Source of the DNA: Klebsormidium nitens
Lineage: Eukaryota; Plantae; Klebsormidiophyceae
Length of the DNA stretch: 64,000 bases
Assembly (NCBI GenBank): GCA_000708835.1
Contig: DF237161.1
Coordinates: 23,880 to 87,879, forward strand
Direction: 5' to 3'
A program made the position numbers and the translations under genes. The notes under the pieces are model-generated. The model saw nothing but the letters and a program-made list of their open reading frames with translations, was not told where the DNA came from and ran no database searches. Of this stretch, positions 1-64,000 are shown piece by piece; the first letter of the stretch is position 1, and each line of letters starts with the position of its first letter.

Positions 1-100
1 CCCTAGGGCAACCGGGCCTTCCCGCCTTAGGGTTACACTACTGCGAGTGACAACCGGGCAAGTACTTTAGTTTTAGTGTGTGCCCGGGGCTTTCCAAAAA
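1..100 (+). repeat. Partial copy of a dispersed repeat related to the interior of the 4469-4828 element
   Basis: GTGACAACCGGGCA occurs at 47-60 and 4678-4691. TTTTAGTGT(G)TGCCCGGGGC follows it in both places. Both regions also contain TTAGGG and AACCGGG motifs. Confidence 0.6.
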
Positions 101-606
101 TCGAACCTTTTCCCCAATAGGTGCTACGAGAAAACGAGCGATTTGATCGATACTCGGCCGGCCCTATCGAGCAATTTGTCAATATGCTTCCGATGGCTTT
201 ACGAGGGGTTTTCTCGATACGGCCGTGAGTCTGGGTTGATCTGGTAGTTCTGAACGTACCGTATACACGGCGTAGACGCGCTCATCTGGAATCCGATCGC
301 ATGTGCATAGATCTACTAGAAATTAGTGCAGAGCATCTGCATTGCGCTGAGATTCGCGCTAATCGTGGTCTTTGCAAGTGAGCTGAGCAGGAAAGCTCGC
401 CTTTGTCACAGAACTTTAGCCCGATAGAAGGGATTAGAGTTGGAGAATCTGAAAAGGCTGCGACGAACTTTTCTGGAGCAGGTGGTTTGAGCCCCTGCCA
501 TTACCTGGATAGCAGGAAAGTGGGGAAGGCAACCCAGCAGATTTGATTTTCGCTGGCTGTTGCAGGGCGTCAAGACACGCGTCTTTTTGAAAGTAGCGTC
601 TACACC

Positions 607-1962
607 ATGCCTTACTCTGGGAAAAGCAACCTTGCCCTGGTAAACACTCCCTCTCACACGTGATCTGAGGTGCACTTGTTGAAAGAAGCAATGGATGGTC
701 AGACTGCGAGTCGCATTGAGAATCTTCACTGAACAGGTCTTTCTTTAAGAGAATTCACCGTGAGAAACAAGTTGCGACTTGGACCGTAGAAGTGGCTGAA
801 ATTTTTGCGCTCTACTGGATATGCGGACCTGCGTAAGATCTGACTAGGATTTACAATGAATCAAAAGTGCTACACAACGATGTGCGGTGTTCGTCACGAG
901 TTTTGGCAGGAGCGAAGTTTCGGTCTTGCAACAATCGTTGTCTCGAGGTGTTATCAAGCAGACAGACATCAGCGCACAACCTGAATAGTCAATCTTACCA
1001 ACTGGGTTGAGATATGAGAAGCTGGCTCAACATAGCACCAATCATTCTCGTGAACCACACCATGAAAGAGAGTTTGGAAACACCCTCTCAGCCAGCAAGG
1101 AATCTCAATAGAACCAAGCGTACACCCCTGCTAGTTGTGCACCTTGTAGGTTGGAAGTGTACCCGCACCTTCGGAATTCTGGTTGATACAAGCAACATCC
1201 TTTCGAAAGTTTCTCCAAGTATATCAGTGACAGTAACAAGAAGTGATGTTGGCACTTAGTGCATCGAACCTTTGTTTGTAGTGTGTCCTGTCTTTGTTGG
1301 TCCTTTCATTACTTCTGGCGGCTAATAGGTCAGGCTGAGGGGCTTGGAGGATTGTCCAGCTTTTTCCTTCATGGTCCTCTGAAACACAAAAACCCGTTTT
1401 CACAGGTTCTTCGGGTATCAGCCGTGGCTCTTGGTGTCGCGTATGGGGCAACAAAATATGGTTATCTGAAGGTAAGCGCACATAAGCGTTGCACGTGTAA
1501 GATGTTGCTCTGCACAAAAAACGTCCCAACTGGTTATGCTTTGGCATTTGCAGTGGCATTGCTCGTTGTTGGAGGTTCGAAAGGTTCATGCAACCATGCT
1601 CAAGTGGCAACGTGGTTCTATGTTGCGGTACGCCAGACCTTGGTGTATAGGTTTCTAATGCGTTTATTTGGATGCCTGAAAAGTTTGTTGAAGGCTTTTT
1701 GGCCCTTTCATCAATCTTTTGGAATATGCTCCCCTTGACAGATGATTTAAACAGAAAACATCAGATTCACAGCATTCTTAATGCACTTCTCTGGTGATGG
1801 TAGATGGTCCGATCAAAGGCTAAACCATGTACATGGATCACTCCAAATTTGTTGACACTTGTACATCTACAACCTGCCGTGTTGTCTTTCTGGCAGGCTA
1901 CACAAAAGGCGGCAACAATCACAAACTCCGATAAACATGCTCCAGCTCCTTCAAGTCACTAA
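607..1962 (+). CDS. Mitochondrial ATP synthase subunit e, plant type, 54 aa; exons 607-639, 1406-1471, 1897-1962
   Basis: Three phase-0 GT-AG exons give MPYSGKSNLALVLRVSAVALGVAYGATKYGYLKATQKAATITNSDKHAPAPSSH*. This resembles the plant subunit e pattern as I recall it (PYSGxSxLALVxRxSAxxxGxxYG). Confidence 0.85.
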
Positions 1963-3129
1963 CACCTAAAAGGTCACGTTTAGTCGGGTTTCTTTCTATC
2001 TGGCATAGTGAAGCACAAACAATGAACCATGATGCGAAAATAAATTAAAGTCGCCAGCGAAGCATGAGTGCGCGCATGAACCATGCAAGTGGTGCATGTG
2101 CCACTGGGATATCGATGAGGCATATTTGCGGCTTTGCACCAGGAAGAACGGCCATGCTTACATGCATCATGATATAGTATGTTGGCATCTCGATGATTGC
2201 AAGCTAGCCCAAGATTAACACCATGCGGTTCAATTTGATCATACTCGCCAGAGATTTGTAGTGATTGGCTCTCCACAACCACATGCAAATCTGCACTTCT
2301 CAACGCTTTTCGACGGCTAGCTTATAACCCTCCACGATTGTCCCCCAGTCGCTATTGTCAACACACTTCTAGATTGTCAAACACTGTACTTGCTTACCCA
2401 AAGTATGACATAGATTCACTCAGGCTCAAATTAACGTGGCTCAGGGCACGGTCAATAAACCGTAAGTTACCATTCACTACCGCCTGCAACCATCAAAGAC
2501 TTGGCTTGTAAGCCGTTATAATCAGGTTTAGACGTGACATATCTATAGTCTGGAGGTCCGGTGGGCGAATCCATGATCTTTCTCTGAAACATTTATTCTC
2601 AAACTTATATGAAGGTACTTATGGAAGACTCACGGTGCGTTAAGGAGAAAGCGTCACCTTCCGTCCTTAGGAGATGCCGGCACAAGCTATAACCAATTAT
2701 AGAGACTTTGGAAAGCTCCTTTGGTGGTTCAAATTGTATTCTAAAGTATCCAGCCTCTGAGCAGCTAGAGGAAATCTGGAGGATCCACTGAGCCCAACTT
2801 TCGGAAGAAACAACATCTACAATGTTGAATTTTCCATTCAGGTGGGTCGCCGAATCTGGATTTGCCCGAGGGATCAGCAAAAGTCATAGCGGAGTCGTTC
2901 AATGAATATTTGTGATATTTTGACCGCGATCGATCACGCTGCAATGTCCGAGAAAGAAGGGCCTAATGCCAAAAGATAAACCATGAGTCCATGAGTCGAC
3001 TGCAAGTCACAGCTTGATGGGGACAGAGCTGCTTGCATGCTCGCGGAAGCCATGGCACCTGAGGCTGTGGCACCACAGCGCAGCTCACAGCTTTCTTTGC
3101 TTGCAAGTTTCATGCTCTTGTCTCACATT

Positions 3130-3365
3130 CAGGTAGATCGCCGCGATTCTGGACTGCCTGTGGCACGCAAACTATCATTTCCCGGCCGTTCATTGGCGTG
3201 GTCACCACTTTTAAGCCATTCCGGATCGTCGATGACTCAAAACCCGGTAAAAGCGGAGCAGAAACTTGTCCAAAGTAAAAACGGGCTAAACTGTGCAGGC
3301 TGGAGGCACTCAGTGAAATTCAGCCAATGGGAAATGAAGAGTGACCTAGTGCGGCGATCTACCTG
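3130..3365. mobile_element. MITE-like element, 236 bp, 15-bp perfect TIR, 3-bp ATT direct flanks
   Basis: CAGGTAGATCGCCGC (3130-3144) is the reverse complement of GCGGCGATCTACCTG (3351-3365). ATT lies at 3127-3129 and 3366-3368. No credible coding content. Confidence 0.6.
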
Positions 3366-4468
3366 ATTGGACTCATGTAAAAAATGATCGATATGCTTTT
3401 TTGAGTGGGTCCAAGCCTGCAATTGATTTTCTGCAAGTCTGCACCGGGCAGAAATCAGTGCTTTTCGCTCCACAGACAGCGGGCAGACAGCAAACGATAC
3501 GCTTCGCAGCCTCGGCACAAGGGGGCGGCATGCAAATGAGCATCTCTGGAGCTGTAGAGCTGGAGAAACTTTCTACAGCTTGCAGATTGATTGCACTACG
3601 GATTGCAAAGCTTACTTTGTGTCTTCATGTCTTTCCTGAGCATTCTGAGGAGCGTCGTTGCTGACAGCACCCTAGGTCAAAAAGAGGCTCGTTGCCTGGC
3701 AGCCCATTTTTTCAACATGACGTTCCTTTCTTTTACTTAGAATGTCTGCACCGTCCGATGACCGGATCGCGACTTTTCCGACTTTGGAAACCCAAAAATA
3801 TCGGAGCCAATGCGCTTCAGAACGGTCAAGATCCAGATTCGGCTACCCCGGGGGCCGGGCCCGCCTGTTTGCCAGCCATATTTGGTGACTGGTCGCGTTT
3901 GAATATCTAGATATACGGTATGCATCGTGTACTGGTTACCAGGTCCATGGCTTCAATCGGCCTTATAAAAGAAGTATACATACATCTGAATCCTGATACG
4001 GTACACCGTATGCCTCCGGATCCCACCAGATTCTGCAGAACGGAGTCATGACTCATGAGTCGGATTGACTCTTGGGAAGACTTGGACCGTTGGAACTTGT
4101 AAGTTGTGCTTCAAGTTTCAACGTGGACGGTGCACACTGCAAGTTGGATGTGTGCAGCCAGTCCCCGGCCCCCGGGACCCGCCCGGTGACCTACCGTAAT
4201 CCTATGAAGGCCTTCCGATCAACATGCCTAGGTACTACGGTACCGGTACCTAATAAACCTACCTACCTACCTTACTAGAGGCTAGAGCTTCCCGGTAGCT
4301 ACCGGGACCAAACTACAGTCCACGGTACTTCTCAAAGAGTACCTACCTACCGTGGTTCTCGAATCGATTATCGGATCGAGTTGATTTGATTGTGCTGGTT
4401 TCAGTTCCGTCACGGTAGGTACCTGGATGTCTCTGAAACTTAAAGTTGAGGCCGGCCGCCGGATATAA

Positions 4469-4828
4469 ATAAAGTTTAATACCTATAAGGCAATGTGACG
4501 TATAAGGTACTGTATTGCGTAAGAGGACTGTACGTTTAATGATTGCGCGGTCGTACCCCGCGCTGCGCGGTGCGTACCCGAGAAGCAGCCGGGCCTACCC
4601 TGGGACATTAGGGTCTCGCAAGCAACCGGGTGACAAGCAGGCCCTCCCTCTGACATTAGGGTCTCGCAAGCAGCCGGGTGACAACCGGGCACTTCCCAGT
4701 AACATTAGGGTCTGTCGGTCACATTACCCTAGGTTTTTAGTGTTGCCCGGGGCCTCACATGTACAATATTCCTCTACGGTTGAACAAATTCCTTATAGGG
4801 AACGTACCTTATAGGTATTAAACTTTAT
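4469..4828. mobile_element. MITE-like element, 360 bp, 22-bp perfect TIR, internal 33-bp direct repeats
   Basis: ATAAAGTTTAATACCTATAAGG (4469-4490) is the reverse complement of CCTTATAGGTATTAAACTTTAT (4807-4828). Subterminal TATAAGG/CCTTATA copies are present. GACATTAGGGTCTCGCAAGCA(A/G)CCGGGTGACAA occurs at 4604-4636 and 4652-4684. No clear TSD. Confidence 0.65.
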
Positions 4829-4931
4829 GGTTATCCCGCCGGTGGTAGGCTGAGCCCCCCCGGATATAGCGCTCGAATAGTAAAAACCTAACCCTCAAAA
4901 TTACCTGATCCGCACCAGTACTTTAATGATA

Positions 4932-5244
4932 TATTAGGGTACCGTCACTTGAAGTGGCAGGTATTCTGATGGGGGGGGGGGCTGAGGCTTGTAATCCTGG
5001 ATCGAGGTGGGGGGGGGAGGGGCGCTTGAAGGCCTTGGGCCGGGGCGCAGCCCCGGCTGTTTTGAACAGCTAAATCAGGGCAAAACCCCCCTGATATTGA
5101 CCCGGTTTGCCGCTTTTGAGGCCTTGGGCTTGAGGCACATTTCGACTGGTTGAGCCCCCCCGGGGGGGGGGCTTGTGGCCCTCAAGGAAAGTGGCCTGTA
5201 GAATCCCTACCCCGGTGCCATTGCAAAATAACGGTACCCTAATA
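4932..5244. mobile_element. MITE-like element with TA termini and G/C homopolymer-rich interior
   Basis: TATTAGGGTACCGT (4932-4945) is the reverse complement of ACGGTACCCTAATA (5231-5244). The TA ends are compatible with a Tc1/mariner-type TSD. Long G and C runs lie inside. Confidence 0.5.
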
Positions 5245-6049
5245 ATAAATATTAAATTAATAAATTAACCAAAAAACCCCCAAATTATATAGAAACTTAA
5301 ACCTGACCTCAGCTGGTTAATATTAACTAGCGGTACCCAAAGCGTACTAGGTACGTAGGTACCGGTACTACGGTAGGCAGAGCTGTACCAGTTCTACCTA
5401 CCATGACATGAATTTCGATGGCCGGTACCAGCAATGTTGTCAATTGGGCCGGACCAGCAGTAGGTACGCACCGTATCAGGCAGGCACAGAAGGCTCAAAA
5501 ACTGTACCTGGGGTTCTGCCCAGTGCCACTGCCATGTGGTGATCCCTTTTCGTCGCTTTCTCTTCAGTTGCCCAAAACGCTTTCCCCAGCTTTTCCGCGC
5601 TTTCCTCTACGGTGTTGTCATTATCCAACCTGGGTGACTTCAATATCGCAGATCGACGGCTACGCGGGATGCTCCATCGCTCAAAAAGGGTTCCGATTCG
5701 TTCGAGCAGCAGCGAGGTGGATTTCGAGTCATCTTTGGACTCGTACCTCGCAGAGGATTCCATGAGAGCGCGGCGAGCCTACCGACTACACCGTGCAGCA
5801 CTGGTAGTGCAGAGCCGCAAGCGCGCTGCACGTTTTCTAGGCTCCTCCTACTGGGTAGGTACCTAGCTGCGAAACTGCTGGGCCTGCTGTGCCAGCGGTG
5901 GACGCCATGGAAATTTGATTACCGTACTGTATTATTGCCCGAGGTTGATTGATCGTGGCGCCAAGACCAGGCAGGCAAGATCAGCACGAATTGCTGGGAG
6001 GAGGAGCTTGTGCTTTGCTCTATCTTGGTCCAGGAATTTCCTTTTCACG

Positions 6050-8888
6050 ATGCAGTCTCCGGTAACGGGCCCGGGACCACCGGTGGTTGTTGCGCAATTG
6101 CCAGTTACGGAGAGTGAGGCTGTGCAACAAACGGCGATTCTTGCAGGCGCCAAAGTGTTGTCAGGAAGCCTGCCAGGGCTGGTGTCTCAGGTGGCGCGCA
6201 CAAGTAGTGGGTCTCATTCAGCCCAAGTGGTCCCCACCGGGAAGGAGGACGGTATCCTGAGCCCTGTGTCCCTCAGTTTTGAGGGGGACCTGCCGATCAT
6301 CCCCAAGCTCGCCCTGCCGCGCCTGGCTAAGCCCGCCTCCCTCATGAGGACAGCCTCTGCGGACCAGGAGAAGCACAAGGCGGCCAGGAGGGCCCCTCAT
6401 GTTCGGATTGCCCCCCACCCCGCAGGGCTGGCAAAGCTGCTAGGGATGGACAAGCTGCCGGAGGTGGAGGAGGGCGCTCGGGAGACAGAGGAGTCGGGCA
6501 CGGCGGATGGGACGGTCCCCATTATGAAGCTGTGCCAAGTGTGCAATGCCTCCCCCGCTGTGGTGTACTGCGCTGCGGATGCAGCTTGCCTGTGTCAACC
6601 CTGCGATGTAGAGATTCATTCCGCCAATGCTTTGAGCAGCCGGCATGAGCGGGTGTCGTTGTTGGGGGTGAAGGATGCCGTGCTGTGCGAGGCGCAAGCG
6701 GAAACCGGCTGCGTGAGTGCGGAGCACACAGTGACGCTGTCCAGCAGCTCCAAGAGCAGCCGAGCCAAGAGGGCCAGGACGCAGGGGGCCACTAGCTCGG
6801 GCGGCTCTGGGGAGGACCTGGGCATGAGCCCCTCTTCACTGGATGCGCAGGAGGTTCCCAGCAGGTGCGGCACAACGAGGCTGGCGGACTCTTGCAGAGG
6901 GCTGGGTTGTGTAGGCTTTGCAGCACCGGTGGTTATCTGATGCAAGAAGCGGGAAATGCTGCGCCTGATGATCAAACCTTGCCACTAATAGAGAGCCGTT
7001 GGTAGGGTTAAGTTGAATCTCTTGCTGGTGTTTGCAATCTGGGACCTCATTGCATTGCAGTCTGCATTGCAGTCATTTCTTGGCTACATTGCTCATGACG
7101 TCAATCATGGCCTTGTTCTTGCAGCCTGGATTCTTGAATGTTGTTTCTTCTGCTGATTCCCTCCATCTTCACAGGTGGCCTGGGGAGGAGTACTCGTCCT
7201 ACGGCGGCCTCACTGAGAATGACTTGATTGCCATGGAGATGCCGGACCGCGGCGCGCAGGACAGCATCCTGGAGTCGCTCGGGGATGAGATGTGTGAGAT
7301 GGAGGAGAGCATGGAGGGCATTATGTACGGCATTGACGGCATCACGGCCATCCCGCAGCTCGACCTGGGCAGCTTGGGCCGCTCCAGCGGGGAACTCCGC
7401 AATGGGAGTGAGCATGCGGACGCAGGCGCAGGGTCCGATAGCAGCAGCATGGGCGCGGGGTCCATGTCGCACTATGATCAGTATGGGCCGGAAGTCAAGT
7501 ACGAGTACGGGCTGGAGGGCCTGCAGGAGATGCGGCACAGGGGGGCGGAAGCGGAGCAGCAGGCGAGCTACGAGAGCAGTTATCGGCTGGACGACCAGGC
7601 GGCCTTCCAGCTGGGGCTGCGCCTGGGGGAGAGCAACGCAGGGCTGGACCTGGCCGCGGGGAAGGGCCCCAAGATGGGCCTCAGCCTGGACTTTAGCGAC
7701 ATCCTGAGCGCCTGGTCCGACAAGGACGTCTGGGCCGACGGCCGCTACGCGCAGCTTGTCCCCGATACGGGGAGCCCCCTCGACTGCCTGGTGAGCTGAC
7801 GGCGAAGCACGGCCGCTGCCTGCGCAACAGCGTGACTCTTGCTTTGGTGCTGACCAGAGTCATCCACAGCATTGCTTTCCACCCTAGCAACAAGCGCCAG
7901 TGCCGCCTGCCCCTCACGGATCATGTCAACCTGCGGCACTGAGCATCTGGCATTCTGCATAATGTGAAGTCTACGTATTTTCAGGGTCATCTAACCATCT
8001 GCCAGTCGTTGTTGTTTGTTGCATTGCTTGGTCTGCCTTTGGCATCCTTTGCGTTTTGAGCTGATGTAGCGGGCATGCTCAGGTGTGGGCATGCGATCGG
8101 GACACGAAGCGATGGCTCTCTTTTAAGTTACATTGTATGGGTGGTTGACCTGACTGCTGGTCTCAGTCCCTAGACATCATTGGTGACTGTCTACATGTGC
8201 GGGCTGACTGCGATCGCTACTTTCTGAAGAGGCACGCCTGTTCAGAGTCTGTGCCATGACCTCTGCCTTGCAGCAGCTGGGTTGGAATGGTTTTCCATAA
8301 TCAGGAGCTAGGCCCTTAGCGCATTGAGGATGGCAAACCTGCATAAGCAAGGTTGTCTGAGATGAATCTTTTTTGATCCGATTGCGTCTCCCTGCCGCAG
8401 GCCCCTGCTGCATATGACCATGGCGTGGTCCCGGATTTGGGCAGCCAGCGCAAGCGCGAGGGGGGCACGTATGCTGGCGCGACTACAGGCGATGAGGGGC
8501 CCGTTCTGAATAGGAAGGAGCGTGTTGAGCGGTACAAAGAAAAGCGCAGAACCCGCGAGTTCTGCAAAAAGATCCGATACGAGGTCCGGAAGGCGAATGC
8601 AGAGCGACGGCCGCGCATCAAGGTGAGAGCATTTCCCTTGAAAACCTGTGGTACTGTGTAACATCATTCACCCTTAGCAGCGTCGAGAAATGGCCCTCAT
8701 CCAGGAAAGTGTGCAGCAGCAGAGCCCGGAGCGCTCCCTGCATTCACATGTTGGTACTTTAGTTCCTCCTTTGCTTTACTGACTTGCGTGCAGCATGAGT
8801 CTCTTCGCTGACATAAGTCCCCTTTGACTTGCAGGGCCGTTTTGTGAAGCGGTCGGAGTGCATTGCCATGGGACTGTCCATGTTCTAG
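6050..8888 (+). CDS. CONSTANS-like B-box + CCT transcription factor (single B-box, COL6/7/8/16-like); exons 6050-6864, 7175-7790, 8401-8622, 8835-8888
   Basis: B-box CQVCNASPAVVYCAADAACLCQPCDVEIHSANALSSRHERV. Mid motif LSLDFSDILSAW resembles the LxLDYxxVxxAW motif of single-B-box COLs. CCT domain RKERVERYKEKRRTREFCKKIRYEVRKANAERRPRIK|GRFVK. All intron phases join in frame. Confidence 0.93.
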
Positions 8889-10200
8889 GGCCAGCGCCAT
8901 CATTCCCACACTGTGTACACTAGGCCCTGGTAGCGCGTTTGTAGGGGGCTACTCATTCATTCTTCCGCATGTTGAAGGGAGGGAAGGTATTTTTTTCGAG
9001 CAACTGCTTAGAAATACAGCGCAGTGCTGCTCCACCTAAGGGTTGTTTCTTGTGTCTGGTTGGGACGAGGTCAAAGGTTTGTTTGAGTAGGGGTTCGCTG
9101 TTCACCAGTTGCACATGCATTCGTCTGTACATGAGCTCCAAGTTGGTCAGCGTGCACATTCGCACAAGTAGAAGCATCCTTAAAAACATTTGACAAGTTA
9201 GGCGGCTGAATACAGGCCTAGACGCTGTTGTGTTCGTTGAGGAAAGATACTGATTGCGATGAAAAATGGAGAGCAAGTTTTGCTAGAGTAGAGGAAGTAT
9301 GTTGCTCCACCCAGAGCATGTTGCTCAATCAGTGGAACTCGTGCTTGAGAACATTGGTCCAGGGGCTAGAAACATGAAAATTGACGTTTTAGAACGATCT
9401 GGAAGACCTTCTATTGTAAGGGGTTGCTGCATGCCTGTGCTCTGATGGACTTAAGAGAATCCGAACTGCAAGTACAATTACCCTCACATTCAGCTCAAGT
9501 ATATTGCTCCATGAACCAGCTTTCTGTCATGCGGCCTCAACCCATGCCCATCATGATATGTATACCTACATTTGGATTCATAACACATACTGTATGATAT
9601 GCACAACGATCATGACGGGTCTGACTCTTTGCAGTGCATGTCCGTATATTGCATGCCAGACATGTCATATAGTCTTGAATGCAGAGTGAGCATTTAATTA
9701 TGCAAAGGCATACTTGTATACTAGCATGTACGAGCATGATCCGCGCGCTCTGGCTGGCTTTCAATTTGCTGCTGGATGCCCTAGGCGCCCAGCCCCAATG
9801 ATGTGCCGACGCGCATGCTACCTGGCTATACTAGGTCGCAGTAAGGATCTTTGCAATTGCGCATGTAGTATTAATGTGAGCCATGCCTGAGATTCATGTC
9901 ATGATGGTTACAATGTACTGATGACCTAGACCACACCCTTCGGAAATTCAGGGCGAATTTACCTGTTATTGCGAGCAACAACATGCGCAACTCATCACAT
10001 ACTCCTACCTAACGCTGGCAGAGCACGTAACACAGTTTCTAAGCCTTTCCTAACCCATTCCTGCAAGACCTCATCCTCCAAGACACGCTACTTTACATGC
10101 ATCGCTATGTATGGTGAGAAAATTGGACCAGGCGTTTGGGTACACAAAGGAAGCTGTAGTGAAAGTGACGACCCCGGAGTCACATGCAACACGAGCCGTC

Positions 10201-13200
10201 CTATGGCGCGTTGTTTCCAGGTCCCTGCTCTCGGCCCTCTCGAGAGTCGGACGGCCGATATTGCCGCTGTTGTTGTTGCTGCTGCTGTTGCTGCTGCTGC
10301 AGTGCTTGTTGCAAGGCGAAGGTTTGAATCATGAGCGCCATCTGCGCTTGAGCGGCCGGATGCTGTGGCATCGCCCCCGGCCACCCTGCCATTCCCACGT
10401 TGGGGAAGAACATATCGGGGCGCACTGCCGCATGATGCCCCTCGGGCACGGGCCCCTGCTGCATCCACGGAGGCAAGCTCCCCGGCCCCACGTTCCGCGG
10501 CATGTCTCGTGCACCGCCCCCATCCTGGGCGGGACCCCCCGCCTCCCGCGCAGCCGCCATGGCCTCGTATGCTGTGCGCATGTTGTCCATGCTAATCCCG
10601 CCAGGGCCGTCTGAAAGAGCCAGCCCTCCGCCCCCGCCCCCCATTTCTCTTCCCCCGCCCCTGTTGCCCGGTGCTGTGCCCTCGAGCGGACGCCGCTCCC
10701 CCCCTTGTCCGGCCCTGTCCCTTAACATCCCGCTCGCTTCGCTCTTCGAGCGCGTCCCGCCGTCGCTTGCCATTCTCATGCCCTCGTGCCCCTTCTTGTC
10801 GCCGCTTGCCTCCGCACCATGCCGCCCCCCATCGCGGTCCCTGTCGGGCAGTGCTGCGCGCGGGTCCAGTGCTAGCAGGCGCGCCATGGCCTCCTGCAGG
10901 CTGCTGCCGCTCATCGGCGAGGCCGCCCCCTCGACCCCTCGGGAGCTGCGCCCCTCGTTTGCCTCCTCCCGTGCGCGCGGTCCCCCTCCCTGCTCGTGCT
11001 CCGTCGGGCGCTGCTCGACCATCCAGTGCGGCAGCGCGGACGGGCCGCCCTCGGGCCGCCCCCACCCGGTCCCCCCGCCCGAGGCGCTCGCTGCCCAAAA
11101 AGGCGGCTCCGTACGGCCGTCCTCCTTCCTCTCGTCCGACCCCCTGCGGTCCAGCCCGTCTCGAGCGCTGTGCAGGGAGTGCGGCGGGGGGGGCCGCTCC
11201 AGAGAAAGGCCCTCCGGGCCCCGGAAGCCCTCGGAGGAGCGGGGCACGGGGGCGTGCACGGCGGGGCGGAGGGGCTGCTGGGGAGGGGACGACTGTGGGC
11301 CCACCGACTGGCCAAACAGCTTGATGCTGCCCGAACTGGCCCGCAGCGAGGAAGCGGGCGGCGGGGCAGCCGTGGGACGGGGCTGCAAGGGAAAAGAAGG
11401 GGCGAGTGAGAGCAGGAAGAATTCGATGGGCCCCCGGACTGAGTAAGGTGGCAACCCAATTGGTCTGTCAAGGACTCCCGTGCAACCGGTTTGCCAGACA
11501 GCTTGCCTGTACTTGGCAGGCAGGGCGTGCAACAACAACTTGCCCCGTAATGTGCAGCGATGCAAGGACGCTCGGGACTTAGCAATATGCCAGAAAGTTC
11601 GACACCATGAGCTCTAGGAGGAAATTCCGTGCCAGCACAAACCGGTCCCCCAACCGAACCATCGCCCGGACGGAATCCGCTGTTGGGAGAGCAGTGGCGT
11701 CGTGCGTCACCTGCTCTTGCTCGTGCAGCTCGTGCTGCTGGCTGGATCGCATGGTCTGCAGGGGCGGCGGCGAGAGGGACCGCATGTCGTCCAGGGGGGT
11801 GGACCGCCCCTTGCTGCTCGGGCCCCGGCCCTCGCCCACGTCCGACGAGTTGGGCCGCTCGCGCAGGCCTGCACGACGAGCGAAGAAATGGTTTCAAACG
11901 TGTGCAGAAATGCAGCAAGTACGATGCATCCCGCTTCAAATTCTGTGCTCCAATCAGGTCACCTTGGCCTCTTTAGAGGCCCAACTCTTAAAACTTAGCA
12001 GTCCCTGACAGTGCGCACCGCGGCGTGTCGCGTGTGTGTATCCCCCACCTGCGTCGCGCTGCCCCTGCCCGCCTGGCGCGGCCTGCCCCGCGGCGCTGCG
12101 CAGCGCTGCTGCCATGTAGTCGTCGGGCAGGCGCTGGCCCATCTGCTGCTGCACCTCCAGGCTGTGCTGCAGCTCCTGCTCCGACGGCCGCCGTGGGGGG
12201 CCGCCGAACGGGCCCAGCCGAGGAGGGGCACCGCCGGCAGCAGCTGCAGCAGCGGCAGCGACAGCCTGCACAGGCGAGCACCACGTGAGTGACACGTGTC
12301 CTCTGCCAGGCGAAGCTTTGTGCAAGTAGGTCGAGACGAATTCGGAGCACTCTACTGAGGATATGCAGATTTGTGGTCGGTGTGAATCACATAGTACCTC
12401 CAGCACTGCTGGTCGTTCTGCAGATACTGCGGGTCAGATCCGGGTTCGAGCATTTCCTTTCACGAGCACACCTGAGCACGTCTGCCTTTCGGGCTTGACA
12501 TGTTTCGCTCCCCGTAGCTCAGACTTCGGGCTGTACTCACCATCTGCGGGGGTATGCCGGCCTGGCCGAGCCCCCCCATGAGCATGGGCATCAACCCCGG
12601 GAAGAGGAAGGGCGGGAACATCCCCGGAGGGAACGCGGCCGGGCCCCCCATGCCGTTGGCCTGCATGAGCAGGGCCAGCTGGCGGTGCTGCTCGCTCACG
12701 TCCACTGGAAGCCGAGCGCTTGGCTGCATGAACGGGTTGGCCAGCCCCGCCGGCTTGCCTCCCATACTACCGCCACCGCCCCCGCCGCTGCCGCCGCCAG
12801 GCCCCGCTCCCTGCAGCAGCGCTGCAAAGCCGGAGCTGCCGCCGGCAGAGCGGGCCGGCTGCTCCTCCCCTCGGATGGCGCCCTTCCCCAGGAAGCTGGG
12901 AGTCGCTGCAAACGACGGGGCAGCCTCCTGCCGAGGTGGTCCCGCGTTGATCCCCCCCATCTCGGGCTGCTCGTCTTCGAGCTTGCGCTTCTTCTGGGGG
13001 GGGAGACGACTTCCAGGGGCGGGGTGGGCTTGGCTTGGGGCTGGGGGCGGCGTCATGGGGCGCACCCGCCCTGGCAGCGGGATGGTGAGAGACGCAGAGC
13101 CGGCCAACCCGGGCTGGGCGACCTCCCGAGAGGACGGCGGCTCGCTGTGCTTGGAAGTGTCGAATGTGGCTGCAAGTGCAAAGGGAGGAGAGAAAACTGG

Positions 13201-16200
13201 TCAGCAGGCAGCACTGCAATGAGGAGTGCCGGCCGAGGTCAAGTGCAAAACTACCTTTCTGAAGGAAGAGTGTATGCAGAGAACCACCACAAGACTGACC
13301 TCCTTTCAAACTTGCCCGCGATTTGATGCAAACCATTCGAAAGCAAAAGCTTGCGGAGTTCGTTGTAAGAGGGACGAGAACGCACAGCTGACGGGCATGC
13401 ACAGGGGCTGGAAGGACCCCTCGTTGCATTGCTCAGCAAGAATTTGTTTGAGGCAGGCGGCCTGACCTGCGAGCAGCTTGGCGGCGCGCTCGCTCTCGAG
13501 GTGCGCCTGCAGCTTTTGCAGCTGCTGCACCTGGTCCGGGCTGAACACCTCGCGCAGGCCCTCCGGGAGGGGCGGTGTCGCGGCGAGCGCGCGGGCAGGC
13601 GGCGCAGCTGGAGCAAACGAGGCGCGGAGTCAACAGGCAAGCGACCAATCTTAGCTCATCTGCTGGATCTGACAACGGGATTTGCCAACAACTGCTGCCA
13701 ACTGCAAGATTCGGCTTCAGATATGAAGCAAGATCGTGAGAAGAAGGAAAGGAATTTGAGCAAAGCTAGAGGCTTTCGCTTGGACTCTGCAAGCAACGAA
13801 ACTTGCTGAGCACGCGACAGGCTCTTTGCAACTGTGTGGAAACCAGGAGGGATAGAAGAATTCCTTACGTGTGGGGGTGCTCTCCCTCTCCCNNNNNNNN
13901 NNNNNNNNNNNNNNNNNNNNNNNNNNNNNNNNNNNNNNNNNNNNNNNNNNNNNNNNNNNNNNNNNNNNNNNNNNNNNNNNNNNNNNNNNNNNNNNNNNNN
14001 NNNNNNNNNNNNNNNNNNNNNNNNNNNNNNNNNNNNNNNNNNNNNNNNNNNNNNNNNNNNNNNNNNNNNNNNNNNNNNNNNNNNNNNNNNNNNNNNNNNN
14101 NNNNNNNNNNNNNNNNNNNNNNNNNNNNNNNNNNNNNNNNNNNNNNNNNNNNNNNNNNNNNNNNNNNNNNNNNNNNNNNNNNNNNNNNNNNNNNNNNNNN
14201 NNNNNNNNNNNNNNNNNNNNNNNNNNNNNNNNNNNNNNNNNNNNNNNNNNNNNNNNNNNNNNNNNNNNNNNNNNNNNNNNNNNNNNNNNNNNNNNNNNNN
14301 NNNNNNNNNNNNNNNNNNNNNNNNNNNNNNNNNNNNNNNNNNNNNNNNNNNNNNNNNNNNNNNNNNNNNNNNNNNNNNNNNNNNNNNNNNNNNNNNNNNN
14401 NNNNNNNNNNNNNNNNNNNNNNNNNNNNNNNNNNNNNNNNNNNNNNNNNNNNNNNNNNNNNNNNNNNNNNNNNNNNNNNNNNNNNNNNNNAGAAGAATTC
14501 CTTACGTGTGGGGGTGCTCTCCCTCTCCCTCTCCCTCTCCCTCTCCCTCTCCTTTTCCTTTTCCTTCTCCTTCTCTTTGTCTCTCTCCTTGTCCTTGTCC
14601 TTGTGCCGCTCCTTGTCCTTCTCCGCCTGCGCGGCCTCCCGCTCAAGCTCCTTGAGCCGCTTGGCCTTGGAGTTCTGGAAGTGCGTGCGCAGCTGCTGCA
14701 GCGTCTTGTTGGGGAACGCCTCCTGCAGCTGCTCCCAGTCCTTCTTCTTGCCCTGCCGCGTCATCATCTCCCCGAACCGGTCCTTCTCCTCCTGCGTCCA
14801 CACCGCAATCTTGCGCTCGCCCGGCGTCTTGTCCCCCCCGTCCCTCTTCTTGCCCGCTGCCGCCGCCGCGGGCGCCTGCTTCCCGGGACCCAGGATCGGC
14901 TCCCCGCTGGACTCGTCGGAGTCCCCCCCCGCCAGCAGCGCCGTGAACGTCTCCGCCTCCGGGACGTCCTGCTCCGGCGCCGCCTTCTTGGTCCGCGGCT
15001 TGGCCTTCTTCTCCGGCCCCTTGGCAGGCCGCGCCTGCGCAGACACCTCCCCCGCCTCGTCGCCCTCCTTGTCGCTGCAGCTCAGCGACCCCTCCGTCGC
15101 CATCAGTGACATCTCGTGCCCGTCCGCTGCCCCGCCCTCCTCTTTCGGCAGGACCGCCCGCCACAGCGACGGGGCCCCGTGCACCGACCCTTCCAGGTCC
15201 TCGGAGGCCGCCTTCCCCGACCGCTCCCCTTTCACAGACGACGCCTTGCCCTCTCCCGACTTCTTCGGCTTCGGCTTCATAGGCTTCGGCTCAACCCCCT
15301 GGCTGCCCGGCCCCGCCTCCTCGCCCTTCGGCTTGCCTGCCTTTTTCTTCGGTGGCCCCCCTGCCTCCGCCGCCCCGACTGTCTTCTCGACCTTCTTCTT
15401 CTTCTTCGGCCGCTGCGCGTCCCCCCCTGCTCCCACCAGCGAGCCCTTCCTTTTCAGCACCTCCCCGAGGGGCCGCATCTCCATCTCGTCTGCGCTGTCG
15501 CTGAGCCCCTCCTTTGCCTCCAGCAGCGTCATGGCGGCCCGCAGCTCGTCGTCCGCCCCCCCCGGCAGCGACGTCGGCGACTTCTGCACCCCCGGGGCCA
15601 CGCCGGCGGGGGGCTTCACCACCAGCGTCGGCTTCGTCGGCGGCGCCGCGCTGGCCTTGACCTCCTGCTCCTTGCGCCCCAGGATGGCCGCCTTCTCCTG
15701 CACCTTGGCCAGCCCCAGCTGCAGCTCCCGCTTCAGCTCCTCGTTCGACACCTTCTTGCCAAACGGCGCCGCCTCCTTGGCGCCCCCCGCTGCGCCACCC
15801 GCCACCTCCAGGGCGCCCTTGTCCGCAGACCCCTGGCCCTTGATGCTGGCCACCTCAGCAATCGTGCGGTCCTCGTCGCTCTCGCTCGCCACCCCAACCT
15901 TCTCGCCGGTACCCACCTCCGGCGCAGCCCCATTGTTGGCGGCGCCCCCGTCCTCCGGCCCTGCGCCCGGTGTGCCCTTGAGGCTGCGCTCCTCGAGCAG
16001 GCGGTCCAGCCCCAGGCGCTTGCGGCTCTTGCTGAAGAACGCCTTGCACTGCGCGCTGCTCTTGCTGCCCACGCGCGCCGCCACCTGTNNNNNNNNNNNN
16101 NNNNNNNNNNNNNNNNNNNNNNNNNNNNNNNNNNNNNNNNNNNNNNNNNNNNNNNNNNNNNNNNNNNNNNNNNNNNNNNNNNNNNNNNNNNNNNNNNNNN

Positions 16201-19200
16201 NNNNNNNNNNNNNNNNNNNNNNNNNNNNNNNNNNNNNNNNNNNNNNNNNNNNNNNNNNNNNNNNNNNNNNNNNNNNNNNNNNNNNNNNNNNNNNNNNNNN
16301 NNNNNNNNNNNNNNNNNNNNNNNNNNNNNNNNNNNNNNNNNNNNNNNNNNNNNNNNNNNNNNNNNNNNNNNNNNNNNNNNNNNNNNNNNNNNNNNNNNNN
16401 NNNNNNNNNNNNNNNNNNNNNNNNNNNNNNNNNNNNNNNNNNNNNNNNNNNNNNNNNNNNNNNNNNNNNNNNNNNNNNNNNNNNNNNNNNNNNNNNNNNN
16501 NNNNNNNNNNNNNNNNNNNNNNNNNNNNNNNNNNNNNNNNNNNNNNNNNNNNNNNNNNNNNNNNNNNNNNNNNNNNNNNNNNNNNNNNNNNNNNNNNNNN
16601 NNNNNNNNNNNNNNNNNNNNNNNNNNNNNNNNNNNNNNNNNNNNNNNNNNNNNNNNNNNNNNNNNNNNNNNNNNNNNNNNNNNNNNNNNNNNNNNNNNNN
16701 NNNNNNNNNNNNNNNNNNNNNNNNNNNNNNNNNNNNNNNNNNNNNNNNNNNNNNNNNNNNNNNNNNNNNNNNNNNNNNNNNNNNNNNNNNNNNNNNNNNN
16801 NNNNNNNNNNNNNNNNNNNNNNNNNNNNNNNNNNNNNNNNNNNNNNNNNNNNNNNNNNNNNNNNNNNNNNNNNNNNNNNNNNNNNNNNNNNNNNNNNNNN
16901 NNNNNNNNNNNNNNNNNNNNNNNNNNNNNNNNNNNNNNNNNNNNNNNNNNNNNNNNNNNNNNNNNNNNNNNNNNNNNNNNNNNNNNNNNNNNNNNNNNNN
17001 NNNNNNNNNNNNNNNNNNNNNNNNNNNNNNNNNNNNNNNNNNNNNNNNNNNNNNNNNNNNNNNNNNNNNNNNCTGTCCGAACTCCTTGCCGTACTCGCGG
17101 ATCGCCGCCACGAACGTCTGCCGCTCCAGGTCCGTCCACTGCAGCGCCGGGTCCTCGGGGGACGCCAGCCCCAGCACGCGCTCCTCGCTGCCCGCGCCAG
17201 TGGGGGTACCGGTATCCAGCCACGGCCGCTCCTTGCGCCCCAGGTTGCTGCGGGCGCCCTTACTGCTCACCCGCTTGATCACCCCCTCGCTCGCCGGCCC
17301 AGGCTCGGCGTTGGCCTCCCCGCCCACTGGCCCTTCGCTCTGTTCCGGTCTTGGAGGTCCCCCCCGGAACTTGAGCTTGTCGCGCTTCTTCTTGCGGGGG
17401 GGGGCGTCCCCAGAGATGGGGTCCAAGAGACCGCCCCGGTCGGCGCGAACGACAGCGGAAACAGCAGCAGCAGCCACCTGAACAGCGGAGAAGGGCAAAA
17501 ATTGAGCAACGACGGGACTCATCACGGAAAGGGCGTAATGAACGGAAATGGTCATTACCAGACAAGTCCTCAGCCAAGGCTTGCAAACCAGGACTGAATA
17601 GGGACCGAAAGCCAGCTCACAGCAGAAGTGCGCTGCGGAGGAGCAAAGAAGAGGGTTTGCATACTTGATTTGCACACTGCTCTGAAGTCTCCGGATGGTT
17701 GCACGCTTGGGCACGCCAATCATGTATTTCGTCAAATCAGTGGAACTAAGGGAATCGTCAACGGAATCCTTTTGGTCCCTCACCTTGCTCTGGCTCCCCC
17801 TCTCCACGTCGGCGGGCATGCTGGGCGGCTTGCCGCGGTCCATGGCCCTGCGCGCGGCCTTGCTGCTCTCCTTCATGACAGCCGTGAGCGCGGGCAGCGC
17901 CTCTACGCGCGCCGCGTTAGCCTCGCGGTCGCGGCGGCCCGTGGTGCCGGCCAGCGCGTTGACGCCCATGAACGAGTTGTTGCCGCGGTAGTCGCGCCGC
18001 TTCTTGAGCTGCTGCCGGCGGCGCACCTTGTCGAAGTCCTCGCTCTTCTGGTGCAGGTAGTAGAAGCGGATGCAGTCGGCCGTGCTCTTGTGCTCCAGGA
18101 AGGACGCAATCTTCTTGAAGTTCTTGTTGTACCTGACCACCAACCAGCGCCACCATGTCAGGAGGCAACAGGGTATCTTAACGTTGCCTCCAACAACCAA
18201 GGAGGGGCCAACAGGATTGCAGATGCGATTTCTGCGTGCCTCAAGCAGAGCCAGAAAACGAGTTTGCAGCAGCTGCGGGCTCTACGACTTCCGTCCCAGC
18301 ATGAGCAGCGCCATCTACTAGGAGTCAAGGTTCGCCATGTAGTACAAGGAGAATAAAAACAAGTACCGCTGGTTACGTGTTGGCTGACCCCTTTCGAGGA
18401 CTCCTAGGGACTGTCGACCATCTTCCTAAACAGGGTTCCGAGGATGGAAGGTCTTAACTGTATTGCAAGGCGATCTGCACTCTCCTTATCCTACGCACCC
18501 AAACCCCGAATTGTAACAAGCAGAGCGGCTCAGACGCGGAGGGTGAGCGTGGTGCTCACACTGTGTACTTTTCGAGGAAGAGCTTGCGCTCGGCGTCGGT
18601 CCAGGGGTTGACCAGCTTGTGCAGCGCCGCCTCCTGCACGGGGTCGCGCACGAGCGCGTTGCGCGTCACAAACTTGTGCGCGGCGCGCTCCTCGTCCGTC
18701 AGGATCATGGGCGTCATCTTGAGGTGCCCGCGCACCTCGCCGCCCGGCTCCGCCAGCAGCCGCGACACGATCTGCACGCATCACACCGTCAGCCCACTGG
18801 AAGTGCTAGGATGTTTAAGCAAGCAAGCAGCACGAAAAGCCTAGCACAGACAGAGCCTTGACGACGTTTCAAGCGTCATCGCTCTTGCATCCCGCTACGA
18901 ACTTTATTAGACTTCCTGCACTGAGAAGAACAGAATCAAACTCGGAAAATCGTCGAGCCAGTCTCGAGCTGCAGGCGTTGCCCACCTGCAGTTCCTCGGC
19001 GTCGAGCTTCCCTCCCGGGCGGAAGCGCTGCGAGGACTTGGGCGGCGCCTTGGCGTCGGCGGCTTTGCGGTCACTGCCGCTCTCCATACGCCGGATGGCC
19101 TTGTCCTTGGACAGCCGCGGGGTCTCGCGCGCCTTGCCCAGCGCCGGCCGCGCAGGCACGCCCTCAAGCTCCTGCCGCCACAGGGCGCGCAGGAAACGGT

Positions 19201-22200
19201 ACCTGGGAAAGACGCAAAGGAGAGGCGTCAGCATGCGGTCCATACTGGGGGCCGAGGGGCTTTCTAGTTATTTCAAAGGTTGCCCAGCCTGCACAACGGG
19301 GACCCACGCGCTCTTACATTCCCACCTGACATCCTGCGACCGAAAGGCTGAATAGTGTCTCCGCCCCTGAGCAGATGCTCGCTGAAGCCTAGGCACAAGC
19401 CAATATGAAAAGTTGCACAACACTCGCCCGGGTGACCACGCAGTTGCACGTACTCGACCCAGCAGCGCGCACATGGCGCCAGGTCTCTGCCTCGTGTCTC
19501 ACCTCAGGGCGAGCACGCGCTCCGTAAAGGCGAGGTCCCGCTTCTTCTCCTGGAGGCGCGCCCGGAGGACCTCCTCGATGCGCGCATGCGCCTCCTCGTT
19601 GACCTGCCAGTAGGGCGCCTCCTCGGGGCACGTGTAGAGCGGCCCATCGCCTAGCTGGCACCCCGCGGGCAGCAGGTGCTGCAGCCCGGCCTCGCTGCGC
19701 CGCGCCGCCTCGCGGTTCGCCCAGATGCGCGCCTGGACGAACACGGCGCGGTCCTGGCAGCCCGCGCTCAGGATCAGCTCATCGGCTTTGGGCTCCAACT
19801 TAGGCACGGCTTTGGGCGGCGGCGGGTGCTGCTCGGTGAGGTAGCGCGCGAGGCCGTCCTGGCTCGCAATGATCTGCTCGAATTTGAGGAACGGGTCAGG
19901 GCCCCCCATGGCCAGCGGATCGAAGTCCCGCTTCGCCTGCAGCGCCGCGGCAGGCTCCTTGACCTCTGCCGCTGCCCCCTCTGTTCCCCTTTCGTCTCCC
20001 TCTGGCTTGGCTGCGGCTTCCTCCCCGGCTTCAGGAACTTCTTGCGCTGCAGCCCCGGTCTCCTGCTTGCCTGCACCGGTGTCGGGTGACAGGTCCCCGT
20101 TGCCGGCCACTGCCCACTTCCACTTTAAGCTCCCCGCCTTGCTTGGAGGGCCCTCACTCGCCTTGGGCGTCCGCCCTTTCCCTGGCCCCTCCTCTGCAGC
20201 AGCCTCCCCGCCTTTCTCCGCCCCCTCCTCTTCCGTAGGGGCCTCTTCCTTCTCAGTCCCAGTCCCGCCCAGCTGCTTGCTGCCAGCCACCCCTTCAATC
20301 CCCGTCTCTTGGCTCAACCCTTCCGCAGTTGTCGCTCCTTCCGCCTCTTGGGAACCCTTCATTGCCTCTGCCTGCACGCCCACTATTCCGGTCGCTTCCG
20401 CCAACGCCTGCGCCGTCGGGGTGCTCGCCAGCGCCCCGCTCTTCTCCAGCGATGCCATCCGCGACAGCTGCCTCTCCAGCCGCTCAATCTCCGAGTCCAC
20501 CTGCTCCATCTCCGACAGGATCACGTCTTTACTCGGCTCTCCCGTCCCGACCTCTTCGGCGGCTGCCCCCTCCCCAGGCTTCTCGGTCGCTGCCGGTCCA
20601 TCCTCTTCTGTTTCCTCCACTTTCCGCTCCCCTTCTGCCACCCCCTCAGCCACCACGGGACCGTCCACCTGCATGGGGCTAGATTGGTCCTCGGTTTTCT
20701 CAGCCGCCTCAACCCGTGCCTGTGGCGGGGGGGTCTTCTGGCCACTCTCCAGACCCCCCCTCTCCCCCACGCTGGCCAGCACTGCCTCCTTCAGGTTTAC
20801 GGCTTCCGAGGGAGTGCGCCCCAACGACCCCTCTCCCGCCTCTACTGCCCCGTCCTTCCTGAAGCCCGCATCGCTGCGTAGATAGTCTTCCGGCTTCCAC
20901 GCTGCCCCGCCCAGCCCCAGGCTGCCGCTGTCGCTGCGATGGAACCCCGTGGAGAACAACCCCGGCGACGCTCCGTACGGCCGGGTCTCCAGGTAGCTGC
21001 GGCGAGGCCCGTCCTGATACGGCGACGTCAAGCGCGCCGCGTCCCCAAAGGGGCTGCGGTGCGAGGGCTCCGGGAGGCTGGAGCCAACTAGAGACGAGAA
21101 GGTCATGGGCTGGGTGGACGCGCTGAGGGGGAAGGCGGGCGGCTCCTCTTTGCTGGGCTGCGGGAAGGTGGGGCTCAAAGGGCTTGTCGGGATGGAGTCG
21201 GACGGGTTGACCGGCTTCGCTGCGCCCGCGTCGGATGCCCTGCATGAGCGACAAATGATAATTGAGCAAACAGAATACCTAGGGGCAAGAATTAAGAGGC
21301 GGGATTCGTCTCGACTGCACGAGTTGGCGATTGGTGAGAAGAGGAACGATAGCGCCGTGTGCTGCACTTATATGAAAATTGAGAGCAAGCTCACGGAGTC
21401 TCAAGTGAAATGCAACTCTAGCAGAAGTTGCTAATAAAGGCGTGCATACCAGTGTGTACATTTAACAAGACGACTGAGCACGGTGGAGCAAGGAATCAAA
21501 AATAGAGTTGCCGTCTGAGTGCACTTGCCCTGCGGGCGACTGCTCCTCCAGCCTTGGAGTCCTGATTGGCGCCAAGCCCTCCGGCGCTGAGACCAGCCCC
21601 ATCGCCGCCGACAAGCTCTGCGGCCAGGGGGACGCCTTGACTGCTGGAGACGCTTCTACGGTGGCCGGACCCATGTCAACACTAACGACAGGGCCCTCCT
21701 TGGGAGCCGCCTCCCTAGGTTTCACCGGCCCCTCTTTCTCCGTCAGCGCAGACAGGCTCTGCGGCCATGTCATGGGCGGTTCCGTCTTGGGTGGCACCTC
21801 TTTCTCGGAGAGGGCCGACAGACTCTGCGGCCAGGGGGAGCTCTTGCCGACCTTGGGGGTGACAGCCTCCGCTTTGATCGTCGGGGCCTGCGGATCTGGG
21901 ACAGGCGCCTGCGACGGCTGCGCCTTTGGCGCACCTGCCTCGCTGTCTAGCGCCAGAGCTTCGGAGACGGCAGTCTTCAACAGCAAGTCGACCAGCTTGC
22001 CAGAGTCAGGAGTGGCTGGGCTGGCCTCTACTCGGGCACGCTCGCTCTCTGCCTCTGCCGCTTCAGCTGGCGGCGCCTCCTTGCCTTCGTCCTTGTGCAT
22101 CTGCAGACTGTTGACTACCCCCCCCTCTGGCTCCGCCGTGTGCGCCACGCTCTTGCTCTCCGAGACGGCCGGCGAGACGCCCACACTCTCGGGGCCGGCA

Positions 22201-24499
22201 TCCGCCCCGGACGACCTCCTGGCACTCGACACCTGCTCCTCCTCGTCTTTCGGCTTCACCCGCTCAAACGCGACCAGGCCCTGGCCCCACCCCAGGCGGG
22301 GCCGCGGCCGCTCGCCTGCCCGCGCCTCCGAGCTCTGGCCCGACATGGACGGCTCCAAGGGGGAAGGGCTGCTGAACGGAGCGATGCTGGCCACCAGGGG
22401 CGCGACAGACAGAACGGGAGCGGCAACTGGGGGAGCCGCGCCCGCAGCCCTGTCTGCGAGGCTACTGTCTTTCGGAGGCGCCTTCTCGGTGGGACGGCGT
22501 GGAGATGCCGCAGCCTCGCTCGACCTCGGCGAAGGCCGGTTCTCGCTCCGAGGCGAGCCTTTCGCACTGCTAAGGCCCCGCGGTGACACCTTGTCTAGCG
22601 CTGGCTTGTCCGGCGGGTATTCTGGATGCGGGGGTGGGCTGATGAACACTCCCGGGGAACGGTCTGTTCTATCAGGGGCCCTTCCAGGGCGCTCTGCCAG
22701 CCGCTCGAACAGCGCCGGCCGCTCATCGCCCCTTCTCTCTGCAGGCCCTGGTTGGTCGTTGAAGTCGATTCGTTCTCCCGGGCCTTCTCTTCGGGGAGGA
22801 AAATCCTCCCTATCCCTCAGACCCCCTTTTCCCGGCACGGACCCTGGTGGTGACGCCATGCTCGTGCGCCAGGGAGAAGGCCCCGGCCTTTCGCGAGGGA
22901 AGTACGGCCCCTCCTTGAGAGCTGCCCCTCCGTCCCGTAACCCAAAGGGAGGTTCTCTTGTGCTGAGAGGACCCAGATCCCGGCCCCCAAACCCATCCCT
23001 TGAGCCCACCGCCGCTTCCCTCCTTGCATACAGCGGCTCCGGAACAGGGGGCGCCACACTTGCATCGCGCGTTCCAAAACCATCCCGTGCCGTCAACGGC
23101 CCCTCTTGCGTGGTGAAACCGCCATCTCGTGGTCCTAGCCCCTCCCTGAATCCAGGGCCCACCTCCCTGGCAACCAGGCCCGGCCCCCCCACCTCGCGCG
23201 GGGGTAGGTCTCGGCCCCCGCTGCCCTCCCTGGGGCTCGGCAGTTCTGCCAAGCTCTTCCAGTCAACAGGTGGCAGGTCGTCAGAGGCAGCGGGTGGTCG
23301 TCTTGTGGTGTCTGGGAGCCACTCCCGACCAAAACGGTCAACTCGGTTGTCGCGCGGCGGCGGGGGGCCATACGGGGCAGCAGCAAAGCCAGGCCGGCGG
23401 TAGCCCCTGGAAATGAACAGGCAGAGTCCCGTCAGCGGTGCTCTTGGGGCAACTCAGACAAAAAGGCAGCGGTACTGCGCTCCAGCGTAAGTGCATAATG
23501 AGTGGAAAACTGCTGAAAAACTGGAACCCCCAGGCAGATGGCGAGGAGAAACTGAAGCGCTGATCAACACTGCTGCTGCATAAGAAGCCTGACATCCGCC
23601 ATTGCCAGGCGCCCGCAAGGCCGGCCCCTGTCTGCACGCTCACCGGTCCAAGCTGCGCACGCGCTCCCTCTCTCTGAATTCGCGCAATGCCATGGGCGGC
23701 GGGGGCTCTCTTCCCTGCCAGCCGGGGCCCCCATCCAGGTCCCGCGCAACCGCATCTCCCCGCTCGCGGTAAAACGCTCCGCGTGCCACTGCAAACAACA
23801 TTGAGAAGCGGATTAGAACCAATAAGCACGCAGATTTGGACCCTGTCGTCCCTCGTCTATGGTGGTTCTTCCTTGCCCCTCAGACAGGGCACCAGTCTGC
23901 ATGCACACATGACCTACTGGCTTGATAGTTAGGCACCACAATACTGGTATCATCGACTGTTGAAAGCATGCTCTTCATCATTTCCCCAGACTGCTCATGG
24001 GGGAAGCTTCACAATCGCAGAAGCTGTCCCGACAAGCCCACACCCAGCCGCCAGGTGCCGCACCTGGTCCCTCTCCTGGCACCTCCGGGCCATACCCGAC
24101 ATCCCTCCCTGCTTCTCGCCGGGCAAAGTCACCCGCTGGACCGTATGGAGGTGACCCTGCCGCATAGAATGCGTCCCGCTCAGGCCTCCTTGCTGCCGGC
24201 GGGGGAGGGCCCCCTTCCAAGAACGGGGCCGGCCCAACCTCTGCGCCGCGCATTCCGGGGGGGCCATAGCGGGCCTCTCCATAGACATAAGGCCGCCCGG
24301 GGCCCCTCCGCTTCAAAGGAACAGGGCCCTGGGGGGGGGCAATTGGCGCCACGTTCCTGGCGAAGCCGGGGGGCCGTTCCGGAAAGTCGCGACGACCGCG
24401 ATCCACCCTGTCAATGCGCTCTCCTCGGTCTCTGCCGTAGGGGGGTCCATGCCCCCTGCCCCCTCCACCCCACACCGGTAACTCCTCGTTCCCTGGCAT
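10201..24499 (-). CDS. PWR: POWERDRESS / N-CoR-like multi-SANT corepressor scaffold, multi-exon
   Basis: Start MPGNEELPVW at 24499. Coiled segment ILSEMEQVDSEIERLERQL, then IWANREAARRS and FTERVLALR|YRFLRALW. SANT1 is NPWTDAERKLFLEKYTV|YNKNFKKIASFLEHKSTADCIRFYYLHQK. SANT2 is WTDLERQTFVAAIREYGKEFGQ|VAARVGSKSSAQCKAFFSKSRKRLGLD. Low-complexity P/G/Q C-terminus with TAG at 10201-10203. Some internal exon boundaries were not fully traced. Confidence 0.85.
13893..14490. other. Assembly gap (598 N) with 39-bp duplicated flanks
   Basis: 13854-13892 is identical to 14491-14529 and ends in a (CTCTCC)n repeat. Confidence 0.95.
14517..14620 (-). repeat. Coding hexamer microsatellite array encoding ER/EK/DK dipeptide repeats in PWR
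   Basis: (CTCTCC)n followed by (CTTTTC/CTTCTC) and (CCTTGT) units. These translate on the minus strand as KDKDKERDKEKEKEKEKERERERERERE. Confidence 0.85.
16089..17072. other. Assembly gap (984 N) inside SANT2 of PWR
   Basis: The left flank ends ...CCACCTGT and the right flank starts CTGTCCG. The 4-bp overlap restores FGQVAARVG in frame. Confidence 0.9.
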
Positions 24500-25877
24500 C
24501 TCAATGAGGTGCCTGGCCTAAGGAAAGCCAACGCGGGGTATTGTGCGGCTCCTGAGGTGCATCGCCACTTGCAATTGGCGTCAGTGCGCCCTCCCAGTGT
24601 GACGGACTGCTGAAGTTGACTTGTGTTCAGACCAGCCGCTGGATTTCTTTCACAGCACATTCAGCCATCTGCAAGCAAGAGGTGTAAGCTCTACTGGGGG
24701 CCAGCCAGAAAAACGACCCTCCTGGGATGGGTGCATAACCGCAGGGAATAACACTTTCCATCTTGACAGCTGCGACGTCGGCTCGTGTAAGCTAAGAGAG
24801 CAAACCTTGCAACTTCAAGCAGAAAGTGGAATTAGCTAACTTTTGCAGATAAGCCAAAAGTGGCAGGCCTGTCAACTGATGTTCTGAGCTAGCAGAATAC
24901 AGTCTCAGTTGCTGTTGTTTTCAAAAATCCAATGGCTTCCATCTCCTTAGTGCAACTCAAAATTACCGCAGTCTAAAGAACTGCAGGGTCCTTTGGGCCT
25001 GGGCAAACATCAGAGGGTGGCACCAACATCAATGTGCCCGCTTCCTCTTCCCCGACCAAAAGATAGTGGGGCCTTCAATTGGGGATTGGGCCTGTTTCTC
25101 TTGTGCCTCTTCCAGATGCAACTGGATTAAGTGCGAGCAAGAAGATGGAAGATGAGGTTCTGCAAGTGGCTTTACCCATATGCCTTGCACACCGGGACTG
25201 AGAAGAGGCTGCCCCCAATCCTGGGACCCTGCTTTTGAGGCCTCATCCAGGTGGCAAAGGAATAGCCAATGGAATCCACAATCAAGAACGGACGTGCAGA
25301 GTCGCCAGTTTGCTTGTCCTCGGAATATAGCAATTCAAGCCTCCACGGAGAAATCTAGGCAGAACAGGACCTCAGGCTCAGGCTCTAGCACGCCCGCACA
25401 GACGTCCACAGTGCTCGCAAATGATTCAAGGAAGGACGCCATGAATCATGGTGTTAAAATTGTCATTGACCAGGCTGGCTCTACCTGGTCTGCATGAGTT
25501 GCGTGCTGCAGCCTCAGAATTTGGAGGCAAACGCCCAACAACCAGTCCAACAACCGGCTTCAGATACCCGGGAAAGAGCTTTCGCCGTTTCTCTGGAGCT
25601 ACATCTTCTAGGTAATCCCTACGAGGAGGCTTCATGCCCCAAGGATCTATTATTCCGGTCTTGGCCGGCACATTGCGGAATGATTGCCGGGATGAGCCGT
25701 TATCACTTTGCCATCCGACCAGCTTTTGCTCGGGTGGTTGTCCCCATGGGCGGTAAAACTAGAGGCGGCGCGGCTACCCTAGGCTGCATTCAGTACGCAC
25801 GCTTCTGGGGCTTTGACACCACCGTCCTTTTCTGTGCCCAGTTGGCAGGCTGTGTCAAGACAAAAGTTCGGGAACGC

Positions 25878-25914
25878 GGCGACGCCCTCACTCTAGTTAC
25901 CTGAGGGCGTCGCC
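25878..25914. repeat. 13-bp perfect GC-rich inverted repeat with 11-nt loop in the divergent PWR/FtsH-like intergenic region
   Basis: GGCGACGCCCTCA-ctctagttacc-TGAGGGCGTCGCC. Confidence 0.7.
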
Positions 25915-26325
25915 AGCAAACTTTAGGGTCCGCATTTGCGGTTGCCAGAGAGCATTTAATGCTAACCCCATCGGACGATCCAAAGGGTCAAAGTTGGGGG
26001 CTGCCCCCATCGATCGACGGTTCCGAACTTTTTCTGGCGGGTCCAAGAGCGTGCGTACTGACTGGCTGTGTTTGATGTGTGCACTGTGTAGTAGGTATGA
26101 TGCGGCCCAGCTCCGTCATTGGTCGAATACTGTTCCCAGTTCACTTAAACTAGTGCACTTGTCAAAGTGGAAAAGCAACACACACAGACGAGGCGCTCCT
26201 TTTCAGCGGTCAATCAACAATCTTAATTGTCCAACATTGGGAGGCAGTTGGGCCAACGTTCTGGATGCAGGCGTGCCCGCATGAGCTGCCCATGGTGGTC
26301 GCGCCTAGGTAGTACCTGATAAGCG

Positions 26326-29300
26326 ATGGAGGCAGCCGTTTGTAGGACAGGGTCCTGGGGACAATGCCCCCGAGGGACTGCGGCATGCAGACCAGTGCGC
26401 AGTGGTGAGGTTTGAGGCTGACACTGCAATGTTGTGCAGAAGCCCGGAAGTGTCGACTTCTCTATTGATTGTTGTGAGCTCCTGAGCAGGTCAGGATTGT
26501 GCTTCCTCCAGCCGAACTGTGAATTTTGCAATATATGGTGGCACGAACATCTGAACAGCGCCTTTGGTTGTCGTGGCCAGCATTGCGGTGCGTCAAGCTC
26601 CTCGTGTCTGCAGTGAGATGAGCTTTCTGTTTATTGCTGTGGGAAGAGGACATACTAGGAGTGATTCATGCAGCTGCTCTTAATGCAGTGGTCACAGCGC
26701 CAGTGCAGGGGCTGCCATTTGTATTCACAAATGCCGAACTCCCAGCTTGTTGGGCTTAGGCGGAGCAGCGAGAATGCTCTCATGCTGGTGAATGCCAGCT
26801 CACATGACCAAACGTGCGCCCCCGCAGGCCATCATCAGCAGCCAAGGACAGCGACACATCATTGGGCTGCCCCCTCCCTCCGGCATCCCCCCTCCCGAGC
26901 TTGCCACTCTTGCCCCCCATTGGCAAACAGCGCCGCTCTCATCTTTGGTGCCGCGCAGCGCCACCTCAGCAGAGCCCCAGCCACGTCAGCGCCAGGGCAG
27001 CGGCCTCGGGAAGCGGTGCGGGCAGCGGTTAGCGAGGCAGAGGCGGACTACAAGGTGTTTATGCGCGAGCTGACGCGCAAGGAGGGCCAGATTGAGCGGC
27101 CGGATGGGTTGGTCCGCGCGGAGGGGGGCCCCAAGGTGGTGGACATCATGGCCATGAGCGACCCCAGCTTCGGGCCCGCGCTGCCGGAGGAGCAGGTGCC
27201 GGACCCGCTGGCCATGCCGCACCCCACGCTCTTCCAGCTGCTGCGCGACGCACGCGACGGCAAGGTGGCCGAGTTTGTGTTCCAGAAGCAGGAGCCGGAC
27301 TACCAGGTGGTCAGGATGAAGGACGGCTCCTACGTGTGAGCTGAAGCACCTGCCTCTGGGGGCGCTCTTCTGTCCTTGTTTTTCTTTGGGTGCCGCAAGA
27401 ATAAAAGATGGATGTCTTGTGGTTCGCCCTACATGGTGCATTCCAGGTCTGTTTTGATCAGGGAGATCTGTTGCTTTTAGGAAACCTTTGTTGCCCTCGT
27501 TGTTGAGGGTTGCTTCTGATTCCAGGCACCAAGGATGTGACCTGGCAGTAGCTGCTTGTGACTCCAGAGTTGCTTCCCAATTGCTCCAGTTCTCAGAGAG
27601 TAGCCTTTGTATGGACAATCTTGTTGATGTGTGAGAGGGCTGAGGAAGCTCCCTGCTGTGCCAAGGAGCCAGCTAGGCACCAGTTTTGTTTGTGCCATCC
27701 CTTTCCCCGTGGCTTGTGCAGGTCGTGCCACCTCGTCCCTTGGTTCATGGGCAGCGTGCAGGCGCTCAAGGACTTCAACTTCGAGCAGCAGATCCGCAAG
27801 CGCAACGTCACGTGCACCGTCAGAGAGGAGAAGGTGTTTGTGAGTGCCACCCACCTTCTTTGCCTGTGGCATCACCTTAGAGAGAGGATTTTGAAAGTTC
27901 GTGGCTTGTTGCGGACTCTGGCTTCTCTGCAGAGTGTAGAAAGCTGCCAGCTTGTGGTTGAGCAGGTTAAGGTGCTCACTTGCAATTCCCTTGTGGTTCA
28001 GGACTTCACGGATCAGGAGAAGAAGACGGCTTGGGAGGAGACCTGGCTACCCATCCAGGGCCTGCTGTCGGCGTTTGGCAGCATTGCGTTTCTGACCTTC
28101 TTCCTGGCTTGGTGCTACCGGGCAAGGGTCGGGGAGAACCGGGCAGAAGTGGAAAAGGAGGTGAGGCCTGCAGACAGGTCTGTTCTGGAGGCTTGCAGGA
28201 ACGCTTACAATTGGCGTTTCAAGACCCAGTAGGATGCAAGAGTCGTGTGCTGCAGTCAATCTTTTGGCTGCAGTCAATCGTTTGGCTCGTCCCCATGCGG
28301 TTCGCTTTTGTGCGTCGATATCATTCGTTTAACATCCTGAAGCGGCACCGTTTTGCAACTCCAGTGGCTCCGTCAGCACAGCAGGACTTTAATATTCCCA
28401 GGGGGTAACTCTGCAAATCAGTTGCCAAGGTCCTGCTTGGAAGCTACGCCATAGTGTCTCGCTTCTCGCCTCTCTCCCAGGCTTTGGAGAGCAGTCCCGA
28501 GTACTTTCTGCGGCTGGGGCGGTCCCGCCAGGACGCGCGCAAGGAGACCATCTCGGACATCAAGTTCAAGGACGTGCAGGGCATCTCCGAGATCGTGGAC
28601 GAGCTGGCGGAGGTGCGCCGCACGCAGCTCGCTGCTACAGACGGGCCAGAAACAGCGACATTGATGAGCTGTGCTGTTTATCCCTGCTGCCATCTTCAAA
28701 GGGTCATCCTGTCTCGCCATCTGTTTTTCTGCGTCATGCTACTCCCGAACTTTATCGAAGCAGCAGTCTGCTTGAGTGGCTCGCGGGTTGATCCACTCCC
28801 CTCTGCTTTGTCGAAGCCGCAGTTTAAGAAGGCGCCGAAAAGCTGAGCGTTTTGCGTGCTTCCTGCTTCCAGATTGTGCAGTACCTCAAGAGTCCCGGCC
28901 AGTTCGATGGCGTCGGCGCCCGGCCTCCTCACGGTGTCCTGCTGTACGGACCGCCGGGTACCGGCAAAGTGAGCCCGTCGCGCACTTTGCCACTGTTATC
29001 TGCCTCTGCAATGCTTCCTGCAAGCGAGCAACAACCCTCGTGCCTGCATGGTCCATCTGCAGTGCATGTCATGAAAATCTTGCGTGGAAGTAACGTGACA
29101 ATCCCTGAAATTCCGGGCTTTCTCCGAAACTCCGGAGTTGTTTGTCCGTCGTACACAGTACTTGCAGGGTGAAATCGCTCGCGCTGTGTGCCGTCAGAAC
29201 ACGGGGTTGCTCCTCTTATGCAGACGTTGATCGCCAAGGCCCTGGCCGGCGAGGCGGGCGTGCCGTTCTACTCGATGGGCGGGAGCGAGTTCTCGGAGTC

Positions 29301-32300
29301 CCATATCGGGGTGGGTGCCGCGCGTGTGCGCGACCTCTTCCTGCGAGCCAAGGCGGAGGCGCCCGCCATCATCTTTATCGACGAGCTGGACGGCCTTGGC
29401 GCAGCGTAAGCGAAAGCCCTGACCTGCTCAGCACACAAGGTGTCAGGTCGGATGTTAATGTCAGCTTCCCCTCGGGGAGTTACCTCAAGTTTCGGCTGGG
29501 GAGGGACAGGGGTGTCGGATTGGAGCTTGTAAAGATAGGCAAACCGGGTGGTTTGAGATGGCCAGGAGCAATCTCTCTTCAGTGGCGTTTGAAAAACCCA
29601 GAAATTGACATGCAAGGGAAAAAGAGCTTTGAAAGAAAAGGATCTGAGACAAGTGTTTGGCAAATGTTTCTTGGCTCCCGGCAACCGCATCTGGCCCAGC
29701 GTTCGCCCCTGTGAGCGAGCCCCCTCTCTCGACTTCGTTCCGGCTCTCATGCGGGTTTGTCGGTGACGTGCAGGCGGCAGCGCGGAGGGCGGGGCGGCGG
29801 CGGCGTGGAGGGGAGCATCAGCTCGGGGACGCAGGAGCGCGAGATGACGCTGAACCAGCTGCTCACGCAACTCGACGGCTTCGACGCGTCCGAGGGGATC
29901 ATCTTCATCGGGGCCACCAATCGAATAGACAAGCTCGACTCCGCCCTCATGCGACCGGGCCGGCTCGACCGCAAGGTGAGGCGGGCAGCACGAGGAGAGA
30001 GTAGACGGGCGGAATGGAGAATCAATATATTGGCATCTCGTTAAGAAATGACCTGACTACGACACAGTCTAATTCGACATCATCTGTCAGAGCCTTGGAT
30101 TTCGTTAAGATGGTCCCCGAATGTCGCAGTAATCTACTATCTAGACCTACTTCCTTGACAGATGGCCGATGCGGCCGTCCAGCCTCAGAATGATTGTTCA
30201 ACCGGCTAGATTCGTTCTACCTGACCCGGCGCCCGGGCCAAAGCACCCAACTCACATCAGATGACTTGGTGTACAGTAGGTCCGCATCATCAAATTGATA
30301 TTGATGCGATTACTCGACAGCGGTCGATCAAACCAGCCGTGTTTCCATCTGCAGGTCAGAGGCAATTCAAGGTCCATCGTCATTTCGAGGATTCACTCTA
30401 CCTGAATGCATCACTTCCTGCATAGAAGGAGAGCACTTCTCTAATACGCTCTGGACGATCCGGGTCTGTCTTTTGCCGTTCGGTCAGTCCGTCGCCCAAA
30501 GTTTTGCTGCTGAATCGACACGGCTTCATGCACCTCGCAGATCAACGTGCGACCGGCTGACACGGATGGCCGGGCGCAAATTCTGCGAATGCACGCGTCG
30601 TACAAAAAGTTTGACTGGGACAACATCGATATTGACTTCTACGCCAGGGCGCTGCCAGGTGAGCCCGCATGCCTGATAGAAATGGAAATGGGATGCTGCA
30701 AATGTGCTTAGCCACAGAAGTGGAATGGAACGCGAATTTATCAGTAGATGTGCTAAAGAAAGTAACGAAGTCAATTATTAAAAGGACTTTTCGTCTACAA
30801 CAACCTGGAGGAGACTAAACCCCCCGCAACTTGTAGGCGTCCACCTAGCTGCACCGTTTGCGGAATCAACCAACTTTTTGCTGAATTTGGCACGTTCTAG
30901 GCGCCCACGTTGGTCATGGGTCTGCTGTGGAAGCAACACTGCGGTCCTTGTCTGTTCTGACGTTAGCACCTGATGCGCAGGGGCCTCGGGGGCTGATCTG
31001 GCGAACCTGCTGAACGAGGCGGCCATCATGGCGGTCCGGCGGAACGGCACCCAGATCGAGCTCTTCGGTAGGGCCCCCGGTTTCCGCTTCGCCTCTAGTC
31101 CTGAGGGACAGGCAGCAACTTTTTTTTGCTTGGGTTGCGCATCCTTCGATTTTGAGAAACATCCCGGTCGTGTGACAAAGGGTAAAGCTATGGCCTGTCT
31201 CGCTGAACGAAGCTTTTGTTGTCCCGGCGGCTCTCGTAGCAGGTAACTCTTAGCCGTATCGACAGGAGAGGGCACGTGGTCGGGAAGGTGGCCTGATGCG
31301 CGGCCGCCGCGTTGCTTTGCTGCGCAGACATGAACAAGGCGCTGGACCGCATGATCGCGGGCATCAAGCGCGGGGTGATCCCGAACGCGGCGCCGTACAA
31401 GCGGCAGATCGCCATCCACGAGCTGGGCACGGCCATGTACCCCATGATCCTCAAGGCCAACAAGTGTCTCCTCATCGACGAGGTCAACCGCGTGTCGCTC
31501 GAGCACCGCGGCAACGTGAGGCCGCAACACGCACTGCTTGCTCTCCAGCGAAGCACGTCTTACATCGTTCCTCTGTCAGTTGAGAGCGGGGTCCGGAGTA
31601 CTCCTAGGTTCCTCGATAGGAAATGTGTTCTGCCGAAACCACGGATCGCCGGGGACATATATTCAACGAGATGACTGTGCCGTTGTCAGTTCAGGACTGG
31701 CAAAATACCGCTTCAATGCGGCATGCTGCTTCTACGGAGTCTTGGTTGCTTATGCATTCGACAGAAACTCAAGTGCGGAGTTACTTGTAGTTGACCCCTC
31801 AGCGCTGAGCTTCTTTCGTGCAGGACCTTTCTCGAACAATCATGGAGCGCGAGAATGTGACCGACAAGGCGCATGAGCGGAAGCCGAAGCTGATGCAGCG
31901 AATGAGGGTGAGCACCGTGTAACAGTTTGTTCAGACTTTGGATCGAGCCGTCCAACCCCCACTGCAAAAGGCAGAAGTCTCCTCGAATGATGCAGCGCTC
32001 AAGAGGCGCGTTGTTCAGGCTGGTGCGCCCCTGAGGCCGGATGCCACATTTGTGCTCCCCTCAGTTCAAAATGCTCTGTGCTGGAGTTTGTCTACATTCA
32101 AAACCACTGTCTTTGCACGGCAGGTTGCCCTGCGAGCCCTACTCGTGGCCCTGCGTCGCTTAGACTCAGTCCATCCATTATTGCCAAACGGCCTGAAAGT
32201 ACCACTGCTGCGACCATCGCACGGCCTAGGGCGTATGCTTTCTTAAGGGAGGGCGTCCGCCATCCAGGCCGCGCTCTCTGTCTGACTGACCGCTCGTTCC

Positions 32301-33536
32301 TGTCATCTTGCTGCAGCTGTTCCTGGCAGGCCGCGCTGCGGAGGAGGTGTTTTATGGGCGCGACGTGACCGAGTATAAGCCCATGGACCTGATGGACGCC
32401 ACAGCGCTCGCGCGCAAGATCATCGTCCAGTGAGTCGCCTTCTGACGCTCCGTGCCTTGTCTTGCCACAATGCTAGGCATACCGTTGCTCTTTAGAAGCA
32501 CGCAATCAGCAGCGCTTAGTGCCCGCATCCTTAGTAGGCCAACTTGAGACTTCAACTTCTCAGCAGAGCCCCTCTTGGATGATAAACTGCTGGCAAACCA
32601 TGCAATTACAGCGAGGCTCACTTACTGGTGCTGGCATAGAGTTTATCCGCATGCTGAGCCAGAGCTGTCTACATGAGCCCTTTCTCGACAGCCTGTGCAC
32701 ATGCCCAGTCGTCCTGATGCGACACCGCTCTTCCACATTCGCTTCATCGTGAGCCACCCACTTCCCTGCTCGCAGGTGGGCGATGGAGGACCGCATCCCC
32801 GTGGGCGCGGAGCCGAGCGCGTTTGTGCGGCAGAACCAGTTTAAGAACCAGAATCCGTACGTGGGCCCGTCGCGCGACTTCGAGAACGGGCTGTACAACG
32901 ACTTCCAGCTGGGGTACGACCACCCGCGCAGCCAGTGGACCAAGGACGACCTCGACCGGCGCACCGTCGAGATGGTCAACAAGGCGCGCCTCGAGGTCTA
33001 CCGCGTGCTCAAGGGCTACAAGGGCGCGCTCTACCAGGCCTCCGAGGTGCGCCCCCCGGTGCACGCTGCCAGCTGGTGACCGCTAAAGAGTGGCAGACGG
33101 AAGCATAGCGTGGTTTGAGCTCTCGTGTGAACAGCACGCATCTGAATTGAGATAGTCGCAGCAGACCGTGGTTGTCTTGAGAGGCATGTCAAATTCTTCT
33201 CGTCTTGTGACTGTGACTGGTTTTTCGAAGTTTTGCACATCCACGCTGCCCACCTCGCAGGCCCTCCTTGAGCGCGAAGAGTTGAATAAGTACGAAATAG
33301 AAGCCATCATTGCGGCCAACCCTCCCGACCAGCCGTGGGAAGAGCTGACGGCCGGGGAGCCGTACGAGCTGTGGGACCGCGACTGGCAGAACAGCCCGTA
33401 TCTAATCAAGTACGGGGCGTTCGACCTGACGAGCGACCTGGTGCCGGAGTATGTACGACCACTGCCAAAACTACCGCCAAACGAACAGAGGCTTCTCGAC
33501 GAAACCCGTGAAGAGACGAGTATAATGACTCAATAA
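26326..33536 (+). CDS. Plastid-targeted FtsH-like AAA+ ATPase, probably protease-inactive (FtsHi type), about 15 exons
   Basis: Exon 1 (26326-26404) joins exon 2 (from 26828) to give a Ser/Arg/Ala-rich transit-peptide-like N-terminus. TM segment [25 protein letters not shown]. Walker A GPPGTGK|T, Walker [32 protein letters not shown]41-like domain has HELGT in place of HEXXH, then [14 protein letters not shown]. Stop TAA at 33534-33536. Confidence 0.9.
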
Positions 33537-34502
33537 CGCCGTGGGAAGTCGGTTGTCCTGTTCAGTTGCCCCATGTACTGTCTTCAAGCTTTACGGCCGA
33601 CACCTCGTAACAAAGAGAAGAGGTCTTGGAATCTTGCCAAGAACATGAAATATATCCTCTCGAAGTTTGTCTTCAGCAAAGGTCTAACACAACATTTTCG
33701 ATCGAATGAGGTGATAAAAGTGAGGCGGGCGATCCGATGATTTGTAGACTTCTGCCTTGCAGCATGCATTCCATCCTACTTTTATCTCTTGCGAAAAACC
33801 TTGCGCTCAAGCTGCATTTGTCAAGCTTCCCAAGCTAGCTGATTGCATGAACATCATTTTATGATACAACTCCAAGCAGTTGTCCTATCACACAAAATTC
33901 CTCCTATGGCAGCGGCCGCGGAAGAAGTGTAGCAATACTGCCCGTGATATGATTTTAGATGGCGATCATTCGCTAGATCATGAACACTGAACAGCATGAC
34001 AGTGGTCTGTACATCCACACATCATAGGTACTCAAGCGATCACTGGGCGTCTCTCAGTATTCGAACTTTTGAAGCTGCGCGCTCAATTGATCCGACCGGG
34101 GCCTCGATGTATCCATATCAACTTAGTTTTTAGTTGACATACGTAGCGCGCTCATACTTAGAGTAGGCGCACAAACCTCGATATAATATTATTTAGACAT
34201 TATATGCCATGTAAGCCCATGAGCCTAAGGGATTAGGTAGCTTTCATTTAGTGCGGCCTAGGGCGTTAATCGAAATTAGAAAACATTGAACTCAAGAAAT
34301 GACCGGCCCCCCCATCCTCTAGCTGCCTGGCCACGACAGCGAACCAGGCACAAATGAGCACGTGGCATCGTGAGGAGCTTCCCGAATGTCAAATTTACTC
34401 TTCGTGACGTCAACCGAGCTGACAGCTGTTTGAATGTACCGGTTGGTGGTAGGTCTGGACCGCAGCAGTCTGCGATACGCTGCTCAGTGCTGACGGTACC
34501 CG

Positions 34503-34760
34503 TACCGGCATGGGAATTCACCACCTTTTGGTGTGAAAACTTAATTTCGTTCATCCTGAGGTTTCACCGGGCGCGTTGAGTATATATTTTTCATTTCATA
34601 CAAGCGAATGTTTTGCTTTTTCCACACTCAAAACATCCCAAAATGACCTTTTTCCTAAAACAAATTGATTTCACCGTTTCACAGTCGGGGTGACCTTTAG
34701 TTTTATTTTTTTCACAGTGACCCCAAAATAATTAATAAAAGTTGAATTCCCATGCCGGTA
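34503..34760. mobile_element. MITE-like element, 258 bp, 18-bp perfect inverted repeat including TA termini, AT-rich interior
   Basis: TACCGGCATGGGAATTCA (34503-34520) is the reverse complement of TGAATTCCCATGCCGGTA (34743-34760). Confidence 0.65.
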
Positions 34761-35359
34761 TGGAATTACCGATACTGGTACCTCTGATCGAGTCGGTGAC
34801 GGTACCTACGAATCAACCGACCGCGCACGGGAGGGAAAGTACGTGGTCATCTTCTTCGTTCTTCTCGTATTCATCCTGGAGCGCTTTGAGTCTTAACAAT
34901 TTGGACGGTGCTCGGGGACAATGACAAAACCGGAACATAACCCGGATTTGACGTGGTCTGCGCCGGTAGTCAATGCTCACGGATCACCCTCAACCCAAAT
35001 CAACCCTACCCCTTTCCCGGGCGCTTTCATTAGTCAAACCGGCTCTTGGTCAACATGTCGAAACTTCTTCTTTCTGGTCTACGGTCTACCTACCTGTGTT
35101 GTGACCAGGCTGGACCATGGCGAGCTCCATTGCCGGACGTACAGACGGGGATAGAATAGTTGGAGGGGATTGAATAGTCGCATGCCGCTTTCAGTCATAT
35201 GCAGTAGCTGCGTTTTTCGAGGCGCTGACGGCGTTGCGGCTCAATCAGGGGGGCTGCTGTCAGCTTTTTAGGATTCCGCCCCTTTTTAGGTTCTTGCAGT
35301 TGTGCGGGACCATTCATTGTGGGGAGCTAGACTTATCGTTTTAAGAGGGAGACCTTCTA

Positions 35360-38300
35360 ATGAGAGTGAGGGCAATGACGTGTTTACGGGGGCCATGGGT
35401 CTTGCTGTTTCTTTTCACAGGTGAGGTACTTGGCAACATTGCCGAAAAGTGAACGGTTGGTTCGTTCATTGTGGCTAAGAAGCGACAAGAATGTCTGGCA
35501 GCTGCGTAAGCCGGCAATAATGTTCAATAGCTGCAGAAGCTCGCAGAGTCTTTCATTGTGTGCGCCTCATGCGCTGGCAGTACACCTTGCTTGAAAAGCG
35601 CGAATCTCAGACTGGGGTGCCCCTGGTTGAGTTGCCGCATCTTTTCATTCAAGCATTTTGTTTGTACATGTTGTAGGTTGTCAGATAATTATAATGGGGA
35701 GCGCTGTTCTGCAGGTTTTCTTGTGACAGCTGCAGCACGCCCGTTGGGTCCTGGTCATTTTGGCCTGGGTAACGACGTCGGGCTAGATGTACCAGTGGAA
35801 AGGCATATTGTCGGGGCTGGGCTTCAGTCAAGGACGTTTTCTTTTCTGAAGGACATGGCAATGAATCTGGTGGGGAGGGGATGTGAAGGCATGAAAAAAG
35901 CAGGCGAAGCAGTCGAGTCACAGGAATCTTGGCTGGCAGCTTCTAACGAAGTGCTTTTGCTGCAAGCGAGGGGCGTGTCCGCAAGGAGCCTCCTACAGAA
36001 CGGTAAGGCTCATTCTTTTCATGGTCAAGACGGCACCTTTTGCATGGCAACAAGGCTGGCCTACCACTGCTGTCAGGCCGTATCCACCAGGCTCGTGTTT
36101 TACTTTTGTTGCTCGTTGCTTAAATGATCCAAACTTGCACCTTTTGGATGTTTCTTGTGTGTGTTGCCATGCACCTCATGTCCGGCAGTGTCTCCTTGTC
36201 TCAGTCAATATTGCTGCCCATTCTGGTTTGCAACCGACAGCTCACCAGCTACTACTTTGCCGTTGCAGGTGGGTTGTCTCAGCAGGGGCAACCTGCAAAT
36301 GGTGAGATTGCAACCCCTGCATATTGTCAGACGTGTCCGCCACTAAGAGCTTGCAAGCATCACAAAGTTTGGTTTTTTTGAAGATCAAACCATCTGCTGC
36401 GCTGCCCTTTCCTTGTGCATTTGCGATGAGCCATGCCATCGAGCTTGGACCTCTTGCTTATGCTTGGAGCTTCCTGTTTTGCCTTTTGCCTTTTTTTGGT
36501 TCTTTGATCCTCTGATTTGTGTGACTGCAAGATTATCAGCAGGTTTTGGTGTGCCTTCTAAGTGGTGTGGTGTGGGCGTTCTGAATGACAATCACTTTTT
36601 GCAGCTGTTGCCATATGTTTATAGTTAAGAAGCAGGACGTAGACCCGATAAATTAAACGAAGAAGAGTAGTACCTGGGGGTTAACAGGATCGGTGGATGG
36701 TGGTTTTAGCAGATGGTATTCCAGGAAGTTGCGGACATGTTGTTTCACTTGGGTTCGTGTTAGTGCTTTTCACGCCTTCCACATTCTCCACTTTGCTGCT
36801 GTCCCTCTGCACACACGGCCCCCTCACACTGTACGAGGGTGGTTTCTGTGCAGGCGGCCGGTATGTCACAGATAACATGCTTGGCGACTCGCTGCTGAGC
36901 ATCCTACTCGCCCTAGGCTTCTGCGTTGCCCTTTTTCTCGTGATGCTCGCACGGCGCTTCTGTATGATCCGCCGGCGGCGACATCGCCGCCTGCTGTTGG
37001 GGGATCCCCCTCCTCGAATCCAGGTCAGGGCGCTCTCCTAACTTGTCTTCTTTCCACATTTGCAGCATATCCAGGGTACTATCAGGGGAGCTTGTTGGTG
37101 TCCCCCTTCCTCTCCATAGTCATGGGCGCTGCCATCTGTGTGGGGCTGTGCGTCTTCCTCTCGGTGTGCCGTGTCGTCGTGCGCCACCGCTTTGCTCAGC
37201 CGCTCCTTTTTGAAGCAACGGCCAGACAAGTGAGCGGGGTAGCATTATGTGGGAAGAGCCTCATGCTCCACTGGTTTTAGTTGGAGTTGGTGGTAGAAGA
37301 GTCTTTGTTATCAGGCTCTGGAGAGAGTTGGTGTGGCAATTGAAATGTCTGTGAGTGGTTAAATAAATCTTTTTGGCCATCTTCACCATCATGGTTGAGT
37401 ACAAACGCACTGCGTAGATCTGCTCGTGATAGCTGCCTCTTTCGTGCTTTAGCTCGTTGCTTGAGCGTAGCCGCTTGTCCCGCCGGCCCAGCATTTACCT
37501 CAAAAGAACTTCAGAACTCTATTCAGGATTTACGAAGCGCACGCAGTTCCTGCTCCGGACAAGCTGTGCTGACCTCAACTTTCTTCTGTTTGCAGGAGGC
37601 CCCCTCGGCTGCCCTGCCCTACTCAATCCTGAAGGGGCTACCCATCGTGTCGTTTAAGAAGGAAGGCGAGAACCAGACCTTCAATCAAGGGAATGGAGAC
37701 AACCAGTAAGTGTTTCACCATGTCTTTGCATGTCAAAAGCTGTTGAGCTCCTTTGGTCAAGTCTCCAAGGGTTGCATCCTTGCACGCGGACTTGCTTCCC
37801 TTTCCATTGTGCCAGCAGTGCAGCCCTGTGTATCGGTCAACACTTGTTTTTTCAAGGGTTGCTGCCCGTCGTCAAGTCCTGTGTTATTCCAAGCTGGGTG
37901 GATATCTGCCTCAAAAACCGCCTGAGAGATGGAAGGTGCTCACAGCGATGATCTGTTCTTTGCAGGTGCCCCATCTGTCTGATCGAGTTTGAAGCAAAGG
38001 ACAGCCTTCGCAAGCTGCCAGAGTGCAGTCAGTGAGTAGCACCCTCTGTGAATTGCCCGAGTTTGGTGTCACCTTCTGGTTGGTGTTTGTTTGGGTTTTC
38101 CTTAATATGTTATTATCCAACCGTCGTGCCCCCTCTGATTGTTTAGAATCGTTTAGGAGTGAAGGCAGGCTTATATTGTGTGCACCTTTCGAGCTAGAAG
38201 TGTGCCAGGGCTTTTGCAGTTGACTGCGTGTCCACAGCTGCATAGCAAGTATTAGCAAAAGTACTTGGGAAGTGAGCGTTGTCTGATACCGTGTTCGAGG

Positions 38301-38644
38301 TCGTGAGCAAACAGTTCCTTTGCTGGAGTTTCGTAGTGGACGATTTCCAACGAACTCCTCTGTATCTTTCTTGCAGTTACTTCCATCAAGCCTGCGTTGA
38401 TGAGTGGTTCAAGAGAAACCACACGTGTCCCCTGTGTCGGACATCGCTACTTCCTTCAGAGCCGTCCAGTGCAGAAGCAACTCCACCAGACGCTGCTTCT
38501 TCACAGGCCCAAACAGAGAGTGCTGTTTCATCAAGGGAAGAAGTAGTGGTTCCTGTTGCAGCCTTGGAGCAAGAAGCGGGGCAAGTGGGTTCATGTCCTG
38601 CCCCACTAGAAAGGGAGGGCCCAGGGGCTCTAAGGGTGACATGA
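35360..38644 (+). CDS. ATL-like membrane RING-H2 E3 ubiquitin ligase with signal peptide; exons 35360-35420, 35715-36002, 36269-36301, [36854-37023 or 37066-37229], 37596-37705, 37966-38031, 38377-38644
   Basis: Signal peptide MRVRAMTCLRGPWVLLFLFTGFLVTAAA. Ectodomain ends in ARSLLQ, followed by a TM helix and basic residues. GLD-like segment LPYSILKGLPIVSF. RING-H2 CPICLIEFEAKDSLRKLPECSHYFHQACVDEWFKRNHTCPLC. All phases are consistent with one of the two TM exons. Confidence 0.88.
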
Positions 38645-40748
38645 TTGCCATGTCACCTGTGTAGCAGGTCGAAGGTGCGGAGTCAGCAAGGTTTGCCAAA
38701 GGGGGACGAACTTGTACAAAAACGTTGTTACATCAGGTGTCCTTTTTCCTTGTCTTTTCGTATTACTATAGATTGTATTTTAGGATTCGTTTGACATTCT
38801 GTACGGGGTGCCTTTGATTGAAAGAATGGGCACCAGGCTGGTTTAAGATCTGTGTCCTTGAAGTAAGAGCGTACGTTGTGTTTCTGATTTGTTTGCATGT
38901 GTTCCATGACTTATTCTCAATCTCTTATGGCCTTGAACCTGCCAATCGAGTTACGTGGATGTCTTGTACATACCTGTGGCTGCGTGGCTTGAACACTTTG
39001 CACTATTGCACACGGATCCTTGCATGATTAGATACTTACGTTGCCCCTTGTCCATATGTCACTGATAAAGGACGATTTTTCTGCATGTTTTTCTGCATGC
39101 ATAGCTGGGGCTGTATGTAACCAATGTTGCGGGGCCTAGTCTTTGCACCATGGCATGCAGCAGGCTGGCCCATGGCTCAACATTTTGGCCCGCTTGCAGT
39201 GACCGGGTCCTCCGGATCGCATGAGAGTTTAACGGTCGATCCGGACTTTGAGTCATCCATTTGAACCCCGCTTTCAGCTAGCATGACCTTGCGTCCATAT
39301 TTCTGCTTCTTGTCGTCACACATATGTGGAAATTTCATGATTGTCATAGTGCACCATGCCCTTTAACCTACTCATGCCAGCAGGTCGCTATTTCGTAATG
39401 ACGGACTAGATGGAACTTTTATAGCTGAGATTACTGACTTCTTCTTCAGAATGATATAGCTAGAGTCAGTCTTGTCATGCAGCACATGTGCTAGTATCTT
39501 GCGGACCGCTATTGGCATGAGAATGCTTCCAGCTAGCTCTGCGGCCTTTGTATAAGATATAATCGTCATGACCAATTTGTCTGCGCGCGCATGATCCCAT
39601 GCACCCAACCGTCAAACAGATGGGCCTGACCATCGGACCATGCAAATTCACCAACTCGACCATGAATATATGGACCATATAATTTGATTGACAAAGCTGT
39701 TGCTATACTGATGAAGCGACGCCTCATGTGCAGCACAAGCGCGTGACAGCACGCACATGCGGCCTGCATGATCGACCGGTCAGAGTTCCAACATGTCACA
39801 TTGGATTGGATATGTCAACACTTAGGATTGACAATTTTTATTAAAGCAAGCCTGTTTGTGGACTTTTTTCTGGCTGCAATAACAGTGTTTTGATGCATAT
39901 CGGAAAATTGGAAGTGCACGAGCTTCACGGGCTGTGACAAAAAGGCGCTCGGGTGAGCATGCGTGCACAGGTTCCCATTTTTGATATATACATTGGCAAC
40001 CGGCAGATGCAGGTGGCGGTTCTTGTGGGCCTAGCTAAGTAAGACAATTTGAAATCAGTCGACTTGAACCTGACAATTAACCTCCAGTATCTTCAAGAGC
40101 CTGCAATTTTGACCAATGTGCCCCAAATCAAGGCAACGTCTGGTGAGCTAAACTCGTTATCAACGACTCAGGTACACGTCATGGTGGCCGCAGCCCGATC
40201 CACCTTGTTCCAATAGCTCAACGACAAGCGTTAGCACTAGCTTACGGACAGCTTATTGCTTTTGCCCCCTTGCTCAACCCCAGGCTGAGGGTGCCGCCCG
40301 CGCAGACCCCAGCAATCTTGGCGTATGGCAAGCGTCCGTATCGGGGGTCGATATCTGGGCTGCGCCTCTGCTATCGACCCCGCTTCGCTTCGTGCACGCA
40401 AGGCTGCTCAGCGCATGATCTCGATCAGGGAACCATACTGTGAGGACCTCTTGTTCCGGTGCCCCCAGCTCTTGACTTGGCTTGGAGTCCCACCACTTCC
40501 AGACGGCCTAAAATATCTACAGCTGAATTCCCCCCAGCCGCCACGCTCTTACCGCGCTGCTTTTCCTTGCCCGCCGCCTTCCCAGGCTCTTCGCTCGTGC
40601 CCTGTTCTTTTACCCTCCCTCAACCTCAGTCCCCTTCCTCCACCGATCGGCCCCGTGTGATCACATCCCCCTGATCCCCCACCTTCTTGACGCCCACGTT
40701 AAACCCACGCCCGTTCCCCCCCGGGGTAGGGCGCTCCGCCCTGGGGGC

Positions 40749-43700
40749 TCAGTTCAGCGGCGGATCCGACTCGTCCTCTGCTGCCCCACCGCTTCCACCA
40801 GCTTCGTCCGCTGGGCCCCCAATGGTGGCGGACTCCTCATCGACTCGGGGTTGCCGGGCTTCCAACGTCAACGGAGCAGCTGCACATGGAAACACAAGTT
40901 TCATTTCGACTGAACAGCCCAGCTGTGAGCACGGCGAACGAGGACGTCTGCGATCAATGATTGGCCGCCCGAGGAAGCTGTGCAAGGGAATATCGCAGCT
41001 TTTGATCCTCTGGCACTCTAAAGGGAGCCGGCAGAAACGTCAGGCTTGTACGCCAAGAAACAAAGAGGTTGCAGGCCGGGGCATCACCTCGCGTCCGTGA
41101 CAAGGTGACAGGGTACGGCGCGACGGGCATGTCCGAGAGCGAGGAGGCGGAGGGGCTGTAGCTGAGGTGGTCGTTCACCGGGTGGTCGAACTTGCACGTG
41201 TGCCCAAACTTGCAGATGCCGTACCGGGTGTAAAACGCACAGGCGGGCGCTCCCTGCAAAGTCAGGCGGGGGCAGTCAAGTCGACGCGGGTTGAAGTCTG
41301 AGAGAGAAGTCCACCGGAAAGCCCGACAGCAGGTGTGACAAGCGACCAGTGGATCGGGATGCTTGTAAGAAAGTTATAATGACAAGAATAATAAAGCGAC
41401 TGACAACGACTCTCGAGACTTTCAGAGCGTTCAGCGAGCGGACTTGGGTGCAGCCGGGGGGGCTCACCGGCCTGAGAGGCAGACCCATCGGGCTGAGGAC
41501 ACAGGTGGGCGACGGCGCCGAGCGGTCCTTGGGATGGTGGAACCGGCAGGAGGCGCCGAACTTGCACTCGCCCGTCTTCATGTAGTACTGCCGAGGGGAG
41601 AGAAGGCGGTCAGGGGAAAGCTTTTAGGAGAAGCTCAAGTCTTGAAATCTGTTGATGTATTGAAGGTATCCGGAAACTTATGAGATACAGAAACACGGGC
41701 AGTGGAAAGGCTTGCGTTCAATCCAAGATGAACAGCAAGGACCTTCGTGGACATTCGCGAGCCAGGGCCACTTGTTCTGTCACCAGGCGCAGTAGCAAGT
41801 TTCTATCCTGGGCACACGCCCGCTGCCGCACCTGGCACTCGGGCTGGCCCGGCCGTTCCGGGTAGTGCACGTCCTTCCTCTCCGCATGCTGCCCGAAGCC
41901 GCCCCCTTGCATGAACTGGGGGAAGCCCTCTGGTGGCGCGAGCGGCTGGATGCTCTGGTCGCTCTGGCCGCCTTGCTGCGGGTTGAACAGGAACGGCAGC
42001 GTCGGCTGCTGCAGGCCCTCCATGGGCCGCGGAATTTGCTGCGCCGCAACACAGGAGCCAGTCAGACGCGAGCCTTCCCTCGAAGAGCTGTGCAGAGCCG
42101 AAAGGCTGGGTACTTAAGAGGCAGGGCTAGAAGCTGTGAACACTAAGACTATTGTCCTGCAATGCTGAGATCACTGCCTGGTGATTGCCGGTTGCTTTTG
42201 AGTAAACCAGGAGGACAGAAACGGAATTCCTGAATCTGGCGAAGCTGACAGAAGGAGGACTCGACGATTCACCATCGCACGAGTGGACAACCCAAATGGA
42301 ATTGCATCGCTGAAAGGAGCACAGCGACTGTACTGCGTCATTATGTGCTGGTGTCTGTGCAATGATGGCACCCCTCGGACCGCCCCTGTGACTAATGAGC
42401 ATCTCACTGTGGAGTAGGGGTTGAACACGCCCTGGCCGAGCGGCAAGAGTGGGGGGCTCGGGCCCATCAGCCGCATCTGTGGAAAGCCCCCTGGGAGCGG
42501 AAAGGCGCGCGGGTTCCATGGCATCTGAGGCACACCTGGACGGAGGCGACAGGAAGATCTGAGATTGAGCAGGGGCGCTTGCCTGATGCCCTGTTGATTA
42601 GGTTCTGTCTAGCAGACTGGTCATTGGATCCAGTTGATTTGATCTGCACTCGTCTCACCACAGTATACATGTAATCAGGCCGTAAACAGGGAGTGATTCA
42701 ATTAAGCAGATAAGTCGGTGCAGTTCTTGGCTGCTCTTCGAGTGTCGCCTTGGGAACCTTACTTCGTGTCTTAACAGTCCGACCGATTTGGCCTGATGCC
42801 TGAAGGGCCTTGCCATGTGCCACAGCAAGACGATCAAAGACAGGTCGCCTTGCAGACACATTCAACATGCAAACAGTCGGGTTTTGATTGCCTTCTTCAG
42901 TGGTAGGAACCGCCAGGCATGTCGTACCTGCCGGGGCGCCCGAGTGCGGGAGCTGGGGGAAGGACTGGGTCTGGCCTGTCTGGGAGTCGGAGGCAAGCAT
43001 GCCAAGGGAGGGGAAGCCGAGGTTGGCCGGATCGGGGAAGTTGGGCAGGACGGGGTGGTGGTACTTGCAGGTGACGCCGTACTTGCAGGTGCCCGTTCGC
43101 AAATAGTACGCGCACTCCTTCTCTTCCTGGAAAGCACATGGACACGGATGCGTCAGCATAATAGGGGGGCCCACAATCAAGGCTGGGGTGAAAGCATAGT
43201 CAAGTGATAGGACCCTCCACAGATGAATAATAGTGGGGCGGTTTGCCTTCGGTTCAGCCCTTGCCTGAGAATTCTAACATGGAGCGCCAGGAATGAAGAT
43301 GCCATTCAAGGCTGCTATGCAACCAAAGGACTGCTGAAGTCGACCTGCCTTCAGACATCAAGCAAGAGCACTTGAAGGCAGTGATCAACTGCAGACTGCA
43401 CTTCAATCCCAACACTGCACTATCCGAAGAGCTGGCACGAGCCTTTGAAATGAGCGGTCAGACCGTCCACAAGTGCTGTGCACCTGGGATGCAATTGTGT
43501 GCACTTGCTTCATCAAATGAGTACCCATGGTTGCTGTGATCAAGACCCTTTAGGAGCCGTAGAGTTTAGCATAACCAGACCCTTTGCGTGTGAGAGGGTT
43601 CAGTTGGACACTGAAGAAGTTGGCTGTTGCAACAGCAACTTACCGGCCTCAAAGGTAGCCCAAATGGGCTCAGTTGCACTTTGCCCTGCGAACCGGCCCG

Positions 43701-44648
43701 ATCCTTGGGATGATTGTACCGGCATGTTGGACCAAACTTGCATTGCCCCGTCTTAAGGTAGTAACCGCAGTCCTCCTGCCCGGGCCTCTCGGGAAACTCT
43801 TGCCCGCCCCGAGAACTTCCCTGCAGGCATACGATAGAATCAGGTCCAGCAAACATACAAGCGATTGGTCTCAAAAAATAGATCATCAGCCCCACAAGAT
43901 ATAGAGCCGTGTCACGAAAGCAGGTTCTCCAGCTGCAGCACTGCTAGGCTTGGGTCGTACATCCTTCAAGATGTATCAGAGAGGCTTACTTAGCAGTTGA
44001 AATGATGTCATTGCATGTCTAGAGGATAACGCTGCGATCCATAGGATGGTATGCTGCCCAAGCACAGAAAGCACCTTTAATCCGGGGGCAAGCAAAGATC
44101 CGGCTGATCAAAGCACCAGAAATATGTTTTTAAAGTATACCTTGATCACAATGAAAGCTCACCTGATTCCTGTCCGGCGGATGGTTGAACCGGCAGCTGA
44201 GCCCATATCCGCACTGCCCAGTGCGTAGATAGTATACACAGTTTGGCTCGCCAGGACGTTCCGGGTAGGGGCCTCCAACTACCTCGCTCTCATTGCTTTG
44301 TAAGTTCATCTGAGAGAGATGCCAAGCGGCCTCTGCAAAAGAAGGAAGAGCCAAACCTCAGATCCTCACTTTGATTGATTTTCAGAGTTGATGCACAAAG
44401 TCATGTAGGCTGGATCCTAGGAACTTGGAACTTGCATATCAACTGCCGAGCTACCCAACAAGCAGACCCAAGACATCAGTTGATAAAATTTTACTGGCTG
44501 TCTTTTTAGAGTGGGCAATTAGATGGAACCAAGAGTTCCTCGCGCCAACCCCACCCTTACACAACCTGTTCATTCAGAACTTCTACCCAGGTAAATAAGG
44601 ACTTGGCCTTCAAGACCTACTCCCTGACCGGGAACCCAACTGCAGCAT
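40749..44648 (-). CDS. Five-finger CCCH (C-x8-C-x5-C-x3-H) zinc-finger protein, ZFN1/AtC3H32-like; start tentative
   Basis: Fingers are [95 protein letters not shown]|[20 protein letters not shown] and [25 protein letters not shown]. LSPxGLPLRP linkers and an [16 protein letters not shown] tail are present. Stop at 40749. Confidence 0.92.
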
Positions 44649-46269
44649 TGCGTAACACGTGCCCAGTCCTTCCAGCTGTACCGAAGAAGGAAACCCTTCT
44701 CAAAAAAGTAGCTCCTTGTGCAACATGCATTCTCAAGTCTTTGAGGATCTGGGACTGTGAGTGCAAACAAAGACGAAGACGGTCATTGGAGATACTTCAT
44801 TGCATTATACTGATCAAGCACACTAAGAGCTTAAAGACCAGATGAATGACGTTGACTGCTCGGTAAGTATCTTTAAGATAGATATGATGGCAAAATAGTA
44901 AATGTTGCAGTCACCTTAAACAAATAACAGGTGAAGTCCTGAAGATCAATCAGATCAACAGGTTTGATTCCTACCACTAGCAACAGATAAGGACTGCGGT
45001 GAAATACGTCATTTTTGAAGGAAGACAGGACCTCTCCTAGGATAGCAATATTCAGTAAACCCCAGGGCGACACTTTCCAATGCGTCAAATTTGATTTGAA
45101 ACTCTCTTGACTGACAATTTCTAATGCTGGAAACAATGAAACTCATGTCTCACAAGGAATCTCCAGACTGGTTGTTCCCCCCCAGCAGAACCGTAATCAC
45201 GGCCCGAATTGGGTCCGTGTGTCAGATCTGACTGTCAAGGGTTGATGCTTGATTTTGGGGGCGAAATTTTGACATGTGCTGGGCATATAGCCATAAATAT
45301 CCAGAACTCAAACGGCCTGCTGCCAGCATTGGACGGTGCTGGCAAACAGCCTAAGAGGAGGGACATATAAAGCAGAAACAATGCCAGGATCAAGGTGGCA
45401 AAAGCTCATATGTTCATAGGAGCCGTGCAGCACAAGGTTTGACACCTGCAAACTTGTCAATGAACTGTCTCAAGGGAAGGACAAGAAGGTGCATGTAACA
45501 TTCAGAATTTGAGACAATGCTGGCCTCGTAATAGAGCAAGAAATGATCCGAAATGCATGGTTTTCGAAAGCTCTGCTCACCGTCTGGATCTCTTCTCTTC
45601 TGCCAATCCATCGTCTCCCTTATGTGATGTTGCTTGAATGACAGAACGTTGCGCTTTGGCGTAGATCTATTTGAGTCCAGCCCTTGAAGCGCTTCTAATT
45701 GCCTCTGTTGCAGTAACTGCTGTTTCCTACCAACTCGTTCTTCATCAAGTTGCATTCCCATTCTGACGTTCACTCTGAGTGACAGTCATTGATTTGATTT
45801 GACCCTGTACCCCTGTTGCTCACAGATCTGTCGACTCAAGTTTAGGGAAAGAATGCTTGTAAAGAGGGCGCGATCAGGCAAATTACCTCCAGCTGACCTA
45901 CATGAGCTACTGTTGTTTGATAAATCAGCAATGGCCAGCCTGATCCTGCAATGACGAACCGGCTCAGTCAACGGTGACAGTGCGTGTGCGCCTTTTGAAC
46001 AAAATCAAAAGCTCCCTCAGCTCATTTTAAGACGCTGCTCCTTTCTGCAGTCTATTCAAGGGCTCCAATTATCCAGATCCTCGATGAACAAGAGCCCAGA
46101 ACCAGATGCAACGCTTCAATGCACATGTAAATTGTGCGTATCCTAAGGGGAGATCATTTCGTAGCTGGATGCAACATACTAACAAGGCGGCAATCTCACG
46201 TCACCAGAGACGTCACCATCCCCTCTGACCTTTTGTATCCCAACATTCTAGACTGCTCGCGCATCATCC

Positions 46270-47095
46270 NNNNNNNNNNNNNNNNNNNNNNNNNNNNNNN
46301 NNNNNNNNNNNNNNNNNNNNNNNNNNNNNNNNNNNNNNNNNNNNNNNNNNNNNNNNNNNNNNNNNNNNNNNNNNNNNNNNNNNNNNNNNNNNNNNNNNNN
46401 NNNNNNNNNNNNNNNNNNNNNNNNNNNNNNNNNNNNNNNNNNNNNNNNNNNNNNNNNNNNNNNNNNNNNNNNNNNNNNNNNNNNNNNNNNNNNNNNNNNN
46501 NNNNNNNNNNNNNNNNNNNNNNNNNNNNNNNNNNNNNNNNNNNNNNNNNNNNNNNNNNNNNNNNNNNNNNNNNNNNNNNNNNNNNNNNNNNNNNNNNNNN
46601 NNNNNNNNNNNNNNNNNNNNNNNNNNNNNNNNNNNNNNNNNNNNNNNNNNNNNNNNNNNNNNNNNNNNNNNNNNNNNNNNNNNNNNNNNNNNNNNNNNNN
46701 NNNNNNNNNNNNNNNNNNNNNNNNNNNNNNNNNNNNNNNNNNNNNNNNNNNNNNNNNNNNNNNNNNNNNNNNNNNNNNNNNNNNNNNNNNNNNNNNNNNN
46801 NNNNNNNNNNNNNNNNNNNNNNNNNNNNNNNNNNNNNNNNNNNNNNNNNNNNNNNNNNNNNNNNNNNNNNNNNNNNNNNNNNNNNNNNNNNNNNNNNNNN
46901 NNNNNNNNNNNNNNNNNNNNNNNNNNNNNNNNNNNNNNNNNNNNNNNNNNNNNNNNNNNNNNNNNNNNNNNNNNNNNNNNNNNNNNNNNNNNNNNNNNNN
47001 NNNNNNNNNNNNNNNNNNNNNNNNNNNNNNNNNNNNNNNNNNNNNNNNNNNNNNNNNNNNNNNNNNNNNNNNNNNNNNNNNNNNNNNNNNNNNNN
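46270..47095. other. Assembly gap (826 N) with 13-bp overlapping flanks
   Basis: TCGCGCATCATCC ends the left flank and begins the right flank. Confidence 0.92.
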
Positions 47096-48369
47096 TCGCG
47101 CATCATCCTTCCAGTGATCCTTCTTCTGTTAGATCCCACTCAAGCTGCTGTTTTCTAAACCCCACAATGCCTGCTGCGGCACACTCCTTTCGCTGTGCGT
47201 CCCTTGAGTATTTTCTACTTTAGCTGATGGTAGCAAAGTGACACGACTTGCTCGTGATTTGCTTCAGCTCGGAAAAGAAGAAGACCACCTGGGGCAAGGA
47301 ATCAAATCCACCCTGCGGCATATGGCAGGAAGTGTTGCATTGCTTTTGCCATTGCACCCCCTTGCCTTGGCTGATCAAGCGACAATCATGAACGGCTCTG
47401 ACAACGCAGGAAGACGCATGCGTAGTCCATCTACAGTGTGCAAGAACGATACAGGCTCCAGAGCGAGCTTGAAGGAGGTCCGCAGACACAGTCAGCATCG
47501 CCATTGCGCAGACCGTGACCTGCTTGAAGTTGAATGCGGCGCCACCAGTGCAAGCTCAACATGCGCTGATTGCTGACCGGTCACCGTACCACTCGGCGAC
47601 AGCGGAACGACGCCTCGCCCCGGCCAGTCGGTCGGCTAGGCTCAGACCCAAGTCAACTTCGAGGACCGTGGTTGTACGTCCCGGTACAGACTGTCTAAGA
47701 TCCGGTGACTCCGCGCGGAACGGAATGAAAGCAATGATTGGGTACGGCTGATGATTGTGCCGACGCTTGTCCTCTGCAGGTCATTTCGCCTCTGGTCTAC
47801 AAAGTATACAGAAACCTAGAGACGACGGTATTTTGCCACAGAGGAGAACGGCGTCATTGCGACATGGAAAAGATGCCGTACCGGAAATTTTGGTTGTCGG
47901 GACTCGGCACCTGTCAGAGGTTTTGGCGCAATGGCCTATACGGGCTATATGAGCTTACATCCCACTACTTATTTGCAAGTGACGGAGAGAATTTAGATGG
48001 TTGTGAAGAGATTTTGGCCTCGATGTTCCCTACGTTTGAATACGTAATTTGCTGCATAGCTTCTCTCCTATTTCAGTATGAGGTAGCATCGCGCCATTCG
48101 CGCGACTCGATCTTTCCACCCGAATATTTTTACCTACAATTCGACGACAAAACTCGGGCAAAATTACGGTAGCAACTTGGTCGGAAGAAGCTGCAACGTT
48201 TGCGGATCTTGTTCAGAGTTCTGCGAGCCTGATGAGATACCTGCACGAGCTTGAGGCTGTGTCATGATTACAGCCGTGGTGCTCGGCGCTCCCTCAACGT
48301 GAGATATGGTGTAAAGTTTCTGTACATGGTAGTTCGAGTTCCAGGCGCTCTGCCGAAGCGTCGTTGAGG

Positions 48370-51300
48370 ATGTCGTCCTTGGCGGTTGTACGGGCTTTGC
48401 AGTCAAAGGACCTTGAGCTGGACAGGTGAGAGCATCTGAAAGGGATGGTACAACCTTCCATCAACCTAATCTGCCAGCTTCATGTCCGGTATGCGGCATT
48501 CACCATGTGCTCCAGTGTGCTTCATCTGTCGCCTTGATTCATATCGCTCTGTGGCCCTGGAGCCTGCCGTTACCATGCTGATGGGATGATGGTGGGAAAG
48601 GGGGTGGAGGCTTGGCGACAGCATTAGGTTTTGCGTAGATTGCACATTCAGGAGCACCGTAAATGCCGCAGCTGCTTTTCTTTCCTGGTGAAGGATCACA
48701 TGGTCACAGGCTGCGGAAGCGGCTTGCGGACTTCAAAGTGGCTTCATCATTTTGCAGGTTGTGCTGTCCAATGCATATAAGACATGTCAACTAAGGTCTT
48801 CCTTACTAGAGATTCTCTGCCTGTCTTGCAGGAAAGTTGAGATTGCATGGGGCGCTCGCTGTCTAGTGGAGCAGATCTTCTCTGAGGCCGATGCTCCCTC
48901 AGTGGGCCTCATTGGACACGTGCACCTTCTTCGATATCTGTTCCAATGGACGTTGTCCACTCTCACAAGGACGCTAGAGGGCGCAAAACCGTCCAAGCAA
49001 GCCACCCAGCCAGGGGGCACTTCTGCAGAGCGTGACAAAACTAGCACAGCAGCAAGTCAGTCAGGCACTAAGAAACAGAAGTCAACGGTGCACGTGGTGG
49101 ATGTGTCGCAGATTGTGAAATCTAGCGCACAAGCAACTCTGGGCGAGGGGGCGTCACATGTCTTAGATTTGAGACTTTGGGAAGTCTTGAGAGCCTGCCT
49201 TCTGTCTGGAAAGTTGGGGAGTGATGCCCCAATCAATGCAGCCCTCCTCCAGGTGGGTGCGATCTTGCAGCAAGGAGTGCTCCTGAAGATGCATATGCAT
49301 GGATTTTTTCTTCCATTGAGAGTTGGTTCCTGTGTCGGGGTAGCCGCAGAGCGGCTTAATTACGAAACAAGGTGGTGATCTTAACGGAGGTTCAAACAGG
49401 GTGGTGCGGAGCCTTGCCACTGAGAACATGGAAACATTTCCCTTGTTGCATCCTGTTCTCTAGTACGACGGAGTGGGGGCCTATGGGCTTGCCCCACAAT
49501 TACCATCTGTGTGTAATCATAGGCCTTTCCACGTGCAGGCGGTTTCTGCTGTTCTTTCCCTCAAAGGGCCTGAATACAGTGCCCCGCGAGAGGTGCAGGC
49601 TGCAGCAGATCTTGACGTGGTTATCAGCGCCATCCTGACAGTCCTTTCCACCAGATTCGCGAGGTCCTTCCGACCAAGGTGCGCAAGCAGACACGCCTTG
49701 GCTGTGAAGGCTTGTAAGGCACGACTCGATTGCATACACCCCCTGTAGCATAGGTTCAATGGGATCGGATGCGTTTGTCAGCAAGCCCCCTGACATTTAC
49801 ATCCGAGCAAGTACTCGACAGGCCATGCATCACGAGATAGTTTTCTTTCGATGATTTGCACTTCCAAACCTTCGACTCTGAAGGTGCACGTCTGCTCATT
49901 GTCTTCTCCAGGCAAGCATTTCGATTGCCTAGAGTGACCAGATGCACCTTTGAACAATCCCTTGAAGGTTCAATCAAACTTCTGATCAGGCCTGGTTGTT
50001 CCTTGAACACTCAATTTGTGTAAATAAGCCACTCAACTTAGGTTAACTAATCGATCTACACGTAAGACGGATTCAGGAAGTGTCAAGTGTGTCATGGGCA
50101 AACTCGTCACGTTGTTCTGCAGCTTGGAGCAGTGGGCTGCCGCCACAGAAGTGGCTCTCAAGCATCCCCTGCTTTCTTGCACAAGCAGCCCCATCCTTGG
50201 CTCACCCCCTGGGGGCCAGACAATCCTTCTGATTCTCCACGGTCTAAACGCTGCCTGTCGGGCGCACGCCAATCCCAGAAAGGTCTTCACACTCCAGGTC
50301 GACAGGCTGTTGACGCCGGTGTTGACAGCGCGCTTCAGTCTCCAGGGAGCCATCTGGGAGAGAATAACCTCTGGTCATGGCCCGTCAACAGAAGCGATCA
50401 TTCTCGAGAACGGCTCTGGGAAATGGAAGGGCGGCTGGGCGGAGGAAATGCTGCGGGTGCTCGAAAGTATACTGGAAGGGGGGCTGTTTCATGGGGCGCA
50501 TGTTGCGGGATACTCAGAAGTTTGCCCGTCACTGGAGGACTCACGGCAAACAGACGGAGCCGCAGAGACGGGTGAAGATGCAGACGGAAGGGATGGCGAA
50601 GAGGGAGGGAGTCGGAAGAAGAAGCGCAGGACCGCGGAAATGGAGACAGGGGACGAAGGGGCCAAGGCGAAGCTGGCCAGTTACCACCGCCTGCTGTTCC
50701 AGGCGCTGGAGGTCGGTGTGAATGAGCGCGACCAGGCGGTGATTGGCAGCCTGGACTGGTTCCTGAGGGCTTATGTGGAAGCAGGCAAGCGGGAGCAGAA
50801 GGACGACCCGGGTCGAAATAGCAGGTTGGTTCCTCAATGGTTCGCCTTTAGCACTATTACATGAAGGTCTGCTGTATGTGAACCCTTTTCATTGGAAGAG
50901 CGTTTGCGGAAGGGGGAAGGGATTCAATGGTGAGTCTGGCCTGCTGCGATGTCTTGTCGTGAGCCTCGAAATTCCAACCAGGTATTGTGCTTCAGATCTT
51001 TTGACCGAGTTTTTTGCCAAGCTGTGCCGTTTTTCGCTGGTCACTGTCATCGGCTCTTTCCCTGAGACCTGCCGACGTTGCACCCGACATCGGCTTCGTT
51101 CGTGGCCAGTGCGGAGGAAGGAGCGGGCCTCCTGACTGAAGTTAACCCCGAGGAGGGAGCCCCCCCCAAGACGGCAACATCCGAAGGAGGCAAGAAGAAG
51201 CGGGTGCCGGGGAGCGAGGCGACGTTCCGGGTGTTTGCGGAGCTCATGCGGCCCCTCCTGCAGCAACTAGAAGCGGGAGTACGCAACGCAGAGGTGCTGC

Positions 51301-54300
51301 TGGGAAGCATTCGGGGGTGCCGCCTGTTGCTGGCTGCCGCGAACGAGGTCAGTCTGTGTTTCCTGGCAGAATTGTCATCCTGAAAATTCAATTCGTCCAC
51401 CCAGGATATTGACTCCTGACGCAGAGCGTTGCAAGTCTTCGTGAGTGTGACGGATGTCATCCTTCAGTCGGCTCTTGGACTCGCTTGGGGATTAAAGGCT
51501 CGAGGGAGGATTCAGCTGCAACATGGCTGGCCGTCTATGCGACGGCAAGGGCTCGCCTCTTCCGTTGATTATAATTTCGATCCACGGTTGGTAATTCGCC
51601 TTGGCATCTGTCGTCGAATCCTCTTTTTAACGGTATGAATTTGTTAGTGGTGACACCAGCCACCCGAGCAAGCGCACAATTTCGACGTCGAAGGCCGTTG
51701 ACATGCACGAAGCCCGACACTAAAGCCCCCACCGTGCAGCGTTCGGACCAAAATGTTCGATTCTTAAGCGCTGACTGCGCCGCCCGCGCAGCCCAGACCG
51801 GGAAAATCTCGCACCGTTATATGGTCAAATATAGAGACCCAGACTGTACGTTTTATCGTCGAACACAGCCAACCCAAGCAGGTCGAACGGCAGGCCCGCG
51901 CCGCGGCGTCGTACAGTGGCCGAAATGCCGATCCCTATGGTTCGTCTCTTCCTAAGAGGAAGAGGCGAGCCAATATCCGCATTCTCCAACCTCTTGGCGT
52001 TCTTCAACTCCCAGGCGCCTTCAAACTTTCTACGAAGCGGTTCGCTGAAACACCTTTCGCATCCTTGAGACGATCACGTGCTTTTGCTTAATTCGACTGT
52101 TTGCTTTCCAACCTCGGAGAACCTCTTTTTTCCACATTCAAATTGAGGCGAAATGGTACTGACGCCTGCCGCTGCCTGTTTATAGGTGCACGCTTACATC
52201 CCAACCGAAGACACTCCCTCTCGAGCGCACTACCGCTTCCTGGACCGCGCCAAAGCTGCGGTTTTCGACATCGCCCATGCACCATCCAGCTCATCCCCGA
52301 TTGTGCAAGCAGACCCCCTCAGGTTTGCAGCGGCTTCGGCCCCCAGAATCCTACCTGCCCCCCTGGCCGGCCAAATCCTGGGCTTTCTCTTGGTGCTCTT
52401 GGAGACGGAGTATCGAGTCTTAGACGGCGACCTGGTGCGGCTGTGGAGCCTGCTTCTCCAAGCTGCGGAGATGGGGGCCGAGCGTCTTTCGGAGGGGGTG
52501 CCTGTACCGAACGGACGCTCATCCGAGCTCGTCAACGGGTGGCTGGCCGCAAAAGCCGTCCGACTGGGGAGCCGGCTGCTCGAAGTATACGGTGACCTGC
52601 GACAGGTGAGGAACGGGTCTCGTCTTTCTTAGCAGTCCCCTTGAGATACACGTCCGTACTCACATGCCGCTGTTTTGCGGCTTCCTGGGTCACAAAGAGA
52701 AGGCCGATCAGTCTCGTCTGGAGCACATGTCGATTTCAAGAATGATAAGGCTTCTTGAAAGCGTTAAGTGTATAAGAGCCGTCCCTTCGTCGTGCTGTCA
52801 GCACTGAAGCATTTTGTGGTTCGCTGGCCCTGCATCCTGAAGAACAAGGTTCCCTGTTTGGGGAAGTCTTGCCTTTGCCTCTTCCCTCGCTTTGTAGAAT
52901 CGTTTGATTTTGTCTAATGCCCTTGAGAGTGTAGACACGGCCCGAAGACAAGCTTGTGGTCGTGGGCCACCCCTCCATTTAGAATTTCCAAGCACTCAGC
53001 GTCGTCGTCCGCTTCTTGCGAGTTCCCAGTACCAGGTTAGACGCTCTGCAAGCACCCGGCGTCGAACGTGGTCGGTTGTTGAACTTGGTTGTCCGCTTTC
53101 CGAGCCAAGGACTTTTCCCCTGCCACCTGGAAAACAGAGCACGATCCGTCGCTTCCCCCGTGACTGACGCAGCAGTCTTGTACTTTTGCAGGGGGAGCAC
53201 GTCCTAGCCACCCTTACTGAAGCCCTCTGCGCTTACTCCTCCGGGGGGCCGTCCCTGCTGGTGTGCTCGGCCCCCTTCTTGACGGCCCTCTCCAGGCTGG
53301 TGCAGAAGCTGCCCATGGGGCAAGCGGCCCCTGTGCTGAGGATGCTGGCGCGGGACCAGGGGACGCTGCTGGAGGGCCTTGGCTCAGGTGGGCTGCTTGC
53401 GGAACTTTTGCAAGGTTGTGCATACGTCTTGGGTTTTGGTTTCTCACGACTTATCTGGTGGAAAGGCTGGGGTCGGCGCCGTCAATTCAGTTCGAAGTTC
53501 CCCCCATCAAACTTAACATGCATCACACAAACAAGGCTCGTTTTGCGAGCCTCCTTTCCTTTCTTTATTCCAGGCAGTTCAACGACGAGTTTGGCTAGCA
53601 GTGATGCCGTCGTTTAATGCAGAACAGTATGAGAGTCGTCAAGGATGACGAGCACAAGATTGATGCAACCAACACAGACACTCGCAAATGTTTGATTGTG
53701 GAAGACATATTTTGTCTTTGGCTAGAATCTGACTTCATCTTCTCAACACAGGGAGTGGGTGCCAGTCTCTTCCGGCCCTGACCGAGCTCCACGTGTCCAT
53801 CCTGGACAACATCCACGTCACCGAGGGCAACGCCGTCGCCATTGGCTCGGCCGCCCGTCAACTCCTGCATTCTGCGGTGGCCCCGAACCTCGGCCCAAAG
53901 CTGCACGCCTGGGCCCAAAGCGGGTCGGAAGCCGCAACAACTGCTGCTATTCTCGGGGACATAGAAATTACTAGCCGGAAGAAAGCGAAACGGGAGAGGT
54001 CGAATGGGGTCGAGCCGAACCAGGGGCGAAGGAAGAGTGAGGAGGGGTTCGAGCAACCGGAGGACGCGATGCTGCTTCGACTGTTCCTGTCTGCGTGGAG
54101 CCTGCACGAGCATGCGGTCGGTTTGATGCCCCCAGCGGCTGCAACGAAAGCGTCGGCTGCCCTTCTAAGTTTGGAAGCTTCTCGAAACTCTGACCGGGGG
54201 GAGACGCTAGCTGACGAGAGTGCCGGCCATCCGAGCAGCGAAGGGGAGCGGAGCATCTTTGCAGCGATTGGGTGCGGTCATGTGCGTTTAGGCACGGTTA

Positions 54301-57300
54301 CAAGGTCACTTGGCGGCAGGTCAGTAGCCCCTTCATTACGGTATGCTCTGGACTGCACAGTCCTGCACGAGCTAGAGAGGTTAAGCCGGGTCGTGAGGCG
54401 GTTAGAGGTGGGGTTAGCAGACGCGCGCAGCGGCGAGCTCCTTGGATCCCTCCCCTCAGAGCTCGAGTCTCTGCTCCGGTTCCTTCTCTCGGTCCAGCAG
54501 TCAGATCAGGAGAAAAGCCGCGAGGACGTAATTCTAGATCCGCACGCTTCACCTCTAGGGCCCAAGCAGTCAGAGAAGAAGCGTAAAGCCACACCCTCCT
54601 CCAGCACGCCAGCAGCAGCCCCGCCATTGAACGGCTCCGAGTCCACCCCCGCCACATCAGACGGCTGGGATGGAGTCGTGTCCAAACTGACGGACCGCAG
54701 CTATCCGGCTGCTAAGTGGCGCCTCGTCTGTCAGTCCGTCGACTTGTGGGCTCCGCTGGCGGGCCCTGCTGATTGCACCGCGTTTCTGGAGCGCGTGCTG
54801 GAGACGATCGAGAACGGGAGAGGAGAGCCCAGTGCTGGGGTGTCGCAGGCAGAGCCGGAAACGCTTCCGGTTCAGGGAACTGCGGGGCTGGAGAAGAGCA
54901 GTCTAGAAAAGCTCATAGCCGGAGAAGTGAGGCAGGAAGTGGCCCTTGCAGAGCCCGTCCGCGTTTGCACAGTGCAAGCCTCGACGCTGGAGCTGTTGCG
55001 AGAGGCCGCCTTCTTCGAGCAAGCGGCGTTCCAGGCGCAGCTGCCACACCTCGTGCTGGACGAGCTGTGGGCTTGTGCGTCGGCCGCCACTGCGCAGATC
55101 CGCAGCCGGAAACAGGGGCCGGACTCTTGCTCAGCCGAAAAGACGGCACTGACGTCACTAGGTAGCTCTAAACGAGGTCAGCGAAGGGATGAGTGGGGGG
55201 GCCGAGAGGTGTTTGGGTCTGCGGCGACGCGGGGCGGTTCGGAAGACGAGCGCGAGGAACTGCCAGCCCTGGAGCGGTGCAACGCGCTGCTGAAATTCCT
55301 CAGCAGACTGGGCAGCGGGTTTCTGCTGCCAGGGGACGTGGGGCGATCGCTCGACGTGCTACTGAGGATAGAAAGGTCAGCAGCATCTATCTTCATATCC
55401 GAGTGCCGAGGAAAGACGGGGATTTGTTTTTATTGGTGCAACGTCCATCTGTGCTCGTTCGTTCTGCTGCCATGTGCAAGATCAGACCTCAAACTGCTCT
55501 GCTTCCAGTGCACTGATCGACCAACATGACTCTTGTCGAATATGTCTTTGTTGAGAGCAATTTGCTTCTCCAAAGCTTGAGGACTTCCTGCAACCCACCT
55601 TCCGTACCGACTTGAGCCAATTCCTCTTTGCAGGTGCCTCCTGTCCGTCGCTCAGTCTGCATCTCCAACGCCTTCCGAGCGCCTCGCTCTGCTGGCCTCC
55701 ATTGCACTGAGCCGCGCCACCTTCGCGCGCATCCTGGCGAGCAACCCGGCGTCGCTTTTCCAGCTGCCCCATCCCAGTGTCTCAAACAGTGGCCCCAGCA
55801 AGACAGCGGCCGCTTCGAAGGACCCAGCGGTGCCTTCCCTCACGAACACTTTTGAGAATAGTAAGAAGGGATCGGAGACCCTCGGGATAGGGACGCGGTG
55901 GGGCAAGGAAGAAGTTGAGGGGTTTTTGAAAACTGTGGAGGACTGCGCACGGGCTGGTGTGGATGCCTCCAGCTTGTCAGTAGCTTCGGTGATTGTCTCT
56001 ACGAAGGGAAGTGTTCACACCCTGGCCTCGAGCGCACTGGAAGCGGCGGGTTTCGCACCCCTCCGCATGGGGACGGGGGACTTGGGACCAACGATTGGCC
56101 CCGCCCTGGAGCGGGGGACGACTACAAACCAGGTACGAAGCGGGCAGTCTGCAGACCCTGAGCAGCTAGGCAGCGGGTTTTTGGAGTCGGCTTTCGAGGC
56201 AGTTTCGCGGCAGACTAAGCAGGCAAATCTGTTCCTGGTTGCGGAGCAGACTGAGGGGGCCTCTCTGAGGCGACGCCCCCGTCCGGAGTCGGGCCCCGCC
56301 AGTCTGCTGCCGAGAACCCTGCTGCTCGCAGCCAAGCAGCGGGGAACAAGTCAGGGGACCGCTCAGCAGGCGGCGGACGGAGTGGATGGGAGGGGAGAGA
56401 GAGCATCCCTGATAGAAGAAAAACAGCGGGGGGATGACGGGGTGCAGGCAGCAAGCAGAAACGGAAGCGAGGGGCCACAGCGAACGGGGGACCATGCCGT
56501 GGGATGGGCCGAGGCTGCGATCGCTGCCGCGGGTGCGGGGGCTCTTTTGAAGGCTGTGGAGGAGGTTATGGAGCAACGGGAGCAGGCGTGTCGAGTCGAG
56601 CGGGAGGCGGAAATGACGTGGCACGCGCCGGACGCCACGTGGCAGGCTGCGATCGACCGTTTGGAAAGCGGTGTGGTCGAGTGCCTTTCGAAGCTGATTG
56701 GAGGGCAGGACCCAGCGGCAGGAGTGGTGGAGGGCGGACTGGGTGTAACGTTGACGGGCGAGAAAGGAAAGGGCAGACGGGTTCTGCGGGGCAGTCTGGA
56801 GGGGCTGGAATATATTTTTGCGGAAGGGAATGATGAGAACGGCCGGGTGAGCGAAGTGGAGGGAGGTCTCAGAAGCCGCACTGTTGCCGGTGGGGATGAA
56901 ACTTGCCGTGCATTCAGTGACGAGCTCCTTACGGACACTGGAGCAGTGGCAGAATTGAAGCGGATTGTGGTGGGGGAGCTGTTCGCAGCGGTGGGGTCTG
57001 TGGTGCGGATCCGCAGCCTCTTAGTGTCCACTCACGTCCGGAAGCTGAGCCCAGGGAACGAAACGACAGCGCAGCTGGGAAGCAGCCCTGCAGAGGGGGC
57101 CGAAAAGGGACTGAAAGAGGGGGGAAAGACGTTGGACGTTGTGGAGAGAAAGGGAACGGACAAAGGGTCGAAAAGGAAGAAGCGGAAAGGAGGGGAGACT
57201 GATGGGTCTGGTGTTGTCGATGACAGCCCTTCTGAGCATGGGAGGAACGGAGATGAAGCTACTGAGCCGGGAAGTAGGAAAAAGAAACGGAGAGTCTCGC

Positions 57301-60300
57301 AAGAAGCAGGAGAAGTCGAAGACAGGGAAGTTAACCCGCCCGCAGTACTTGACAGCGCTGTCAGCGGCCCGAGTCCCGCCCTGGCGACCCTCGGGCGTCA
57401 CCTCGCAGCGGCGAGCGACGTCGTCACTTCGTTCCTCCAGCGCGCGAGTCACGTATCTGCATCGCGTGGAAGCGGGACTCTACAGCGGCCGGAGATCACA
57501 GTAGAAAGCGCGCAGATGCTCGCGCACGTAGTCGACTTCCTCGAGGCCGCTGGCGGATGCTTTCCCCTCCTCTACCCCGCACCTCCGATCGCCGCTTTCG
57601 ACTGGCTCGTCGAAACCCACCTTGCCCTGTTTGGAGTCTCAGCCACATCAACGTCGAGGCTTCCCAGCAGGCCGCAGACTGGCGGGCTGGAAGCCGCGCT
57701 TTCTGCCGTCCGATCTAGAGCGGAGGCGTCGTTTGGGACGTTGATCCGGGGAGCGTCCCGGCAGCAGCTCCTGCGCATGTTCCAGGCGGTGGAGAAGGAC
57801 ATGGCCAACGGAGACGGGGGCCCGCGGACCGAGGCCGCCGTGGGGGCGCTGGCAGTAGTGCTGGAGTCTGTGTCAGGTATGGCTTCTCATATCCGAATAG
57901 GTGTTCTTAAGTAAGAACTGGGCATTATCGAAATCTCGCTCTGGCTGCAAGATGGTCGAACGAGTGTCAAGTGGTCGTGAAGGCATGTGAAATGCACCTG
58001 TGCTTTAATCGTTTTTTCACTGCCTCCTCGACTTTCGTCGTTCGGAGATGTCTGGTTATCTCACTCGAAGAAGGGAAAAAATGGAAAAAAAAATCTGCGT
58101 CGATACTTTGTCAAACCAAGCCCAGGTGACAATAAGTTTCAAAAATCGTGCCAGCAGCACGAACAGCACGTCTCTTATTTTATTCACCTCCTTTCACACT
58201 CGGTCAACATGATTCATTAAACCTGCTTTCGAAGTAACACTTAGCGGTCTTCTGTATCTGTGCAGGTCCAAAAAGCCTCCGGCTTCTCGCGAGCCACGCC
58301 CCCCGCCTGCTTTCCGTCCTCTTCTCCGTGATCGGGTCCGCAGCAGGCCACGGCGAACCGTGGGCGGCTAGGTCAGGAGGCCTGCTGACGTCAGCGCTGC
58401 AGGTGCTGACGACCTTCGTGTCAAGAGAGGTTCTTTTCCCGCTGACTGCGGCCCAGGTGGGCCTGGCGCTCAGTGTTCCGGCAACCCTCTTCTCAGCCAG
58501 CCAGGCCCTGACTCGTGGCAGCCAAACCCTCCCCTTGCCGACCGCACCAACCTCAGTCCCTTTACCCACGCCCGCACCGCCGTCCAAGAGCAGCTTCGAA
58601 GGCACCGCCCAGGTAGCTCCGATAGGTGCCAGCTCAGCGCCTGGCGCTAACGTGGCGGCAGGAGAGTGCGCCACGCTGTGCTCGGCGTCGCGGCTCCTGC
58701 AGGCCGTTCTGCGGCACCGGCCAAAGGAGGTGCGGCGGTGCGCGGCGCTCCTGGTGGGCTCGCTTCAGGCCATGCTGCAGGCCATCGCAGCGTGGTCGCA
58801 GGATGCCGTGCGGCAGGAGGCTGCCGGGACTGCCTGCGCCGCACTGAGGCGGGTCTACGAGGAGGTGCGCTATCATTGCAAATAGCCTGACTTCAGACAG
58901 TGTCAACATCTTTCCTGTGGAAAGATTCACTTGCACTGTGTTTCAGGAGCGGGGCATTCAAAAGACATTTGGGAGGCAACTCTGTCTGCTCATTCTGGAG
59001 TTGGAGGGGCGTTCGCATTTGTTGGGCCTTGCCAAAGTCGTTAGCGGAGACGTGCTGACAGACGTATGCAACATTTGTGCTCAAACTTGTCGTCGACGTC
59101 AGCTTGCCTTTCACCCTCGTCACACCCCACCAGACCAGGTTGTAGGTAACAACTTGCGTTCTTACTGCCAGGACTCTCATGCAAACTCTGTGGCTGCGTG
59201 TTGGTTTTGCGGCTCGTCTCCGGCCCTCAAGAGTGCCCGCAATGAGTTGCTTCCCAATGGCACAAGGCCATTCAAAAGCACGCTGAAGAAGACCGCTGCT
59301 TCCGTCTCCAGTACTCAAGAGAACTCTGTCGCCAGCTCGAATCGTGCGTGTTTCGATTTAAAGTCGTTTCGTGGCTGTGCCGCAGGTGGGCAACCACAAG
59401 GCGTCGCTGAGCCACTACTGCGTGCACATGCTGGCCGACTACCTCGCCGCGCTCTGCGGCCTGACCGCCTCCAAGGACGCCATCAGCAGGTGCGGGCCGC
59501 AGCACTCGTTAGAGAATCGTTCAGTCCATCGCTCTGTTGATCCAAACCTGCGAATGGCGAAGACGCTTGCTTTTCTCAATCAGTCCTGGCTCGCTCCGGA
59601 GGCCGTCGCATGTAGATGCGTCAGCTTCTAAAATCGACGTCTTATTTCTTGCACGTGTCGTCTTGTAACTTACCGAGGACGGCTGTTCTCTTTCGTCTTG
59701 AGCTCATTGTGGATTCGCTGTGGCAGGGACGCCGCGACGACGCTCCGGTCCGGCATCTTTGCGCTGTTCGACTCGTGCTCGCCGTACGATCTTCAGCAGC
59801 TGCACGCCAGCCTGGGGGCAGGTCAGTAGCCAGCTCCGTGCACTGTGCTGTGGAGAGCTGGTCCAACACTTACAATGTCTTGTCATTTTCCGGAGGTGAC
59901 CGGCCGCCTTAGATGGGGCACTTGAATGAGGGCTCAGTGACAGAAAGGAATGCATCGGAGAAACACAGTTAGTCTTCGTCAAAAGTCGGCTTCTCTTGAA
60001 GTCCCAATATCACATTATACTGGGATGGTTGAGTTTGACTAATGCTTCCGCGATTGGAAGAGAGGGCGTGTGCACCGACTTCGAAGTGTCTGTGCCGTGA
60101 GACTGACAGCTTGTTGAATATCTTTGCACCTTTGCTGTGCTCACAACTTGAGAGATGCACGAGCGGGTATCAGGTGCCAAAGGTACCATTTGCAAAACCG
60201 GGTTAGGTCTTTTTATCGAGTTCGATCATCGTTCATGGTGCAGATGCGACGAGAAGGAACGCGCTGGCGGCTCTTCGCCAAGACTACGAGAAACGTCACA

Positions 60301-60320
60301 AGTATACGGGCAAGGTTTAA
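48370..60320 (+). CDS. URB2: URB2/Npa2 nucleolar pre-ribosomal-associated protein 2, multi-exon; start tentative
   Basis: N-terminal ALQSKDLELDR|KVEIAW and LDLRLWEVLRACL. Long helical-repeat-like exons. C-terminal Urb2/Npa2-like region CAALRRVYEE|VGNHK...TLRSGIFALFDSCSPYDLQQLHASLGA|DATRRNALAALRQDYEKRHKYTGKV*, with TAA at 60318-60320. Confidence 0.85.
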
Positions 60321-60958
60321 ACTGTGACACACCGAGCCAAAACTGGGGTATCATCCTAGCGGGCTGCACGTGTACGCCGCTCCAACTTTTAGTCAGAAGC
60401 AGGTTCTAGCTTTTCCTTTGCGGCCGGGGCTGTAAAGATTAATTGTCTGCATTCGTGGCCGCTCGCACAACCAAGCACGCCAAATTTGTGCATGACTAGT
60501 TTAGTAGGTTCACTGAAGTCAAACTGGTCCAGCGCCGCCCAAGCCTTGTCGTTGTACTCATGGTGACGGCTTCAATCGGGCCCCGATGTTTTGGCCACAG
60601 CTTGCGGTACTTGGACACTCTGTCTCTTAGGATTGACGGTCACAAACTTCCAACTGGCCCATCCACCATCGTCACGGTTGTTATGCGCATGTGGTGATGC
60701 AGCTTCAGTGTGGTCTGACAGCCTCTTCCCCGCAACTTGCCATGGTCGATCGCCATGGTAGTGCTTGCAATGGAGCACCGGCTACAGCAGTACTTGTGTG
60801 ATCGTGGAACTCCGCGCCAGCCCGGCCGCCATATTCTGACAGGGTTGTCAAGTTACTCGCCCATTAAGCGTTGGCGGCATGTGTCGATCACGCGCAGTCA
60901 ACGCCTCGACATACATACGTGATCTACTAAGTTGTGGTATGCAGGGTCTACTAAAGCA

Positions 60959-61721
60959 TACACAAGCTACCTATGGTGGGTACCGGCCGAGTCGATTCCG
61001 ACTCCGGCCGCCACAAAATCGATTTAGCGCGTATCGAATATCGTCAGTGTTACCGGCGGTTCGCGTCACGGCTACTCAGGTTTATGTTACTCGGGCGGTA
61101 CAAATACTCAGAGAATTTTGCCGGGCCGTAAGTAAGTGTGAGGAGATTCTTAAACAGTGTCAGGTTTTACACTTTGAGAGGAGCATCAAATTGGCACGCA
61201 AAGAAGAGCCATATGCAGGCTTATAAAAACCTCTGACAAGCAGAAAAAAATGTTGGGAGAGCGTCATGAAGGCTCCTTCGAAGCTCCAACATCTTGTTAT
61301 GTTGAGGACAAATCGGAAGAAGCACCATCGTGGCTGCAAATTGGCCGCCATTGCTTGCTTCTAAAAAGCGCCATTCCCTACACTCCCGTTTCCATCTTCT
61401 GCACTCTCCTTTCAAGTTAGGTACCGCGGTACTCTAGGGTGGTTCGAGTCGGAACTTCCGATCGAAACCATGATTTTCAAATTTCACGTACGGTCAGACT
61501 TGATCGGTACCGTACCGCCGGAAACTCCGGAAGTTTCTGACGATCGGAATGTCAGACAGATTCTAATTTATGAACTCGGACCGGATTCTCAAGTACCGGT
61601 CTGCACGGTCGTCAGTACCGCGTACAGTAATTGTCGCGACGCGACACACCGGTGATTCAAATTTGTGACCGGATCGTCGCGCGATCGAGACCGCCGATAC
61701 CCACCATAGGTTGCTTGTGTA
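60959..61721. mobile_element. Non-autonomous TIR element, about 763 bp, 38-bp imperfect inverted repeat with TA termini
   Basis: TACACAAGCTACCTATGGTGGGTACCGGCCGAGTCGAT (60959-60996) matches the reverse complement of 61684-61721 at 33 of 38 positions. It lies between the convergent URB2 and DUF829 3' ends. Confidence 0.65.
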
Positions 61722-62345
61722 ATTTGAACATATGCAATCATTGCCTTATGCGGTGGCACCGTCATATGATAGTCATTATAATCCATCGATGGTCCATGCG
61801 ATCCATCGCAATGGGCGATCACAAAAATTGCACGTTTTCCGCATAGTGCTAGCTCGCACGGCCCGCCGGTCTCGACATCGATATAAACATGGGAACCATA
61901 TGTACCCTCGATTCTTTGATCTGTATGCAAGCGCTGGCAATCAGCGTGAATTATGCGGTGCATGAGCTGATCCCGATTGAACCTGCCGCCGAGCTGGCGA
62001 ATCTTCTTTCAACTGCAACTGGCATTGCGTTTGCCGGCCGCGAACAAGTCCAAAAGCTGTGCTACACTACGCCGTCAATTTTGATTTTTATAGGACTTTT
62101 TATGTCGGTTTTGACAGGGAGCACTACCGTCGCTCTGGGTAGCTTGCGTCCTTCCATATCCGAATGCTCGAACGAAATCAGCGACGGCGACGCCGTAAAA
62201 GTGCGCCTGCTGCCAGTGCGTGAAGAGTCGCTCGCCAAACTGCGAAGTAGTTCCTCCCCAAGAACGTTCCTCAGCTTGCCTCAAATGAATCGTTCCAGTA
62301 GTTCAAAGATTTAGCTGTCCAGTATTCGGTCGAAGGAAAGAGGAA

Positions 62346-63971
62346 TTACAGGCGGGGACGTGGCAGCCCCTTGCGCTCGAAAGACGACTGCTTAATAAAA
62401 GGCGCGCTAGCTACTTGAACGTGCAGAACAGCTTCAATGTTGTCAGTGTCTGTGTCTTCTAAGGCTTGCTCCGAGCGCTCAAAGGTCAACCCCGTCTCAC
62501 TCTTCGAAGCAGTTTGCGTATGTGCAAGAGGAGTCGATTGCAGCATCAGCCAGCGCTTTCTTGCCCTTTCCAAGAACTCGGATACTGCAGTCCTGTAATC
62601 GTCACGGTGTAGGCGCAAGTGTCCTGTCGAGAAGACGACGTTTCCGTCAAGAGCGCAAACATACTGCGTCTCGTCAACCGCCCTTGACATCTTACTCCTA
62701 CCTAAATGGGATAAGTCGTCATGCAGCTTGTCTTCACCGCACTAGACCGCAGCACCGATGCATCAATCCTTGCTGATTTGAAACGGTCTCTGAAGGATCT
62801 CTGGAGGCTGAACAAGCTAAAATGTACACCAATCTTTTGAACCGTGAAAGCAGTGGCGTGAGCCCTCACCTACGTGGAGGGACTGGGGCCATGTAACCGC
62901 TGTTACGTCTGCCCCAACTTTCCGCACGTTTGCGACAAACTCATCGATCCTCTCTGCCGGGGCCAGCGGGTCATCTCGACTGTACAGAAGCAGGAGGGGT
63001 TGCAGGACCTGGACACACGTGGCACAGCAACAGTGGGCTTCATGTGACCCCTTGTCAGCATAATTTGGCGCTTAATCTGTTGGAGGACTCACTTGTGTGC
63101 ACTGCCTTCCACGTTGTCTGAAAGGAGAAGACAGGGGGTGAACACGATCGAAGCTCGACATAGTGTGCTTGGCAACCTGCAGGAATCAAGCGGGAGCACA
63201 CCCCAAGAATGCAGGGCTGCTCTGAATAGTATCTGATGGGTTCTTTGACCTTACTTGCAACTGCCAATCAATCACGGATTGCGGGGCAATTTTGACAGTG
63301 CGGGCAACGATCTGGACTGGCTGATCAATGGTCCACCGCCATCTGATCCTGCTTTCGCGTTTCTCAGCACTGCTACAATTCAGCCCAGTCTGTTTTCGAA
63401 AAGCGCAGCTTCCCAACATGCACAGAGCAGAGTTCCAGTGCGTAGTCTTTTGAGCACATGTTCGATTCAGATCGAGGTACTCTGCTGTCACTAGATTGCA
63501 AGGCTCGACGATAGTTGCACAAACACTCCAAATACATCTATCCTTCATAAACGACAGGCTCTGATTATGCAAAGAGCGCCTTACCGCTGCCCTTTCCAGT
63601 GTCTGCCAAAAGTCCCGCCTGTCGGCCTCAAAGTGTCCTTTGAACAAGCCGTCCAAGACAATTGCAGTGCCTTTCGCAGCTAGAAAGCGAGCCGTGCTTT
63701 GTTGACCCCCTGGGGGGTGGCTTAGGAAGCGGACACCTATTTTAGACACAAAATCGATTGGACTGGAATCATAGATCTGGCCAACAATACAGCTTTGCAG
63801 GGGGCGGTACTTCTGACAAGCTTCTGGATCCACTTCTGGACACTGGTCGAGCAAGACCTGCAACACAAGATTGGACATGTTGACATACGGTCTTGCCTGA
63901 AACTCAACCTACCACAGGGGACGCAGCGTCCATTGCTTCCATGAGAGATTGAGACGATGGCTCCAAGTTTT
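62346..63971 (-). CDS. DUF829/TMEM53-family alpha/beta-hydrolase-like protein, 5' part beyond the window; exons 63913-63971, 63585-63857, 62870-63008, 62346-62623
   Basis: Spliced product contains CIVGQIYDSSPIDFVSKIGVRFLSHP, then FWQTLERAA|VLQPLLLLYSRDDPLAP, then VTWPQSLHV|GHLRLHRDDYRTAVSEFL. These match the DSSP, LxLYSxxD and SxHVGH motifs I recall for plant DUF829 proteins. Phases are consistent. Confidence 0.85.
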
Positions 63972-64000
63972 CTGCGAGAGAGCTTGACAGATTTGATCGA

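Follow-up and report, generated by a model that had tools for sequence, protein, structure and literature searches.

Internal mutually exclusive exons have rarely been reported in the plant lineage (PMC3923563), and our literature search retrieved no paper on mutually exclusive exons in Klebsormidium. The closest described systems are found in animals. In the cytoskeletal gene of alpha-tropomyosin (TPM1), the branch site downstream of exon 2 lies 'too close' to this exon, and exon 3 owes its role as the strong default to the branch point and the pyrimidine tract in front of it (PMC2905242). The distance between a 5' splice site and a branch point below which steric hindrance is expected has been put at about 50 nt (PMC7969005). 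The second system, exons 17.1 and 17.2 of the Drosophila adhesion receptor Dscam1, consists of two exclusive exons that encode the transmembrane and juxtamembrane region, while the remaining protein is the same. The choice between 17.1 and 17.2 sets the subcellular localisation of the protein (PMC7685093), and their regulation reportedly involves steric hindrance as well as RNA secondary structure, according to the citation of Yue et al. (2013) in PMC7969005 (reference 139).

Here we describe an exon pair of a streptophyte alga that has features of both systems. The window is a stretch of 64,000 nucleotides of Klebsormidium nitens (contig DF237161.1), and all coordinates refer to it. The explanation that we consider quite probable as a whole is that the locus is a seven-exon gene on the plus strand, that it encodes an ATL-type RING-H2 ubiquitin ligase with a single membrane pass, and that its fourth coding position is taken by two exons, A and B, which are tandem versions of one exon that arose by an old duplication. 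The gene has the following parts:

35360..35420, plus strand: coding part of exon 1, with the start codon and a signal-peptide-like hydrophobic N-terminus; joint 35420->35715 in four of four RNA runs
35715..36002, plus strand: exon 2, ectodomain; joints 35420->35715 and 36002->36269 in four of four RNA runs
36269..36301, plus strand: exon 3, 33 nt, the final base of which opens a codon; its one donor serves both A and B
36807..36853, plus strand: predicted stem-loop that closes intron 3 (inverted repeat I2), pairing the AG of exon A, its short run of pyrimidines and the probable branch region
36854..37023, plus strand: exon A, alternative, minor form, 170 nt; gtgcag before, GTCAGG after
37024..37065, plus strand: spacer, 42 nt, with the predicted branch motif and pyrimidine tract of exon B
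37066..37229, plus strand: exon B, alternative, major form, 164 nt; ttgcag before, GTGAGC after
37596..37705, plus strand: exon 5, the stretch from the membrane to the RING, with a GLD-like region (KGLPIVSF); its acceptor is used by A and B
37966..38031, plus strand: exon 6, first half of the RING-H2 domain (zf-RING_2 profile positions 3-22); joints seen in RNA contigs
38377..38862, plus strand: exon 7, second half of the RING-H2 domain, C-terminal tail, stop at 38642-38644 and 3' UTR

The RNA data were assembled contigs from four public runs (X16, X17, X19 and X20), and these are indeed runs of RNA, as a fully spliced contig of 1174 nt and the poly(A) tail found at 38862 show. The poly(A) site near 38862 is given by a poly(A) loose end in run X20. 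At the other end of the gene, an in-frame stop lies a little before the ATG at 35360, from which the frame stays open, and the N-terminus is homologous to that of the Klebsormidium subtile protein P0008. A start at ATG 35855 was considered and rejected, because the frame runs open from there into exon 1. As the coding sequence begins in exon 1, the protein comprises 331 (isoform A) or 329 (isoform B) amino acids with a signal-peptide-like N-terminus, followed by an ectodomain of about 105 residues, one predicted transmembrane helix (from A or B) and a RING-H2 domain that is intact in both isoforms. The word 'ectodomain' in an earlier note, made from the window alone, agrees with such an N-terminus. 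Apart from the spacer, the introns of the gene are 260-552 nt long.

Assignment to the ATL family is based on the RING-H2 domain and on the position of the helix. The domain has the canonical ATL spacing C-x2-C-x15-C-x-H-x2-H-x2-C-x10-C-x2-C (regular expression; PMC3161093) at residues 220-261 in isoform B and at 222-263 in isoform A. The Pfam profile zf-RING_2 matches the window protein in two halves, that of exon 7 covering profile positions 25-44 with 27.5 bits, and in P0008 and P0005, two full-length relatives, it reaches 54-56 bits. Residues typical of ATLs are present, namely Leu after ligand 2, R-x-LP before ligand 3, Phe before ligand 5, [IV]D-x-W after ligand 6 (as VD-x-W, followed by F and not by L) and Pro after ligand 7; altogether 22 of the 42 residues agree with the ATL query model (PMC3161093). 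A predicted transmembrane helix lies N-terminal to the RING, as in ATLs. At the place expected for the GLD motif, KGLPIVSF of exon 5, identified by position and not by a motif profile, keeps Gly-Leu and has Pro instead of Asp; about 18% of ATLs are without a GLD motif (PMC3161093). The earlier note had likewise read the product as an ATL-like RING-H2 E3 ligase, an activity that is putative here. Compared to the ATL family, the window gene adds the signal-peptide-like N-terminus and the ectodomain before the helix, and it has six introns. Alternative anchor exons are not described in the ATL survey (PMC3161093).

Exons A and B are interchangeable with respect to the reading frame. Their lengths both leave a remainder of two when divided by three, reading opens at the third base, and both are entered in phase 1 and left in phase 0. 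The peptide of A has an ecto-juxtamembrane stretch, a Leu/Phe-rich helix and a strongly basic cytosolic part with eight Arg in 15 residues; that of B has a Tyr/Gly-rich ecto-juxtamembrane part, a helix in which small residues and Cys abound, and a cytosolic part that is mildly basic. Predicted transmembrane helices are indicated by the best 19-residue hydropathy values (2.93 for A and 2.53 for B), with basic residues following. The lengths, the phases, the 42-nt gap and the two peptides given in the earlier note were all exact on re-reading of the sequence.

The similarity between A and B is weak yet above chance. In the window the two peptides are 28% identical; their local alignment score of 42 compares to 22.6 +/- 4.6 in shuffles and was equalled in nine of 5000 full shuffles and in 133 of 5000 shuffles that kept the hydrophobic block in place. 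Profile-profile comparison of A with B (hhalign) gave E = 1.3e-3. The duplication that probably gave rise to the pair would be old, because A-type and B-type peptides are only 22-32% identical. Clusters of tandemly duplicated exons, as delineated in Kassiopeia (PMC3923563), consist of neighbouring exons of similar length and the same frame, each with its own splice sites and with exon-to-exon similarity. All of this is found here, although the similarity is weak. Such clusters also contribute exactly one exon to each mature RNA, and so do A and B in the contigs of the four runs, from which rare forms could escape.

That the two exons are used exclusively had been proposed in the earlier note, and all four A/B junctions that it named were recovered from the contigs. 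The joints of isoform A (36301->36854 and 37023->37596) are present in X19, X17 and X16, three runs of three studies, and those of isoform B (36301->37066 and 37229->37596) in four of four runs, one full-length contig included. All A- and B-type joints carry GT..AG ends, and no contig falls below 99% identity to the window. In the contigs of the four runs there was no A->B joint (37023->37066), no in-frame variant joining A to B and no joint of exon 3 to exon 5. Mature RNAs therefore contain exactly one of the two exons, and B is the major form. Judged by contig depth, exon A accounts for approximately 20-30%, and the contigs of X20 have no exon A; these shares are approximate and a low level of A+B RNA is possible, since contigs lose rare variants and give rough depths only. 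The two patterns that the earlier note held to be incompatible with its proposal, one exon never being spliced nor conserved or an in-frame joining of A to B, are both absent: A and B are each spliced and conserved as coding sequence.

RNAs with both exons or with neither would be shifted in frame. Joining of A to B gives an open reading frame of 201 amino acids without a RING, in line with the earlier note, and read-through of the spacer meets the TAA at 37039-37041 that it had pointed out. Skipping of both exons gives a product of 147 amino acids. The premature stops lie 289 nt (A+B) and 117 nt (both skipped) upstream of the last junction. These positions raise an alternative, that the spacer is spliced as a mini-intron and that A+B and skip-both RNAs are made and then lost to nonsense-mediated decay, in which case the exclusion would be only apparent. 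Rare or unstable RNAs would be invisible in contigs, as this alternative needs. However, pre-mRNA contigs are detectable at 5-10% depth in the same runs, and still no A->B joint was seen. The spacer, moreover, is fixed at 41-43 nt in four loci, while the other introns have their 260-552 nt and vary in length between loci. In two related loci the two-exon products would be in frame (L002 with a GT donor, L003 with the spacer retained), and decay could not police them there. Altogether, we regard decay as the sole cause of exclusivity as improbable.

Steric exclusion, with frame incompatibility as a backstop, is the reading that we prefer. The spacer contains a predicted branch motif, CTAAC, the branch-point A of which is at 37041, 17 nt past the donor of exon A. 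This is below the distance of about 50 nt that characterises the TPM1 type of exclusion, the branch point here being predicted and the threshold taken from PMC7969005 and not from this alga. The 42-nt gap would be the main enforcer: with the branch site of B so near to the donor of A, both could not be occupied, and once A is chosen its donor could reach only exon 5. Frame incompatibility together with nonsense-mediated decay would then clear A+B and skip-both products. Conservation of the spacer at 41-43 nt in the four loci fits the steric explanation. The spacer has no predicted structure (folding z about 0). A pairing of the spacer with the donor of exon B (I13) is not conserved in L001 or L002 and was dismissed as chance.

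Similarly to TPM1 exons 2 and 3, the downstream branch site is thus predicted to be too near the upstream donor, and the downstream exon would be the strong default through its branch point and pyrimidine tract. Unlike in the window gene, the TPM1 intron is longer and its branch point is unusually far from the acceptor, whereas the intron between A and B has 42 nt in total. In TPM1 it is the default exon that is repressed, by PTB, while the window gene has a hairpin on the minor exon. The paper on the Klebsormidium genome gives no intron statistics in its main text.

The earlier note had suggested a search for the exon pair in relatives, and the pair, its phases and the short spacer were found again in three related loci (L001, L002 and L003), which together with the window make up the four loci. 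The spacer has 42 nt in the window, 41 in L001, 43 in L003 and 42 (or 38) in L002. With the window, L002 has nothing in common beyond the exon pair. When the window is compared to L001, exon A has an identity of 0.89, exon B of 0.93 and the introns of 0.46-0.56, and the exon 5 peptide is 97% identical. Peptides cluster A with A and B with B. Exon B peptides are 87-98% identical across the four loci and those of exon A 58-84%, with the open frame, the phase, the splice sites and the hydrophobic helix of A kept. Exon A of L002 has the required phase only if a GC donor is used, and a GT donor would leave A+B in frame. In L003 the reading frame continues through a retained spacer. Policing by frame thus does not hold everywhere, and relatives could conceivably make further products.

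The full-length comparisons used relatives returned by a profile search. The B-type form is present in K. subtile (P0008) and in P0005 and P0009. The full-length relatives are all B-type, and the protein collections contained no A-type protein from another species, so that the use of A outside Klebsormidium nitens is deduced solely from conservation. Word searches with single exons returned two genomic ORF fragments only, the query with exon 7 had no match, and neither a pattern scan of metagenome DNA nor a scan with back-translated peptides found a relative.

The predominance of B among proteins might mean that isoform B alone is functional and that inclusion of A is tolerated splicing noise of a decaying duplicate. 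Exon A is the minor form, missing from the contigs of X20; it also evolves faster, with dN/dS of 0.37-0.39 compared to 0.03-0.21 for B, and its juxtamembrane tail is divergent in L002. Yet both exons have an excess of synonymous changes (p = 0.046 and 0.012 for exon A), and against L001 the conservation of exon A equals that of the constitutive exons 5 and 6, with introns that cannot be aligned. The share of A in three independent studies, the preservation of its coding features in all four loci despite the divergence of its peptide, and a conserved RNA structure dedicated to the 3' splice site of A likewise speak against noise, which we consider very improbable.

This structure is the stem-loop with which intron 3 ends. 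Its predicted free energy is -25.6 kcal/mol in the window, -29.1 in L001 and -31.2 in L002 (z of -2.8, -3.5 and -5.2, respectively). The hairpin region is the most stable of seven acceptor regions, both in the window and in L001, and the best conserved intron end (0.84). Across the four sequences compared, the loop varies and the stem persists, one of its pairs being compensatory. Pyrimidines make up a fraction of 0.45 before A and of 0.80 before B. The two 3' splice sites would compete, B being the default through its consensus branch motif and good pyrimidine tract, and A, whose poor tract is locked by the hairpin, being used part of the time. By burying the weak 3' splice site of A, the conserved hairpin would make B the default.

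A conserved RNA structure next to exon A could also suggest that exclusivity results from competing long-range pairings of a docking site with selector sequences, in the style of insect Dscam, and not from spacer length; the reported combination of steric hindrance and RNA structures at Dscam exon 17, as cited in PMC7969005, is in keeping with this. The hairpin is, however, local and does not form a competitor pair, the other inverted repeats of introns 3 and 5 are not common to the window and L001, and the introns are otherwise unconserved. Long-range pairing is accordingly the explanation to which we assign hardly any probability. A bolder and rather unlikely reading is that the hairpin acts as a regulated switch, which temperature, stress of the dehydration type or an RNA-binding protein could open and which sets the A:B ratio, and that the two anchors direct one and the same ligase to separate membranes or lipid domains. 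If true, it could account for the puzzling association of exon skipping with short introns that has been reported in Klebsormidium (PMC6142364).

The isoforms would share the ectodomain and the catalytic RING and differ in the anchor and the juxtamembrane charge. The swap probably alters the membrane destination, the lipid or partner contacts, or the turnover of the ligase; the earlier note had suggested that it could affect localisation or substrates. In this respect the locus resembles Dscam1 exons 17.1 and 17.2, with the differences that Dscam is an animal adhesion receptor with 252 bp between the exons and that different localisation has been shown for Dscam and is a hypothesis here. A streptophyte alga can in this way equip one E3 ligase with two membrane anchors and needs no gene duplication to do so, in parallel to the transmembrane exon switch of insect Dscam. 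The chain of evidence runs from twin exons through junctions for both forms and the lack of a joint product to the recurrence of the pair in related loci, and the proposed mechanism is a simple one of geometry. The spacer of 42 nt and the hairpin of 47 nt would constitute a compact system for exon choice outside animals, and gene annotations that give a single isoform would miss the second protein.

On the plus strand one spliced gene extends from approximately 35360 to 38862, as judged by reading the DNA and translating the candidate exons. The fourth coding position of its seven exons exists in two versions:

36854-37023, plus strand: exon A, 170 nt (2 mod 3), read from its third base, with a ...GCAG acceptor before it and a GT donor after it
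37024-37065, plus strand: spacer between A and B, 42 nt, GTCAGG...TTGCAG
37066-37229, plus strand: exon B, 164 nt (2 mod 3), read from its third base, with a ...GCAG acceptor before it and a GT donor after it

The coordinates, lengths, phases and 42-nt gap claimed in the earlier note were reproduced by this reading, as was the TAA (37039-37041) met when the spacer is read through, and both of its exon peptides matched the translation exactly. It had also claimed that inclusion of both exons loses the RING domain; indeed, such a product is 201 aa long, lacks the RING and ends at a stop 289 nt upstream of the last junction. A transcript with neither exon encodes 147 aa.

Contigs from four public RNA runs (X16, X17, X19 and X20), one from each of four studies, were placed on positions 35300-38900. 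GT..AG joints at every predicted intron and, in X20, a single fully spliced contig of 1174 nt and a loose poly(A) end at 38862 show that the runs are RNA. The four junctions that the earlier note had proposed to count are all present. Exon 3 is joined to A (36301->36854; contig depths 15.8, 126.8 and 48.1) and A to exon 5 (37023->37596; 19.3, 201.7 and 80.1) in X19, X17 and X16, and the corresponding joints of B are found in all four runs (36301->37066; 38.5, 88.1, 498.4 and 205.9, and 37229->37596; 38.5, 88.1, 505.2 and 218.8). Among the contigs of these runs there is no joint from exon 3 to exon 5 and none from A to B, although traces of other forms are possible, as contigs drop rare variants. 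Mutually exclusive use of A and B, as had been suggested, is thus borne out at the level of contigs. B is the major form, in X20 the only one assembled, and A makes up approximately 20-30%, these shares being approximate because contig depths are coarse and rare variants are dropped in assembly. A diverged paralogue as the source of the contigs is ruled out, since no placed contig falls below 99% identity to the window. Low-depth unspliced contigs (approximately 3-20% of exon depth) occur in several runs at 35393-35741, 36273-36882 and 37201-37622, crossing intron 1 (within the coding region), intron 3 and the intron that follows B; these may be pre-mRNA or retained-intron forms.

The start codon is ATG 35360, because the joint of exons 1 and 2 (35420->35715) occurs in all four runs without interrupting the reading frame, which also rules out the internal ATG 35855. 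Exon 2 has two internal Met codons (35855-35863), which correspond to Val codons in the related locus L001 (966-977), and the frame is open into exon 1 in both.

Isoforms A (331 aa) and B (329 aa) share the same order of parts: a signal-peptide-like hydrophobic N-terminus, an ectodomain of approximately 105 residues with no Pfam match, a helix, a basic stretch, a GLD-like region (KGLPIVSF) and RING-H2. Such an N-terminus is unusual for ligases of the ATL type (ATL being a plant family of transmembrane RING-H2 E3 ligases); these usually start with the anchor helix. Each isoform has a single strongly hydrophobic helix, the best 19-residue hydropathy being 2.93 in A and 2.53 in B. In isoform A the helix is Leu/Phe-rich, 8 of the 15 residues after it are Arg, and the stretch outside the membrane is not Tyr/Gly-rich, whereas isoform B has a helix rich in Gly, Ala, Ser and Cys, 3 Arg in the same 15 residues and a Tyr/Gly-rich outer stretch. 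Pfam zf-RING_2 was matched in two halves, over exons 6 and 7, and at 54-56 bits in full-length relatives. The RING-H2 ligands are spaced exactly as in the canonical ATL model, and the residues typical of the family are there as well (PMC3161093). The closest functional parallel is the swap of Dscam1 exons 17.1/17.2, where a transmembrane and juxtamembrane segment is likewise exchanged and the protein is redirected inside the cell (PMC7685093); by analogy, the A/B anchor swap may redirect the ligase within the cell.

Identity between the peptides of A and B is 28%. Of 5000 shuffles that preserved composition, 9 reached their alignment score, as did 133 of 5000 in which the hydrophobic block stayed in place; a profile-profile comparison gave an E-value of 1.3e-3. 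Searches at exon level, plus a single profile search, yielded three related genomic loci and several proteins, and the duplicated exon pair, which the earlier note had suggested seeking in relatives, was found in all three loci. L001 matches the gene collinearly over its whole length, L003 has A, spacer and B, and the more distant L002 has full-length spliced B-type products (P0005 and P0009) 56% identical to isoform B of the window. A Klebsormidium subtile transcriptome protein (P0008, 332 aa) is also B-type and 76% identical. Identity between the window and L001 is 0.89 in exon A, 0.93 in exon B, 0.91 in exon 5, 0.88 in exon 6 and 0.46-0.56 in the introns. Nei-Gojobori counts gave dN/dS of 0.37-0.39 for exon A and 0.03-0.21 for exon B, with a significant synonymous excess in both (p = 0.046 and 0.012 for A, approximately 1e-5 to 1e-4 for B). 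Judged by these sequence comparisons, both exons are under selection and have remained coding, with the tighter constraint on B. Among the four loci, peptide identity is 58-84% for A, 87-98% for B and 22-32% between A and B, which marks the two as old duplicates, the duplication being older than all four loci. The ectodomain (35717-36301, exons 2-3) is the least conserved coding part, with a DNA identity to L001 of 0.62, and is barely alignable to the L002-type protein, in sharp contrast to the near-invariant exon B.

The spacer measures 42 nt in the window, 41 nt in L001, 43 nt in L003 and, in L002, 42 nt with the phase-keeping GC donor of exon A or 38 nt with a GT donor, while all other introns of the gene are 260-552 nt long and vary in length between the loci. 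It has a good pyrimidine tract and a consensus motif CTAAC, in which the predicted branch point (A at 37041) lies 17 nt from the donor of A and 25 nt from exon B. The TAA of the spacer sits within this motif (37038-37042), so that one motif is both splice signal and stop. A limit of approximately 50 nt has been proposed for simultaneous binding of U1 and U2 (PMC7969005), and any branch point within a 42-nt intron falls under it. The spacer would thus be too short for both to bind together, and A and B would not be joined, the same steric mechanism as in TPM1 exons 2/3, where closeness of donor and branch site causes exclusion (PMC2905242). Frame incompatibility would be a second safeguard in the window. 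This safeguard would fail in L002 if the GT donor is used and in L003 if the spacer is retained, as two-exon products are in frame there. Spacer length is the only safeguard common to all four loci, so exclusivity most likely comes primarily from geometry rather than from decay of the frame-shifted products. In L002 (5763-5918) the phase of exon A is kept only with the GC donor (GCAAGT, 152-nt exon); the GT donor 4 nt downstream (156-nt exon) would put A and B in frame. In L003 (42-412, P0003) the spacer has no stop, and the gene caller read one 122-aa ORF across A, spacer and B; a transcript that retained it would stay in frame and encode two membrane helices.

Animals already provide examples of mutually exclusive exons, of their steric enforcement and of exons that swap an anchor, and the A/B pair is a well supported case of a known phenomenon, not a new kind. 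Mutually exclusive exons have rarely been reported in plants (PMC3923563), and a literature search found no report from Klebsormidium. In a 65-species survey, exon skipping in Klebsormidium was tied to short introns, unlike in most eukaryotes (PMC6142364); tandem either-or exons with very short spacers could, we infer, cause this signal.

As for the choice between the exons, the 3' splice site of B is strong (CTAAC, pyrimidine fraction 0.80) and unstructured (z approximately 0), and that of A is weak (pyrimidine fraction 0.45) and enclosed in a hairpin:

36807-36853, plus strand: inverted repeat, stem-loop enclosing the 3' splice site of exon A

B would then be the default exon and A a limited, possibly regulated one, its weak acceptor lying inside the hairpin. 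Hairpin and site strengths fit this reading, a lead rather than proof from four sequences. In the outer stem CUGCACA pairs with UGUGCAG, AG included; the inner stem, CCCCCUC with GAGGG, encloses the likely branch A. The hairpin has a free energy of -25.6 kcal/mol in the window, -29.1 in L001 and -31.2 in L002 (z -2.8, -3.5 and -5.2), and in the window and L001 none of the other six acceptor regions comes near it in stability. It is also the best conserved intron end (0.84 vs 0.52-0.76 elsewhere); the loop sequence is different in each locus, and the stem is kept, with one compensatory pair.
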